Positions 1 to 64,000 of a stretch of 64,000 nucleotides of DNA are shown here, one piece after another. Positions within the stretch are counted from its first letter, which is position 1, and each line of letters opens with the position of its first letter. This stretch comes from Escherichia coli (lineage in GTDB: Bacteria > Pseudomonadota > Gammaproteobacteria > Enterobacterales > Enterobacteriaceae): the NCBI RefSeq assembly GCF_003019035.1, contig NZ_CP027447.1; one strand, 5' to 3'. The notes under the pieces were generated by a model. The model was not told the DNA's origin. It saw only the letters and a list, made by a program, of their open reading frames with translations, and did not search any database. The position numbers and the translations under genes were made by a program.

Positions 1-259
1 CGGGCATTGGGTCCGCTTCCAGCACTGTTTTTGCATGATAATCATACAAATAGGTGCCATTACAGCAAATAGCAGGTGTATCCAGCGCCAGCGCCTGATA
101 AAAAGGATGAATAGCGACGTGATGGCGACCTGTGACGATGATTAATTGATAGCCTGCTTCGCGAGCGCGGGCCAGGGCTTCTATCGATGATGGAAGCAAG
201 GTCTTTTTCGGAGTCAATAAGGTGCCGTCTAAGTCGAGAGCAATCACGCGTGTGGTCAT
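1..259 (-). CDS. ybhA: HAD-family (Cof-type) phosphatase YbhA, N-terminal part; gene runs off the window start
   Basis: Reverse-strand translation from the ATG at 257-259 reads MTTRVIALDLDGTLL..., carrying the HAD DxDGT motif; divergent from pgl as in K-12. Confidence 0.8.
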   Translation of the reverse strand, partial: MTTRVIALDLDGTLLTPKKTLLPSSIEALARAREAGYQLIIVTGRHHVAIHPFYQALALDTPAICCNGTYLYDYHAKTVLEADPMP

Positions 260-377
260 GGCGTATTCCAGATTAAGGTTAAGAATTTTCTTCTGCGCGA
301 ATGGTACACCGATACCACTATTGGACAAAATTCTGCGTTTTAATTCAGCATTCACCGCCAAAAGCGACTAATTTTAG

Positions 378-1409
<1,032 letters not shown>

Positions 1410-1421
1410 CCGCTGATTTAA

Positions 1422-1446
1422 CCGGCGCAGTCTCTCCTGCGCCGGT
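1422..1446. terminator. Hairpin between convergent pgl and ybhD, probable bidirectional terminator
   Basis: Inverted repeat ccggcgcag / ctgcgccgg directly after the pgl stop. Confidence 0.45.
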
Positions 1447-1449
1447 GTA

Positions 1450-2403
1450 TTAACCTATCTCCTGTAACGCATGTCTCTGGCGTTCGACGATATTGGTCCA
1501 CAAATTGTCTTTATCGTCAGTCCACAAATTAATCAGCAAGGCAAAAAAGCGTTCAGCTGCCGGAGAAAGCACGGCATCTTTGCGGCGAATAATCCCCAAT
1601 GTCCGACGTATAACGGGTTCCACCAGTGGGATACCAATAATCGAAGAATAGGGCGCATGGGGCATTGCCAGACCAGGAAGCGCCGAAATCCCCAGTCCCG
1701 CCTCCACCAGCCCTAATGACGTCGAAAGATGACGCACTTCGTAAAACCAGTCCAGCTTCCAGGGCTTGTCGGCTAGCTGTTGTTCTATCAACAGTCGGTT
1801 GCCGCTGGAGGAGCGTACGCCAATCATTTTGTAACCCACTAACTCCTGCCATTCTACAAGCTGCTTTTTGGCCAATGGATGGTCACGCCGACAGGCCAGC
1901 ACGAACGGCTCGTTGACCAGTGGGGTAAAATCGATGGATGAATTTGTGACGTTGTTCATGTTTATGCCAAAGTCTGATTCGTTACACAGCACCGATTCCA
2001 TGCAATTATTCGTGCCTTGTTCCAGAATCCGCACTTTAATATTGGGATACAGCTCATTAAATTTACCGATTGCCAGCGGTAAAAAATAAAATACTGCGGT
2101 CGGAATACACGCTAATGTCACCATACCACGATGATAAGCATTCATATCACGAATATTAAAAAGCGTTTCATCGAATTTCTTTATTAATTCCCGCGCCTCC
2201 GGGAGCAATCTTTTTCCTGCTTTTGTTAACGTAACCTTGCGAGTTGTACGCTCAAATAGTTGGATATGTAAATCCTCCTCCATCTTTTTTATTCTTCGCG
2301 TTAATGCAGGTTGCGTAATATTGAGTAATTTAGCGGCATTGTTAAATGAACTGGACTCTGCCAGTATGACAAATGCCTTCATACTTGATAATTCATGCTT
2401 CAT
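1450..2403 (-). CDS. ybhD: LysR-family transcriptional regulator YbhD
   Basis: Track ORF 1450..2466 trimmed to the internal ATG (MKHELSS...), giving 317 aa; N-terminal HTH then LysR substrate domain. Confidence 0.85.
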   Translation of the reverse strand: MKHELSSMKAFVILAESSSFNNAAKLLNITQPALTRRIKKMEEDLHIQLFERTTRKVTLTKAGKRLLPEARELIKKFDETLFNIRDMNAYHRGMVTLACIPTAVFYFLPLAIGKFNELYPNIKVRILEQGTNNCMESVLCNESDFGINMNNVTNSSIDFTPLVNEPFVLACRRDHPLAKKQLVEWQELVGYKMIGVRSSSGNRLLIEQQLADKPWKLDWFYEVRHLSTSLGLVEAGLGISALPGLAMPHAPYSSIIGIPLVEPVIRRTLGIIRRKDAVLSPAAERFFALLINLWTDDKDNLWTNIVERQRHALQEIG

Positions 2404-2586
2404 TATTACTCCGGAAAATGGAAGCGTCGATTTTGGGTGGCTGACCGTTAAAAATTTTAACTGCATTTAACCAACTTAAATTAATGAAAAAATGTTATTA
2501 ATCGTTGAGCTAAAGTCATTAGAGATGCTTTGCCCTTAATGTAACCATATCGCAATAAGTTATGTTTTTAAATTGAGGGCATTATT

Positions 2587-3639
2587 ATGAAAAAAATACC
2601 CTGCGTGATGATGCGAGGTGGAACCTCGAGGGGCGCGTTCCTGTTAGCGGAACATCTACCCGAAGATCAAACGCAGCGCGATAAAATATTGATGGCAATT
2701 ATGGGTTCCGGTAACGATCTGGAAATTGACGGTATTGGCGGCGGTAATCCGCTGACCAGTAAAGTCGCCATTATTAGCCGCTCCAGCGATCCGCATGCAG
2801 ATGTCGATTATCTGTTTGCTCAAGTTATCGTCCATGAGCAACGTGTCGATACCACGCCTAACTGCGGCAATATGCTGTCTGGCGTTGGGGCATTCGCCAT
2901 TGAAAATGGTTTGATTGCAGCGACTTCGCCAGTTACCCGCGTACGTATCCGCAACGTCAATACGGGTACGTTCATCGAAGCTGATGTGCAAACGCCAAAT
3001 GGTGTTGTCGAGTACGAGGGTAGCGCCAGAATTGACGGCGTACCGGGTACTGCCGCACCGGTTGCGCTCACTTTCCTGAATGCCGCCGGAACGAAAACCG
3101 GAAAAGTCTTCCCGACAGATAATCAGATTGATTATTTTGACGATGTCCCGGTGACCTGTATCGATATGGCGATGCCAATTGTCATTATTCCTGCTGAATA
3201 TCTGGGAAAAACAGGCTATGAATTACCGGCAGAGCTGGATGCCGACAAAGCATTATTAGCCCGCATTGAATCTATCCGTCTACAAGCGGGTAAAGCAATG
3301 GGCTTAGGCGATGTCAGTAATATGGTTATCCCTAAACCTGTACTTATTTCTCCAGCGCAGAAAGGCGGGGCAATTAATGTGCGTTATTTTATGCCGCATT
3401 CTTGCCATCGCGCTTTGGCGATAACCGGTGCTATTGCTATTTCCAGTAGTTGTGCATTGGAAGGCACCGTCACCCGACAAATCGTCCCTTCTGTAGGATA
3501 CGGCAATATCAATATTGAACACCCCAGTGGTGCGCTCGACGTTCATTTAAGTAATGAAGGTCAGGATGCCACGACGTTACGCGCATCTGTTATTCGGACG
3601 ACCAGAAAAATATTTTCCGGTGAAGTTTATCTTCCCTGA
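2587..3639 (+). CDS. ybhH: PrpF-family isomerase-like protein YbhH
   Basis: 350-aa ORF; sequence and length match E. coli YbhH. Confidence 0.85.
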   Translation: MKKIPCVMMRGGTSRGAFLLAEHLPEDQTQRDKILMAIMGSGNDLEIDGIGGGNPLTSKVAIISRSSDPHADVDYLFAQVIVHEQRVDTTPNCGNMLSGVGAFAIENGLIAATSPVTRVRIRNVNTGTFIEADVQTPNGVVEYEGSARIDGVPGTAAPVALTFLNAAGTKTGKVFPTDNQIDYFDDVPVTCIDMAMPIVIIPAEYLGKTGYELPAELDADKALLARIESIRLQAGKAMGLGDVSNMVIPKPVLISPAQKGGAINVRYFMPHSCHRALAITGAIAISSSCALEGTVTRQIVPSVGYGNINIEHPSGALDVHLSNEGQDATTLRASVIRTTRKIFSGEVYLP

Positions 3640-3714
3640 AAAATTTTGTTGTCGTGATAATGACAATCAATAAAGGAATTCTGTATGAGTCATACAGAAA
3701 GAACAGGATATTAA

Positions 3715-5148
3715 ATGAATAAAAAATCGTTATGGAAGCTAATTCTGATATTAGCGATCCCATGTATTATTGGCTTTATGCCAGCTCCGGCAGGATTAAG
3801 CGAACTGGCGTGGGTGCTTTTTGGTATTTACCTGGCGGCCATTGTGGGACTGGTGATTAAGCCTTTCCCGGAACCTGTCGTACTGTTAATTGCCGTTGCT
3901 GCCTCCATGGTGGTGGTCGGTAACTTATCCGACGGTGCGTTTAAGACCACCGCCGTATTAAGCGGTTACTCTTCAGGTACCACCTGGCTGGTGTTCTCGG
4001 CGTTTACCTTAAGCGCCGCATTTGTGACCACCGGCTTAGGTAAACGTATTGCCTATTTGCTGATTGGTAAAATTGGTAGCACTACCCTGGGTCTGGGTTA
4101 CGTTACGGTATTCCTCGATCTGGTACTGGCTCCGGCAACACCGTCTAACACCGCGCGTGCGGGCGGCATTGTGTTACCGATCATCAACAGCGTGGCGGTG
4201 GCTTTGGGGTCAGAACCGGAAAAAAGTCCGCGTCGTGTCGGACATTACCTGATGATGTCCATTTACATGGTCACCAAAACCACCAGCTATATGTTCTTTA
4301 CCGCAATGGCGGGGAACATTCTGGCGCTGAAAATGATCAACGACATTCTGCACCTGCAAATTAGCTGGGGTGGATGGGCGCTGGCCGCCGGATTGCCGGG
4401 CATCATTATGCTGCTGGTCACCCCGCTGGTGATTTACACCATGTATCCACCAGAAATTAAGAAGGTGGATAACAAAACCATCGCTAAAGCGGGCCTTGCC
4501 GAACTGGGACCGATGAAAATCCGCGAAAAAATGCTGCTCGGTGTCTTTGTGCTGGCGCTGCTGGGCTGGATTTTCAGTAAGTCTCTGGGGGTTGATGAAT
4601 CCACCGTGGCAATCGTTGTTATGGCAACTATGCTGCTGCTGGGCATCGTTACCTGGGAAGACGTGGTTAAAAATAAAGGCGGCTGGAATACCTTAATCTG
4701 GTACGGCGGTATTATCGGCTTAAGCTCCTTATTATCGAAAGTTAAATTCTTCGAATGGTTAGCTGAAGTCTTTAAAAATAACCTGGCATTTGATGGTCAC
4801 GGGAACGTTGCTTTCTTCGTTATTATTTTCCTCAGCATCATCGTGCGTTATTTCTTCGCTTCTGGTAGTGCCTATATCGTTGCCATGTTACCGGTATTTG
4901 CCATGCTGGCGAATGTCTCCGGCGCACCGTTAATGTTAACCGCGCTGGCACTGTTGTTCTCTAACTCCTATGGCGGCATGGTTACTCACTATGGCGGCGC
5001 GGCAGGTCCGGTCATCTTTGGCGTGGGTTACAACGATATTAAATCCTGGTGGTTGGTCGGTGCGGTACTGACGATATTAACCTTCCTGGTGCATATCACC
5101 CTCGGCGTGTGGTGGTGGAATATGCTGATCGGCTGGAACATGCTGTAA
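3715..5148 (+). CDS. ybhI: DASS-family anion:sodium symporter-like inner membrane transporter YbhI
   Basis: 477-aa polytopic membrane protein; matches YbhI in length and position. Confidence 0.85.
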   Translation: MNKKSLWKLILILAIPCIIGFMPAPAGLSELAWVLFGIYLAAIVGLVIKPFPEPVVLLIAVAASMVVVGNLSDGAFKTTAVLSGYSSGTTWLVFSAFTLSAAFVTTGLGKRIAYLLIGKIGSTTLGLGYVTVFLDLVLAPATPSNTARAGGIVLPIINSVAVALGSEPEKSPRRVGHYLMMSIYMVTKTTSYMFFTAMAGNILALKMINDILHLQISWGGWALAAGLPGIIMLLVTPLVIYTMYPPEIKKVDNKTIAKAGLAELGPMKIREKMLLGVFVLALLGWIFSKSLGVDESTVAIVVMATMLLLGIVTWEDVVKNKGGWNTLIWYGGIIGLSSLLSKVKFFEWLAEVFKNNLAFDGHGNVAFFVIIFLSIIVRYFFASGSAYIVAMLPVFAMLANVSGAPLMLTALALLFSNSYGGMVTHYGGAAGPVIFGVGYNDIKSWWLVGAVLTILTFLVHITLGVWWWNMLIGWNML

Positions 5149-5330
5149 ATATACTCGTCATACTTCAAGTTGCATGTGCTGCGTCTGCGTTCGCTCACCC
5201 CAGTCACTTACTTATGTAAGCTCCTGGGGATTCACTCGCTTGTCGCCTTCCTGCAACTCGAATTATATAGAGTATATCCATTTATTATCTTTCTGCGCAC
5301 TTTCCGGTGCGCAGATATCTGGAGCATTTG

Positions 5331-7592
5331 ATGATCAAGTTATCTGAAAAAGGCGTGTTTCTCGCCAGTAATAAGGAAATAATTGCCGAAGAACATTTCA
5401 TCGGTGAAATAAAAAAAGAAGAAGCAAAAAAAGGCACTATTGCCTGGTCTATTCTCTCTTCTCATAATACGTCTGGTAATATGGATAAACTTAAAATTAA
5501 GTTTGATTCATTAGCCTCTCACGATATTACCTTTGTTGGTATTGTACAGACCGCTAAAGCGTCCGGTATGGAACGTTTCCCGCTGCCGTATGTGCTGACC
5601 AACTGCCATAACTCACTCTGCGCCGTCGGCGGCACTATTAACGGTGATGATCATGTTTTTGGTTTATCGGCAGCCCAGCGTTATGGCGGTATTTTTGTGC
5701 CTCCGCACATTGCGGTCATCCATCAATATATGCGTGAGATGATGGCAGGCGGCGGCAAAATGATCCTCGGGTCAGACAGCCACACCCGTTACGGTGCATT
5801 AGGGACAATGGCAGTCGGTGAGGGCGGCGGTGAGTTGGTAAAACAGCTGCTTAATGACACCTGGGATATCGACTATCCGGGCGTGGTTGCGGTGCATCTG
5901 ACCGGAAAACCTGCGCCGTATGTGGGGCCGCAGGATGTGGCGCTGGCTATCATCGGTGCCGTGTTCAAAAACGGTTACGTCAAAAACAAAGTGATGGAGT
6001 TCGTAGGTCCCGGTGTTGCAGCGCTCTCTACCGATTTCCGCAACAGCGTTGACGTGATGACCACTGAAACGACCTGTTTAAGTTCTGTCTGGCAAACCGA
6101 TGAAGAAGTCCATAACTGGCTGGCGCTGCACGGTCGCGGCCAGGATTACTGCCAGCTTAACCCTCAACCGATGGCGTACTACGATGGCTGCATCAGCGTT
6201 GATTTAAGCGCCATCAAACCAATGATTGCGCTGCCGTTCCACCCGAGCAACGTCTATGAAATCGACACGCTGAACCAGAACCTGACCGACATTCTGCGTG
6301 AGATTGAAATTGAGTCCGAACGCGTGGCGCACGGTAAAGCCAAACTCTCGCTGCTGGATAAAGTCGAAAACGGTCGCCTGAAAGTGCAGCAGGGGATTAT
6401 CGCGGGCTGTTCTGGCGGTAACTATGAAAACGTCATCGCGGCGGCGAATGCGCTGCGCGGTCAATCCTGTGGCAATGACACCTTCTCGTTAGCGGTTTAC
6501 CCGTCATCACAGCCGGTGTTTATGGATCTCGCCAAAAAAGGTGTGGTAGCAGATTTGATTGGCGCAGGCGCAATCATCAGAACCGCGTTCTGCGGCCCAT
6601 GCTTTGGCGCGGGCGATACGCCAATCAACAACGGTTTGAGTATTCGCCACACCACGCGAAACTTCCCGAATCGCGAAGGCTCTAAGCCAGCCAATGGGCA
6701 GATGTCAGCGGTGGCGTTGATGGACGCTCGTTCTATCGCTGCGACTGCGGCAAACGGTGGCTATTTAACCTCTGCCAGCGCGCTGGATTGCTGGGACAAC
6801 GTGCCGGAGTACGCCTTCGATGTAACGCCGTATAAAAACCGTGTTTATCAGGGCTTTGTGAAAGGGGCGACCCAGCAACCGCTGATTTACGGACCGAACA
6901 TTAAAGACTGGCCGGAATTGGGTGCGCTGACTGACAATATCGTCCTCAAAGTGTGCTCAAAGATCCTCGACGAAGTGACCACCACCGACGAACTGATCCC
7001 TTCCGGTGAAACCTCTTCTTATCGTTCAAATCCGATTGGTCTGGCGGAGTTTACCCTGTCACGCCGCGATCCAGGTTATGTTGGCAGAAGTAAAGCGACT
7101 GCTGAGCTGGAAAATCAGCGTCTGGCGGGGAATGTCAGCGAGCTGACAGAGGTGTTTGCGCGCATTAAGCAGATTGCTGGTCAGGAACATGTTGATCCGC
7201 TGCAAACTGAAATTGGCAGCATGGTTTATGCGGTGAAACCAGGCGATGGTTCTGCGCGTGAACAGGCGGCGAGTTGTCAGCGTGTGATTGGCGGTCTGGC
7301 GAATATTGCCGAGGAGTACGCGACTAAACGCTATCGTTCTAACGTCATCAACTGGGGGATGTTACCGCTGCAGATGGCGGAAGCGCCAACCTTTGAAGTG
7401 GGGGATTACATTTACATCCCTGGCATTAAAGCGGCACTGGATAATCCGGGTACGACGTTTAAAGGTTATGTGATCCATGAAGATGCGCCGGTAACGGAAA
7501 TTACGCTTTACATGGAAAGCCTGACGGCTGAAGAGCGCGAGATTATCAAGGCGGGTAGTTTGATTAACTTCAATAAAAACCGTCAGATGTAA
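5331..7592 (+). CDS. ybhJ: Aconitase-family protein YbhJ
   Basis: Track ORF 5307..7592 trimmed to ATG at 5331 (MIKLSEKG...) behind a GGAG RBS, giving 753 aa; Cys-containing aconitase-like region. Confidence 0.85.
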
Positions 7593-7596
7593 AAAA

Positions 7597-7660
7597 AGGC
7601 GCTATGAAATATAGCGCCCAGTTTCATTAACCCGATGGTTCAGACTATCGGGTTTTCTTT
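7597..7660. terminator. Two hairpins between convergent ybhJ and ybhC
   Basis: ggcgctat...atagcgcc hairpin preceded by an A-run (terminator for minus-strand ybhC) and cccgat...atcggg hairpin followed by a T-run (terminator for ybhJ). Confidence 0.5.
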
Positions 7661-7662
7661 TT

Positions 7663-8946
7663 TTACTTCTTCGCCTCTGCAACCACTTTGCTACCCACGC
7701 CGCGGTTATTGTATTCCCACATGCGGTTGTAGTTAGTGTCATTCAGATTGCGCTGTACTTCGTCGTTATCATCAACGCTGCCGGTGTTACCTGCGAATGG
7801 ACGATTGGAAATCACCGCATCAGCCCACGGTTTAGCCGTGTTAAAACCTTCGTTGATGGCGCTATCACGGATCACTACCTGACCGTTGGTATTGGCATCA
7901 ACATCCAGCGAGCGGCCCAGTTGTGCCACGCCATCACCGGAAGCATTGAAACGGCTGTTTACGGCGAGGAAACCGTAGTAAATGTTGGACAGCGTAGCCG
8001 GTGCAAACACATACGCTTCTTGCTGGGTACGGGAGTTCACCACGCGGAATTCGGTGTTATCGAACACCACTGCGCCGCGACCAGAAACGATATCCACATC
8101 CCCTTCAATATAGCTGTTGGTCACCAGCGTACGCGGCTGACGGTTGGTTTCCAGACGGTTCTGCACACCGCTGTTGGTGACAAAGAAGGTGTTCTGACGA
8201 CCGAGAATGTTGACGTTATTGATCTGCACTTTGTCGCCATCAGTACGCAGTGCCACCGCCGGATGGTTACCCGCATCTACTCTATCGCCCAGCGTGTTTT
8301 CGATGGTCAGGTTTTGCAGTTGCAGGCCATTGTTTTGTGACCAGAAGACCGCAGAGCAGAGAACACCGATACTGTCGCTGCGTTTACTCTGGCAGCTGTC
8401 GTACATATACCACGCCGGTTTACCTGGCATATATTTGCCGCGCGGGTTGACGTCGTGACGCCAGTCGGCAGGGCTCATGCCACCATCAAGGGAAAGCCCA
8501 ATCTTCACATCAATCGGTTTTTCACCTGTACCGTACAGAGTAATTCCACCCGGAGCGGCAGGGACATACACCGTTCCCTGATACTCACCAGGCATCACGG
8601 CAATATACTGGCGCTTGTTGGTACGCTTGATAATTGCCGCATCTACCGCCGCCTGAATCGTGGTATGCGTTACACCTTGAGTACCCGCCGGGCCGACAAC
8701 AAAGTCAGGTTGTGCAGGCAGGGTAATCGGGGAAGGATTCCACGCTGCAGCACCTGGTGTCAGGGATGCAAAATAGTGTTGAGCATCGAAATTCTGCGCT
8801 TCTTTTGCCGACAGAATCGGGCGAGAAGAGGTACCAGGCGCGGTTTGATCAGAAGGACGTTGATCGGGCGGTGTTGAGCTACAGGCGGTCAGCGTCACGC
8901 CAAAAGCCAATGCCAGCGCCAGACGGGAAACTGAAAATGTGTTCAC
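7663..8946 (-). CDS. ybhC: Outer-membrane lipoprotein YbhC, pectinesterase-like fold
   Basis: 427-aa ORF with signal peptide and lipobox (LTAC); matches YbhC. Confidence 0.9.
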   Translation of the reverse strand: MNTFSVSRLALALAFGVTLTACSSTPPDQRPSDQTAPGTSSRPILSAKEAQNFDAQHYFASLTPGAAAWNPSPITLPAQPDFVVGPAGTQGVTHTTIQAAVDAAIIKRTNKRQYIAVMPGEYQGTVYVPAAPGGITLYGTGEKPIDVKIGLSLDGGMSPADWRHDVNPRGKYMPGKPAWYMYDSCQSKRSDSIGVLCSAVFWSQNNGLQLQNLTIENTLGDRVDAGNHPAVALRTDGDKVQINNVNILGRQNTFFVTNSGVQNRLETNRQPRTLVTNSYIEGDVDIVSGRGAVVFDNTEFRVVNSRTQQEAYVFAPATLSNIYYGFLAVNSRFNASGDGVAQLGRSLDVDANTNGQVVIRDSAINEGFNTAKPWADAVISNRPFAGNTGSVDDNDEVQRNLNDTNYNRMWEYNNRGVGSKVVAEAKK

Positions 8947-9097
8947 AGGTTGCTCCGGGCTATGAAATAGAAAAATGAATCCGTTGAAGCCTGCTTTTTT
9001 ATACTAACTTTAGCGAAACGGGAAGGTAAAAAGACAAAAAGTTGTTTTTAATACCTTTAAGTGATACCAGATGGCATTGCGCCATCTGGCAGAGTGA

Positions 9098-9574
9098 TTA
9101 ACTAAACATCGCAGTAATCGAGGCGCTTGCCAGAGAGTGGAAATGAACGTTAAACCCGACCATCGCGCCGCTGGCACCTTCATCGACATCAATACGTTCT
9201 ACATCCAGCGCGTGAACGGTAAAAATGTAGCGATGGGTTTCGCCTTTCGGCGGCGCTGCACCATCGTACCCGGTTTTACCAAAGTCGGTACGCGTCTGCA
9301 AAACGCCGTCTGGCATTGCTACCAGACCAGAGCCAAACCCTTGCGGTAATACGCGGGTATCAGCGGGTAAATTAACAACTACCCAGTGCCACCAGCCGGA
9401 GCCAGTTGGCGCATCCGGGTCGTAGCAGGTGACAACAAAACTTTTCGTTCCCACAGGAACATCATCCCACGCCAGATGCGGTGAAATATTATCGCCATCG
9501 TAACCCATGCCGTTAAAGACATGACGATGCGGCAGCTTATCGCCATCGCGTAAATCATTACTGATGAGTTTCAT
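9098..9574 (-). CDS. ybhB: PEBP (Raf kinase inhibitor-like) family protein YbhB
   Basis: 158-aa ORF; sequence and length match YbhB. Confidence 0.9.
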   Translation of the reverse strand: MKLISNDLRDGDKLPHRHVFNGMGYDGDNISPHLAWDDVPVGTKSFVVTCYDPDAPTGSGWWHWVVVNLPADTRVLPQGFGSGLVAMPDGVLQTRTDFGKTGYDGAAPPKGETHRYIFTVHALDVERIDVDEGASGAMVGFNVHFHSLASASITAMFS

Positions 9575-9632
9575 GAGCCCTCCTTTCTTGTTTGCAGAAA
9601 GTGTAGCCAGAAACCCTCACGCTGACTTCCCG

Positions 9633-10922
9633 TTATTGGCAAAAAAATGTTTCATCCTGCACCGCACGATTAACCGCTGCGGTCAGACGCTGCAACTGTT
9701 GCGGGAGAATAATATAGGGCGGCATCAGGTAAATCAGTTTGCCAAAAGGCCGGATCCAGACACCCTGTTCGACAAAGAATTTTTGCAGCGCTGCCATATT
9801 CACCGGACGAGTGGTTTCGACCACGCCGATTGCCCCCAGTACGCGCACATCGGCAACCATTTCGGCGTCACCGGCGGGGGCAAGTTGCTCGCGTAGCTGT
9901 ACTTCAATAGCCGCCACCTGATGCTGCCAGTCGCCAGATTCGAGAATCGCCAGGCTGGCGTTTGCTGCTGCGCAGGCCAGCGGATTGCCCATAAAAGTTG
10001 GCCCATGCATAAAGCAGCCGGCTTCGCCGTTACTGATGGTTTCTGCAACCTCGCGCGTGGTGAGTGTGGCGGAAAGGGTCATTGTGCCGCCGGTTAAGGC
10101 TTTACCGAGACACAAAATATCCGGCGCGATTTCTGCATGTTCACAGGCAAACAGTTTGCCGGTACGACCAAATCCGGTGGCGATCTCGTCGGCAATCAGC
10201 AAGATACCTTCGCGATCGCACATTTTGCGGATTCGTTTTAACCATTCCGGATGGTAGATGCGCATCCCGCCTGCGCCCTGGACAATCGGTTCAATGATCA
10301 CTGCGGCGATTTCATGACGATGCGCCGCCATCAGGCGGGCAAAGCCCACCATATCGCGTTCATCCCATTCACCATCCAGGCGGCTTTGCGGGGCGGGAGC
10401 AAACAAGTTTTCTGGCAGATAGCCTTTCCACAGGCTGTGCATTGAGTTGTCCGGATCGCACACCGACATCGCGCCAAAGGTATCGCCATGATAACCATTG
10501 CGGAAGGTCAGAAAACGCTGGCGCGCTTCGCCTTTGGCCTGCCAGTACTGCAACGCCATTTTCATCGCCACTTCTACCGCTACGGAGCCGGAGTCCGCGA
10601 GAAAAACGCACTCCAGCGGTTGCGGCGTCATTGCCACCAATTTGCGGCACAGCTCAATGGCGGGCGCATGGGTGATACCGCCAAACATCACATGCGACAT
10701 AGCATCAATTTGCGATTTCATCGCCGCATTAAGCTGCGGGTGATTGTAACCGTGGATCGCCGCCCACCAGGACGACATACCGTCAACAAGGCGTCTGCCG
10801 TCAGACAAAATTAGCTCGCAACCTTCGGCGCTCGCCACCGGATAAACCGGTAGCGGGGAGGTCATGGATGTGTATGGGTGCCAGATATGGCGTTGGTCAA
10901 AGGCAAGATCGTCCGTTGTCAT
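9633..10922 (-). CDS. bioA: Adenosylmethionine-8-amino-7-oxononanoate aminotransferase
   Basis: Track ORF 9633..11033 trimmed to the ATG at 10922 ([17 protein letters not shown]...), giving 429 aa; divergent from bioB. Confidence 0.95.
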
Positions 10923-10929
10923 AATCGAC

Positions 10930-10972
10930 TTGTAAACCAAATTGAAAAGATTTAGGTTTACGAGTCTACACC
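10930..10972. promoter_or_regulatory. bio operator (BirA binding palindrome) within the divergent bioA/bioBFCD promoters
   Basis: ttgtaaaccaaattgaaaagatttaggtttac... is a near-perfect inverted repeat in the 86-bp bioA–bioB gap; matches the known bioO sequence from memory. Confidence 0.8.
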
Positions 10973-11008
10973 GAATTAACAACAAAAAACACGTTTTGGA
11001 GAAGCCCC

Positions 11009-12049
11009 ATGGCTCACCGCCCACGCTGGACATTGTCGCAAGTCACAGAATTATTTGAAAAACCGTTGCTGGATCTGCTGTTTGAAGCGCAGCAGGTGCA
11101 TCGTCAGCATTTCGATCCTCGTCAGGTGCAGGTCAGCACTTTGCTGTCGATTAAGACCGGAGCTTGTCCGGAAGATTGCAAATATTGCCCGCAAAGCTCG
11201 CGCTACAAAACCGGGCTGGAAGCCGAGCGGTTGATGGAAGTTGAACAGGTGCTGGAGTCGGCGCGCAAAGCGAAAGCGGCAGGATCGACGCGCTTCTGCA
11301 TGGGCGCGGCGTGGAAGAATCCCCACGAACGCGATATGCCGTACCTGGAACAAATGGTGCAGGGGGTAAAAGCGATGGGGCTGGAGGCGTGTATGACGCT
11401 GGGCACGTTGAGTGAATCTCAAGCGCAGCGCCTGGCGAATGCCGGGCTGGATTACTACAACCACAACCTCGACACCTCGCCGGAGTTTTACGGCAATATC
11501 ATCACCACGCGTACCTATCAGGAACGCCTCGATACGCTGGAAAAAGTGCGCGACGCCGGGATCAAAGTCTGTTCAGGCGGCATTGTGGGCTTAGGCGAAA
11601 CAGTAAAAGATCGCGCCGGATTATTGCTGCAACTGGCAAACCTGCCAACACCGCCGGAAAGCGTACCAATCAACATGCTGGTGAAGGTGAAAGGCACGCC
11701 GCTGGCGGATAACGATGATGTCGATGCCTTTGATTTTATTCGCACCATTGCAGTTGCGCGGATCATGATGCCGACCTCTTACGTGCGCCTTTCTGCCGGA
11801 CGCGAGCAGATGAACGAACAGACTCAGGCAATGTGCTTTATGGCTGGCGCAAACTCGATTTTCTACGGTTGCAAACTGCTGACCACGCCGAATCCGGAAG
11901 AAGATAAAGACCTGCAACTGTTCCGCAAACTGGGGCTAAATCCGCAGCAAACTGCCGTGCTGGCGGGCGATAACGAACAACAGCAGCGTCTGGAGCAGGC
12001 ACTGATGACCCCGGACACTGACGAATATTACAACGCGGCAGCACTATGA
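11009..12049 (+). CDS. bioB: Biotin synthase (radical SAM)
   Basis: 346-aa ORF with CxxxCxxC motif (CPEDCKYC). Confidence 0.95.
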
Positions 12050-13200
12050 GCTGGCAGGATAAAATCAACGCGGCGCTCGATGCGCGGCGTGCTGCCGATG
12101 CCCTGCGTCGCCGTTATCCGGTGGCGCAAGGGGCCGGACGCTGGCTGGTGGCGGACGATCGCCAGTATCTGAACTTTTCCAGTAACGATTATTTAGGTTT
12201 AAGCCATCATCCGCAAATTATCCGTGCCTGGAAGCAGAGTGCGGAGCAATTTGGCGTCGGTAGCGGCGGCTCCGGTCACGTCAGCGGTTATAGCGTGGCG
12301 CATCAGGCGCTGGAAGAAGAACTGGCCGAGTGGCTGGGCTATTCGCGGGCACTGCTGTTTATCTCTGGTTTTGCCGCTAATCAGGCCGTCATTGCCGCGA
12401 TGATGGCAAAAGAGGACCGCATTGTTGCTGACCGGCTTAGCCATGCCTCATTGCTGGAAGCTGCCAGTTTAAGCCCGTCGCAGCTTCGCCGTTTTGCTCA
12501 TAACGATGTCACTCATCTGGCGCGACTGCTTGCTTCCCCCTGTCCGGGGCAGCAACTGGTGGTGACAGAAGGCGTGTTCAGCATGGACGGCGATAGTGCG
12601 CCACTGGCGGAAATCCAGCAGGTAACGCAACAGCACGATGGCTGGTTGATGGTCGATGACGCCCACGGCACGGGCGTTATCGGGGAGCAGGGGCGTGGCA
12701 GCTGCTGGCTGCAAAAGGTAAAACCAGAATTGCTGGTGGTGACTTTTGGCAAAGGATTTGGCGTCAGCGGGGCAGCGGTGCTTTGCTCCAATACGGTGGC
12801 GGATTATCTGCTGCAATTCGCCCGCCATCTTATCTACAGCACCAGTATGCCGCCCGCTCAGGCGCAGGCATTACGTGCGTCGCTGGCGGTCATTCGCAGT
12901 GATGAGGGTGATGCACGGCGCGAAAAACTGGCGGCACTCATTACGCGTTTTCGTGCCGGAGTGCAGGATTTGCCGTTTACGCTTGCTGATTCATGGAGCG
13001 CCATCCAGCCATTGATCGTCGGTGATAACAGCCGTGCGTTACAACTGGCAGAAAAACTGCGCCAGCAAGGTTGCTGGGTCACGGCGATTCGCCCGCCAAC
13101 CGTACCCGCTGGTACTGCGCGACTGCGCTTAACGCTAACCGCAGCGCATGAAATGCAGGATATCGATAGTCTGCTGGAGGTGCTGCATGACAACGGTTAA
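12046..13200 (+). CDS. bioF: 8-amino-7-oxononanoate synthase
   Basis: 384-aa ORF whose start overlaps the bioB stop; PLP-dependent acyltransferase. Confidence 0.95.
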
Positions 13201-13942
13201 TAAACAAGCCATTGCAGCGGCATTTGGTCGGGCAGCCGCGCACTATGAGCAACATGCGGATCTACAGCGCCAGAGTGCTGACGTCTTACTGGCAATGCTC
13301 CCACAGCGTAAATACACCCACGTACTGGATGCGGGTTGTGGACCTGGCTGGATGAGCCGTCATTGGCGGGAACGTCACGCGCAGGTGACGGCGTTAGATC
13401 TCTCGCCGCCAATGCTTATTCAGGCACGCCAGAAGGATGCAGCAGACCATTATCTGGCGGGAGATATCGAATCCCTGCCGTTAGCGACTGCGACGTTCGA
13501 TCTTGCATGGAGCAATCTCGCGGTGCAGTGGTGCGGTAATTTATCCACGGCACTTCGCGAGCTGTATCGCGTGGTGCGCCCCGGAGGCGTGGTCGCGTTT
13601 ACCACGCTGGTGCAGGGATCGCTCCCTGAATTACATCAGGCGTGGCAGGCGGTGGACGAGCGCCCGCATGCTAATCGCTTTTTACCGCCAGATGAAATCG
13701 AACAGTCGCTGAACGGCCTGCATTATCAACATCATATTCAGCCCATCACGCTGTGGTTTGATGATGCGCTCAGTGCCATGCGTTCGCTGAAAGGCATCGG
13801 TGCCACGCATCTTCATGAAGGGCGCGACCCGCGGATATTAACGCGTTCGCAGTTGCAGCGATTGCAACTGGCCTGGCCACAAAAACAGGGGCGATATCCT
13901 CTGACGTATCATCTTTTTTTGGGAGTGATTGCTCGTGAGTAA
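13187..13942 (+). CDS. bioC: Malonyl-ACP O-methyltransferase
   Basis: Track ORF 13148..13942 trimmed to ATG at 13187 ([14 protein letters not shown]...), giving 251 aa; SAM-methyltransferase motif VLDAGCGPG. Confidence 0.9.
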
Positions 13943-14612
13943 ACGTTATTTTGTCACCGGAACGGATACCGAAGTGGGGAAAACCGTCGCCAGTTGTGCA
14001 CTTTTACAAGCCGCAAAGGCAGCAGGCTACCGGACGGCAGGTTACAAACCGGTGGCCTCTGGCAGCGAAAAGACCCCGAAAGGCTTACGTAATAGTGACG
14101 CGCTGGCGTTACAGCGCAACAGTAGCCTGCAGCTGGATTACGCAACGGTAAATCCTTACACCTTCGCAGAACCCACCTCGCCGCACATCATCAGCGCACA
14201 AGAGGGCAGGCCGATAGAATCATTGGTAATGAGCGCCGGATTACGCGCGCTTGAACAACAGGCTGACTGGGTGTTAGTGGAAGGTGCTGGCGGCTGGTTT
14301 ACGCCGCTTTCTGACACTTTCACTTTTGCGGATTGGGTAACACAGGAACAACTGCCGGTGATACTGGTAGTTGGTGTGAAACTCGGCTGTATTAATCACG
14401 CGATGTTGACTGCACAGGCTGTGCAGCAAGCCGGACTCACTCTGGTGGGTTGGGTAGCGAACGATGTCACTCCACCGGGCAAGCGTCACGCTGAATATAT
14501 GACCACGCTCACCCGCATGATTCCCGCGCCGTTGCTGGGCGAAATTCCCTGGCTTGCAGAAAATCCAGAAAATGCGGCAACCGGAAAGTACATAAACCTT
14601 GCCTTGTTGTAG
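13935..14612 (+). CDS. bioD: Dethiobiotin synthetase
   Basis: GTG start at 13935 gives (M)[16 protein letters not shown]..., 225 aa; P-loop GTDTEVGKT. Confidence 0.9.
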
Positions 14613-14771
14613 CCATCCTGTATTTGGTTAAATTGCGAGCGAGATCGCGTCTTCGGTTGACTGCAATTTAACCAATTAAATTCTAAAATAATCACGAAAA
14701 AAATTTTACTTCCGCATCATGCGGTGGATGTGGGAATTGCCCAGGCGGCGGGGGATAGGGGCTGCAGACAG

Positions 14772-14794
14772 TTATCCACTATTCCTGTGGATAA
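14772..14794. promoter_or_regulatory. Inverted pair of DnaA-box-like 9-mers in the uvrB upstream region
   Basis: ttatccact and tgtggataa (reverse complement of TTATCCACA) a few bp apart. Confidence 0.45.
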
Positions 14795-15098
14795 CCATGT
14801 GTATTAGAGTTAGAAAACACGAGGCAAGCGAGAGAATACGCGGCTTGCACGCGAATTGGCGTTAAAGACGGCTCAAAGAAATATCTTTTATTTTTTAACT
14901 GGTTAGATAATTGCAATGGCAGTCACTGAAGAGGCATCTCTTGCCATAAAACTGTCATCACTCATCTTGACAAATGTTAAAAAAGCCGTTGCTTTGGGGA
15001 TAACCCGGTAAGGCCGGAGTTTTATCTCGCCACAGAGTAAATTTTGCTCATGATTGACAGCTGAGTTTACGCTGTAACAGAAATATTATGGTGAGAAA

Positions 15099-15114
15099 CT
15101 GTTTTTTTATCCAG
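15099..15114 (+). promoter_or_regulatory. LexA (SOS) box of the uvrB promoter
   Basis: ctgtttttttatccag (CTGT-N8-CCAG) immediately 5' of a tataat -10 hexamer, about 75 bp upstream of uvrB. Confidence 0.75.
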
Positions 15115-15190
15115 TATAATTTGTTGGCATAATTAAGTACGACGAGTAAAATTACATACCTGCCCGCCCAACTCCTTCAGGTAGCGACTC

Positions 15191-17212
15191 ATGAGTAAAC
15201 CGTTCAAACTGAATTCCGCTTTTAAACCTTCTGGCGATCAGCCAGAGGCGATTCGACGTCTCGAAGAGGGGCTGGAAGATGGCCTGGCGCACCAGACGTT
15301 ACTTGGCGTGACTGGCTCCGGGAAAACCTTCACCATTGCCAATGTCATTGCTGACCTTCAGCGCCCTACCATGGTACTTGCGCCCAACAAAACGCTGGCG
15401 GCCCAGTTGTATGGCGAAATGAAAGAATTCTTCCCGGAAAACGCGGTGGAGTATTTCGTCTCCTACTACGACTATTATCAGCCGGAAGCCTATGTACCGA
15501 GTTCCGACACCTTCATTGAGAAAGATGCCTCGGTAAACGAACATATCGAGCAGATGCGTTTGTCCGCCACCAAAGCGATGCTGGAGCGGCGTGATGTGGT
15601 TGTGGTGGCATCGGTTTCCGCGATTTATGGTCTGGGCGATCCTGATTTATATCTCAAGATGATGCTCCATCTTACGGTCGGTATGATTATCGATCAGCGC
15701 GCGATCCTGCGTCGACTGGCGGAGCTGCAATACGCTCGTAATGATCAAGCCTTCCAGCGCGGTACTTTCCGCGTTCGTGGGGAGGTGATTGACATCTTCC
15801 CGGCAGAATCGGATGACATTGCACTTCGCGTGGAACTGTTTGACGAGGAAGTGGAACGATTGTCGTTATTTGATCCGCTCACCGGGCAGATTGTTTCCAC
15901 TATTCCACGTTTTACCATCTACCCGAAAACGCACTACGTCACACCGCGCGAGCGCATTGTGCAGGCGATGGAAGAAATTAAAGAAGAACTGGCTGCCAGA
16001 CGCAAGGTGCTGTTGGAAAACAACAAACTGCTGGAAGAGCAGCGGCTGACCCAGCGTACCCAGTTTGATCTGGAGATGATGAACGAGCTGGGCTACTGTT
16101 CGGGGATTGAAAACTACTCGCGCTTCCTCTCCGGTCGTGGACCGGGTGAGCCACCGCCGACGCTGTTTGATTACCTGCCTGCCGATGGGCTGCTGGTGGT
16201 CGATGAATCTCACGTTACCATTCCGCAAATTGGCGGCATGTATCGCGGTGACCGGGCGCGTAAAGAGACGCTGGTGGAGTACGGCTTCCGCCTGCCATCA
16301 GCGCTGGATAACCGTCCGCTGAAATTTGAAGAGTTCGAAGCATTAGCGCCGCAAACCATCTATGTTTCGGCGACGCCGGGTAATTACGAGCTGGAAAAAT
16401 CCGGCGGCGATGTGGTGGATCAGGTGGTGCGTCCAACAGGCTTACTTGACCCGATTATTGAAGTGCGTCCGGTAGCGACACAGGTCGATGATCTTCTATC
16501 GGAGATTCGTCAGCGAGCGGCAATTAACGAACGCGTACTGGTTACAACTCTGACCAAGCGGATGGCGGAAGATCTCACTGAATATCTCGAAGAACACGGT
16601 GAGCGCGTGCGTTATCTTCACTCAGATATCGACACCGTCGAACGTATGGAGATTATCCGCGACTTGCGTCTGGGTGAGTTCGACGTATTGGTAGGGATCA
16701 ACTTACTGCGCGAAGGTCTGGATATGCCGGAAGTGTCGCTGGTGGCGATCCTCGACGCTGACAAAGAAGGCTTCCTGCGTTCCGAACGTTCGTTGATCCA
16801 GACCATTGGTCGTGCGGCACGTAACGTTAACGGTAAAGCGATTCTCTACGGCGATAAGATCACCCCATCAATGGCGAAAGCGATTGGCGAAACCGAACGT
16901 CGCCGCGAGAAACAGCAGAAGTACAACGAGGAACACGGCATTACGCCGCAAGGCTTGAACAAGAAAGTGGTCGATATCCTGGCGCTGGGGCAGAACATTG
17001 CCAAAACCAAAGCGAAGGGCAGAGGAAAATCGCGCCCGATTGTTGAGCCAGATAATGTGCCGATGGATATGTCGCCTAAAGCGTTGCAGCAGAAGATCCA
17101 TGAACTGGAAGGGTTGATGATGCAACACGCGCAGAATCTGGAGTTCGAAGAAGCGGCGCAAATTCGTGACCAGTTGCATCAGCTGCGTGAGCTGTTTATT
17201 GCCGCGTCGTGA
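15191..17212 (+). CDS. uvrB: Excinuclease ABC subunit B
   Basis: 673-aa ORF with Walker A GVTGSGKT and helicase motifs. Confidence 0.97.
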
Positions 17213-17216
17213 CAAG

Positions 17217-17245
17217 ATGACGAAGCCGGAATATTCTTCCGGCTT
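17217..17245. terminator. Hairpin between convergent uvrB and ybhK
   Basis: gacgaagccggaa...ttccggcttcgt perfect stem right after the uvrB stop. Confidence 0.55.
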
Positions 17246-17249
17246 CGTG

Positions 17250-18218
<969 letters not shown>

Positions 18219-18424
18219 TTAACCTGCCAATATTGAGGATACAAACTATTTTCTTCTACCTCTAAAGGACGATGTACGCTATGCCTTCCTGATGATGTAT
18301 ATCAAAGTAAAACCGCCATTTTCCCTTATTCTGTAGCGAAATAGCACGATCATGACGCTATATACATGATTACATAGCGAAAGTGTGGATGGTAAAAATC
18401 TCATTTACACGCTAGTATCGGCTT

Positions 18425-18552
18425 AACCACTAAACACTCTAGCCTCTGCACCTGGGTCAACTGATACGGTGCTTTGGCCGTGACAATGCTCGTAAAGATT
18501 GCCACCAGGGCGAAGGAAGAAATGACTTCGCCTCCCGTATCTGGAAAGGTGT
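18425..18552 (+). promoter_or_regulatory. moaA 5' leader, expected site of the molybdenum-cofactor (Moco) riboswitch
   Basis: About 130 nt of GC-rich leader between a tagtat -10-like element and the moaA RBS; the E. coli moaA leader is known to hold the Moco RNA motif. Structure not verified by folding. Confidence 0.5.
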
Positions 18553-18554
18553 AC

Positions 18555-19544
18555 ATGGCTTCACAACTGACTGATGCATTTGCGCGTAAGTTTTACTACT
18601 TGCGCCTGTCGATTACCGATGTGTGTAACTTTCGTTGCACCTACTGCCTGCCGGATGGCTACAAACCGAGCGGCGTCACCAATAAAGGCTTTCTTACCGT
18701 CGATGAAATTCGCCGGGTTACGCGCGCCTTCGCCAGTCTTGGCACCGAAAAAGTCCGTCTGACGGGCGGTGAGCCATCTTTACGCCGCGACTTTACCGAT
18801 ATCATCGCCGCTGTGCGGGAAAACGACGCTATCCGCCAGATTGCGGTCACCACCAATGGTTACCGTCTGGAACGCGATGTGGCGAACTGGCGCGATGCTG
18901 GACTTACTGGCATCAACGTCAGCGTTGATAGTCTGGACGCCCGCCAGTTTCATGCCATTACCGGGCAGGATAAATTCAACCAGGTCATGGCAGGAATCGA
19001 TGCTGCATTTGAGGCCGGTTTTGAGAAGGTCAAAGTCAATACCGTGCTGATGCGTGATGTTAATCATCATCAGCTCGACACCTTTCTGAACTGGATCCAG
19101 CATCGCCCTATCCAGCTGCGTTTCATCGAATTGATGGAAACGGGCGAGGGCAGCGAGCTCTTCCGTAAGCATCACATCTCTGGTCAGGTTCTGCGTGACG
19201 AGCTACTGCGTCGCGGCTGGATCCACCAATTACGTCAACGCAGCGACGGTCCCGCGCAAGTCTTTTGTCATCCGGATTACGCCGGAGAGATTGGCCTTAT
19301 CATGCCGTATGAAAAAGACTTCTGCGCCACTTGCAACCGCCTGCGCGTTTCCTCCATTGGTAAACTCCATCTCTGCCTGTTTGGTGAAGGCGGCGTTAAC
19401 CTGCGCGATCTGCTGGAAGACGATACCCAGCAACAGGCGCTGGAAGCGCGTATTTCAGCGGCGCTGCGGGAGAAAAAACAGACCCATTTCCTGCATCAAA
19501 ACAACACCGGTATTACGCAAAACTTATCGTACATTGGTGGCTAA
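18555..19544 (+). CDS. moaA: GTP 3',8-cyclase (radical SAM)
   Basis: Track ORF 18474..19544 trimmed to ATG at 18555 ([31 protein letters not shown]), giving 329 aa. Confidence 0.95.
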
Positions 19545-19565
19545 AACGTCAAAAGGAGAGATCAG

Positions 19566-20078
19566 ATGAGTCAGGTAAGCACTGAATTTATCCCGACCCG
19601 TATTGCTATTCTTACGGTTTCTAATCGTCGCGGTGAAGAAGACGATACCTCCGGTCACTATCTGCGCGACTCGGCGCAAGAAGCGGGCCATCACGTTGTC
19701 GATAAAGCCATTGTGAAAGAAAACCGCTACGCTATTCGCGCTCAGGTATCTGCGTGGATCGCCAGCGACGATGTACAAGTGGTGTTGATTACGGGTGGTA
19801 CTGGCCTGACGGAAGGAGATCAGGCTCCCGAAGCGCTGCTGCCGTTGTTCGACCGTGAAGTTGAAGGTTTTGGTGAAGTGTTCCGGATGTTGTCGTTCGA
19901 AGAGATTGGCACTTCCACGTTGCAATCTCGTGCGGTAGCGGGCGTCGCTAACAAAACGCTGATTTTCGCCATGCCGGGTTCGACCAAAGCGTGCCGTACC
20001 GCATGGGAAAATATCATTGCGCCGCAGCTGGATGCCCGTACGCGTCCGTGTAATTTCCATCCACATTTGAAGAAATAA
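19566..20078 (+). CDS. moaB: Molybdenum cofactor biosynthesis protein B
   Basis: 170-aa ORF; MogA/MoaB fold with GGTG motif. Confidence 0.95.
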
Positions 20079-20080
20079 GT

Positions 20081-20566
20081 ATGTCGCAACTGACCCATAT
20101 CAACGCCGCTGGCGAAGCGCACATGGTGGATGTCTCCGCCAAAGCGGAAACCGTGCGTGAAGCGCGCGCCGAAGCCTTTGTCACCATGCGCAGCGAGACG
20201 CTGGCGATGATTATTGATGGTCGCCACCACAAAGGCGACGTATTTGCCACTGCGCGTATTGCCGGTATTCAGGCGGCAAAACGCACCTGGGATCTGATCC
20301 CGCTGTGTCACCCGCTGATGCTCAGCAAAGTTGAAGTCAATTTACAGGCCGAGCCGGAGCACAATCGGGTACGTATAGAAACCTTATGCCGCCTGACCGG
20401 GAAAACCGGTGTCGAAATGGAAGCGTTAACCGCGGCCTCCGTGGCGGCGCTGACCATTTATGACATGTGCAAAGCGGTGCAAAAAGATATGGTAATTGGT
20501 CCGGTACGTTTGCTGGCGAAGAGCGGCGGCAAGTCAGGTGACTTTAAGGTGGAAGCGGATGATTAA
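20081..20566 (+). CDS. moaC: Cyclic pyranopterin monophosphate synthase
   Basis: 161-aa ORF; matches MoaC. Confidence 0.95.
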
Positions 20567-20804
20567 AGTTCTTTTTTTCGCCCAGGTGCGCGAGTTGGTA
20601 GGAACAGATGCAACCGAAGTAGCTGCGGATTTCCCAACCGTTGAAGCGTTACGCCAACATCTGGCTGCGCAGAGCGATCGCTGGGCGCTGGCGCTGGAAG
20701 ATGGCAAATTGCTGGCTGCTGTCAACCAGACGCTGGTGAGTTTTGACCATCCGCTGACTGACGGCGACGAAGTGGCTTTCTTCCCGCCGGTAACCGGAGG
20801 TTAA
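20559..20804 (+). CDS. moaD: Molybdopterin synthase sulfur-carrier subunit
   Basis: Track ORF 20496..20804 trimmed to ATG at 20559 ([13 protein letters not shown]...), 81 aa ending in the GG C-terminus; start overlaps the moaC stop. Confidence 0.93.
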
Positions 20805-20805
20805 G

Positions 20806-21258
20806 ATGGCAGAAACCAAAATTGTTATCGGCCCGCAGCCGTTCAGCGTAGGAGAAGAGTATCCGTGGCTGGCGGAGCGTGATGAAGACGGTGCGGTAGT
20901 CACCTTTACCGGTAAGGTGCGCAACCATAACCTTGGCGACAGCGTCAAAGCATTAACCCTCGAACACTATCCGGGGATGACTGAAAAAGCACTGGCAGAA
21001 ATTGTCGATGAAGCGCGTAACCGCTGGCCGCTGGGGCGCGTCACGGTGATTCACCGCATCGGGGAATTATGGCCGGGCGATGAAATCGTTTTTGTCGGTG
21101 TCACCAGTGCGCATCGCAGCAGTGCGTTTGAAGCCGGGCAGTTTATTATGGATTATCTCAAAACCCGCGCACCGTTCTGGAAGCGTGAAGCCACGCCGGA
21201 AGGCGACCGCTGGGTCGAAGCTCGGGAGAGCGATCAGCAGGCGGCAAAACGCTGGTAG
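20806..21258 (+). CDS. moaE: Molybdopterin synthase catalytic subunit
   Basis: 150-aa ORF beginning 2 nt after the moaD stop. Confidence 0.95.
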   Translation: MAETKIVIGPQPFSVGEEYPWLAERDEDGAVVTFTGKVRNHNLGDSVKALTLEHYPGMTEKALAEIVDEARNRWPLGRVTVIHRIGELWPGDEIVFVGVTSAHRSSAFEAGQFIMDYLKTRAPFWKREATPEGDRWVEARESDQQAAKRW

Positions 21259-21268
21259 TTTTTTGTTA

Positions 21269-21295
21269 GCCGGATAAGGCACCGCTGCGTCCGGC
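21269..21295. repeat. REP-like palindromic unit downstream of moaE
   Basis: gccggataaggc...gcgtccggc resembles the REP consensus; degenerate. Confidence 0.4.
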
Positions 21296-21394
21296 AATTT
21301 CACCGCTCAGTATATGCGTTTACGCTGCGTCGATGCACAGCCTCATCATTTTGCAGTATCCTTAAGATATTCCTTATATCTTCAGGAGATCGTC

Positions 21395-22099
21395 ATGGAC
21401 AGATTCCCACGTTCTGATTCAATCGTACAAACCCGAACTGGCCTGCAAACCTATATGGCACAGGTCTATGGCTGGATGACCGTTGGCTTGCTGCTTACTG
21501 CGTTTGTTGCCTGGTATGCGGCTAATTCCGCGGCCGTTATGGAGCTATTATTCACCAACCGCATCTTTTTAATTGGTCTGGTAATAGCACAATTAGCTCT
21601 GGTTATTGTGTTATCAGCGATGATTCAAAAGCTGAGCGCAGGTGTAACGACGATGCTCTTTATGCTTTATTCGGCGCTGACGGGTCTTACGCTTTCCAGT
21701 ATTTTCATTGTCTATACCGCTGCTTCTATCGCCAGTACTTTCGTCGTTACTGCCGGGATGTTCGGCGCAATGAGCCTGTACGGTTACACCACGAAGCGCG
21801 ATCTAAGTGGTTTCGGCAATATGCTGTTTATGGCGTTGATCGGCATTGTGCTGGCATCGCTGGTCAACTTCTGGCTGAAAAGCGAAGCGTTGATGTGGGC
21901 AGTCACATACATCGGCGTGATTGTCTTTGTCGGATTGACGGCGTATGACACCCAGAAACTGAAAAATATGGGTGAGCAGATTGATACCCGCGACACGTCG
22001 AACCTGCGCAAATATTCCATTCTTGGCGCGTTGACCTTGTATCTGGACTTCATCAACCTGTTCCTGATGTTGCTGCGGATCTTCGGCAACCGCCGTTAA
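21395..22099 (+). CDS. ybhL: BI-1/TMBIM-family inner membrane protein YbhL
   Basis: Track ORF 21314..22099 trimmed to ATG at 21395 (MDRFPRSDS...) behind an AGGAG RBS, giving 234 aa; seven predicted TM helices. Confidence 0.9.
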   Translation: MDRFPRSDSIVQTRTGLQTYMAQVYGWMTVGLLLTAFVAWYAANSAAVMELLFTNRIFLIGLVIAQLALVIVLSAMIQKLSAGVTTMLFMLYSALTGLTLSSIFIVYTAASIASTFVVTAGMFGAMSLYGYTTKRDLSGFGNMLFMALIGIVLASLVNFWLKSEALMWAVTYIGVIVFVGLTAYDTQKLKNMGEQIDTRDTSNLRKYSILGALTLYLDFINLFLMLLRIFGNRR

Positions 22100-22243
22100 T
22101 TCTTTTTTCACCATCAATATCCCGGCCTGGTGCCGGGATTTTTTCGGATTATATAAAGGCTGTTTCGCTCATTTACATGAGAACTGAATTGCCGCAAATG
22201 CCAGACTATGTCCACTGCATAATTTCAGGGACAGATAACGCAT

Positions 22244-22948
22244 TTGAACAGACGATCCTCTGCTACTCAATTACAGCAAAAAAGCGCTTTGCTCAGAAAA
22301 ATGTTGCCCCTCATTTGGTGGTTAACAGCTGCTGGAGTATGGGCTACGGCAGGCACAGCCTGGATACTGCAGCACATGCATTGGGTTGCTTCACTAGAGT
22401 CTCCAGGCGCGTTTGTCTTCGCTTTGTCTGCGCTGATAATAATTGGTTTCTGGTTAAACAATGCGCTGAAAAGGCTCAAGGCATTAGGCGCATGTCTGGT
22501 CTATCTGCTATTAATCTTGCTTATTGGCTTTCTCTTCACCAGCCTTTTTACCTTTTCGAGCATAGCGACGGTAATGGGAATTACGGGAGGGATGTTTGCC
22601 ACAATGGCGCTGATTTTCTGTTGTATTAATAGGGCTATCCCGCCAGTCAGACAGTTATGTTTATATATCTTCTGTGGTTTGAGTATTGCTTTTGTTGTTA
22701 ACCTGATTCTCACCAGCAGTTTTTCCGTGTGGTTAGCGAGTATTTTGACTGTCGTTATCTGGGGCGTTACGGCTGCCTGTGAAGCAACAACACTGGAAGA
22801 TTTGATTCGTGTTGCCGACTTTTCTGACATTACGGGTTTTCTTCGCTGTACCGTTCCTGGAGCAATAACTCTCTATTTCAGTATTCTAACTGTGCTTTTT
22901 AGGATTGCTGTAACGCTTCTTGATTTTATTAATGGGTTAGTGTGGTAG
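22244..22948 (+). CDS. ybhM: BI-1-like inner membrane protein, YbhM-like paralog 1
   Basis: Track ORF; the listed first codon is TTG, so the true start is uncertain (next ATG is at about 22301). C-terminus GAITLY...DFIN resembles YbhL. Symbol assigned by position. Confidence 0.7.
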   Translation: MNRRSSATQLQQKSALLRKMLPLIWWLTAAGVWATAGTAWILQHMHWVASLESPGAFVFALSALIIIGFWLNNALKRLKALGACLVYLLLILLIGFLFTSLFTFSSIATVMGITGGMFATMALIFCCINRAIPPVRQLCLYIFCGLSIAFVVNLILTSSFSVWLASILTVVIWGVTAACEATTLEDLIRVADFSDITGFLRCTVPGAITLYFSILTVLFRIAVTLLDFINGLVW

Positions 22949-23016
22949 TGCATATTGATGAATTTTTTGCGCTAATGGAAATAGATGTCGATATTTGACT
23001 TAAGGATAGAACAATA

Positions 23017-23730
23017 ATGAAGTCGCGGTCGTTAAATAACATAACTAATAAGTTCCAGCACGAAGCCAGAATATTAAACGCCATATGGCTCATTACCGCT
23101 TTGGGGGTGACAGCAACCGCAGGCCTGGCATGGATAGCTAAGTATCTCGATATCACGGCAACAAAATATGATTCACCGCAAATGTATGTCGCCATAGGAT
23201 TATTATTACTTTGTATGTATGGTTTAAGTAAGGATATCAACAAGATAAATGCCGCCATCGCAGGCCTAATATATCTGTTTTTACTCTCTTTGGTGGCGAT
23301 TGTCGTTGCAAGTTTAGTTCCTGTGCCTGCCATTATCGTCGTGTTCAGCACTGCGGGATCGATGTTTTTAATCAGTATGCTGGCAGGTCTATTGTTTAAA
23401 TTTGATCCTGGTTCTCACCGTTTTATCATTATGATGACGTTGACAGGGTTGGCCCTGGTAATCATCGTGAATGCCACATTAATGAGTGAACGACCCATTT
23501 GGGTAATAAGTTGCTTAATGATTGTCTTATGGTCAGGCATTATCTCGCATGGACGAAATAAGCTCCTTGAACTGACAGGAAAAAGCCATAGTGAAGAATT
23601 ATGGAGTCCGGTTCGTTGCGCTGTTACAGGTGCATTAACACTCTATTACTATTTTATCGGCTTCTTTGGGATTCTTGCAGCAATAGCGATGACGCTTGTC
23701 TGGCAAAGGCATACGCGGTTTCATATTTAA
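23017..23730 (+). CDS. BI-1-like inner membrane protein, YbhM-like paralog 2
   Basis: 237-aa ORF with ATG start behind an AAGGA RBS; shares blocks with the upstream paralog (IWLITALGVTATAG vs IWWLTAAGVWATAG; RCAVTGALTLY vs RCTVPGAITLY). Its length equals annotated K-12 YbhM, so either paralog could be the orthologue. Confidence 0.7.
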   Translation: MKSRSLNNITNKFQHEARILNAIWLITALGVTATAGLAWIAKYLDITATKYDSPQMYVAIGLLLLCMYGLSKDINKINAAIAGLIYLFLLSLVAIVVASLVPVPAIIVVFSTAGSMFLISMLAGLLFKFDPGSHRFIIMMTLTGLALVIIVNATLMSERPIWVISCLMIVLWSGIISHGRNKLLELTGKSHSEELWSPVRCAVTGALTLYYYFIGFFGILAAIAMTLVWQRHTRFHI

Positions 23731-23788
23731 CGCACTTTCGACTTACGTTTAGAAATGTAGTATCTGAAATACAATAGTGGAGAATATC

Positions 23789-24145
23789 ATGCAGTTAGTT
23801 TGTACCATCGATAATAAATATATGGATAAATTTATGGCTATACTGCTTTCAGGAGTGTTACTTTCCTTGAAAGAAGGCACGATAACTATAGATGAATCTG
23901 AACTACTAGTTTTCAGACCTTTTATTTCCAGGCTTTTACACAAAAATGATTGTGATAAAGAGCTAATAGAGATAATTGATCTTGGTTGTGATCTTGAAAG
24001 TATTGAATCATTAGTTCCTGAGTATCTTGATGATGCTATAAAAAACTTAATAATCAAAACAAGTGATTTTACATATGCAATAAAAGATAGTTATCCTTTG
24101 AGTAATAAAATGGAACATGCAGTATCTTTTATGTTTAGAGATTAA
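23789..24145 (+). CDS. Hypothetical small acidic protein (about 118 aa)
   Basis: Track ORF 23777..24145 (GTG) trimmed to ATG at 23789 behind GGAG; very AT-rich; no recognisable motif. Confidence 0.45.
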   Translation: MQLVCTIDNKYMDKFMAILLSGVLLSLKEGTITIDESELLVFRPFISRLLHKNDCDKELIEIIDLGCDLESIESLVPEYLDDAIKNLIIKTSDFTYAIKDSYPLSNKMEHAVSFMFRD

Positions 24146-24158
24146 AAAGGTTTATAAA

Positions 24159-24380
24159 ATGTTCAAAGATAAAACTCTGGCAGCAGATATCAGCGCATTA
24201 ATGCTCAATATTGGTTCTCAATTAGATGCGTCAGTATTATATGTTCAGAAAGCTTGCGATGAATCTGAGCTTAATATTTATCGTTCCGCCGTCGGGGAAA
24301 TTATGGGGCGCATGTTAATCGATATCATGAACCCCATCTATAAACAGCATCCCGAACTTAAACCAAAAGAACTTAACTAA
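24159..24380 (+). CDS. Hypothetical small protein (about 73 aa)
   Basis: Track ORF 24117..24380 trimmed to ATG at 24159 (MFKDKTLAAD...) behind AAAGG, 14 nt after the preceding stop; AT-rich; ends 4 nt from the ybhN stop. Confidence 0.4.
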   Translation: MFKDKTLAADISALMLNIGSQLDASVLYVQKACDESELNIYRSAVGEIMGRMLIDIMNPIYKQHPELKPKELN

Positions 24381-24383
24381 ACT

Positions 24384-37977: not shown

Positions 37978-40128
37978 ATGGCATTAACCGCCGCGCTTAA
38001 AGCGCAAATTGCCGCCTGGTATAAGGCGCTTCAGGAACAGATCCCCGACTTTATTCCCCGTGCGCCGCAGCGGCAGATGATTGCGGACGTCGCCAAAACG
38101 CTGGCCGGAGAAGAAGGGCGGCATCTGGCGATTGAAGCCCCTACCGGCGTTGGGAAAACGCTCTCTTATTTGATCCCCGGCATCGCCATTGCCCGCGAAG
38201 AGCAAAAAACGCTGGTGGTGAGTACCGCCAACGTGGCGTTGCAGGATCAGATTTACAGCAAAGATTTACCGCTGCTGAAAAAGATCATTCCCGATCTTAA
38301 ATTCACTGCCGCTTTTGGGCGTGGGCGCTACGTTTGCCCGCGTAATCTGACAGCGCTCGCCAGCACTGAGCCCACGCAACAGGATCTGCTGGCGTTTCTT
38401 GACGACGAACTGACGCCGAACAATCAGGAAGAGCAAAAACGTTGTGCGAAGCTGAAGGGCGATCTCGACACTTATAAATGGGATGGCCTGCGCGATCATA
38501 CTGATATCGCTATAGATGATGATCTCTGGCGTCGTTTGAGTACCGACAAAGCCAGCTGCCTCAACCGCAACTGTTACTACTATCGCGAATGCCCGTTTTT
38601 TGTCGCTCGTCGGGAAATTCAGGAAGCGGAAGTGGTGGTGGCAAACCATGCGCTGGTGATGGCGGCGATGGAAAGCGAAGCGGTATTGCCTGACCCGAAA
38701 AATTTACTGCTGGTGCTGGACGAAGGTCATCACCTGCCGGATGTGGCGCGGGATGCGCTGGAGATGAGTGCCGAAATCACCGCGCCCTGGTATCGACTAC
38801 AGCTGGACTTGTTCACGAAACTGGTCGCTACCTGCATGGAGCAGTTTCGCCCGAAGACCATCCCACCGCTGGCGATCCCTGAACGTTTGAATGCGCATTG
38901 TGAAGAGCTGTATGAGCTTATCGCCTCGTTAAACAACATTCTCAATCTCTACATGCCTGCCGGGCAGGAGGCAGAGCACCGTTTTGCGATGGGCGAACTG
39001 CCTGATGAAGTGCTGGAGATCTGCCAGCGGCTGGCAAAACTCACCGAGATGCTGCGTGGTCTGGCGGAGTTATTTCTTAACGATTTAAGTGAGAAAACCG
39101 GCAGCCATGACATTGTACGCCTGCATCGGTTGATTTTGCAGATGAACCGCGCGTTGGGGATGTTCGAGGCGCAAAGCAAACTCTGGCGGCTGGCGTCTCT
39201 GGCGCAATCTTCCGGTGCGCCGGTGACCAAATGGGCGACGCGGGAAGAGCGCGAAGGGCAGCTACATCTGTGGTTTCACTGTGTGGGTATTCGTGTTAGC
39301 GACCAACTGGAAAGGCTGCTGTGGCGCAGTATTCCGCACATTATTGTTACCTCCGCAACCTTGCGTTCGCTGAACAGTTTTTCGCGTTTGCAGGAGATGA
39401 GTGGGCTGAAAGAGAAAGCGGGCGACCGTTTTGTGGCGCTGGATTCCCCCTTTAACCACTGCGAACAGGGCAAAATTGTTATTCCCCGGATGCGCGTTGA
39501 GCCTTCCCTCGACAACGAAGAGCAGCATATTGCCGAAATGGCGGCCTTTTTCCGTAAGCAGGTGGAGAGCAAAAAACATCTCGGTATGTTGGTACTGTTT
39601 GCCAGCGGACGGGCGATGCAGCGCTTTCTCGACTATGTGACGGATTTACGTCTGATGTTGCTGGTGCAGGGCGATCAGCCGCGTTACCGTTTAGTTGAAC
39701 TGCACCGCAAACGCGTCGCCAACGGTGAGCGCAGCGTGCTGGTGGGCTTACAGTCATTTGCCGAAGGGCTTGATCTGAAAGGCGATCTGCTCAGCCAGGT
39801 GCATATCCACAAAATCGCTTTTCCGCCCATCGACAGCCCCGTGGTGATCACCGAAGGGGAATGGCTGAAAAGCCTCAACCGCTATCCGTTTGAGGTGCAA
39901 AGCCTGCCGAGCGCCTCGTTTAACCTGATTCAGCAGGTTGGGCGACTGATTCGAAGCCACGGTTGCTGGGGCGAAGTGGTGATTTACGATAAACGCTTGC
40001 TCACCAAAAACTACGGCAAGCGGCTACTGGATGCATTACCGGTATTTCCGATAGAGCAACCGGAAGTCCCTGAAGGTATAGTTAAAAAGAAAGAAAAAAC
40101 GAAATCCCCACGCCGTCGGCGGCGTTAA
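37978..40128 (+). CDS. dinG: ATP-dependent 5'-3' DNA helicase DinG (Fe-S, XPD-like)
   Basis: Track ORF 37879..40128 trimmed to ATG at 37978 (MALTAALKAQIAAWYKAL...), 716 aa; Walker A APTGVGKT, DEGHH box. Confidence 0.95.
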   Translation: MALTAALKAQIAAWYKALQEQIPDFIPRAPQRQMIADVAKTLAGEEGRHLAIEAPTGVGKTLSYLIPGIAIAREEQKTLVVSTANVALQDQIYSKDLPLLKKIIPDLKFTAAFGRGRYVCPRNLTALASTEPTQQDLLAFLDDELTPNNQEEQKRCAKLKGDLDTYKWDGLRDHTDIAIDDDLWRRLSTDKASCLNRNCYYYRECPFFVARREIQEAEVVVANHALVMAAMESEAVLPDPKNLLLVLDEGHHLPDVARDALEMSAEITAPWYRLQLDLFTKLVATCMEQFRPKTIPPLAIPERLNAHCEELYELIASLNNILNLYMPAGQEAEHRFAMGELPDEVLEICQRLAKLTEMLRGLAELFLNDLSEKTGSHDIVRLHRLILQMNRALGMFEAQSKLWRLASLAQSSGAPVTKWATREEREGQLHLWFHCVGIRVSDQLERLLWRSIPHIIVTSATLRSLNSFSRLQEMSGLKEKAGDRFVALDSPFNHCEQGKIVIPRMRVEPSLDNEEQHIAEMAAFFRKQVESKKHLGMLVLFASGRAMQRFLDYVTDLRLMLLVQGDQPRYRLVELHRKRVANGERSVLVGLQSFAEGLDLKGDLLSQVHIHKIAFPPIDSPVVITEGEWLKSLNRYPFEVQSLPSASFNLIQQVGRLIRSHGCWGEVVIYDKRLLTKNYGKRLLDALPVFPIEQPEVPEGIVKKKEKTKSPRRRRR

Positions 40129-40155
40129 TGATGTGAGTCAGGTAAGGAGTCGTAA

Positions 40156-41118
<963 letters not shown>

Positions 41119-41124
41119 TTCTTT

Positions 41125-42344
<1,220 letters not shown>

Positions 42345-42348
42345 AAAA

Positions 42349-42372
42349 AAGCCCGTCCAGTGGCGGACGGGC
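42349..42372 (+). terminator. ybiC terminator hairpin
   Basis: gcccgtcc agtg gcggacgggc stem immediately after the stop. Confidence 0.45.
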
Positions 42373-42483
42373 AAACAAGGGTAACATAGGATCAATGAGG
42401 GTTAGAGCATATGCGTCTGTCGGCAAACAGACAGGGAAATACTTGTGCTGGACGTAGCGTAAACGCCTGATCCAGCCTACGAA

Positions 42484-42744
42484 TTACTTATAGATAACCG
42501 CGGTACCGCTTAATTTATTGTTGTTGGTGGCAGAAGTGATGCTGTATCCACTAGCACCGGCTGCCGCAGCTTTCTCAGCCAGTTTCGCTTCCAGGGCATC
42601 GAGGGTGGATGCGCCATCGGCAGAAACCACGCCGATTTTATTCATGTTCTGTGCCTGGGATGCCGTTACCGGTTCCGCCGCGAACACGCCAAATGACAAA
42701 GTTGAAAGAGCCATAGCAGCAACAACAGTATTGATAGTTTTCAT
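42484..42744 (-). CDS. ybiJ: DUF1471 (YdgH/BhsA/McbA family) small periplasmic protein YbiJ
   Basis: 86-aa ORF with signal peptide and C-terminal GTAVIYK signature. Confidence 0.9.
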   Translation of the reverse strand: MKTINTVVAAMALSTLSFGVFAAEPVTASQAQNMNKIGVVSADGASTLDALEAKLAEKAAAAGASGYSITSATNNNKLSGTAVIYK

Positions 42745-43008
42745 AATTAATCTCTCGCAGGTGATTTTTGTATAAGTGACGTTGTTTCGTCGATGTGATG
42801 AGTATCACGTTTTTTTACGAGAGATAAAATCGAAGAGAATTGACCGCCTTGTTCAAATAAATTGATTGATATCTAACATACTGATAAACCATTTATTTGT
42901 TGTATTTATGAATCCGTTTTGTACCGCGTGGTGCTCACGGCAGCGTTAAAGGCACGGAATGCCACGCAAAATACAAATTACACTCACTAAACATCCCGCC
43001 AGTTGCAG

Positions 43009-43275
43009 TTAACGTAACTGGCTGTCTTTCGAACCTCTGCGATTATATCCTGTATAAGCTGGTTTTTGTAAATCTTTCTCCTGTTGGCAGTGAATGCATA
43101 AGCGCACGCCAGGAATGGCTTCCCGACGGGCCTGCGGGATGGGGGCGCCGCACTCTTCACATTCATACAGGCTCTCGCCACGCGGAATTTCACCCCGGGC
43201 ACGGGCAATCGCATCTTCAATTGTACTGTTGATCTGTTCGTTGACGGCGTCATCGTTAGCCCAACCGGATGCCAT
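43009..43275 (-). CDS. ybiI: DksA/TraR-family C4 zinc-finger protein YbiI
   Basis: 88-aa ORF with CxxC...CxxC (CEECGAPIPQARREAIPGVRLCIHCQ). Confidence 0.9.
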   Translation of the reverse strand: MASGWANDDAVNEQINSTIEDAIARARGEIPRGESLYECEECGAPIPQARREAIPGVRLCIHCQQEKDLQKPAYTGYNRRGSKDSQLR

Positions 43276-43348
43276 ATCGTCCTCCCCATATCAATGCTTG
43301 TACAGTTAAGTGTAGCTAATATAGGGACGAACTCGGGCAGTTCAAGCG

Positions 43349-44026
43349 TCAGATCTCCGACCATTCCCGCAGCAGATTATGATAAAGATTGAGCAGCGAC
43401 AGGATCTCTTCACTTTCGCCATGGCGGCTTTTCAGCGACTGAATATTGGTGTCCAGTTCGAACAGCATGGCGCGCTTTTTATCATCGCGGATCATCGACT
43501 GGATCCACATAAATGATGCCACCCGTACGCCACGGGTTACGGGTGTCACGCAGTGCAGGCTGCTGGAAGGGTACAACACCAGATCGCCTGCCGGGAGTTT
43601 TACCCGATGTTGTCCGAAGGTGTCATTAACGACCAGTTCGCCGCCGTCGTAGCTTTCTGGATCGCTTAAAAACAGCGTGGCAGAAAGGTCAGTGCGCATC
43701 CAGCCGTTTTGTGGATGGCTGCGTACTGCGCCATCCACATGAAAACCATAGGTTTCATTGTTCTGATAGCGATTAAACAGCGGCGTGGAAAGGGTACGCG
43801 GCAAGGCCGCGGCAAAGAACAAAGCATGTTGGTTAACCGCGTTCAGCACCTCATTTTGCAGGGCGGCGTATAACGTGCTGCGGGTGTCTACCTGTTGATT
43901 GTTCTTGACTTGCGCACCTTGTGCGCCGGTGGTGACGCGTCCATCCACCCATTCGGCTTGTTCCAGTTGTTCGCGAAAACGGGCGACGTCCTGTGGCGAT
44001 AACACGCCGGGAATGTGGTACATCAT
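43349..44026 (-). CDS. ybiX: Fe(II)/2-oxoglutarate-dependent hydroxylase YbiX (PKHD-type)
   Basis: Track ORF 43349..44062 trimmed to the ATG at 44026 ([17 protein letters not shown]...), 225 aa; co-oriented with and downstream of fiu. Confidence 0.9.
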
Positions 44027-44067
44027 ACAAGTTCTCCAAAAAGTGGGGCCTGCGCCCCACATCTGAA

Positions 44068-46350
44068 TCAGAAATGCATATTGGCCGTGAGCAAGAAGGT
44101 TCTTGGCTCGCCCGGGTGATAACGGTAGCCGCTCTTGTTGATTGAGGCGACGTAATCGGTATCAAACAGGTTGTAGACGTTTAGCTGGAAGTCGAGATTG
44201 CGATTAACCCGATACCCCAGTTTAGCGTCGGCGACCCAATAACCTTCGGTAAACGCTGGCGTTCCCACCGCGCCGTCAGAACCTTTATGCATACTGCCGA
44301 TATAGCGTGCGCCCGCACCAACGGAAATATCATCGGTTGCCTGATACTGGCTCCATAAGGTAAAGGCGTGCTCCGGGGTATACGGCAGCGATGAGGAACC
44401 ATCCTGGGCAACATCTTTGCCGTTTTTGATGGTTGCTTTTTGCTGGGTATAGCCGCCAATCACCTGCCACGCGGGAGTGATATTCCCGGCCACGGATATC
44501 TCATAGCCTTCGACGCGTTTCTTACCGTATTGCGAGTAAGTTCCGTCATCATTTTGCTCAACTTCATTTTCGATATCAGTACGGAACAGCGCGGCGGTGA
44601 GCAACAGGCGTTTATCCAGAACCTGCCATTTGGTGCCAATCTCGCTGGTGTTGGCTTTTTGCGGTTTAAAATCGGTGCGGTTGGCACTGTTACCGCTGCC
44701 AGACTGCGCAAGGGCGAAGTTGTTGCCGCCCGGAGGCTGCTGGGAAACGGCATAGTTAATATAGACATTGCCGTTTTCCGTCAGGTGATACAGCGCCCCG
44801 GCTTTCCAGTTCACCAGATTGCCCGACTTGGCGGTATCGACGGTGGTGACCGGAGAACCTTTTGCCACGCCAGCAGGGCAGGTGATGGCACCGCGTCCGC
44901 TGCCGCCGCAGGCGGTGGCACTGTCATATTCAGTATGATAATTATCCAGACGGATCCCGCCGTTCAGCTCAAAATCACGGGTGATTTGCAGCGTATCGAA
45001 GGCGTAAATTGCGAAGGTATCCGTCTGACCATTGGCGTTTGCGCCGTTGCGCGTCAGGCCGCCGGGATGAATGCTGCTGTCAGGATGATAAATATTTACC
45101 GCAGGTAACGTCACCGGATTAACGCCGTAGTTAGTCTGCGTTTCACGGGTAAATTCCACGCCGGTACTGACATCATGACCGATAGAACCGGTATAGAACG
45201 TCGAGGTCAGGTTGGTCTGGTTGGTGAGAATTTTATTACTCACATCTTTAGTATTCGCCGTGCGTGACCAGGTCCAGCTATTCACATCGCTGGTGGGCTG
45301 GGTAATATTCGACGCCCCGCCCATAATCACCGTCATCAGGTAATCCTGCTTCACGCGCGACCAACGGGTAGTATTGCGAATGGTGGTGTTATCGTTGATG
45401 TCGTGCTCAAAACGCATGGTAGCGGTGTCGGTGGTCGAATCGTCGTAATCGGAATCCGTGCCGTAAAAGTTATGAGTATCAACTTTTCCGGAATGATTCA
45501 GGGCCGCCGTTCCCGCAGATGGGGCAGAATAACCCGGTAAACCGATGGTCGGAATGCCGCCGTCTGGCGTGTTGTGCTGGGTGACATGCAGATAATTAAG
45601 ATACAAACGATTCGCTGTGCCAAGGCCAAAAGCGACAGAAGGGGCGACGCCGTAACGCTCATTTTTAACTTTGTCGCGTCCGGCATCGTGCGTTTTTTCA
45701 CCCATCACATTCAGGCGCACCGCAGTGGTATCACCAATGACCTGATTGACGTCCAGCGTGCCGCGGCGGAACCAGGCGCTGCCAATACTCGCGGAGGCGT
45801 CAATGCCGGAATCATTGCGCGGCTGCTTGCTGATCATATTGATCGAGCCCGTCGGCGCGCTGCGCCCGTAGTCGGTGCCGGACGGCCCTTTAATTACTTC
45901 GACCTGCTCGGTATTGAAGGTGTCGCGCGAGACGCTGCCGATATCGCGAATGCCATCAATATAAATACTGTTAGAAGTATCGGCACCGCGCATATAAATG
46001 GCGTCGCCAGTGGTGGAGTTACCGTTCTCACCCGCAAAAAACGCACCCACGCCGGGGACGTTTTTGAGCGCGTCGGTAAGGTTGGTTGCGCCCTGATCTT
46101 TAATCACTTGTTCAGAAATCACCGTCATCGTGCGGGTAGTATCCGCTACCGGACGCGAGAATTTCGGATCGGCAGATTGTTGTGGCGCATAAAGCGAAGG
46201 CGTTGATGCTTCGACAACCAGCGTGTCATCCGCGTTAGTTTGCCCTTCGGCGGCGAGAGCCTGAGCCACAGGCGTGATGCCAATACAAAGACCAGCAAAG
46301 AACGTGAGTGAATGAAATTGTCTGGCAGGGAAATTGCGATTGTTTTCCAT
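44068..46350 (-). CDS. fiu: TonB-dependent catecholate siderophore receptor Fiu
   Basis: 760-aa ORF with signal peptide, TonB box region and terminal aromatic residue (…TANMHF). Confidence 0.95.
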
Positions 46351-46454
46351 TTTGCAGGTGACTTTTTCTTATATGTTGAAATTTTCACTGCCACGAGAAA
46401 GCATCTCTGCGGATGCGATGCCACTGTTAATCTCGTGATAGCGTTCGTGTAAGT

Positions 46455-46479
46455 GATAATAATTTTGATAAGCATTATC
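46455..46479. promoter_or_regulatory. Fur box in the fiu promoter
   Basis: gataataattttgataagcattatc contains tandem GATAAT-type hexamers about 100 bp upstream of the fiu start. Confidence 0.55.
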
Positions 46480-46614
46480 ACCTGGCGCGATTTTCTATCA
46501 CCCATTGCGCGAAAAAGAAATACATTTATTTACATTGCGTTCATATTTGATGTTTTTTGCTTACAAATCGGACGAAAACTGCATCCAGAGGCGAATGCAG
46601 TTACGTTGGTGGGG

Positions 46615-46875
46615 TTATTTGTAGATGATTGCAGTACCGAACATCTGGTCATTTCCGCCTGCGGAATTAATGACATAACCTTTCGCGCCTTGTTCGCGCG
46701 CTTTTTCTGCCAGTTTATCCTCCAGATCGCTTAGGTTTGATGCGCCAGTTGCCGAAACGGTACCGGCGGGCCGTAGCTGACCGCTGTCCAGGTTACTCAT
46801 CGGTTGCGCGGCATAAGCCGTGAGAGAGATTCCGCTCAGGACGGTGGCAATCAGTAGTGTGAGGCACTTTTTCAT
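46615..46875 (-). CDS. mcbA: DUF1471-family periplasmic protein McbA (YbiM)
   Basis: Track ORF 46615..47019 trimmed to the ATG at 46875 (MKKCLTLLIATVLSG...), 86 aa; C-terminal GTAIIYK. Confidence 0.88.
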   Translation of the reverse strand: MKKCLTLLIATVLSGISLTAYAAQPMSNLDSGQLRPAGTVSATGASNLSDLEDKLAEKAREQGAKGYVINSAGGNDQMFGTAIIYK

Positions 46876-47150
46876 AATGACATCCTCATAAATACAACGG
46901 GTAGTGCCTGATAAGTGTAGGTCGCCTGGGCGATGAAAATGACGCAAAAAATTGACAGAGATGCGCTTATTTTTTGAACGATATATTTTTGCAAAATAAG
47001 ACAAATCAATGACATGCATGATGATGATTTTTATGGTGAATTGCCATAAACCATAGCCATGTGAAGGTTTTTAGAAATGATAAACGCAGCCAGATATTTA
47101 CCCTGTCGTGTTATGCGGGTATCTTACGCCGCTGCTTAAAGGAGAATGCT

Positions 47151-48077
47151 ATGTCCGCCCAGAAACCGGGGTTGCATCCGCGCAACCGTCATCACAGCCG
47201 CTACGATCTCGCCACACTTTGTCAGGTCAATCCTGAACTCAGGCAATTCCTCACGCTTACACCCGCCGGGGAGCAAAGCGTAGACTTTGCCAATCCGCTG
47301 GCGGTGAAGGCGCTCAATAAGGCGTTGCTGGCCCATTTTTACGCCGTAGCGAACTGGGATATCCCCGACGGTTTTCTCTGCCCACCAGTACCGGGCCGGG
47401 CGGATTATATTCATCACCTTGCCGATTTACTGGCAGAAGCAACAGGATCAATTCCAGCTAATGCCAGCATTCTGGATATCGGCGTTGGTGCGAACTGTAT
47501 TTATCCGCTGATTGGCGTACATGAATATGGCTGGCGTTTTACTGGTAGTGAAACCAGCAGCCAGGCGTTAAGCAGTGCGCAGGCGATCATCAGTGCTAAT
47601 CCGGGGCTTAACCGCGCCATTCGTCTGCGTCGGCAAAAAGAGAGTGGGGCGATTTTTAACGGCATCATCCATAAAAACGAGCAATACGACGCGACCTTGT
47701 GTAACCCGCCATTCCACGATTCCGCCGCTGCGGCACGGGCAGGTAGTGAACGTAAACGCCGTAACCTGGGGCTAAACAAAGACGATGCACTGAATTTTGG
47801 TGGTCAGCAACAGGAGTTGTGGTGTGAAGGCGGTGAAGTCGCTTTTATCAAAAAGATGATTGAAGAGAGCAAAGGCTTCGCGAAGCAGGTGATGTGGTTT
47901 ACCTCACTGGTATCTCGTGGTGAAAACTTACCGCCGTTGTATCGTGCCCTGACGGACGTGGGCGCGGTGAAGGTGGTTAAAAAAGAGATGGCCCAGGGGC
48001 AAAAGCAGAGTCGCTTTATTGCCTGGACCTTTATGAACGACGAGCAGCGCCGCCGTTTTGTCAATCGCCAGCGTTAA
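47151..48077 (+). CDS. rlmF: 23S rRNA (adenine1618-N6)-methyltransferase
   Basis: Track ORF 47061..48077 trimmed to ATG at 47151 ([20 protein letters not shown]...) behind AGGAG, 308 aa; NPPF motif. Confidence 0.92.
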
Positions 48078-50299
48078 AGCGTTGGTTCCCCCGGCGGCAA
48101 CGGTTCAGCCGGGGTCGCGCCCGGAGCAGGCAGCACCTGATAAGTCTGCACTGGCGCGCGAACGCCCGCCAGGTCGAAATGTTTTTTCACCTGGCTGTCG
48201 AGGGCAAAGCGTACCGTCCACTGTTTGAGTGGCAGCGTGGTGAACGAAACACGCAGTGTAAACGCGGTATTGCTTAAGCCGACAATCCCGGCAAAATTCG
48301 GTTCACCAATAATCAGCCCGCGAATTTCTTCGTTTTCCATCAATTCCGCTACCGCATCTTTCAGTGCCTGATTGGCTTTATCAGCATCTTCATGGCGATC
48401 AACATCGTAATTTGCCACCACCGAACCAATGCCGCGGACGAAGTTAGCAAAGGTAGTTATCGAAGACCACGGAATGATGTGATACGCCCCGGTATCCTGA
48501 CGCACGCCCACGGAGCGAATCGACATCCGTTCCACAGTGCCGGTCAACGGCCCGATAGTCACCAAATCTCCAGTGTTCATGCCGTTTTCAAACTGAATAA
48601 ATACCCCGGTGATAATATCTTTCACCAGCGTTTGCGAACCAAACGAGATAGCCAGACCTAATGCCCCGGCACCTGCCAGCAATGGCGCGATATTAACGCC
48701 GATTTCCGACAACACAATCATGATGGTGATGGTACTGATAATCACCGCCAGCGCGTTACGAAACAGCGTCAGCAGGGTACGCGTACGGGCGCTGGGTAGC
48801 GGGCGGCCATGAATATCCGAAGCCAGCCGGTTTTCGATCAAACTGGCGAGCACTGTCCAGCCAACCGCCGAGAAGAAAAGAATGAGTGCGATACGGATCA
48901 GGATATCTACGGTTTTCTGCCCCGCGCCGTTTTGCAGCCAGTTCCAGAAATCGAACAATCCCCATGCGCTCAACAGCAGCATTACCGCCACGCAGACGGT
49001 CAGAATACGCGCCGTTTTCAGCGCCGCCGACAGCCAGCCATTCAACCGTTTTTGCAGCTCCGGATAGTTACGCTGAGTATGTGGCGAGAGGGTGATGGTT
49101 TTCGCCAGCCAGCGGGAAAACATACCGGAAACAAATGCTGCGATACCAATAATCGCCAGGCTGCGCACCGTTGCACCCATCATAAATTTCAGGCTGTTGC
49201 CCGGATCGAACAACGAAAAGAAAAACAGCACGATAAAATAGGCGCTTGCCAGCCAGTGCCACACCAGCGCAAAGGCGCGGATAAACAGGCTGAAAAAGGC
49301 CAGCGAATGCTCCGCGAAGTTGAGCAAATGCTGGGTAATCTCTTTTTTATTACGAAAGATCAGGTACAGCGCCCAGACCGTCATGCACAGCATAATGATG
49401 ACGTTCGCCAGCGCACCTATCTGTACATTCACCTGATTAGAGATAATCGGCACGGCCACAATCAGGCCATAGCCAATCAGGCTGCTTAACCAGCTCAGGC
49501 GACGGCTCCAGTAACGGGCGGTCTCGTCATGAATCGTGAACGGGCGCAGTTCCGCCACGTTTGGGCAAAAAATCAGGCGTAGTACAGCTTTGAAAAATTC
49601 AATCAGGGCAAAGGCGTTGAGAAACAAACTTTGTTGGAAAGCGATGGTGCGACTGCCCGCATTCAGGTTGTCGCTTAATACCTGGCCGACAAATAATGTC
49701 AGTGCCAGTAACAGCAGGTCGATAATAAACGCCCCGATGATCATCGCCGGAAGCTGCAACCAGTTACTGCGCTCACGATTTTTTTGCCGCGCCCACTGGC
49801 CCATTTTGCGATACAGCGGCAGTGCGCACAGACGAATCAGCCAGTAAAAACCAAACACTAATACCGCTAACATTGAAAAGTGGGTCAGCGCATTGCTGAA
49901 GGTTTGTGGATTAAACGGCTTATGCGGGGAGCCGATGATATTGCGATAAAGTTGCCCGAAGCGGGCGGAAAGGGCTTCACCATAATGGCGGCTGACTTCG
50001 GTGACCTTTTGCAGCACGGTTTGCTCTTCAACCAGCGTCGGCGGCACGATCTTCGGTACGGGTTCCGCAGGGGGCGTCGCGGCGACGGTGCGCAACTGGT
50101 CGATCAACTCTTTACGTGAGGTGTCATTATCCAGCACATCCGCCAGTGCGCCATAGGCCGCTTTTTTTTGTTCGATATCCGGTTCCGGGGCCGGTTCAGT
50201 CGTTGAGTCCGTTGTCGTTGTGGTTGTAACGCCGGGTATGGATACCGCGTGGGCAGGTGCGCCCAGCAGGCAGAAGAGGATGAACAGGATCCACCGCAT
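48074..50299 (-). CDS. ybiO: MscS-family mechanosensitive channel YbiO
   Basis: Track ORF 48074..50326 trimmed to the ATG at 50299 ([18 protein letters not shown]...), 741 aa; signal peptide, multiple TM helices, MscS core. Confidence 0.92.
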
Positions 50300-50382
50300 G
50301 ACTCCTCCAGTGAGAAAACAGAGCAAAAAGATAAGTATAGATGCTGGAGGAGGGGCGATTTTAAATGAGAGGAATCTGGTGT

Positions 50383-50407
50383 GCCTCCCTTTCGGGGGAA
50401 AGGGAGG
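50383..50407 (-). terminator. glnQ (glnHPQ operon) terminator hairpin
   Basis: cctcccttt cggggg aaagggagg stem just downstream of the glnQ stop on the minus strand. Confidence 0.5.
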
Positions 50408-50415
50408 CTGAGAAG

Positions 50416-51138
50416 TTAAGAGACGTGCTGCAAAAATTCCTGCAAGCGCTGGCTCGGTGGGTTCTTGATCAACACCTGCGGATCGCCATCTTCCGCAATC
50501 CGGCCTTTGTCGATAAAGATCAGGCGCGAAGCTACTTTCTCGGCAAAACCGATTTCGTGTGTCACGATCACCATCGTCATCCCTTCTTCAGCCAGATCCT
50601 GCATAACCTTCAGCACTTCATGGCGCAGTTCCGGGTCAAGAGCGGAAGTCGGTTCATCAAACAGCATCATTTTCGGCTTCACCGCCAGCGCGCGTGCGAT
50701 CGCCACACGCTGCTGTTGACCACCAGAAAGTTCGGAAGGGTAGTGATGTGCACGTTCTGCCAGACCGACTTTCGCCAGCAGCTCACGCGCCAGTTTTTCC
50801 GCCTCTTCTTTGTTCGCGCCACGCACGCGTAGCGGACCAAACATGACGTTTTCCAGCGCCGTCAGATGCGGGAAGAGGTAAAACTGCTGGAACACCATAC
50901 CTGCTTCCTGGCGAATCAGGCGCTCGTCAACTTTCGGATCGTTAACCTTCAGGCCATCGACAATCAGATCGCCGGAAGTGATTTCTTCCAGTTTGTTGAT
51001 GCAGCGCAGCAGGGTCGATTTACCGGAACCGGACGGCCCGATAATCACCACGACTTCGCCCTGAGCAATGTTCAAATCGATATTGTGCAGCACCTGGGTT
51101 GGACCAAAATGCTTGGAGACGTTTTTAAATTCAATCAC
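50416..51138 (-). CDS. glnQ: Glutamine ABC transporter ATP-binding protein
   Basis: 240-aa ORF with Walker [10 protein letters not shown] and LSGGQQQR signature. Confidence 0.97.
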
Positions 51139-51794
51139 AGGATTTTCATCCTTCTTTCCAGACGACGCAGAATAAAGCTCAGCACCAGGGTAATAATCAG
51201 ATAGAACACCGCCACGGCGCTCCAGATCTCAAGGGCGCGGAAGTTACCGGCAATAATTTCTTGCCCCTGACGGGTCAGTTCCGCCACGCCGATAACAATA
51301 AACAGCGAGGTGTCTTTAATGCTGATGATCCACTGGTTACCCAGCGGCGGCAGCATACGACGCAGTGCCAGCGGTAAAATGACGTAGCGAATGGTTTCCC
51401 AACGTGAAAGACCGAGCGCCAGTCCTGCTTCACGAAAACCTTTGTGAATAGACAGCACCGCACCACGCGTGATTTCCGCAATGTACGCGCCAGAGTTGAT
51501 CATGATGGTGACCACCGCCGCAGTAAACGGGTCGATGCGTAAGTCGTTAAACGCCATCGGCAGGGCGAAATAGATAAACATCACCTGGACGACGATAGGT
51601 GTGCCGCGGATCACTTCAATAAAGACCAGCGCGACGTGGTTGGCTATCCAACCACCGAAGGTGCGTGCAAAACCTGCCAGCAATCCGATCACCAGGCCGC
51701 CAGCCAGACCGAGGACCGAGATCCACAGGGTCATTTTGGCACCTTCAATCAGAAGCGGAATGGCTGGCCAGATGGCACTCCAGTCAAACTGCAT
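51135..51794 (-). CDS. glnP: Glutamine ABC transporter permease
   Basis: 219-aa membrane ORF overlapping glnQ by 4 nt. Confidence 0.97.
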
Positions 51795-51846
51795 ATGTTG
51801 TTCCTGTTACCGTGGTGTAAATAATCAAATTCAGGGTAATTAATGG

Positions 51847-51903
51847 CCCCGGAGCGGGTTTGCGCCCCTCACCCTAATCCTCTCCCCAGAGGGGAGAGGG
51901 AAC
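51847..51903. repeat. GC-rich palindromic intergenic repeat (Box C-like) between glnH and glnP
   Basis: ctctcccc agag gggagag hairpin embedded in gcgcccctcaccctaatcc...; family assignment from memory. Confidence 0.35.
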
Positions 51904-51932
51904 TGCCAGTGCGCCTTACAGGCGTAGCGTTA

Positions 51933-52694
<762 letters not shown>

Positions 52695-52730
52695 CTATCC
52701 ACGGGACGATCCCCTGCGTGACATTCACAT

Positions 52731-52750
52731 ATATGAAAAAATCGTGCCAG
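52731..52750 (-). promoter_or_regulatory. Candidate sigma-54 promoter glnHp2
   Basis: Minus strand reads cTGGCACgatttTTTCAtat (-24 GG / -12 TC-type spacing) about 50 bp upstream of glnH. Confidence 0.45.
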
Positions 52751-53082
52751 TTTTGCAACTCATTGATTTTTCGAGATGCGGCAAAAACGTGATGCACGAT
52801 TTATAGGGCAATACCCTGAAGATGCACCATTCTGGGGCACCAAACTGGTGCGCTAAAATTGTGCACTCAACACAGTGATTATTTAGCGTAAAACCTGATG
52901 AAAAAACAATCTTTATGTAACGATTGTGTGATGATGTGGATACAAAAAATTTACTTAACCAGCTGGTGATAGCAGATGGATGCACTAAATAAGTGCGTTG
53001 AGGCGGGCTACAAAACAAAACGGCCTCCTGTCAGGAAGCCGCTTTTATCGTGTACTAAAGTTCTGCACCATCAGCGATGGAT

Positions 53083-53760
<678 letters not shown>

Positions 53761-53885
53761 TTATTTGCTCGCCAGGAATTTTCGGAATAAATATGCTTTT
53801 GCATAATTCGATATATAAAGACGGTGTAGAGGAAAAGTAGCGAGAAAATCTGCATGGTTATGCATAACCATGCAGAAATGTAAAT

Positions 53886-64000: not shown

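Follow-up and report, generated by a model that had tools for sequence, protein, structure and literature searches.

The gap between bioD and uvrB in Escherichia coli is long, and it raises the question of which regulatory elements it holds and whether these serve uvrB or another process. It was examined here within a window of 64,000 nucleotides (the whole stretch of DNA that was analysed, to which all positions refer). The upstream gene, bioD (dethiobiotin synthase, the last gene of bioBFCD), occupies positions 13935 to 14612 on the plus strand, and uvrB (excinuclease ABC subunit B) occupies positions 15191 to 17212, also on the plus strand. Their identities were taken from NCBIfam equivalog models (TIGR00347 bioD, E 3.6e-67; TIGR00631 uvrb, 1111.7 bits) and from the RefSeq annotation of strain SCU-172 and K-12 MG1655. 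Between the last base of the bioD stop codon (14612) and the uvrB ATG (15191), the gap runs from 14613 to 15190, and its length of 578 bp, as given by a first-pass annotation made from the sequence, is exact. The equivalent gaps in K-12 MG1655 (812948 to 813525) and SCU-172 are also 578 bp. The gap very probably consists of two known modules in series, namely DARS1 (about 14772 to 14851) and, behind it, the LexA-controlled proximal promoters of uvrB. The whole element is already known as the characterised DARS1 together with the uvrB P1/P2/P3/LexA control region. The presence of its motifs, their non-chance status, their identity to K-12 and their conservation come from the present analysis, and the biochemistry and genetics from the literature.

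Compared with K-12, the gap of the window shows 13 substitutions and no indels, with the motifs untouched, and positions 14766 to 14910 equal K-12 base for base. Matches to a 1-kb stretch around the gap were identified in 5,424 of 5,426 complete E. coli genomes, with 100% identity to strain SCU-172 and approximately 97% to most other E. coli. RefSeq has no feature annotated under the DARS1 core or under the LexA/P2/P1 stretch. Because DARS1 lacks such an annotation, readers working from sequence only will go on rediscovering "DnaA boxes near uvrB".

The first-pass annotation had described an inverted pair of DnaA-box-like 9-mers upstream of the LexA box. This pair is present at positions 14772 to 14794 and begins 327 bp upstream of the LexA box, although the description undersold one of its members and stopped short of the full cluster. 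Box I (TTATCCACT, 14772 to 14780, plus strand) agrees with TTATCCACA at eight of nine positions, while box II (TGTGGATAA, 14786 to 14794, minus strand) is a perfect TTATCCACA on its strand. A third box, which had been missed, is located at 14798 to 14806 (TGTGTATTA, reading TAATACACA on the minus strand, with one mismatch). Boxes I and II are opposite in orientation and separated by 5 bp (TTATCCACT-ATTCC-TGTGGATAA), with box III oriented like box II and situated 3 bp further on. All three are within one mismatch of TTATNCACA (1, 0 and 1 mismatches for I, II and III, respectively). A scan of the 64-kb window for single boxes against TTATNCACA, allowing at most one mismatch, returned 49 matches against 50 expected, which is chance level. 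This loose consensus scan was replaced by a test of the arrangement, and all three box assignments draw on both the box scan and this test. The pattern of a box, five bases and an inverted box occurs once in the 64-kb window and was found in 5 of 500 first-order Markov simulations (mean 0.01 per 64 kb).

This arrangement is that of the DARS (DnaA-reactivating sequence) elements. According to Sugiyama et al., the DARS core comprises boxes I to III, with I and II opposite and 5 bp apart, and box II of DARS1 is a complete consensus (PMC6868365). A DnaA ChIP-seq study names cTAATACACAtggTTATCCACAg, upstream of uvrB, as the double box of DARS1 (PMC11317965). It has also been described that a 42-bp flank, at bases 198 to 239, is needed for full ADP release in vitro (PMC4585315). 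If that numbering starts at the bioD stop codon, this flank would correspond to positions 14810 to 14851 of the window, where a conserved alignment block (TTAGAAAAC...GCGAGAGAATACGCGGCTTGC) was identified. The traits specific to DARS1 were thus all found: a position upstream of uvrB, a box II of perfect consensus and the flank. Judged by its sequence, the three-box cluster in the bioD-uvrB gap is the core of DARS1, a known element. The K-12 element is said to have been described by Fujimitsu, Senriuchi and Katayama in 2009. The window shares with it the bioD-uvrB locus, the three boxes, the spacings and the flank; no difference occurs in the element itself, the 13 differing positions being elsewhere in the gap and two of them in the P2 -35.

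Its function in the window, like that of the uvrB control region, would follow from identity to the K-12 element. In the proposed mechanism, ADP-DnaA would bind the perfect box II first, and more ADP-DnaA would then be recruited head-to-head to box I and head-to-tail to box III. Head-to-head contact between the AAA+ domains would lead to ADP release, after which apo-DnaA would leave and rebind ATP, so that the ATP-DnaA level would rise before oriC is next initiated. The published work on K-12 has ADP released from the protomers on boxes I and II through head-to-head AAA+ contact that needs Gln208, with box III supporting complex formation (PMC6868365). For the K-12 sequence identical to that of the window, release of ADP from ADP-DnaA and a rise of ATP-DnaA in vivo have been reported (PMC6868365, PMC5835720). 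Deletion of DARS1 raises the initiation mass by approximately 20%, changes the ATP-DnaA level and is synergistic with deletion of DARS2 (PMC5835720); it also reduces fitness in LB, and colonisation of mice is strongly impaired (PMC4585315). The best-documented job of DARS1 is the regeneration of ATP-DnaA for replication initiation, rather than control of uvrB. The element helps to time chromosome replication, and strains without it are less fit in the mouse gut, all of which has been published for the identical K-12 sequence.

Comparison with DARS2 supports this assignment. DARS2 of K-12 (rppH/ygdT-mutH), the layout of which was checked on the region upstream of mutH, reads TTATTCACC-TTTTC-TGTGGATAG-agt-TGTGAAGAA and has the same 5-bp and 3-bp spacings; nucleotide exchange is, according to the literature, a function shared with DARS1. 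It differs in that all three of its boxes carry mismatches and its core has lower affinity, and its flanks do not align with those of DARS1. DARS2 depends on a long regulatory region with sites for IHF and Fis; for DARS1, activity without an activator protein has been reported. The clusters at datA, dnaA, mioC, nrdA and polA resemble DARS1 in having a high-affinity TTATCCACA with a same-strand box 2 to 3 bp away, but they are without the opposite box at 5 bp, a DARS-specific trait. datA promotes ATP hydrolysis, the opposite reaction to that of DARS. The "double DnaA box" that these loci share is the arrangement preferred in vivo (PMC11317965).

The second module was examined with a LexA matrix. 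A loose scan for CTGTN8ACAG, allowing one mismatch, gave 20 matches in the 64-kb window against 17.5 expected; this is chance level and uninformative. It was replaced by a heterology-index (HI) matrix of the Lewis/Berg-von Hippel form, trained on 28 LexA sites of E. coli, with uvrB and dinG omitted. The matrix scan that had been proposed for the LexA box placed AACTGTTTTTTTATCCAGTA (15097 to 15116) first of the 127,962 20-mers in the window, with HI values of 3.07 and 5.59 on the two strands. These values fall within the range of the training sites (1.04 to 10.66), while the lowest HI in 30 simulated 64-kb sequences was 7.68. It is the sole site in the gap with an HI below 17, the next best being 17.7. 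The three additional LexA boxes proposed by others (PMC6015884) were rejected, as they found no support in the matrix (HI of at least 17.7). The second-best match in the whole window, TATTGGCTGTTTATACAGTA at 37944 to 37963 (HI 6.3), lies approximately 20 bp upstream of the DinG start; it is the known dinG SOS box and was taken as a positive control for the matrix.

The core of the uvrB LexA box, CTGTTTTTTTATCCAG at 15099 to 15114, has the form CTG-N10-CAG with AT-rich sequence between the two triplets and directly abuts TATAAT at 15115 to 15120, just as had been noted at first reading. This hexamer is the -10 of promoter P2 (15091 to 15120, plus strand; -35 GTGAGA, 18-bp spacer; 10/12 in the promoter scan), and the LexA box fills the P2 spacer and abuts its -10, thereby overlapping the core promoter. 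Promoter P1 follows at 15124 to 15152 on the plus strand (-35 TTGGCA, 17-bp spacer, -10 TAAAAT; 10/12), and its transcription would start near 15159, which fits the published fragment limits of -77 to +33, with +33 at the ATG. A third and weak promoter, P3, is placed approximately at 14772 to 14815 (plus strand), overlapped by boxes I to III. A consensus promoter scan with a cut-off of 9/12 detected no promoter at the P3 position; of the mapped promoters, the P2 -10 and both P1 hexamers were recovered, and P3 was unseen. The placement of P3 over the boxes, like the limits given for DARS1, was drawn from secondary sources and from inference, and the P3 hexamers, like the transcription start positions, should be taken as approximate. 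The P1/P2/P3 cluster with its LexA operator was reportedly described by Sancar et al. in 1982 and by van den Berg et al. in 1985.

Wurihan et al. (2018) studied the same promoter cluster and LexA operator in K-12, using footprints of LexA and DnaA as well as reporters fused to P1-2 and P3 (PMC6015884). Their uvrB LexA box is the same 20-mer, AACTGTTTTTTTATCCAGTA, between the -35 and -10 of uvrBp2 (PMC6015884). Relative to that published cluster, the window shows no change in the LexA 20-mer and retains the P2 -10 as well as the two P1 hexamers; the P2 -35 differs, being GTGAGA in the window and GTGATG in K-12. These two bases (15095 and 15096) are the sole K-12 difference within the promoter elements, lie outside the LexA 20-mer and probably have no consequence. 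DnaA boxes 5 to 7, which are DARS1, have been placed "in the uvrBp3 promoter", the P3 fragment reaching from -567 to -280 relative to the P1 start (PMC6015884). P1-2 alone gave approximately 30% of the full promoter-region activity and P3 alone approximately 20%, and a TG-to-CA change in the perfect DnaA box raised P3-lacZ 5.9-fold; DnaA represses P3 (PMC6015884). The multi-promoter, DnaA-modulated control of uvrB proposed at first reading is therefore borne out by the published P3 repression and by LexA in P2 (PMC6015884), although the role of the boxes as DARS1 had been left out. DnaA bound at DARS1 would also cover the weak P3 and so repress it. LexA on 15097 to 15116, in the P2 spacer, would block P2 until RecA stimulates LexA self-cleavage in the SOS response, and P1 just downstream would provide basal uvrB expression. 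The LexA box puts nucleotide excision repair under SOS control. Nalidixic acid induces uvrB 14-fold in Salmonella, where the gene carries a single SOS box (HI 5.66) at a distance of 73 bp from its ATG (PMC8072944); this spacing agrees with that of approximately 74 bp in the window.

Both modules are conserved among enterobacteria, in line with the expectation of the first-pass annotation. A UvrB query with one genome per species returned 80 loci, among them 11 Enterobacterales other than the window (Escherichia albertii, Citrobacter, three 'Enterobacter', Superficieibacter, Acerihabitans, Yersinia, two Photorhabdus and Providencia), and both motifs were found in all 11. The block AGTTATCCACyATTCCTGTGGATAACCnTGTGnATTAG is essentially invariant upstream of uvrB in each of these relatives. 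Across the 12 Enterobacterales including the window, box II is fully invariant and box I is invariant save for T or C at its last base. CTG-N10-CAG is kept in all 12, and in the 11 relatives it is located at -52 to -98 from the ATG. Beyond the order, a LexA box was also identified upstream of uvrB in two of three Vibrio species. Aeromonas, three Vibrio species, Shewanella, Parashewanella and one MAG also have the three-box layout in front of uvrB; the layout was absent in the sampled Pseudoalteromonas, Colwellia, Idiomarina, Rheinheimera, Haemophilus, Halomonas and Betaproteobacteria. The 42-bp flank (TAGAAAA...CGAGAG...CGCGGC, 14810 to 14851) is conserved in Enterobacterales only, being missing in the sampled Aeromonas, Vibrio and Shewanella. 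bioD directly precedes uvrB in only a part of these genomes, and it is not nearby in Aeromonas, Vibrio and Shewanella; DARS1 thus travels with uvrB and not with bioD, and its linkage to uvrB reaches far beyond bioD-uvrB synteny. Of the 5,423 E. coli genomes that have a match to the 47-bp core, 5,422 are in the band of at least 99% identity (100% in the seven such matches listed), and the 64-bp LexA/P2/P1 stretch shows at least 99% identity in 5,067 genomes. DARS-like sequences have been described as conserved in many proteobacteria (PMC10380432), and the DARS1 boxes as invariant in 59 E. coli genomes (PMC4585315). Given these earlier reports, the conservation found here is a confirmation and not a discovery.

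The DnaA boxes could also be viewed as a purely transcriptional operator for uvrB that has no part in DnaA nucleotide exchange. The 5.9-fold rise of P3-lacZ on mutation of box II and the DnaA footprint on the site (PMC6015884) point in this direction, as does the fact that the cluster adjoins uvrB over several orders even where bioD is not upstream. However, the opposite pair of boxes I and II with its 5-bp gap is the very arrangement that has been shown to bring about ADP release, and it recurs in DARS2 at an unrelated gene. Deletion of DARS1 alters the initiation mass and the ATP-DnaA level (PMC5835720), P3 gave only approximately 20% of the promoter-region activity (PMC6015884), and ADP release in vitro has already been reported for the identical K-12 sequence. 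An operator without any exchange role is considered improbable on these grounds, and a role as operator and a role in nucleotide exchange are not mutually exclusive.

A different account would have the conserved 330 bp between DARS1 and the SOS box encode a structured RNA (the P3 leader or a small RNA) or a small protein, which would explain the conservation. P3 transcribes through this region and segment lengths are constant (126 to 129 bp between flank and box 4, described below), both of which would suit such a product. An Rfam scan of 13800 to 15800, with E values up to 1, gave no match, and RNAalifold found zero conserved pairs among 12 species, either in the region from P3 to P2 or in its first 76 nt (the DARS1 flank). 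Single-sequence folds differ among species, with no shared terminator, and length differences of 1 to 2 bp rule out a reading frame. This account has already been largely refuted and is regarded as highly improbable. The loose scans (LexA, 20 matches with 17.5 expected; DnaA, 49 with 50 expected) would even allow the motifs to be functionless chance matches in an AT-rich spacer. That is refuted by the arrangement of the pair, expected 0.01 times per window, by the ranking of the LexA site as first of 127,962 20-mers, and by conservation, both motifs being invariant in Enterobacterales where the flanks go down to 50 to 60% identity; the probability left to chance is negligible. DARS1 followed by the LexA-controlled uvrB promoters is the reading that best accounts for the gap.

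Downstream of the DARS1 flank, the DnaA box scan identified a fourth DnaA-like box, TTATCCCCA, with one mismatch (14995 to 15003, minus strand), 209 bp from box II. It is present in 10 of the 11 Enterobacterales relatives, at 208 to 211 bp from box II when the window is included. The spacer between flank and box 4 (14852 to 14994 in the window) is 126 to 129 bp in every case, yet only 60 to 80% identical to that of E. coli. The two segments after box 4 vary much more in length (58 to 95 bp and 36 to 82 bp). The centre of the published "DARS1" DnaA ChIP-seq peak, 813331, converts to position 14996 of the window, which is on box 4 and 200 bp downstream of the core, while the other peaks checked are 1 to 147 bp from their double box. 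For this comparison, eight entries of the ChIP-seq table were compared with the NC_000913.3 sequence, and the table was found to use the.3 coordinates (PMC11317965). A peak centre 200 bp from the core suggests that occupancy in vivo may not centre on the core. Wurihan et al. had already placed three "potential" DnaA boxes in the stretch from P3 to P2 (PMC6015884), so box 4 itself is probably not new. No mention of the fixed spacing between box II and box 4 was found in the cited DARS1 and uvrB literature.

The sole mildly novel lead of this analysis is this length-constrained downstream arm with box 4, the role of which has not been isolated in the cited literature. It is a tentative and rather doubtful suggestion that DARS1 exceeds the core and 42-bp flank, forming a phased, looped DnaA complex with box 4 over approximately 20 helical turns. 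Were this the case, the loop may couple DARS1 activity to the SOS promoter region of uvrB; alternatively, the segment may regulate DARS1 much as the arm with the IHF and Fis sites regulates DARS2. The IHF consensus WATCAANNNNTTR was sought by eye in a conserved block at approximately 14897 to 14912, with no convincing match. Judged from the published primers, the widely used delta-DARS1::cat deletion removes the equivalent of positions 14628 to 15064 of the window (PMC4585315). Almost all of the gap in front of P2 is lost with it, so that P3, every conserved block and also box 4 are missing from the allele. The phenotypes credited to DARS1 on this basis can therefore not be assigned to the three-box core alone.

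Several minor features of the locus were also recorded. A 13-bp perfect inverted repeat read from the sequence at 14624 to 14675 on the plus strand (TTGGTTAAATTGC ... GCAATTTAACCAA, 26-nt loop), close behind the stop codon of bioD, may be a putative terminator stem of the bio operon. At -20.9 kcal/mol, its fold does not stand out significantly from those of shuffled sequences (z -1.16), and in the 12-species Enterobacterales alignment it is kept in E. coli and E. albertii only. Two terminator-like hairpins were rejected: the stem at 14771 to 14795 is merely the inverted repeat formed by boxes I and II, and that at 15005 to 15017 is not complementary in E. albertii. Two small ORFs overlapping DARS1 (14719 to 14865 on the plus strand and 14779 to 14916 on the minus strand) were likewise set aside, as their upstream parts are unconserved and their indels are not multiples of three. 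Elsewhere in the window, the LexA matrix gave an HI of 8.0 to AACTGAATAAATACCCCGGT at 48591 to 48610, inside the glnH coding sequence, which is probably a chance match. The approximately 5,426 matching places for the region are chromosomal save for two on plasmids. In strain ZH063 (L089:4059-4060), a prophage with P27-family terminase genes was identified within the bioD-uvrB gap. Its junction is equivalent to positions 14958/14959 of the window, directly 3' of ...AAAACTGTCAT, and the prophage splits DARS1 and P3 from the P1/P2 promoters of uvrB.

Follow-up and report, generated by a model that had tools for sequence, protein, structure and literature searches.

The question raised by this locus is whether the leader of the moaA mRNA contains a molybdenum cofactor (Moco) riboswitch and, if so, by which route the genes behind it are controlled. 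The DNA analysed, referred to here as the window, is a stretch of 64,000 nucleotides from Escherichia coli. From its letters alone, the initial annotation had placed a Moco riboswitch at 18425–18552, in a leader of about 130 nt preceding moaA. The length of the leader agrees with the position of the start codon (ATG, 18555–18557) and with published data: the 5′ UTR of moaA begins with AACCACUAAACAC, which is window position 18425 (cloning primer, PMC7815308), and 131 nt were reported from the S1 promoter start to the start codon (Regulski et al. 2008, PMC2408646). A Moco riboswitch before moaA is already known; it was described in 2007–2008, has its own Rfam family, and automatic annotation marks it in every RefSeq genome of E. 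coli. The moaA leader thus serves as a positive control: from the raw sequence, the 5′ end of a riboswitch that was already known had been located with an error of no more than two bases.

The window was searched with cmscan (Rfam 15). The Moco model RF01055 matched the segment 18423–18567 of the plus strand with 103.4 bits (gathering score 36; E 1.2e-24), and the alignment spans model positions 1–135 of 135, so that the match is not truncated. At the gathering thresholds no other Rfam family was found in the whole 64 kb. RF01055 is described in Rfam as the 'Molybdenum/Tungsten riboswitch aptamer (Moco RNA motif)', with both types merged under one model. The covariance-model search which had been proposed as a check on the initial annotation therefore returned a significant match rather than none. 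In a near-identical E. coli genome, the RefSeq/PGAP feature 'molybdenum cofactor riboswitch' covers the same bases, and a covariance model of our own (described below) gave 166 bits for 18423–18567 as its only match in the window. With moaABCDE downstream and a leader identical to that of K-12, the presence of the Moco riboswitch in the moaA leader was borne out. The segment is almost certainly the E. coli moaA Moco riboswitch, an OFF switch that lies in the 5′ leader of moaABCDE and acts in cis on this mRNA. It does more than resemble the family, as the moaA leader is itself the type example of Moco RNA. The strength of the identification comes from the model score and from covariation, rather than from folding energy.

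The anatomy of the element was obtained by projecting the consensus structure of Rfam on the window sequence (Table 1). Of the 42 consensus pairs, one meets a gap in this sequence; 34 of the 41 mappable pairs are canonical. The multistem junction of P1, P2, P3, P4 and P5 is present, as are all the junction nucleotides, AGGG (18507–18510), GCCUCCC (18530–18536) and GGAAAGG (18543–18549), which are invariant across 22 gammaproteobacterial sequences. A GAAA-tetraloop receptor has been described in P2, and published in-line probing was at odds with the P2 proposed (PMC2408646). At the receptor position the window reads CCUGGG...UACGG in place of CCUAAG...UAUGG, the canonical 11-nt motif of the family consensus; the deviation is partly common to other enterics. 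The defining features of a Moco riboswitch that can be tested on sequence are present, apart from the tetraloop receptor, a variant which may or may not still dock the GAAA loop of P4. GGA occurs exactly twice in the leader, in P4 (18515–18517) and in the Shine-Dalgarno (SD) sequence of moaA (18543–18545). These motifs agree in number with the two reported CsrA sites, and from its sequence the motif in P4 is a candidate for one of them.

Some details of the initial annotation fared differently. The 5′ end of its interval coincides with the published start of the 5′ UTR, while its 3′ end lies 9 nt short of the outermost P1 pair, 18425–18561; as the start codon is inside P1, an end at 18552 omits it. 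The complementary segments noted in the leader are real, the minimum free energy (MFE) structure of exactly 18425–18552 being a four-way junction with the same P1–P4 as the Rfam consensus. The description of the leader as GC-rich did not hold (GC 0.516 for 18425–18552 vs 0.511 for the whole window). The promoter region 18219–18424 is AT-rich (GC 0.379), and the leader appears GC-rich only beside it.

Table 1. Elements of the moaA leader, its promoter region and the moa operon, with the basis of each assignment.
Feature	Position	Strand	Basis and remarks
FNR-like site ATGATGTATATCAA, candidate	18292–18305	+	TTGAT-N4-ATCAA, 1 mismatch; ~39 bp upstream of inferred S2 start (~18337)
Imperfect palindrome CGCTATATA-N6-TACATAGCG	18356–18379	+	inverted repeat, 9-nt arms, 89% complementary; ~56 bp upstream of S1 start
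TAGTAT, candidate S1 -10 hexamer	18413–18418	+	inspection; transcription start ~18424/18425
Moco riboswitch (RF01055), aptamer with built-in expression platform	18423–18567	+	cmscan, RefSeq feature, own covariance model
P1, 5′ strand (core ACAC-C 18434–18439)	18425–18439	+	consensus mapping; core pairs covary, 83–94% paired in 97 homologues
P2 hairpin with internal loop	18442–18478	+	10/11 pairs with double-sided changes
P3 hairpin	18480–18505	+	5/5 pairs covary
P4 hairpin, GAAA tetraloop (18519–18522) on top	18508–18533	+	8/11 pairs covary, 93% paired
P5 mini-hairpin, CC 18534–18535 / GG 18543–18544, conserved loop CGUAUCU	18534–18544	+	consensus mapping
GGAAAGG, conserved aptamer core and moaA Shine-Dalgarno	18543–18549	+	5 nt before ATG
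P1, 3′ strand	18548–18561	+	spans 3′ half of SD, AUG 18555–18557 and next 4 nt; consensus mapping
Abundant RNA 3′ end (Term-seq, K-12 817052), placed by coordinate transfer	~18563	+	8 nt from moaA start, just past P1; PMC7815308, supplement 3
moaA, GTP 3′,8-cyclase, 329 aa, first gene controlled	18555–19544	+	TIGR02666, 369.7 bits vs cut-off 284; RefSeq
moaB	19566–20078	+	NCBIfam equivalog above cut-off; RefSeq
moaC	20081–20566	+	NCBIfam equivalog above cut-off; RefSeq
moaD	20559–20804	+	NCBIfam equivalog above cut-off; RefSeq
moaE	20806–21258	+	NCBIfam equivalog above cut-off; RefSeq

Conservation of the element was followed within the species and beyond it. A region of 421 nt around the element was found in 5424 of 5426 complete E. 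coli genomes. The 145-nt element is at least 99% identical in 5396 of the 5424, leaving 28 records below this value, compared with 509 over the 421 nt, which take in the promoter. The transcribed leader of K-12 derivatives is identical to that of the window, the sole difference being base 18423, which precedes the transcription start. Homologues were sought in one genome per species (GTDB r220) with a 21-base core pattern, AGGG-N6-14-GAAA-N6-14-CCTCCC-N6-GGAAAGG, which was found at no fewer than 120 loci. The listed loci come from Proteobacteria, Bacillota, Chloroflexi, Acidobacteria, Actinomycetota, Spirochaetes, Cloacimonadota and others. All 20 loci sampled, the weakest included, exceed the gathering score of RF01055 (54–105 bits).

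Covariation was analysed on two alignments. The first, of 22 gammaproteobacterial sequences, was made with MAFFT, blind to structure, and folded with RNAalifold; P2 and P4 were recovered independently, with compensatory changes. When the Rfam structure was laid on this alignment, 78% of the cells were paired (66% in shuffles and 35–47% in slid controls). Between enterics and vibrios, MAFFT puts P1 and P3 one column out of register, and only 54–60% of the P1 and P3 cells were paired there. Because of this shift, the sequences were realigned: a covariance model built from five enterics and the Rfam structure was searched against the window and 99 loci, of which 96 matched, giving 97 full-length sequences with the window.

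In the 97-sequence alignment, which is fitted to the structure so that independent support is that of MAFFT for P2 and P4, 89.0% of the cells pair vs 63.9 ± 0.6% in shuffles and 34–45% in slid controls. Double-sided changes occur in 33 of the 41 pairs. Compensatory cells number 1007 (342 ± 17 after shuffling), and none of 500 shuffles attained the observed covariation score. Every helix covaries except P5, whose pairs are unchanging in 97/97 sequences and are hence neutral as to pairing. P3 is present in 59 of the 97 homologues and absent in 38.

Folding energy is a poor guide to this element. For 18425–18552 the MFE z-score was -1.15, and 28 of 200 dinucleotide shuffles folded equally well; for 18423–18567 it was -1.57 and the MFE structure differed from the aptamer. 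The minus strand folds 'better' (z = -2.47). The secondary-structure prediction suggested in the initial annotation accordingly gave the aptamer fold for 18425–18552, with an energy within chance and with a different fold for 18423–18567. As a test for a riboswitch, the single-sequence MFE was rejected as uninformative or misleading (z from -1.15 to -1.57), its outcome hanging on the 3′ boundary.

The dependence on the 3′ boundary was followed in transcripts starting at 18424. For all 3′ ends tested between 18535 and 18557 the Rfam fold is the MFE structure (P2 11/11, P3 4/4 and P4 9/9 pairs, with 4/5 of P1 once 18553 is reached), and P3 forms in all the prefix folds that contain it except the one ending at 18510. 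Once the 3′ end reaches about 18558–18562, the MFE switches to an alternative fold. Here the P2 5′ strand (18447–18453) pairs with the 3′ half of the SD (18547–18553), GAUACGG (18463–18469) with the P5 loop CCGUAUC (18535–18541), and AGCC (18441–18444) with the start-codon region (18557–18560); P1 and P2 are dissolved. In the nearest-neighbour model, for a leader extending past about 18562, the alternative has -42 kcal/mol; enforcing the aptamer gives -33.2, and the consensus pairs by themselves give -26.6. The probed aptamer pairs of P1, P2 and P5 each have a probability of 4–7% in the ensemble of 18424–18600. The predicted mean unpaired probability of the SD is 0.33 with and 0.30 without the aptamer. 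Thermodynamic prediction therefore lends no support to a simple two-state picture, in which the closed aptamer hides the SD and the open one frees it, since the SD is predicted to be buried to a near-equal extent.

The alternative fold was also considered as a second conformer of the whole family. This found no support, as both its main helices equal the shuffled expectation: on the 22- and 97-sequence alignments, 70.3% vs 69.0% and 64.6% vs 63.9% of the cells were paired (observed vs shuffled), with no excess of compensatory changes. In five enterics the alternative helices are kept mainly through invariance, with one C-G to U-A change, in Pluralibacter. A third conformer of the full-length leader, specific to the lineage of E. 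coli and its close relatives and relevant to regulation, is, on these energy models, a tentative idea and rather unlikely. The fold agrees with the kinetic control of moaA proposed earlier on computational grounds (PMC3280964), with in-cell and in vitro probing in which the region was structurally heterogeneous, and with the need for CsrA at the SD. If such a conformer exists, the switch would be kinetically controlled, its sensing window shutting as the start codon emerges; the requirement for CsrA in opening the SD would find an explanation, and the abundant RNA 3′ end near 18563 could be related to the conformer.

The expression platform is built into the aptamer. Four of the seven bases of the SD are paired, G18543 and G18544 in P5 and G18548 and G18549 in P1, and the moaA AUG lies inside the 3′ strand of P1. 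Published work likewise located the ribosome binding site in P1 (PMC2408646). In 60 of the 120 homologous loci listed, a start codon with an open frame follows GGAAAGG by 3–13 nt, mostly 5–7 nt; an aptamer core that doubles as SD is therefore common and no oddity of E. coli. The riboswitch is directly upstream of moaABCDE on the plus strand and overlaps the start of the operon, the genes of which were identified with NCBIfam equivalog models on the window's own translations. According to the RefSeq annotation of a closely related genome, a divergent yvcK precedes it. A 356-aa reading frame from a TTG at 18474 was rejected as moaA; it is a mechanical extension by the definition of open reading frames, and the true start is the ATG at 18555.

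An arrangement of this kind argues for control of translation. The other possibility is that the primary output would be premature termination or RNA processing at the aptamer boundary, through Rho or a stable truncated leader RNA. In Term-seq data an abundant 3′ end falls 8 nt into moaA, just past P1 (PMC7815308). Its placement in the window was by coordinate transfer, and the 61-nt string flanking it is an exact match to 18513–18573. In the same study a moaA fusion rose more than 2-fold in rhoR66S, and Rho termination was located in a region inside moaA, about 290 nt into the ORF, which by coordinate transfer would be near 18847 in the window. However, the end at K-12 817052 is not Rho-dependent (score 1.24, flagged 'No'), its intrinsic terminator score is 1.08 (PMC7815308), and a terminator scan of 18150–18700 found no terminator-like hairpin. 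Rho action in an untranslated ORF is the expected result of translational repression. Moreover, the SD and AUG are inside P1/P5, the fusions in which regulation was observed were translational ones under a constitutive promoter (PMC2408646), and CsrA shifts translation without a change in mRNA level. Termination or processing as the primary output is thus improbable, and translational control is the reading that we adopt.

The promoter region was examined by inspection and scanning. No full sigma-70 promoter was found by a consensus scan of 18150–18700, which fits an activator-dependent promoter. The imperfect palindrome upstream of the S1 start resembles ModE sites and is presumably a candidate ModE operator. 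The FNR-like pattern has 6 matches in the window vs 2.5 expected and is weak when taken alone; the S2 start near 18337 and the position of the FNR site are likewise candidates. Published work describes S1 as activated by ModE and S2, at -87, as FNR-dependent (PMC2408646). The assignments of the -10 hexamer, ModE and FNR sites, made from literature and inspection, are consistent with this architecture and are offered as candidates.

The published genetics of K-12 apply to the leader in the window because the transcribed sequence is identical. A translational lacZ fusion of the 149-nt moaA leader under a constitutive promoter was repressed more than 3-fold upon induction of Moco synthesis; disruption of P3 (M1) abolished control and a compensatory mutation (M2) regained it, while tungstate had no effect on the fusion (PMC2408646). 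CsrA is reported to bind the aptamer at two sites and to activate translation (PMC7652899). CsrA alters the translation of moaA at a constant mRNA level and changes the structure of the aptamer.

The features of the window, joined with the Moco response, the action of CsrA and Rho and the promoter control taken from the literature, suggest the following scheme. Transcription would begin at about 18424/18425 when driven by the ModE-dependent S1, and some 87 nt before that position when driven by the FNR-dependent S2. The nascent leader would fold into the four-way junction in which P1 closes P2, P3, P4 and the small P5, with the GAAA tetraloop of P4 directed at the receptor-like bulge of P2. 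Abundant Moco, or a closely related derivative from the molybdopterin stage, would act as the ligand that stabilises the aptamer, so that P1/P5 are held shut and the SD is hidden. The 30S subunit would then be unable to load and moaA would stay untranslated; the untranslated mRNA would be subject to Rho-dependent termination inside the ORF, bringing down the whole operon. CsrA, acting at the GGA motifs of the aptamer, would have the opposite effect, opening the structure and turning translation on.

In this scheme Moco, or a close derivative, would presumably bind the RNA directly. The element could instead be a conserved regulatory RNA that senses Moco indirectly, through a Moco-binding or Moco-responsive protein or through CsrA, and that contains no true small-molecule aptamer, a reading in keeping with the published work consulted, which reports no in vitro ligand binding. 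CsrA binding at two sites inside the aptamer with a change in its structure would fit such a role, as would the exactly two GGA motifs of the leader; with the SD predicted to be buried in both folds, a protein could be required for opening. Yet the same junction core is found in Bacillota, Chloroflexi, Acidobacteria, Actinomycetota and Spirochaetes, where partners of the CsrA type differ or are absent. The subclasses with and without P3 track Moco and tungsten-cofactor metabolism, respectively, and a protein factor was sought and none found (PMC2408646). Folding pockets dependent on Mg2+ have also been reported (cited in PMC10265488). Indirect sensing is therefore highly improbable, and direct recognition of Moco or a close derivative by the RNA is preferred.

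The ligand could also be the tungsten cofactor (Tuco/Wco), for both types are placed in RF01055 and P3 is lacking from more than a third of the homologues retrieved (38/97). The split of 59 to 38 matches the two subclasses of Regulski et al., in which presence of P3 denotes the Moco type and its absence the tungsten-cofactor type (PMC2408646). E. coli, however, has the well-formed P3 that marks the Moco type, and tungstate fails to trigger repression in this organism (PMC2408646), which makes a tungsten-cofactor variant extremely improbable and leaves the Moco-sensing type. Finally, that an ordinary leader with no structured-RNA function resembles the family by chance, a reading in keeping with the unremarkable z-scores of its folding energy, was rejected as having practically no likelihood, being refuted by the E-value of 1.2e-24 against a curated model, the covariation among homologues, the near-invariance in 5424 genomes with more variable flanks (509 vs 28 records below 99%) and the published mutants (PMC2408646).

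Compared with the type example of RF01055, the E. coli moaA leader of Regulski et al. (2008, PMC2408646), the element in the window has P1–P5, the GAAA tetraloop, the junction core and P3 in common. As in the type example, the SD and AUG are in P1 and moaABCDE is downstream; the transcribed leader is that of K-12, and the one difference from K-12 strains is base 18423, just upstream of the transcription start. With respect to the consensus of RF01055, E. coli and its close relatives differ in the CCUGGG...UACGG receptor and an extended P3. The Tuco/Wco variants, the P3-less members of RF01055, share the junction core and P1, P2, P4 and P5, and the same core pattern retrieves both types; these variants are associated with tungsten-cofactor genes, and the element of the window has P3. 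The thiM TPP riboswitch of E. coli follows the same logic, in that an aptamer sensing a coenzyme sequesters the SD in its ligand-bound state (translational OFF), and a kinetic, co-transcriptional mode of control has been put forward for thiM as well as for moaA (PMC3280964). The fold and the ligand of the thiM aptamer are unrelated to those of moaA. Whereas thiM carries a separate anti-SD/anti-anti-SD platform after its aptamer, in moaA the SD itself is within the conserved core of the aptamer.

An alternative fold of the full-length moaA leader is predicted, in which window 18441-18469 pairs with 18535-18560 through three helices (18447-18453/18547-18553, 18463-18469/18535-18541 and 18441-18444/18557-18560). 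The nearest-neighbour model favours this fold over the Moco riboswitch aptamer by 9 kcal/mol. The SD sequence and the AUG are predicted to be buried in it too. The minimum-free-energy structure predicted for successive prefixes of the leader depends on the position of the 3′ end: it is the aptamer when the RNA ends at 18557 and the alternative fold when it ends at 18562. The helices of the alternative fold are retained in five enterics, with a single C-G to U-A change, in Pluralibacter; in homologue alignments across the Moco riboswitch family, covariation was absent at these helices.

An abundant RNA 3′ end was mapped by Term-seq 8 nt into moaA, directly past P1 (K-12 817052), and by the scores of the authors it is neither a Rho-dependent nor an intrinsic terminator (PMC7815308). 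A Rho-dependent region was located in the same study about 290 nt inside the moaA ORF (K-12 817336). Transfer of these K-12 coordinates places the two at window ~18563 and ~18847, respectively. The RNA 3′ end at ~18563 lies close to the point at which the alternative fold replaces the aptamer as the predicted minimum-free-energy structure.

When complete E. coli genomes were searched with the moaA leader sequence, 2 of 5426 were without any match, and two of the matches were located on plasmids. In strain 774 an ISVsa5 transposase gene is present between yvcK and the moaA riboswitch, the insertion being equivalent to window ~18276/18277. The insertion lies some 15 bp upstream of the candidate FNR-like site and thus cuts the moa promoters of this strain off from their native upstream DNA.

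Elsewhere in the window, a strain-variable segment of ~2.8 kb (35077-37882), flanked by rhlE and dinG, occupies the position of ybiA of the reference strain. It was found in only 541 of the 5426 complete E. coli genomes, with identities of 100% in SCU-301 and 99.3-99.4% in IAI39 and CE10. Compared with FDAARGOS_497, the window carries an additional Bax1-I/YccA-family paralogue and a DUF3969 ORF within 22145-24365. ybhD, intact here, carries an internal stop in FDAARGOS_497, where it is annotated as a pseudogene. The final ~1.8 kb (62227-64000) cannot be aligned to FDAARGOS_497; that strain has GH31, MFS and LacI genes at the corresponding place, and this stretch is a further strain-variable junction.

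Features of the strain-variable regions and of the strain 774 insertion
Feature	Sequence	Coordinates	Strand	Remarks
ybhD	window	1450-2403	-	LysR-family regulator
Bax1-I/YccA-family paralogue	window	22244-22948	+	immediately upstream of ybhM
ybhM	window	23017-23730	+	
DUF3969 ORF	window	23777-24145	+	
83-aa ORF	window	35180-35431	-	within 35077-37882
670-aa ORF	window	35682-37694	+	SopA-like HECT-type E3 ligase C-terminal domain (Pfam SopA_C, E 9.6e-15); RefSeq product name 'type III effector'
IS4-like ISVsa5 transposase gene	retrieved locus L124, E. coli strain 774 (NZ_CP183138.1)	1279-2487		urinary isolate

Some anaerobes are reported to carry many copies of the Moco/Tuco motif per genome. 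Among the matches listed for the Moco/Tuco core pattern, at least five separate loci were present in each of two metagenome-assembled genomes, the Actinomycetota MAG STD1_74 (loci L006-L010) and the Dehalococcoidales MAG Zod_Metabat.1136 (L022-L026). The occurrence of at least five core-pattern loci in one genome fits the earlier reports of multiple copies in some anaerobes.

Follow-up and report, generated by a model that had tools for sequence, protein, structure and literature searches.

YbhL and Bacillus subtilis YetJ (PDB 4pgr) are canonical bacterial TMBIM/BI-1 proteins, and YetJ is a pH-sensitive Ca2+ leak. The Escherichia coli member YccA is both a substrate and an inhibitor of FtsH and, to our knowledge, it alone among the E. 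coli BI-1 proteins has a known function. We know of no BI-1 family protein that acts as an immunity protein. The di-aspartyl sensor and the YccA–FtsH and TMBIM5–AFG3L2 precedents have been documented (PMC9379554). For the locus considered here, the RefSeq annotation of E. coli K-12 MG1655 (NC_000913.3) gives ybhL (b0786), ybhM (b0787) and ybhN (b0788) and nothing more, and an H-NS site has been listed in the K-12 ybhL–ybhM spacer (Shimada et al., PMC3946193).

The window analyzed here is a 64,000-nucleotide stretch of E. coli DNA (contig NZ_CP027447.1). E. coli SCU-301 is 100% identical to it, and its three BI-1 genes are annotated alike by RefSeq. From ybhL to ybhN, the window holds the following features:

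21395–22099, plus strand: ybhL, encoding a BI-1/YccA-family seven-TM protein of 234 aa (PGAP start); the conserved anchor of the array
22119–22139, plus strand: an intrinsic-terminator-like hairpin and T-run, immediately 3' of ybhL
22208–22222, plus strand: the vestige of an older start of the middle gene, with an in-frame ATG at 22208 and a TAA at 22220 as codon 5
22244–22948, plus strand: the middle gene (mid), an extra YbhM-like BI-1 paralog with a TTG start, 234 aa, without a K-12 counterpart
23017–23730, plus strand: the ybhM orthologue, 237 aa from an ATG preceded by an AAGGA Shine-Dalgarno sequence
23789–24145, plus strand: a DUF3969 family gene encoding a soluble, acidic protein of 118 aa; a rare accessory of the ybhL–ybhN slot
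24159–24380, plus strand: an ORF for an acidic protein of 73 aa, which travels with DUF3969 and ends 3 nt short of the convergent ybhN
24384–25340, minus strand: ybhN, the conserved right boundary of the variable slot

The original prediction held that three membrane paralogs, ybhL and the genes at 22244–22948 and 23017–23730, lie on the same strand where K-12 has only ybhL and ybhM before ybhN, and that one paralog therefore appears to be extra. All three proteins indeed belong to the BI-1/YccA family (PF01027), MG1655 carries only one of the two genes that follow ybhL here, and 22244–22948 is the one that MG1655 lacks. This gene is “extra” relative to K-12 only. We consider it likely, with a probability of roughly 70%, that mid, old and variable among strains, is a third member of a tandem array of BI-1/YccA inner-membrane genes, and the loss of an old gene from most E. 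coli is better supported than a gain in this strain.

The question of which gene is ybhM is settled by sequence identity and position. The product of 23017–23730 is 89% identical to MG1655 YbhM at the amino acid level (the gene is about 91.6% identical to K-12 ybhM at the nucleotide level) and lies on the ybhN side, and the ATG, ribosome-binding site and 237-aa length anticipated for it were all found. The mid protein is 27% identical to MG1655 YbhM, which places it outside the YbhM orthologue group. At the borders, YbhL is 98% identical to its MG1655 counterpart, and ybhN, annotated in both locus L001 and MG1655, shows about 97% nucleotide identity to K-12. The hairpin behind ybhL, which a terminator scan describes as 8 pairs (6/8 of them G-C) followed by TTTTTCGG, is also kept in K-12 and in the B1-type loci, and sets ybhL apart from the genes downstream. 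GC content drops in steps along the array, from about 50% in ybhL to 45% in mid, 40% in ybhM and about 30% in the DUF3969 pair. The DUF3969 protein matches Pfam PF13108 (E 7e-14). The 73-aa product is the RefSeq hypothetical protein WP_096986768.1, 97% conserved in two other loci (L013 and L018), and has no family match in Pfam, NCBIfam, PADLOC or PHROG. Searches of the five proteins from YbhL to the 73-aa product against PADLOC and PHROGs returned nothing meaningful, the annotation from moaB to clsB includes neither a transposase nor an integrase gene, and no known RNA family was found at E ≤ 1 in 21000–24600. In the literature searched, we found no discussion of the extra paralog or of DUF3969.

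The mid protein is RefSeq WP_244579195.1, a “Bax inhibitor-1 family protein”, an annotation that RefSeq already gives it in 749 complete genomes. It matches Pfam Bax1-I (PF01027) with an E value of 1.1e-12, its residues 19–222 covering model positions 2–204 of 207, and the YbhM orthologue matches the same model over its full length (E 4.4e-18). The pairwise comparison proposed for the three proteins found them homologous and 25–28% identical by BLASTP: mid and the window's YbhM at 28% (E 5e-22), mid and YbhL at 26% (E 1e-13), and YbhM and YbhL at 25% (E 2e-12). Because these E values range from 2e-12 to 5e-22, the homology lies far beyond chance. The AF2 model of mid (pLDDT 92.9, pTM 0.88) displays seven long helices, at residues 3–44, 54–74, 80–101, 104–128, 134–156, 160–190 and 196–233. 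These results show mid to have a full-length Bax1-I domain, and the model confidently predicts a seven-helix bundle. A Foldseek search with this model against AFDB50 retrieved BI-1/YccA-family models at TM scores of 0.5–0.9; structural searches against the experimental structures of YetJ gave no significant match. A profile of all three paralogs had no match among PDB sequences, and YbhL alone finds YetJ.

YbhL and YetJ are homologous to mid across the whole Bax1-I domain and share its predicted seven helices, and YbhL aligns with YetJ (4pgr) at both Asp residues of the di-aspartyl sensor (YD... and LYLDFIN). We read the sensor columns, YetJ Asp171 and Asp195, from an alignment of 71 sequences, 48 of which have D in the first column and 45 in the second. 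YbhL has D/D, YbhM G/Y and mid E/S, the Glu being residue 180. YbhL therefore differs from mid in keeping both Asp residues. The original prediction of an LTLY...DFIN signature shared by the three proteins does not hold as a common motif. The residues run together as LTLYLDFIN in YbhL, the DFIN of mid comes 14 residues later, in the C-terminal tail, and YbhM reads YYYFIG and lacks a DFIN. We rejected the 14-residue insertion that BLASTP places before the LDFIN of mid and aligned TM7 straight through instead, since the tail motif also occurs in a Kluyvera protein (MDILSGFWW) and the aligned “D” column is Ser. The tail DFIN (LLDFIN) of mid itself varies among alleles (DFI, EFI, DII, YFI).

Among the known systems, YbhM (K-12 b0787) resembles mid in its PF01027 domain, length (237 versus 234 aa), predicted seven-TM layout and slot, and both have a clade-specific R-C motif before TM7, fast evolution (dN/dS 0.2–0.45) and AT-rich DNA. 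YbhM differs in having Gly instead of Glu at the first sensor position, in being only 27–28% identical and no bootstrap sister of mid, and in the occurrence of DNA matching its gene in nearly all E. coli, as opposed to 14% for mid; moreover, mid starts with a TTG behind a truncated ATG frame. YccA is of the same family and, like mid as judged from its sequence, has a basic cytoplasmic N-terminal tail before TM1. Unlike YccA, mid has no match to the YccA equivalog model NF007765; neither has YbhM, and YbhL reaches only 23.9 of the 353 bits set as cut-off. The mid product would be a seven-TM protein of N-in/C-out topology whose basic cytoplasmic tail is some 20 residues long. Because only half of the di-aspartyl sensor is kept (Glu180, with no Asp at the second position), mid is probably not a pH-gated Ca2+ leak of the YetJ type. 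It may rather sit in the membrane to bind or modulate another protein, in the way that YccA acts on the FtsH protease; this is the weakest step of the proposal, and the likeness to the FtsH case is a lead only.

An exhaustive phmmer search with mid over 1.84 billion representatives returned just 80 clusters at E ≤ 1e-3. Closest to mid are proteins of Superficieibacter (37%), Kluyvera (36%), Salmonella (35% and 31%) and Pseudocitrobacter (33%), followed by a fourth Escherichia paralog (30%), YbhM (30%) and a Phytobacter protein (27%). At the sequence level, mid is thereby shown to belong to a fast-evolving YbhM-like clade of Enterobacteriaceae only. In the phylogeny suggested along with the original prediction, the branching inside this clade is left undecided by the bootstrap, with 0% for a sister grouping of mid and YbhM and 3–11% (NJ) for specific groupings of mid with the Salmonella or Kluyvera gene. 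Since the clade is undecided in this way, the case for mid as the counterpart of the Salmonella/Kluyvera gene is one of identity (36% versus 26–28%). Clade members lie directly 3' of ybhL in 8 of the 9 contexts examined, between ybhL and ybhN (ybhQ in Kluyvera). The exception is the second Salmonella copy, 3' of guaA, in an island with a “YbhM-like + 203-aa + 184-aa” module; a TsiV (PF11876) gene lies nearby in contig L010. The products in Kluyvera georgiana, Salmonella enterica and Superficieibacter electus, the closest relatives of mid outside Escherichia (36%, 30–35% and 37%), have the same Glu as mid in the first sensor column, and the C-terminal tail of most of them contains an acidic residue. 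The Kluyvera and Salmonella genes also lie directly 3' of ybhL, as mid does. The companion genes differ, being 202-aa and 186-aa membrane proteins in Salmonella and DUF3969 with the 73-aa soluble protein in Escherichia. One fragment of DUF3969, P0198, matches Fic weakly but proved uninformative, as it is a metagenomic piece of only 3.8 kb next to a transposase of the IS1595 family.

Within E. coli, mid is carried by 749 of 5426 complete genomes (about 14%), at 1 or 2 chromosomal places in each. It is absent from the other 86% or so, while DNA matching ybhM is found in nearly all. No phage copies of mid were found, and the three records labelled as plasmids are non-mobilizable. The slot after ybhL holds 0–3 YbhM-like paralogs and changing small genes, in nested Escherichia forms. 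The richest, which is rare, has ybhL, mid, ybhM, the fourth paralog, DUF3969 and the 73-aa ORF; the window has the same set without the fourth paralog; others have ybhL, mid and ybhM, or only ybhL and ybhM, as in K-12 and most strains. The DUF3969 and 73-aa ORF pair is present in 39 of the 5426 genomes. The five-gene form of the window, with mid at the same slot, also occurs in the cryptic-clade strain Escherichia sp. MOD1-EC7003, and E. albertii has a protein 83% identical to mid plus a DUF3969 homologue. The presence or absence of mid is ordinary strain-to-strain variation in gene content at a small hypervariable slot. We suggest that the ancestral Escherichia possessed mid and that deletions then removed it from most lineages of E. 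coli. Over its final ~75 nt, the K-12 spacer shows a weak resemblance to the mid 3' end and the mid–ybhM spacer (score 25 versus 17.4 ± 2.4 in shuffles, 3 of 500 of which reach it), a resemblance suggestive, though not proof, of a deletion scar; the central ~100 nt of that spacer show no similarity to mid (score 9.5 versus 10.4 ± 1.4 in shuffles).

Regarding the start of mid, the original prediction of a TTG or an internal ATG was incomplete, as it missed the upstream in-frame ATG at 22208 and the TAA at 22220. The window shares this TAA with L003, the common E. coli allele, whereas four other loci (L004, L013, L014 and L006) have CAA in its place, giving an ATG-started product of 246–247 aa that begins MST(T/A)QFQGQITHLNRR.... 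The RefSeq versions of the gene correspondingly vary in length (234, 215 or 246 aa). An AGGGA, Shine-Dalgarno-like, lies 12 nt 5' of the TTG, and a promoter scan detected no sigma-70-like promoter between the ybhL terminator and this codon. Seven translated alleles are free of stops and frameshifts. The dN/dS of mid is 0.38–0.46 (below 1, binomial p = 6e-4; pairwise dS 0.14–0.25 among five alleles), compared with 0.02–0.04 for ybhL and 0.22–0.43 for ybhM, so that mid is constrained some ten-fold less than ybhL. Judged by these alleles, mid is an intact gene on which purifying selection acts weakly, and in this strain it would still be translated, from the TTG at 22244, after a nonsense codon cut the ATG start. 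Two other candidate features were rejected. An alternate-frame ORF at 22177–22629 (150 aa) varies from 115 to 150 codons among alleles and is seen only as the N-terminus of frameshifted fusions, and the ybhL–mid intergenic region, at 85–90% identity, is not conserved above the coding region.

The raised dN/dS of mid (about 0.4 versus 0.03 in ybhL) could also mean that mid is a decaying relic, effectively a pseudogene, whose ATG was lost to nonsense, whose TTG ORF is untranslated and which is heading for deletion. The codon-5 TAA in the ATG frame of the window and the common allele, the weak ribosome-binding context and the empty promoter scan agree with this, as do the frameshifted versions of mid in some E. 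coli (P0008, P0010, P0011 and P0016), its absence from 86% of complete genomes, and the truncation or IS disruption of the neighbouring ybhM in some strains. Nevertheless, the 234 codons stay open in all seven alleles, both TAA-bearing ones included, dN/dS is significantly below 1, and the TTG at 22244 and Met20 are invariant. The TAA, moreover, sits on two codon-4 backgrounds, each with its CAA counterpart, and therefore looks recurrent or selected rather than like one random event followed by decay. We thus regard decay as unlikely, though it is the most serious competitor of an old, variable gene. A recent gain, whether ybhM or ybhL was duplicated in tandem or a small island was inserted horizontally, is very improbable. 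The stepwise GC fall across the slot, the absence of mid from K-12 and the dissimilar center of the K-12 spacer would fit it, but an identity of only 26–28% to both YbhL and YbhM rules out recent duplication. Furthermore, mid occupies the same place in cryptic-clade Escherichia and has a close homologue in E. albertii, and it persists as several old alleles in about 14% of E. coli, the opposite of a single recent carrier clade with identical alleles. The annotation from moaB to clsB has no mobile-element gene, no copies on phages or mobilizable plasmids were found, and the end of the K-12 spacer looks as a deletion scar would.

A further reading takes the ybhL–ybhN slot as a depot of orphan genes for immunity or defence. 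In it, the divergent YbhM-like seven-TM proteins would counter toxins that target membranes (T6SS, CDI or colicin-type) or the products of phages, with DUF3969, the 73-aa ORF and SUKH-4 as additional immunity proteins. It draws on the paralog number of 0–3, the several deeply diverged alleles in one species, the raised dN/dS and the low GC content, as well as on the slot of E. coli GF4-3, where a 186-aa protein matches the SUKH-4 immunity family (PF14435, E 3.7e-5). The Salmonella guaA module, the TsiV gene near it and the repeated units of two small genes plus a BI-1-like gene at the slot in other genera point the same way. On the other hand, none of the loci examined has an adjacent toxin gene or domain, the five proteins have no PADLOC or PHROG matches, and mid itself matches Bax1-I only. 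The slot holds one YbhM-like gene in Phytobacter and in the P0035 genome, and one lies between ybhL and ybhQ in Kluyvera; these single-gene slots therefore resemble plain vertical inheritance, and dN/dS is below 1 overall. We consider this depot improbable, and equally slim is the chance that the interval is a vertically anchored slot for protective-gene cassettes, to which mid, YbhM and the fourth paralog were recruited against membrane-acting toxins or phage proteins, alongside small, exchangeable proteins of immunity-like kind (DUF3969, the 73-aa ORF and SUKH-4). If an immunity or defence role were true, it would bring a new fold to the immunity field and a new bacterial role to the BI-1 fold; its support is thin.

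To conclude, our work fixes the identity of ybhM in strains with three BI-1 genes, which is of value for annotation and comparative genomics, and flags the start-codon problem of mid for annotation. K-12 carries a reduced form of a locus that elsewhere has up to four BI-1-family genes. The natural presence/absence series, together with the split between the sensor-bearing YbhL and the sensor-lacking mid and YbhM, provides material for tests of bacterial BI-1 function.

The extra gene between ybhL and ybhM, referred to here as mid, encodes a divergent BI-1/YccA-family protein. It is the second of five + strand genes between moaE, which ends at 21258, and ybhN:

21395-22099, + strand: ybhL, the first of the five
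22244-22948, + strand: mid, the extra gene, 234 codons from TTG
23017-23730, + strand: ybhM-like gene
23789-24145, + strand: DUF3969 gene, with a 118-aa product
24159-24380, + strand: 73-aa acidic ORF
24384-25340, - strand: ybhN, convergent to the five-gene set

E. coli SCU-301 (NZ_CP051751.1) is 100% identical to the window over this stretch, and RefSeq annotates exactly these genes on it, with mid as WP_244579195.1, a "Bax inhibitor-1 family protein" starting at TTG. A terminator-like hairpin and T-run occupy 22119-22139, 3' of ybhL. The GC content, about 50% in ybhL, steps down gene by gene: mid has about 45%, ybhM 40%, and the DUF3969 gene and the 73-aa ORF 30%. The annotation contains no mobile-element gene from moaB to clsB. 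According to Shimada et al. (PMC3946193), the K-12 spacer between ybhL and ybhM contains an H-NS site, which agrees with an AT-rich region that is probably under silencing in the ybhL-ybhN interval (hereafter, the slot).

The original prediction of three homologous genes on the same strand was borne out. The mid and ybhM-like products both match the full Pfam Bax1-I domain (PF01027; E = 1.1e-12 and 4.4e-18, respectively), and pairwise alignment revealed homology between all pairs (mid/YbhM, 28% identity, E = 5e-22; mid/YbhL, 26%, E = 1e-13; YbhM/YbhL, 25%, E = 2e-12). K-12 had been described as carrying ybhL and ybhM alone before ybhN, and MG1655 indeed has b0786 (ybhL), b0787 (ybhM), b0788 (ybhN) and nothing more, the same set as in a K-12-like laboratory strain. 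The interpretation that one paralog is extra relative to K-12 holds, and the extra one is mid, which is missing from MG1655. The window YbhL is 98% identical to that of K-12. Which gene is the ybhM orthologue had been left open, and sequence comparison settles it in favor of 23017-23730, whose predicted product is 89% identical to MG1655 YbhM; mid, at 27%, is a distinct protein. The proposed shared "LTLY...DFIN" signature did not hold up, as YbhL has a contiguous LTLYLDFIN in TM7, the DFIN of mid lies 14 residues further on, in a tail where it varies between alleles, and YbhM lacks DFIN.

Several features argue that mid would be a live gene. Its 234-codon frame is open in all seven alleles translated, the five alleles measured differ pairwise by a dS of 0.14-0.25, and dN/dS is 0.38-0.46, significantly below 1 (binomial p = 6e-4). 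The protein segment from TM4 to TM6 is nearly invariant between alleles, and the TTG start and the Met20 codon are kept in every allele compared. Other features count against it. The constraint is weak, about ten-fold below that on ybhL (dN/dS 0.03) and similar to that on ybhM (0.22-0.43), a scan from the ybhL terminator to the mid start found no promoter-like site, and the AGGGA sequence sits 12 nt upstream of the TTG. In some strains (P0008, P0010, P0011 and P0016), frameshifts fuse an out-of-frame N-terminus to the body of mid.

The start is more complex than the predicted TTG or internal ATG, as an upstream in-frame ATG at 22208 is followed by a TAA at 22220, codon 5. Four other loci, namely a metagenomic E. 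coli contig (L004), the cryptic-clade Escherichia sp. MOD1-EC7003 (L006), L013 and L014, have CAA at this codon and encode a 246-247-aa protein starting MST(T/A)QFQGQITHLNRR; the annotation of one complete E. coli genome gives mid in this longer form, at 741 nt. Two codon-4 backgrounds carry the TAA: the window has GCA-TAA and the common E. coli allele ACG-TAA. A CAA version of both also exists, which points either to a C-to-T change that recurred or to conversion. With the C-to-T change, CACAAT becomes CATAAT, a -10-like hexamer, for which we claim no function. Because the TTG-start form lines up with YbhM and YbhL at their N-termini, the short mid product is a plausible protein.

Among 5426 complete E. 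coli genomes, 749 (13.8%) contain mid DNA, in every case on the chromosome and at one or two places each, with O103:H2, O121:H19 and O178:H19 strains among the carriers. Just 80-90% identity to the window allele is found in 733 of these 749, and at least 99% in three. The DUF3969/73-aa pair is present in 39 of the 5426, in several allele classes (73% to 100% identity). A fourth YbhM-like paralog of 232 aa, with identities of about 33% to YbhM and of 28-30% to mid, lies between ybhM and DUF3969 in two of them and in draft Escherichia genomes; at its sites (L013, 5001-5699; L018, 3012-3710; L019, E. coli GF4-3, 3012-3710) it makes four consecutive BI-1-family genes. In other genomes ybhM is truncated to 129 aa, or disruptions by IS1, IS200 or IS91 occur; ybhM is dispensable. 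These presence/absence forms and disruptions therefore mark the slot as small and hypervariable, its forms making a nested series in which the K-12 locus is among the shortest. In E. coli THO-008 (L007, 2547-2936), representing one strain class, ybhM is reduced to a 129-aa "hypothetical protein"; IS1/IS200 is annotated at the locus elsewhere. In E. coli EC14, IS91 occupies the expected place of ybhM and ybhN, and both ybhL and clsB are truncated. About 112 nt of ybhN is left beside clsB in MOD1-EC7003 (7188-7299), where the gene appears to be mostly deleted.

Compared with typical E. coli, the window flanks are 97-98% identical (moaC 98%, ybhN 97%, clsB 98%), as is the next 4 kb (97.4-98.1% to almost all E. 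coli), and the array values are 95% for ybhL, 89.5% for mid and 91-92% for ybhM. The divergence is about 2% in moaC, ybhN, clsB and ybhP-ybhF, climbs to 5% for ybhL and reaches 8-10% for mid and ybhM, and the window ybhM is equally distant from K-12 (91.6%) and cryptic-clade Escherichia (91.9%). The array alleles look older than their carrier strains. A 1.4-kb contig of a "Collinsella sp." MAG (JAIJJM010000781.1) holds the ybhL end, mid and the ybhM start, its mid being the common E. coli allele with zero differences, and is almost certainly E. coli contamination.

An exhaustive phmmer search with mid against 1.84 billion cluster representatives (E <= 1e-3) yielded only 80 clusters, the nearest all from Enterobacteriaceae: Superficieibacter (37%), Kluyvera georgiana (36%), Salmonella (35% and 31%), Pseudocitrobacter (33%), the fourth Escherichia paralog (30%), YbhM (30% in this search) and Phytobacter (27%). 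One 1657-aa library protein (P0032) matches mid in 11 separate stretches, which may reflect either BI-1 repeated in many copies or an assembly error. A bootstrap value of 100% separates the YbhM-like clade from YbhL and from generic BI-1 proteins; within the clade, the branching lacks resolution. A recent duplication is ruled out by the 26-28% identity of mid to its neighbors and the 0% bootstrap for a mid+YbhM pair. Clade members lie directly 3' of ybhL or inside ybhL-ybhN in Kluyvera, Salmonella, Pseudocitrobacter, Phytobacter, the P0035 genome and another enterobacterial contig, the sole exception being a second Salmonella copy with its two companion genes, in an island downstream of guaA. 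The five-gene arrangement recurs in the metagenomic E. coli contig and MOD1-EC7003, and E. albertii has a protein 83% identical to mid plus a DUF3969 homologue. Phage sequences held no mid copies, and plasmid matches were confined to three records, all non-mobilizable and two exceeding 1.2 Mb. In the K-12 ybhL-ybhM spacer, the last ~75 nt weakly resemble the mid 3' end and the mid-ybhM spacer (a score reached in 3 of 500 shuffles), and the central ~100 nt resemble no slot sequence. The identities, the shared slot, the clade distribution and the lack of mobile context therefore favor, as the best reading, an ancient tandem array anchored beside ybhL, in which mid would already have existed in the ancestor of Escherichia before most E. 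coli lost it.

Across genera, the slot units consist of one BI-1-like gene and two small genes:

Salmonella: 235-aa BI-1-like protein, then 202-aa and 186-aa membrane proteins
Pseudocitrobacter: 143 and 135 aa, then a 238-aa BI-1-like protein, then 151 and 161 aa
Other enterobacterial contig: three BI-1-like plus small-gene units
Escherichia: up to three BI-1-like genes, then DUF3969 and 73 aa

The Salmonella enterica module (L009/L010, 5001-6900; L015, 5001-6908) comprises a YbhM-like protein of 235-238 aa and membrane proteins of ~202 and ~185 aa; its second copy, 36-45% identical gene by gene, adjoins DUF1266 and DjlB_C genes. A word-index search found DUF3969 in Escherichia only, the E. 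albertii homologue being 66% identical. Such contents raise the idea that the slot is a depot of orphan immunity or defence genes; a copy number that varies, the deep divergence between alleles, the raised dN/dS and the low GC would be consistent with this. One of two further slot genes in GF4-3 (4185-5263; 152 and 186 aa) encodes a 186-aa protein matching the SUKH-4 immunity family (PF14435, E = 3.7e-5), and a TsiV gene lies near the relocated Salmonella module in one contig (L010). However, no toxin gene adjoins any locus examined, PADLOC and PHROGs searches gave no meaningful match, some genera have only one gene in the slot, and dN/dS is below 1 throughout, so that we regard a depot of this kind as improbable.

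A confident AlphaFold2 model of mid, built on a 71-sequence alignment, has seven long helices (pLDDT 92.9, pTM 0.88). The N-terminal tail (MNRRSSATQLQQKSALLRK) and the loops following TM2, TM4 and TM6 are where the basic residues cluster, and by the positive-inside rule mid would therefore be N-in, C-out, like other BI-1 proteins. A di-aspartyl pH sensor has been described for the BI-1 family (PMC9379554), and the alignment of YbhL with YetJ, the B. subtilis pH-sensitive Ca2+ leak, covers both of its Asp residues. Asp occupies these columns in 48/71 and 45/71 sequences, and is replaced by Glu and Ser in mid and by Gly and Tyr in YbhM. We therefore infer that both proteins retain the BI-1 fold without the YetJ-type pH-gated Ca2+ leak, and for mid this residue test excludes a sensor-bearing channel of that type. 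As a lead only, mid more likely acts in the membrane by binding or modulating, for which YccA with FtsH is the family precedent, mirrored by TMBIM5 with AFG3L2 (PMC9379554). Mid is not YccA itself, as the curated YccA model did not match it.

In RefSeq, mid is already annotated across hundreds of genomes with a generic family label, and a literature search found no paper on mid or on DUF3969. Mid is a so far nameless member of a known family, and represents ordinary variation in accessory genes at one small, hypervariable slot of the chromosome. Three details are modestly worth attention: an ATG start that is interrupted, deletions that form a nested series, and paralogs that lack the sensor.

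Follow-up and report, generated by a model that had tools for sequence, protein, structure and literature searches.

ORF1 and ORF2, the two small genes that fill the space between ybhM and ybhN in this Escherichia coli chromosome, are probably orphan immunity genes of the polymorphic-toxin (CDI/Rhs) kind, held in a variable poly-immunity islet. Judged by the genes that their relatives adjoin elsewhere, ORF1 and ORF2 would encode two independent small cytoplasmic proteins, each of which would neutralize one toxin domain by binding to it. ORF1, a DUF3969 protein, would neutralize a C-terminal domain of about 90 residues found in CdiA and Rhs proteins delivered by competitors, and ORF2 would neutralize a six-cysteine C-terminal domain of about 40 residues, likewise delivered by competitors. 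The immunity function of both families is predicted from gene order only. There is no cognate toxin gene at the locus, so the protection would be directed against non-self attack rather than self-intoxication. Both cognate toxin families are present in Rhs elements of Enterobacteriaceae (E. coli and Salmonella), which makes such a threat plausible in the niche of this strain. Binding, neutralization, expression in the strain from which the window comes, and a fitness benefit are steps that we infer.

Two small genes beside ybhN

The window, that is, the whole 64-kb stretch of DNA that was analyzed, has the gene order moaABCDE–ybhL–extra BI-1–ybhM-like–ORF1–ORF2–ybhN(−)–clsB–ybhP. The extra BI-1 paralog (22244–22948, plus strand) and the ybhM-like BI-1 gene (23017–23730, plus strand) are variable members of the ybhL–ybhN interval, and ybhN (24384–25340, minus strand) is the convergent core gene. 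ORF1 (23789–24145, plus strand) encodes 118 residues and begins with an ATG codon located 6 nt downstream of a GGAG Shine-Dalgarno sequence (23779–23782), and ORF2 (24159–24380, plus strand) encodes 73 residues and begins with an ATG codon located 8 nt downstream of a weak AAAGG sequence (24146–24150). The first-pass annotation had described two consecutive small ORFs, each with its own ribosome-binding site, filling the gap before the convergent ybhN stop, and this arrangement holds, with both ORFs intact and on one strand; only 3 nt separate the ORF2 and ybhN stop codons. The spacer between ORF1 and ORF2 (24146–24158, plus strand), which contains the weak Shine-Dalgarno sequence, is 13 nt long rather than the 14 nt first given, and in other alleles the two ORFs overlap by 8 nt or abut. 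Over the 1.45 kb searched, the window is 100% identical to the human commensal E. coli SCU-301, in which PGAP annotates the same two coding sequences as "DUF3969 family protein" and "hypothetical protein".

The spacer between ybhM and ORF1 (23731–23788, plus strand) contains the GGAG sequence and, by a consensus scan, a promoter-like site at 23748–23775 (TTTAGA-16-TACAAT), which is a possible candidate promoter. Such sites are not found above chance (9 observed compared with 6.1 +/- 2.5 expected in shuffled sequence), and the promoter and terminator scan gave no significant signal.

The region is also distinguished by its composition. The GC content is 0.291 for ORF1 (GC3 0.20) and 0.383 for ORF2, compared with 0.511 for the whole window, and the 600-bp segments of lowest GC content in all 64 kb fall on ORF1 and ORF2. 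The remark that the two ORFs are more AT-rich than their surroundings therefore holds, with only the region at 35.1–36.9 kb comparable. Both proteins are small and, as had been proposed, acidic, if mildly so, with predicted pI values of 4.6 (ORF1) and 5.2 (ORF2) and GRAVY values of 0.14 and −0.08, respectively. Inspection of the protein sequences reveals no signal peptide, transmembrane segment, or hydrophobic segment in either.

Predicted toxin domains linked to the ORF1 and ORF2 families

The two proteins had been thought to contain no recognizable motifs, a description that is wrong for ORF1 and nominally right for ORF2. Residues 10–91 of ORF1 match positions 4–85 of the 106-position Pfam model DUF3969 (PF13108) with an i-Evalue of 7.1e-14. 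The AF2 model of ORF1 is a helical bundle (pLDDT 83), and all of its structural neighbors in AFDB50 belong to the DUF3969 family; their sources are Salmonella, Xenorhabdus, Providencia, Pseudomonas, Neisseria, Clostridium, Enterococcus, and Listeria. Scans of NCBIfam, PADLOC, and PHROG returned nothing useful for ORF1. In the search for ORF1 homologues, a chimeric DUF3969/Fic sequence (P0009) drew in Fic proteins, and these Fic matches were discarded. A match of ORF1 to a "TIGR02646 family protein" in the PDB (9n69; E = 0.008) covers a 26-residue motif and was put down to chance or to a short motif in common.

Outside the ybhL–ybhN interval, four lineages have a DUF3969 gene in the immunity slot behind one toxin domain of about 90 residues, with the motif KYPxGF...KVYxDGxD...HYFxSxSGxVFxVKVK..WSN. 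In Pseudomonas aeruginosa NZ_CP116719, the final ~90 residues of a CdiA C-terminal fragment (DUF637) read …KYPQGF…KVYRDGFD…HYFQSQSGKVFDVKVK..WSN; 13 nt further on comes a DUF3969 gene whose product is 36% identical to ORF1 (E = 2e-20). Beyond this gene lie further orphan toxin and immunity modules, namely, DUF596, a deaminase, EndoU, and a glutamine deamidase with YrhB. On 46-kb plasmids of Moraxella bovis, the same domain (59% identity) forms the end of a full-length filamentous-haemagglutinin/CdiA gene; the stop codon of this gene lies in a 4-nt overlap with the DUF3969 gene, behind which comes a "polymorphic toxin type 24" module. The domain is also found at the end of an orphan Rhs-CT in an E. 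coli Rhs element that is present in about 600 of the 5,426 genomes, EC93 among them; this orphan carries a nonsense codon and is joined to a frameshifted DUF3969 gene by a TAATG stop/start overlap. Lastly, on the low-GC metagenome contig L059, the ~90-residue domain closes a 269-residue protein, and a DUF3969 gene begins 119 nt further downstream. When one toxin domain travels on different delivery proteins and has the same small gene behind it every time, the arrangement bears the established signature of a polymorphic toxin–immunity pair (PMC3150448), and the DUF3969 linkage fits this description. The gene upstream of ORF1 in the window is ybhM, with no toxin end, and ORF1 is an orphan copy. 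ORF1 is thus most likely an orphan immunity protein, as predicted from these neighborhoods, against the ~90-residue CdiA/Rhs C-terminal domain.

ORF2 is without a match in Pfam, NCBIfam, or PADLOC, and its PHROG matches are found only at E > 0.01, yet it belongs to a large, unnamed family, comprising 640 clusters at E <= 1e-3 and 133 at E <= 1e-10 in an exhaustive profile search. The members are about 73 residues long and share the motif A..IS.LMLE….LD.SV..V…C…EF..YR.AVG.IMG.ML..I.NP[IL]Y..HP.LKP. The AF2 model of ORF2 is a two-helix hairpin (pLDDT 97.4) with no significant match in the PDB; a marginal match to a calpain segment in the PDB was likewise put down to chance or to a short motif in common.

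The closest relative of ORF2 outside Escherichia (P0058, 53% identity) is encoded by a gene that overlaps the end of an Rhs gene by 11 nt. This Rhs protein has RHS_repeat and YD-shell Pfam matches, and its core ends in …YYDPSIGRFITEDPIGFDGG…RYRDPFG, followed by a proline-rich linker and a domain of about 40 residues with six cysteines, CDKIRDLAIDFCSDTSLPTQDNGFEFWNCVNKFMKEHGC. The motif of the six-cysteine domain is C..xK..C...CS.SSLPTxDxGFxFWNCVNxCxxxxGC. A canonical Rhs core end (...DPIGxxGG...) followed by the six-cysteine domain is observed at loci L050/51, L054/55, and L056-58, with ORF2 homologues at −11 to +12 nt. The two Rhs ends beyond that of P0058 are L056-58, which carries the same domain, and L054/55, which carries a divergent version, with ORF2 homologues 3–12 nt downstream. 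At L014, a fragment upstream of the ORF2 homologue shows the tail of the domain. In Salmonella, a decayed Rhs core end and a degenerate six-cysteine domain interrupted by stop codons precede an intact homologue that is 60% identical to ORF2. The domain is found on other carriers as well. In four Burkholderia and two Polyangium genomes, it sits behind a signal peptide, a lipoprotein-like region, or a transmembrane segment, and the ORF2 homologue always follows 2–15 nt later. At L048, the carrier consists of just a signal peptide and the 43-residue domain. When metagenomes were searched with the toxin motif GFKFWNCVN alone, three contigs were recovered, and an ORF2 homologue lies immediately downstream in all three; the carrier on one of them is a bare 64-residue peptide made up of a signal peptide and the six-cysteine domain. 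Overall, the homologue is immediately downstream in 13 of 13 distinct six-cysteine loci, at least three of which place the domain after a canonical Rhs core end.

The reverse does not apply, in that many ORF2 homologues are found without a toxin gene. A search for loci of the family with degenerate DNA patterns gave 22 genome hits, two of which are chance matches, and a toxin gene is absent nearby at 13 of 20 genome loci and in two of six protein look-ups. These toxin-less sites include a position 5′ of a large NAD-glutamate dehydrogenase gene in some Burkholderia, the gap between rfbB and rfbA, positions beside a transposase, and small-gene arrays that include Imm32. Many members of the family are thus orphans, as in Escherichia, and in the window, the gene upstream of ORF2 is ORF1 and not a toxin end. 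Two side observations concern the same neighborhoods. Arrays of small ORFs in Zooshikella and Rhizobacter hold an ORF2 homologue together with GNAT, RraB, Imm32, PTH2, and IS200 and might be integron cassette arrays. In addition, a 251-residue ABC-type ATPase recurs beside ORF2 homologues on at least five contigs, in either orientation.

The orphan positions raise the alternative that the ORF2 family works in housekeeping or regulation, unconnected with toxins, and that its adjacency to the six-cysteine domain reflects a non-toxic partnership, as when a chaperone or an assembly factor serves a secreted cysteine-rich peptide. Many members stand alone in conserved positions beside housekeeping genes, the recurrence of the ATPase would fit such a role, and so would carriers that, like that of L048, consist of nothing other than a signal peptide and the domain. 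The C-terminal slot after the Rhs core cleavage motif is, however, the defining position of Rhs toxin domains, and the six-cysteine domain occupies this slot in at least three unrelated Rhs proteins as well as in the decayed Salmonella Rhs. In Escherichia, moreover, the family is adjoined by DUF3969 and SUKH-4 immunity genes. With these positions considered, a non-toxic partnership is improbable, and ORF2 is most likely an orphan immunity protein, by prediction, against the ~40-residue six-cysteine C-terminal domain.

Two features qualify this picture. Neither the ~90-residue domain nor the six-cysteine domain has a relative in Pfam, NCBIfam, or the PDB, so toxicity itself is something that we infer. 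Some of the six-cysteine carriers have Sec signal peptides and the ORF2 family has none; the compartments of the exported carriers and of the cytoplasmic ORF2 family therefore match only if the domain re-enters the cytoplasm.

The ybhL–ybhN interval

The flanks ybhM and ybhN are matched in 5,411 of 5,426 complete E. coli genomes, and the full arrangement of the window is present in only 17. Some part of 23731–24383 is retained by 39 of the 5,426 genomes, and both ORFs by 30. At all E. coli loci inspected, the genes lie between ybhL and ybhN, with allele nucleotide identities of about 98, 92, 78/77, and 73%. The interval is a mosaic that varies by strain. K-12 contains ybhM; KS-NP019 contains the extra BI-1 gene and ybhM; and the window (SCU-301) contains the extra BI-1 gene, ybhM, ORF1, and ORF2. 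Strains 88-3493 and FDAARGOS_943 have no annotated ybhM and instead have an unannotated 114-residue ORF with multiple transmembrane segments, followed by ORF1 and ORF2. In strain 042, a ybhM pseudogene is accompanied by the DUF3969 gene, a gene for a 152-residue hypothetical protein, a SUKH-4 immunity gene, and ORF2, and EC42405 has the DUF3969 gene, a gene for a 154-residue hypothetical protein, and SUKH-4. Escherichia whittamii has ORF2 alone, directly after the ybhL region. IS1 or IS2 insertions break the locus in some strains, and truncated copies also exist.

The same comparisons bear on two further explanations for the pair. The genes are adjacent on one strand, 13 nt apart or, in some alleles, with an 8-nt overlap, and they usually co-occur, as would be expected if ORF1 and ORF2 formed one two-gene system such as a toxin–antitoxin pair. 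The two are nevertheless separable: ORF1 is found without ORF2 in EC42405 and three other genomes, ORF2 is found without ORF1 in E. whittamii (hit H67), and two genes stand between them in 042. Outside Escherichia, the two families are never neighbors and each accompanies a different toxin domain, and no toxin–antitoxin or defense family is matched in Pfam, NCBIfam, or PADLOC. A joint system is accordingly the most improbable of the explanations considered here. It is scarcely less improbable that ORF1 and ORF2 are accessory or regulatory factors of the neighboring BI-1/YbhM membrane paralogs. In the window, the ORFs do directly follow two BI-1 paralogs that share their strand, and the BI-1 genes are variable too. 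The association breaks down elsewhere, however: the ORFs are present without an annotated ybhM in 88-3493 and FDAARGOS_943, ORF2 directly follows the ybhL region in E. whittamii, ybhM is present without the ORFs in most E. coli, and the relatives in other genera are never beside BI-1 genes. Of the roles that the first-pass annotation had offered for small proteins in this position, namely, immunity, antitoxin, or accessory factor, immunity gains support for both ORFs from the toxin–immunity gene order in other genomes, and the antitoxin and BI-1 accessory roles are not supported.

Two other assignments were considered and rejected. Membership in the SUKH superfamily was dismissed, since neither ORF1 nor ORF2 has a SUKH match and SUKH-4 is only a neighbor in 042 and EC42405. 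A phage or anti-phage gene was likewise dismissed, with no PADLOC match, PHROG matches at E > 0.01 only, and flanks composed of core chromosomal genes.

K-12-type genomes preserve a trace of the missing genes. By megablast and direct comparison of the junctions, homology between K-12-type genomes and the window ends at 23721 and restarts at 24366, and over 99% of complete genomes lack the intervening segment (23722–24365). What remains beside the ybhN stop codon, as a deletion scar, is the final 15 nt of ORF2 (24366–24380, plus strand; AAAGAACTTAACTAA). Because K-12-type genomes keep these 15 nt, the K-12 state is a deletion of about 644 bp and not the ancestral state; on the comparison of junctions, the K-12-type arrangement is derived by deletion from an older, genus-wide locus. 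The ybhL–ybhN interval is most likely a small, ancestral, hypervariable islet.

Where the genes survive, both reading frames are conserved; lack of such conservation in related genomes had been named earlier as an outcome that would count against the genes. The two frames persist in E. coli, Shigella, E. albertii, E. fergusonii, E. whittamii, and one further Escherichia clade, with protein identities across the Escherichia homologues as low as 65–70%. Among E. coli alleles of the locus, the Nei-Gojobori method gives a dN/dS of ~0.26 for ORF1 between the two main allele clades (dN 0.25, dS ~0.9–1.0; Fisher p = 1.5e-8) and of 0.2–0.3 for ORF2 between diverged alleles (p = 9e-5). The corresponding values are 0.01–0.04 for the core flanks ybhN and ybhL and 0.2–0.4 for ybhM, which is fast-evolving. 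By these substitution patterns, ORF1 and ORF2 code for proteins and evolve under purifying selection, though of a relaxed degree.

The confidence that does not fall to orphan immunity goes mainly to the explanation that ORF1 and ORF2 are decaying relics, that is, remnants of ancient toxin–immunity cassettes that have no current function and are heading for loss. The small number of genomes that retain the segment, the clean deletion scar, the IS1 and IS2 insertions and truncated copies, the lack of a toxin gene at the locus in the window, and the frameshifted Rhs-linked DUF3969 gene of E. coli all agree with decay. What makes decay unlikely is the condition of the surviving copies: the two frames have stayed intact across several Escherichia species and among alleles of deep divergence, the dN/dS of ~0.26 is significantly below 1, and at dS values of up to ~1, neutral sequence would be expected to have gathered stop codons and frameshifts. 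Under orphan immunity, which remains the preferred reading, the loss of the genes from more than 99% of E. coli, together with the insertions and truncated copies, means that any benefit would be weak or niche-specific.

Relation to known immunity systems

The existence of supernumerary, isolated immunity genes directed against non-self toxins is an established concept (PMC3113570; PMC3150448), and protection against the toxins of competitors was proposed earlier for supernumerary SUKH genes (PMC3113570). Orphan immunity genes as such are therefore already known; the pairing of DUF3969 and of the ORF2 family with two toxin domains may be new; a literature search of incomplete coverage found no mention of DUF3969 and no description of a six-cysteine Rhs toxin. 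A broader reading, on which we would stake slightly less than an even wager, is that the data describe two previously undescribed toxin–immunity families together with an ancestral Escherichia poly-immunity islet. On this reading, DUF3969 would be the immunity partner of the ~90-residue domain in CdiA, Rhs, and Gram-positive carriers, the 73-residue two-helix hairpins would be the partners of a six-cysteine "mini-toxin" that is found both in the Rhs slot and as a bare Sec-exported peptide, and membrane immunity might also be the function of the fast-evolving BI-1 paralogs.

At the scale of the window, the outcome is modest: a rare accessory islet in a single commensal E. coli is interpreted as a pair of orphan immunity genes. 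Its wider value is a testable function for DUF3969 and for the widespread ORF2 family (at least 640 clusters). Two uncharacterized toxin domains also come into view, and the six-cysteine one, in the Rhs slot, is unusually tiny. Orphan immunity genes influence survival in contact-dependent warfare in the gut, and cataloguing them aids the prediction of strain compatibility.

ORF1 fits Pfam DUF3969 (PF13108), a family annotated as having no known function, and the proposed toxin linkage is added here. Colicin and pyocin immunity proteins have no sequence similarity or significant structural similarity to ORF1 and ORF2 and belong to other delivery systems; the resemblance is one of type, in that these proteins are likewise small, cytoplasmic, acidic, and all-helical and are considered tight binders of toxin domains.

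Compared with CdiI/RhsI immunity proteins (Poole et al. 2011, PMC3150448), the relatives of ORF1 and ORF2 are similarly small and cytoplasmic and are encoded directly 3′ of, or overlapping, the toxin end of a CdiA or Rhs gene. As described for CdiI/RhsI, the families are highly diverse, and decayed orphan toxin/immunity pairs are found in Rhs elements. The main differences are that the window contains no toxin fragment, that no cdi, rhs, or T6SS locus is nearby, and that ORF1 and ORF2 lie between the core genes ybhM and ybhN. The two genes have the traits of immunity genes, with small, cytoplasmic, sequence-diverse products and a patchy distribution (39/5,426).

The second point of comparison is the poly-immunity arrays described for SUKH proteins (Zhang et al. 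2011, PMC3113570). The islet in the window has two genes only, and their products, a helical bundle and a two-helix hairpin, are not SUKH proteins. As in those arrays, unrelated small genes of the immunity type are placed side by side, the islet varies among strains and lacks a linked toxin, and a bona fide SUKH-4 immunity gene is part of it in 042, where this gene lies between the two ORFs, and in EC42405.

Variable gene content between ybhL and ybhN

The interval bounded by the core genes ybhL (21395-22099) and ybhN (24384-25340) behaves in full as a variable islet, of which the BI-1/ybhM membrane proteins might be a part. An extra BI-1 paralog (22244-22948, plus strand), which is not found in K-12-type genomes, lies between ybhL and ybhM, and ybhM itself (23017-23730, plus strand) is located 3' of this paralog. 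ybhM is fast-evolving, with a dN/dS of 0.2-0.4 versus 0.01-0.04 in ybhL and ybhN. In E. coli 042, ybhM is a pseudogene, and in strain 88-3493 it is replaced by an unannotated 114-aa multi-TM ORF (L002:3599-3943). The islets of E. coli 042 and EC42405 also contain a hypothetical protein of 152-154 aa (L005, 4525-4983, and L004, 4453-4917, respectively), encoded between the DUF3969 and SUKH-4 genes. No match to this protein was found in Pfam, NCBIfam, PADLOC, or PHROG; it is possibly another, as yet uncharacterised, immunity protein.

Variation is also observed in the flanking core genes. Among E. coli strains, the dS of ybhL and ybhN is 0.1-0.35, which seems high for a within-species comparison and could result either from old allelic lineages or from recombination around the variable locus. 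In E. albertii NBRC 107761 (L015), the ybhP-clsB-ybhN segment (24410-27232 in the window) is missing, and an ORF2 homologue is retained beside a 26-nt remnant of ybhN (L015, 14316-14604).

Only one other stretch of the window matches the ORF1-ORF2 region in AT-richness: a 670-aa ORF (35682-37694, plus strand) situated between rhlE and dinG, which is annotated as a "type III effector" in the record of strain SCU-301. In K-12, this position is occupied by ybiA.

Genomic neighbors of ORF2-family genes

An ABC-type ATPase of ~251 aa, with Pfam matches to AAA_23, AAA_15, and AAA_21, is encoded immediately beside the ORF2-family gene in five or more contigs that are unrelated to one another (including L014:309-1061; L036:2376-3128; L050:3613-4368; L056:851-1606). 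The L014 and L036 copies share 66% identity, and the orientation relative to the ORF2-family gene is codirectional or convergent, depending on the contig. This ATPase is absent from the window.

In Salmonella enterica OX345040 (L043, 5900-7100), a decayed end of an Rhs core and a degenerate six-Cys domain, the putative toxin domain encoded upstream of ORF2-family genes, are followed by the ORF2 homologue. Two SymE-like ORFs and IS3-family fragments flank this homologue, and the region adjoins a fimbrial usher/chaperone operon. In Zooshikella harenae (L027, 250-6200) and Rhizobacter (L016, 550-4900), ORF2 homologues are found within long arrays of small, same-strand ORFs spaced 60-170 bp apart, whose contents include GNAT, RraB, Imm32, PTH2, a tyrosine phosphatase fragment, and an IS200 transposase. 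They are possibly arrays of immunity genes or, alternatively, of integron cassettes.

Toxin/immunity modules in Pseudomonas and Moraxella

Orphan toxin/immunity modules are arranged in a long array in P. aeruginosa NZ_CP116719 (L042, 1-12000). In Moraxella bovis, mobilizable 46-kb plasmids (L061, NZ_CP087838, 1-3255) hold a complete CdiA gene that ends in the predicted toxin domain cognate to ORF1. A DUF3969 gene is also present on these plasmids, as is an orphan module of the "polymorphic toxin type 24" kind.

Follow-up and report, generated by a model that had tools for sequence, protein, structure and literature searches.

What is the GC-rich palindrome that lies between glnH and glnP in Escherichia coli, and what might such an element do once it is transcribed? 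We consider this question in a stretch of 64,000 nucleotides from contig NZ_CP027447.1 (RefSeq assembly GCF_003019035.1), referred to here as the window. An earlier note on positions 51847-51903 of the window had taken the palindrome for a dispersed Box C-type repeat and not a simple terminator, and had suggested that it may modulate differential mRNA stability within glnHPQ.

The glnH-glnP junction

The intergenic setting is as the earlier note had it. The genes dps, glnH, glnP, and glnQ all lie on the minus strand and correspond to K-12 b0812-b0809, and the spacer of the window differs from that of K-12 at four substituted positions, with zero indels. The features of the locus needed for orientation are the following:

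51933-52679, minus strand: glnH, periplasmic glutamine-binding protein
51135-51794, minus strand: glnP, permease subunit
50416-51138, minus strand: glnQ, ATPase subunit
51795-51932, minus strand: glnH-glnP intergenic spacer, 138 nt
51795-51846, minus strand: 3' block of the spacer, conserved in alignments, carrying the glnP ribosome-binding site
51910-51926, minus strand: small polymorphic stem, ACGCCUGUAAGGCGC, directly past the glnH stop, present in the window variant and missing in K-12

The final 52 nt of the spacer, which include the glnP Shine-Dalgarno sequence, do not vary among the Escherichia lineages that bear Box C, and for the last ~35 nt near-invariance extends through Escherichia, Salmonella, and Citrobacter. 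It is near this ribosome-binding site that the pairing site of the GlnZ sRNA has been placed (Walling 2022 preprint). A sigma-70 promoter scan of the spacer returned no site, and hence no sign of an internal glnP promoter.

At the glnH-proximal end, the window reads ACGCCTGTAAGGCGC at 51910-51926, which forms the small stem, whereas K-12 reads ACACCTGTAAAACGC and lacks it because of three clustered substitutions. These three window/K-12 differences fall in the weakly conserved tail of the Box C element described below, and on the plus strand, that is, in the antisense direction, the same interval scores as terminator-like.

Two further structures flank the operon. Upstream of glnH, a sigma-54-type promoter-like sequence, TGGCACGATTTTTTCA, occupies 52734-52749 of the minus strand; an RNA 3' end mapped at K-12 848057(-) (Adams 2021) corresponds to window position 52732, at the edge of this sequence and 53 nt before the glnH start. 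Beyond the other end of the operon, 9 nt past the glnQ stop, an 11-bp perfect hairpin, GCCUCCCUUUC-CCCC-GAAAGGGAGGC, lies at 50383-50412 on the minus strand; it has no U-tract, and the curated Term-seq 3' ends of Adams 2021 include none at this hairpin.

A copy of Box C

The element between glnH and glnP is almost certainly a copy of Box C, a dispersed E. coli repeat. Box C is a GC-rich repeat of ~55 bp, with about 17-30 copies on each E. coli chromosome. Our definition of the family rests on Petrillo 2008 (PMC2267715) and the FASTA of 22 members in its Additional file 1; that study gives BoxC as 56 bp long, with 32 copies in the literature (citing Bachellier et al.) and 22 found by the authors' own method. 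One of these entries, eco:8_BoxC (TGCGCCCCTCACCCTAATCCTCTCCCCATAGGGGAGAGGGAACTGCCAGTG), is identical to the glnH-glnP element of K-12, from which the window copy departs at a single loop base, AGA in the window versus ATA. The elements defined in the window are:

51861-51911, with a weakly conserved end perhaps reaching ~51916, plus strand (orientation of the published list, with the C-rich boxes on the plus strand): Box C element
51865-51874, plus strand: distal C box, CCCCTCACCC, which reads GGGUGAGGGG on the mRNA strand
51879-51899, minus strand: perfect 9-bp hairpin in the glnHPQ mRNA, CCUCUCCCC-UCU-GGGGAGAGG, formed by the proximal C box and the Box C G arm

To avoid circularity, the glnH-glnP copy was kept out of the profile used to search for it. 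Built from the remaining 21 published members, this profile matches 51865-51907 (nhmmer; 42.1 bits, E = 4.1e-12) within an envelope of 51861-51911, and it has no other significant match in the 64-kb window. Alignment with 13 further K-12 copies and their flanks yields the conserved unit TGTT-CCCCTCACCC-TAA-CCCTCTCCCC-NNN-GGGGCGAGGGG-ACCGNNCGNGCGC, and extends the element to between 51861 and ~51916. The copy shares with its family the arrangement CCCCTCACCC-TAA(T)-CCTCTCCCC-NNN-GGGGAGAGGG-AACTGCCAGTGCGC, multi-copy occurrence, and an extragenic position, here wholly inside the 138-nt spacer; its locus, too, is in the published member list. Measured against the profile envelope, the interval of the earlier note was shifted: 51847-51860 fall outside the repeat, and 51904-51911 were missed.

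Dispersal, for which the earlier note had proposed a BLAST copy count, was assessed in 5426 complete E. coli genomes. When the glnH-glnP spacer serves as the blastn query, matches are found at a median of 11 places per genome (maximum 24), and with the family consensus as the query the median rises to 17 (maximum 32). The full spacer is found in 5401 of these genomes, and Box C is dispersed in 5425 of them. The element is thus multi-copy rather than unique in its genome, and the earlier description of it as a dispersed Box C-type repeat holds on three counts: the eco:8_BoxC entry, the leave-one-out match, and the copy number.

Other catalogues and models offer no competing identity. The NC_000913.3 annotation has no feature in the glnH-glnP spacer, and the best Rfam 15 match over the element, in a scan of 51000-53000 at a permissive threshold, reaches 15 bits against gathering thresholds of 37-40 (E > 1), which is chance level. 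A fuzzy search with up to 8 edits for the ~35-bp REP consensus, GCCGGATG..CGCCTTATCCGGCCTAC, found none in the spacer; the same search returned REP-like sites elsewhere in the window, at 21295, 42446, and 63672.

The hairpin and its fold

The largest inverted repeat in the 57-nt piece pairs CCTCTCCCC (51879-51887) with GGGGAGAGG (51891-51899), a stem of 9 bp with 100% complementarity and a 3-nt loop, AGA. The hairpin of the earlier note is therefore real, and its sequence as quoted, although the 8/7-bp stem and loop "agag" given there were slightly off. Relative to the genes, the hairpin starts 33 nt past the glnH stop, with the end of the 3' arm 80 nt ahead of the glnP start. RNA folding of the 51-nt element gives this hairpin as the minimum-free-energy feature for each of the two strands (-18.3 and -21.3 kcal/mol).

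A perfect 9-bp stem is not rare by itself: shuffles lead to an expectation of ~1.5 per 64 kb, and the window has 23 overlapping instances in ~14 distinct hairpins, mostly terminators. Nor does the 57-nt piece fold better than its own shuffles (z = -0.9). What lifts the element beyond chance is the match to the Box C family, rather than its stem or its fold energy. As a hypothetical example of a change that would break the pairing, the stem arm GGGGAGAGG could be replaced by GCCGAGAGG.

Within its family, the glnH-glnP copy is distinguished by the way in which it is predicted to fold. The consensus G arm, GGGGCGAGGGG, can pair with either of two tandem C boxes, with one mismatch each, and for most members it is the distal box that takes part in the predicted fold. 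The glnH-glnP copy instead carries the G arm GGGGAGAGGG, common to 4 of the 22 members, which renders the proximal stem perfect and makes the simple local hairpin the preferred fold; most members have a mismatch in the proximal stem and adopt a different fold. The simple proximal hairpin is limited to the minority GGGAGAGGG subtype, to which glnH-glnP and lldD belong, two of the four copies that coincide with a Term-seq 3' end. The copy departs from the consensus in a further respect, TAATCC in place of TAACCC, by which the stem is shortened and a G tract broken, and from the family in its 5' flank, which is TGCG, not TGTT or TTTT.

Box C and quadruplex motifs

Compared as sequences, the HPG1 (GGGAGAGGGTTAGGGTGAGGG) and HPG2 (GGGAGAGGGCCGGGGTGAGGG) motifs, for which a switch between G-quadruplex, hairpin, and duplex has been proposed (Kaplan 2016, PMC5100583), are Box C read on the complementary strand. 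The name Box C is never used in that study, but the same upstream C-rich arm and hairpin option are noted there. It follows from this identity that at least 20 of the 52 predicted quadruplex sites of E. coli are copies of one repeat family.

The glnH-glnP copy differs from the HPG motifs in that it is absent from the Kaplan 2016 table and has no canonical quadruplex motif, defined as four tracts of at least three G with loops of 1-7 nt. This motif is present on the complementary strand in 21 of the 22 published Box C members, glnH-glnP being the sole exception because TAACCC became TAATCC, leaving GG as the second tract (GAGGATTAGGG). A search of both strands of the spacer found no canonical motif, and just a two-tetrad motif on the mRNA strand. 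With G-quadruplex energies included, ViennaRNA never prefers a quadruplex for any Box C member.

RNA 3' ends at Box C copies

Published Term-seq data contain an RNA 3' end that coincides with the hairpin. Adams 2021 (PMC7815308, Supplementary file 1) lists MG1655 847200(-) in all three growth conditions, with 30,332 reads in LB at OD 0.4 and 130,459 in LB at OD 2.0; the adjoining dps terminator, for comparison, has 89,018 and 681,605 reads. Placed on the K-12 sequence, this coordinate gives an RNA that terminates in ...CCUCUCCCCUAUGGGGAGAGGAUUA-3', 4 nt beyond the stem. The equivalent position in the window is:

51875, minus strand: equivalent of the 847200(-) RNA 3' end, ...GGGGAGAGGAUUA-3', 4 nt past the stem

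Among the curated 3' ends of Adams 2021, there is no other between glnH and the region beyond glnQ, the glnQ-distal end included. The 847200(-) end is not among the Rho-dependent regions of that study, which leaves a termination component unsupported. Past the stem, the tail on the mRNA strand reads AUUAGGGUGAGG / AUUAGGGU, with 2 U in the first 8 nt, and a terminator consensus scan of the minus strand over 51500-52900 found no site. Lacking a U-tract past its stem, the hairpin is thus no intrinsic terminator, and here the earlier note had read the element correctly.

The glnH-glnP copy is not the only member of its family with such an end. In a text search of the Adams 2021 table, three other Box C copies proved to carry a curated 3' end, lldD 3781065(+) (locus L126), cstA-ybdD 632098(+) (locus L133), and 4231270(-), each 3-10 nt past the G arm, against a rough chance expectation of about 0.25 loci for coincidences of this kind. 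Together with glnH-glnP, these copies represent both orientations of the element relative to transcription. Curated 3' ends are thus known at 4 of roughly 22-32 Box C copies. The bins of the table that cover ten further copies hold no curated 3' end, for which expression level may be a partial reason. With so few 3' ends and such mixed orientation, the Box C family as a whole need not have a 3'-end function.

Hairpin turnover across Enterobacterales

The junction can also be viewed across species. Using a degenerate pattern for the GlnP N terminus, we collected 120 species-representative loci and recovered the spacer from 115 species. The shortest spacer has 26 nt and the longest 230 nt, and 102 of the 115 have at least 60 nt. 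Nearly all of these 102 longer spacers contain a GC-rich hairpin, with a median start 24 nt past the glnH stop. The best hairpin has a median energy of about -18 kcal/mol (n = 103, including the window) and a median z of -2.2 against dinucleotide shuffles, and in 50 of the 103 spacers it beats all 30 shuffles. The sequences involved are diverse: a GCCCGG...CCGGGC hairpin is found in 27 of the 115 spacers and SAGGGGCG...CGCCCCTS in 19, with others in Serratia, Rahnella, and Erwinia. At least five T occur in the 8 nt that follow the hairpin in 46 of the 102 spacers, and this U-rich tail gives those hairpins a resemblance to leaky intrinsic terminators.

Across the collected loci (L002-L121), a stem-loop is seen in nearly every species with a spacer of at least 76 nt, and at least five unrelated types can be told apart, for example in E. 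albertii (L004), Salmonella (L050), E. cloacae (L033), and L011. The 26-nt spacer, found in Pectobacteriaceae and a few others, has no hairpin. A description of the GCCCGG...CCGGGC motif as REP-like was considered and set aside: set against its 27 spacers there are 9 other sites in 1.03 Mb, so that the motif is mostly confined to the glnH-glnP spacer and its dispersal is not established.

The junction hairpins of other Enterobacterales resemble Box C in position (~24 nt past the glnH stop), stability, and operon context. They differ in that their sequences are unrelated, mostly single-copy in their neighborhood, and often followed by a U-rich tail. On these sequence comparisons, the stem-loop just past glnH is a conserved structure whose sequence has turned over, and in E. 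coli its place is taken by Box C.

Box C is confined to a small part of this diversity. Profile matches in the spacer are limited to K-12, the "E. coli" E69 lineage (95.8% glnP identity), and Escherichia sp. E1V33; there are none in the spacers of E. albertii, E. whittamii, another ~4%-diverged "E. coli", Salmonella, Citrobacter, Klebsiella, Enterobacter, Serratia, Erwinia, or the rest. Two separate species representatives labeled Escherichia coli, SCPM-O-B-8794 and E69 (L025 and L076), are each ~4% diverged from the window in glnP. One has no Box C in the spacer and retains the GCCCGG...CCGGGC hairpin there, and the other, E69, has Box C, a contrast that brackets the time at which the hairpin was replaced.

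When lineages ~4% apart are compared, a single difference falls in the 36 nt of the Box C core, six fall in the adjacent 20 nt, and none in the last 52 nt of the spacer. Among the Box C-bearing lineages we found no compensatory changes in the stem, which is invariant except for one terminal pair lost: it is 1 bp shorter in E. coli proper than in the closest Box C-bearing relatives, and this does not look like optimization. Conservation of the core could also reflect gene conversion among copies instead of selection.

We also considered whether Box C had been inserted into the loop of an ancestral GCCCGG...CCGGGC hairpin, leaving its arms behind (CTGGCAG; GCUCCGGGGCC). This was rejected since, in the K-12 alignment, CTGCCAGTGCGC is the normal Box C end; a right-hand remnant of the ancestral arm is a weak possibility. 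Outside Escherichia, profile matches occur at L038 1723-1777, L020 7310-7422, L110 5330-5431, L024 8159-8201, and L016 4851-4891. They belong to Pseudocitrobacter, where the matches form inverted pairs at close spacing, and to Enterobacter asburiae and Serratia silvae. All of these lie in the flanks of the glnHPQ locus, outside the glnH-glnP spacer.

A possible role in glnHPQ expression

We judge it rather probable that the Box C hairpin in the transcript creates or shields the glnH mRNA 3' end and thereby raises glnH over glnPQ. This copy of the repeat is transcribed because it lies inside the glnHPQ transcription unit. In the main route that we envisage, transcripts that end or are cut downstream would be trimmed by 3'->5' exonucleases, which would stall at the hairpin; in addition, a fraction of polymerases might perhaps stop there in a factor-dependent manner. 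Either route would leave a stable glnH-only mRNA ending 4 nt past the stem, from which the binding protein would be made in excess over the GlnPQ membrane components. We infer, then, that the hairpin causes the 3' end, that the glnH:glnPQ ratio is changed as a result, and that this effect has been selected.

By analogy, the hairpin may do the same job as REP elements and leaky terminators in other binding-protein-dependent transporter operons, and as the unrelated hairpins that occupy the glnH-glnP junction in other enterobacteria. The REPs between malE and malF and between hisJ and hisQ are intercistronic elements of the same functional class. Like REP or BIME elements, this Box C copy puts a stable extragenic hairpin into an operon whose upstream gene is highly and whose downstream genes are weakly expressed, with a 3' end at the hairpin and no U-tract. 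The likeness extends to an RNA 3' end found in vivo just 3' of the hairpin, in published Term-seq under three conditions. The two are unrelated families, the spacer having no REP consensus, and a stabilizing or terminating role for Box C is proposed by analogy. The closest analogue with measured activity, REP325 (yjdMN), is both a partial Rho-dependent terminator and a stabilizer of the upstream mRNA (Harris 2026 preprint).

The suggestion that the repeat modulates mRNA stability differentially within glnHPQ gains indirect support, short of proof, from the strong 3' end 4 nt past the stem and from the conserved position of a hairpin in Enterobacterales. Counting against a role for the hairpin, Pectobacteriaceae manage with a 26-nt spacer and none at all.

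Competing explanations

Several other accounts of the element have to be weighed, of which three would assign it a different molecular function. A classical Rho-independent terminator or attenuator between glnH and glnP would be in keeping with a stable GC hairpin, an RNA 3' end just past its stem, and the U-rich tail that follows the hairpin at the same spot in many other species, but with AUUAGGGUGAGG after the stem, 2 U in its first 8 nt, and a consensus scan of the mRNA strand that came up empty, we regard it as exceedingly improbable. We give scarcely more credence to the proposal, made for the HPG motifs, that the G-rich strand switches between a quadruplex and a hairpin and in this way controls transcription or translation. 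In its favor, glnH-glnP belongs to the same motif family, its mRNA strand is the G-rich one, and CD spectra show a K+-dependent G4 with an alternative fold in Mg2+/Li+ (Kaplan 2016, PMC5100583). At this locus, however, the copy alone among 22 members lacks the canonical motif, it is missing from the Kaplan table, ViennaRNA prefers no quadruplex, and the first G tract is tied up in the perfect hairpin; of all copies, this is the one for which a quadruplex reading is weakest. Equally slim are the prospects of a site that acts as DNA, a duplex or cruciform bound by a nucleoid-associated protein, gyrase, or a transposase-like enzyme in some chromosomal role. BIME and REP repeats are reported to interact with such DNA-binding proteins, and the orientation of Box C is independent of transcription, both of which would suit an element read as DNA. 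The sequence itself gives no hint of a binding protein, though, and an RNA 3' end maps to the element; nor did a published analysis find a known transcription-factor motif in or near the repeat (Kaplan 2016, PMC5100583).

A more serious contender, if still an unlikely one, is that the repeat is a neutral passenger. Here the Box C insertion would be selfish or a relic, the 3' end would be incidental to any stable hairpin that stalls exonucleases, and stoichiometry would be set by translation efficiency together with GlnZ repression of glnP. Box C copies are dispersed, their orientation is mixed, and their settings differ, with divergent promoter regions among them; the insertion is recent, being absent from E. 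albertii, E. whittamii, and another ~4%-diverged lineage; a stem base pair has been lost in E. coli proper; and glnP is under its own post-transcriptional control by GlnZ (Walling 2022 preprint). Set against these points are the fixation of the copy in 5401 of 5426 genomes, the far better conservation of the Box C core than of the flanking spacer, and the rank of the 847200(-) end among the stronger ones of its neighborhood. Moreover, Box C replaced a hairpin whose position is conserved in ~100 species.

Perspectives

The repeat family, the glnH-glnP copy, and the RNA 3' end at that copy have all been published already, and the discovery value of the present analysis is accordingly small. Its modest value is in joining what had been recorded separately: the Box C catalogues, the HPG motifs, and the Term-seq ends at glnH, lldD, cstA, and one further locus. 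Three links unmade in the literature are mildly new, namely the identity of Box C with HPG, the presence of Term-seq 3' ends on Box C hairpins, and the turnover of hairpins across species at the glnH-glnP junction.

A broader scenario we put forward tentatively and hold to be somewhat short of an even bet. During the divergence of Escherichia, Box C may have displaced an ancestral stem-loop or leaky terminator of conserved position at the glnH-glnP junction and taken over its 3'-end-forming and stabilizing job, with the copy kept hairpin-competent but quadruplex-incompetent; Box C copies would then be portable RNA 3'-end modules, usable in either orientation. Together with the hairpin turnover, the links yield a testable hypothesis for how expression of a binding protein can come to exceed that of its permease, and they suggest what a transcribed Box C can do. 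The portable-module reading, if true, would provide a concrete role for a repeat that has been listed as "function unknown" for 30 years.
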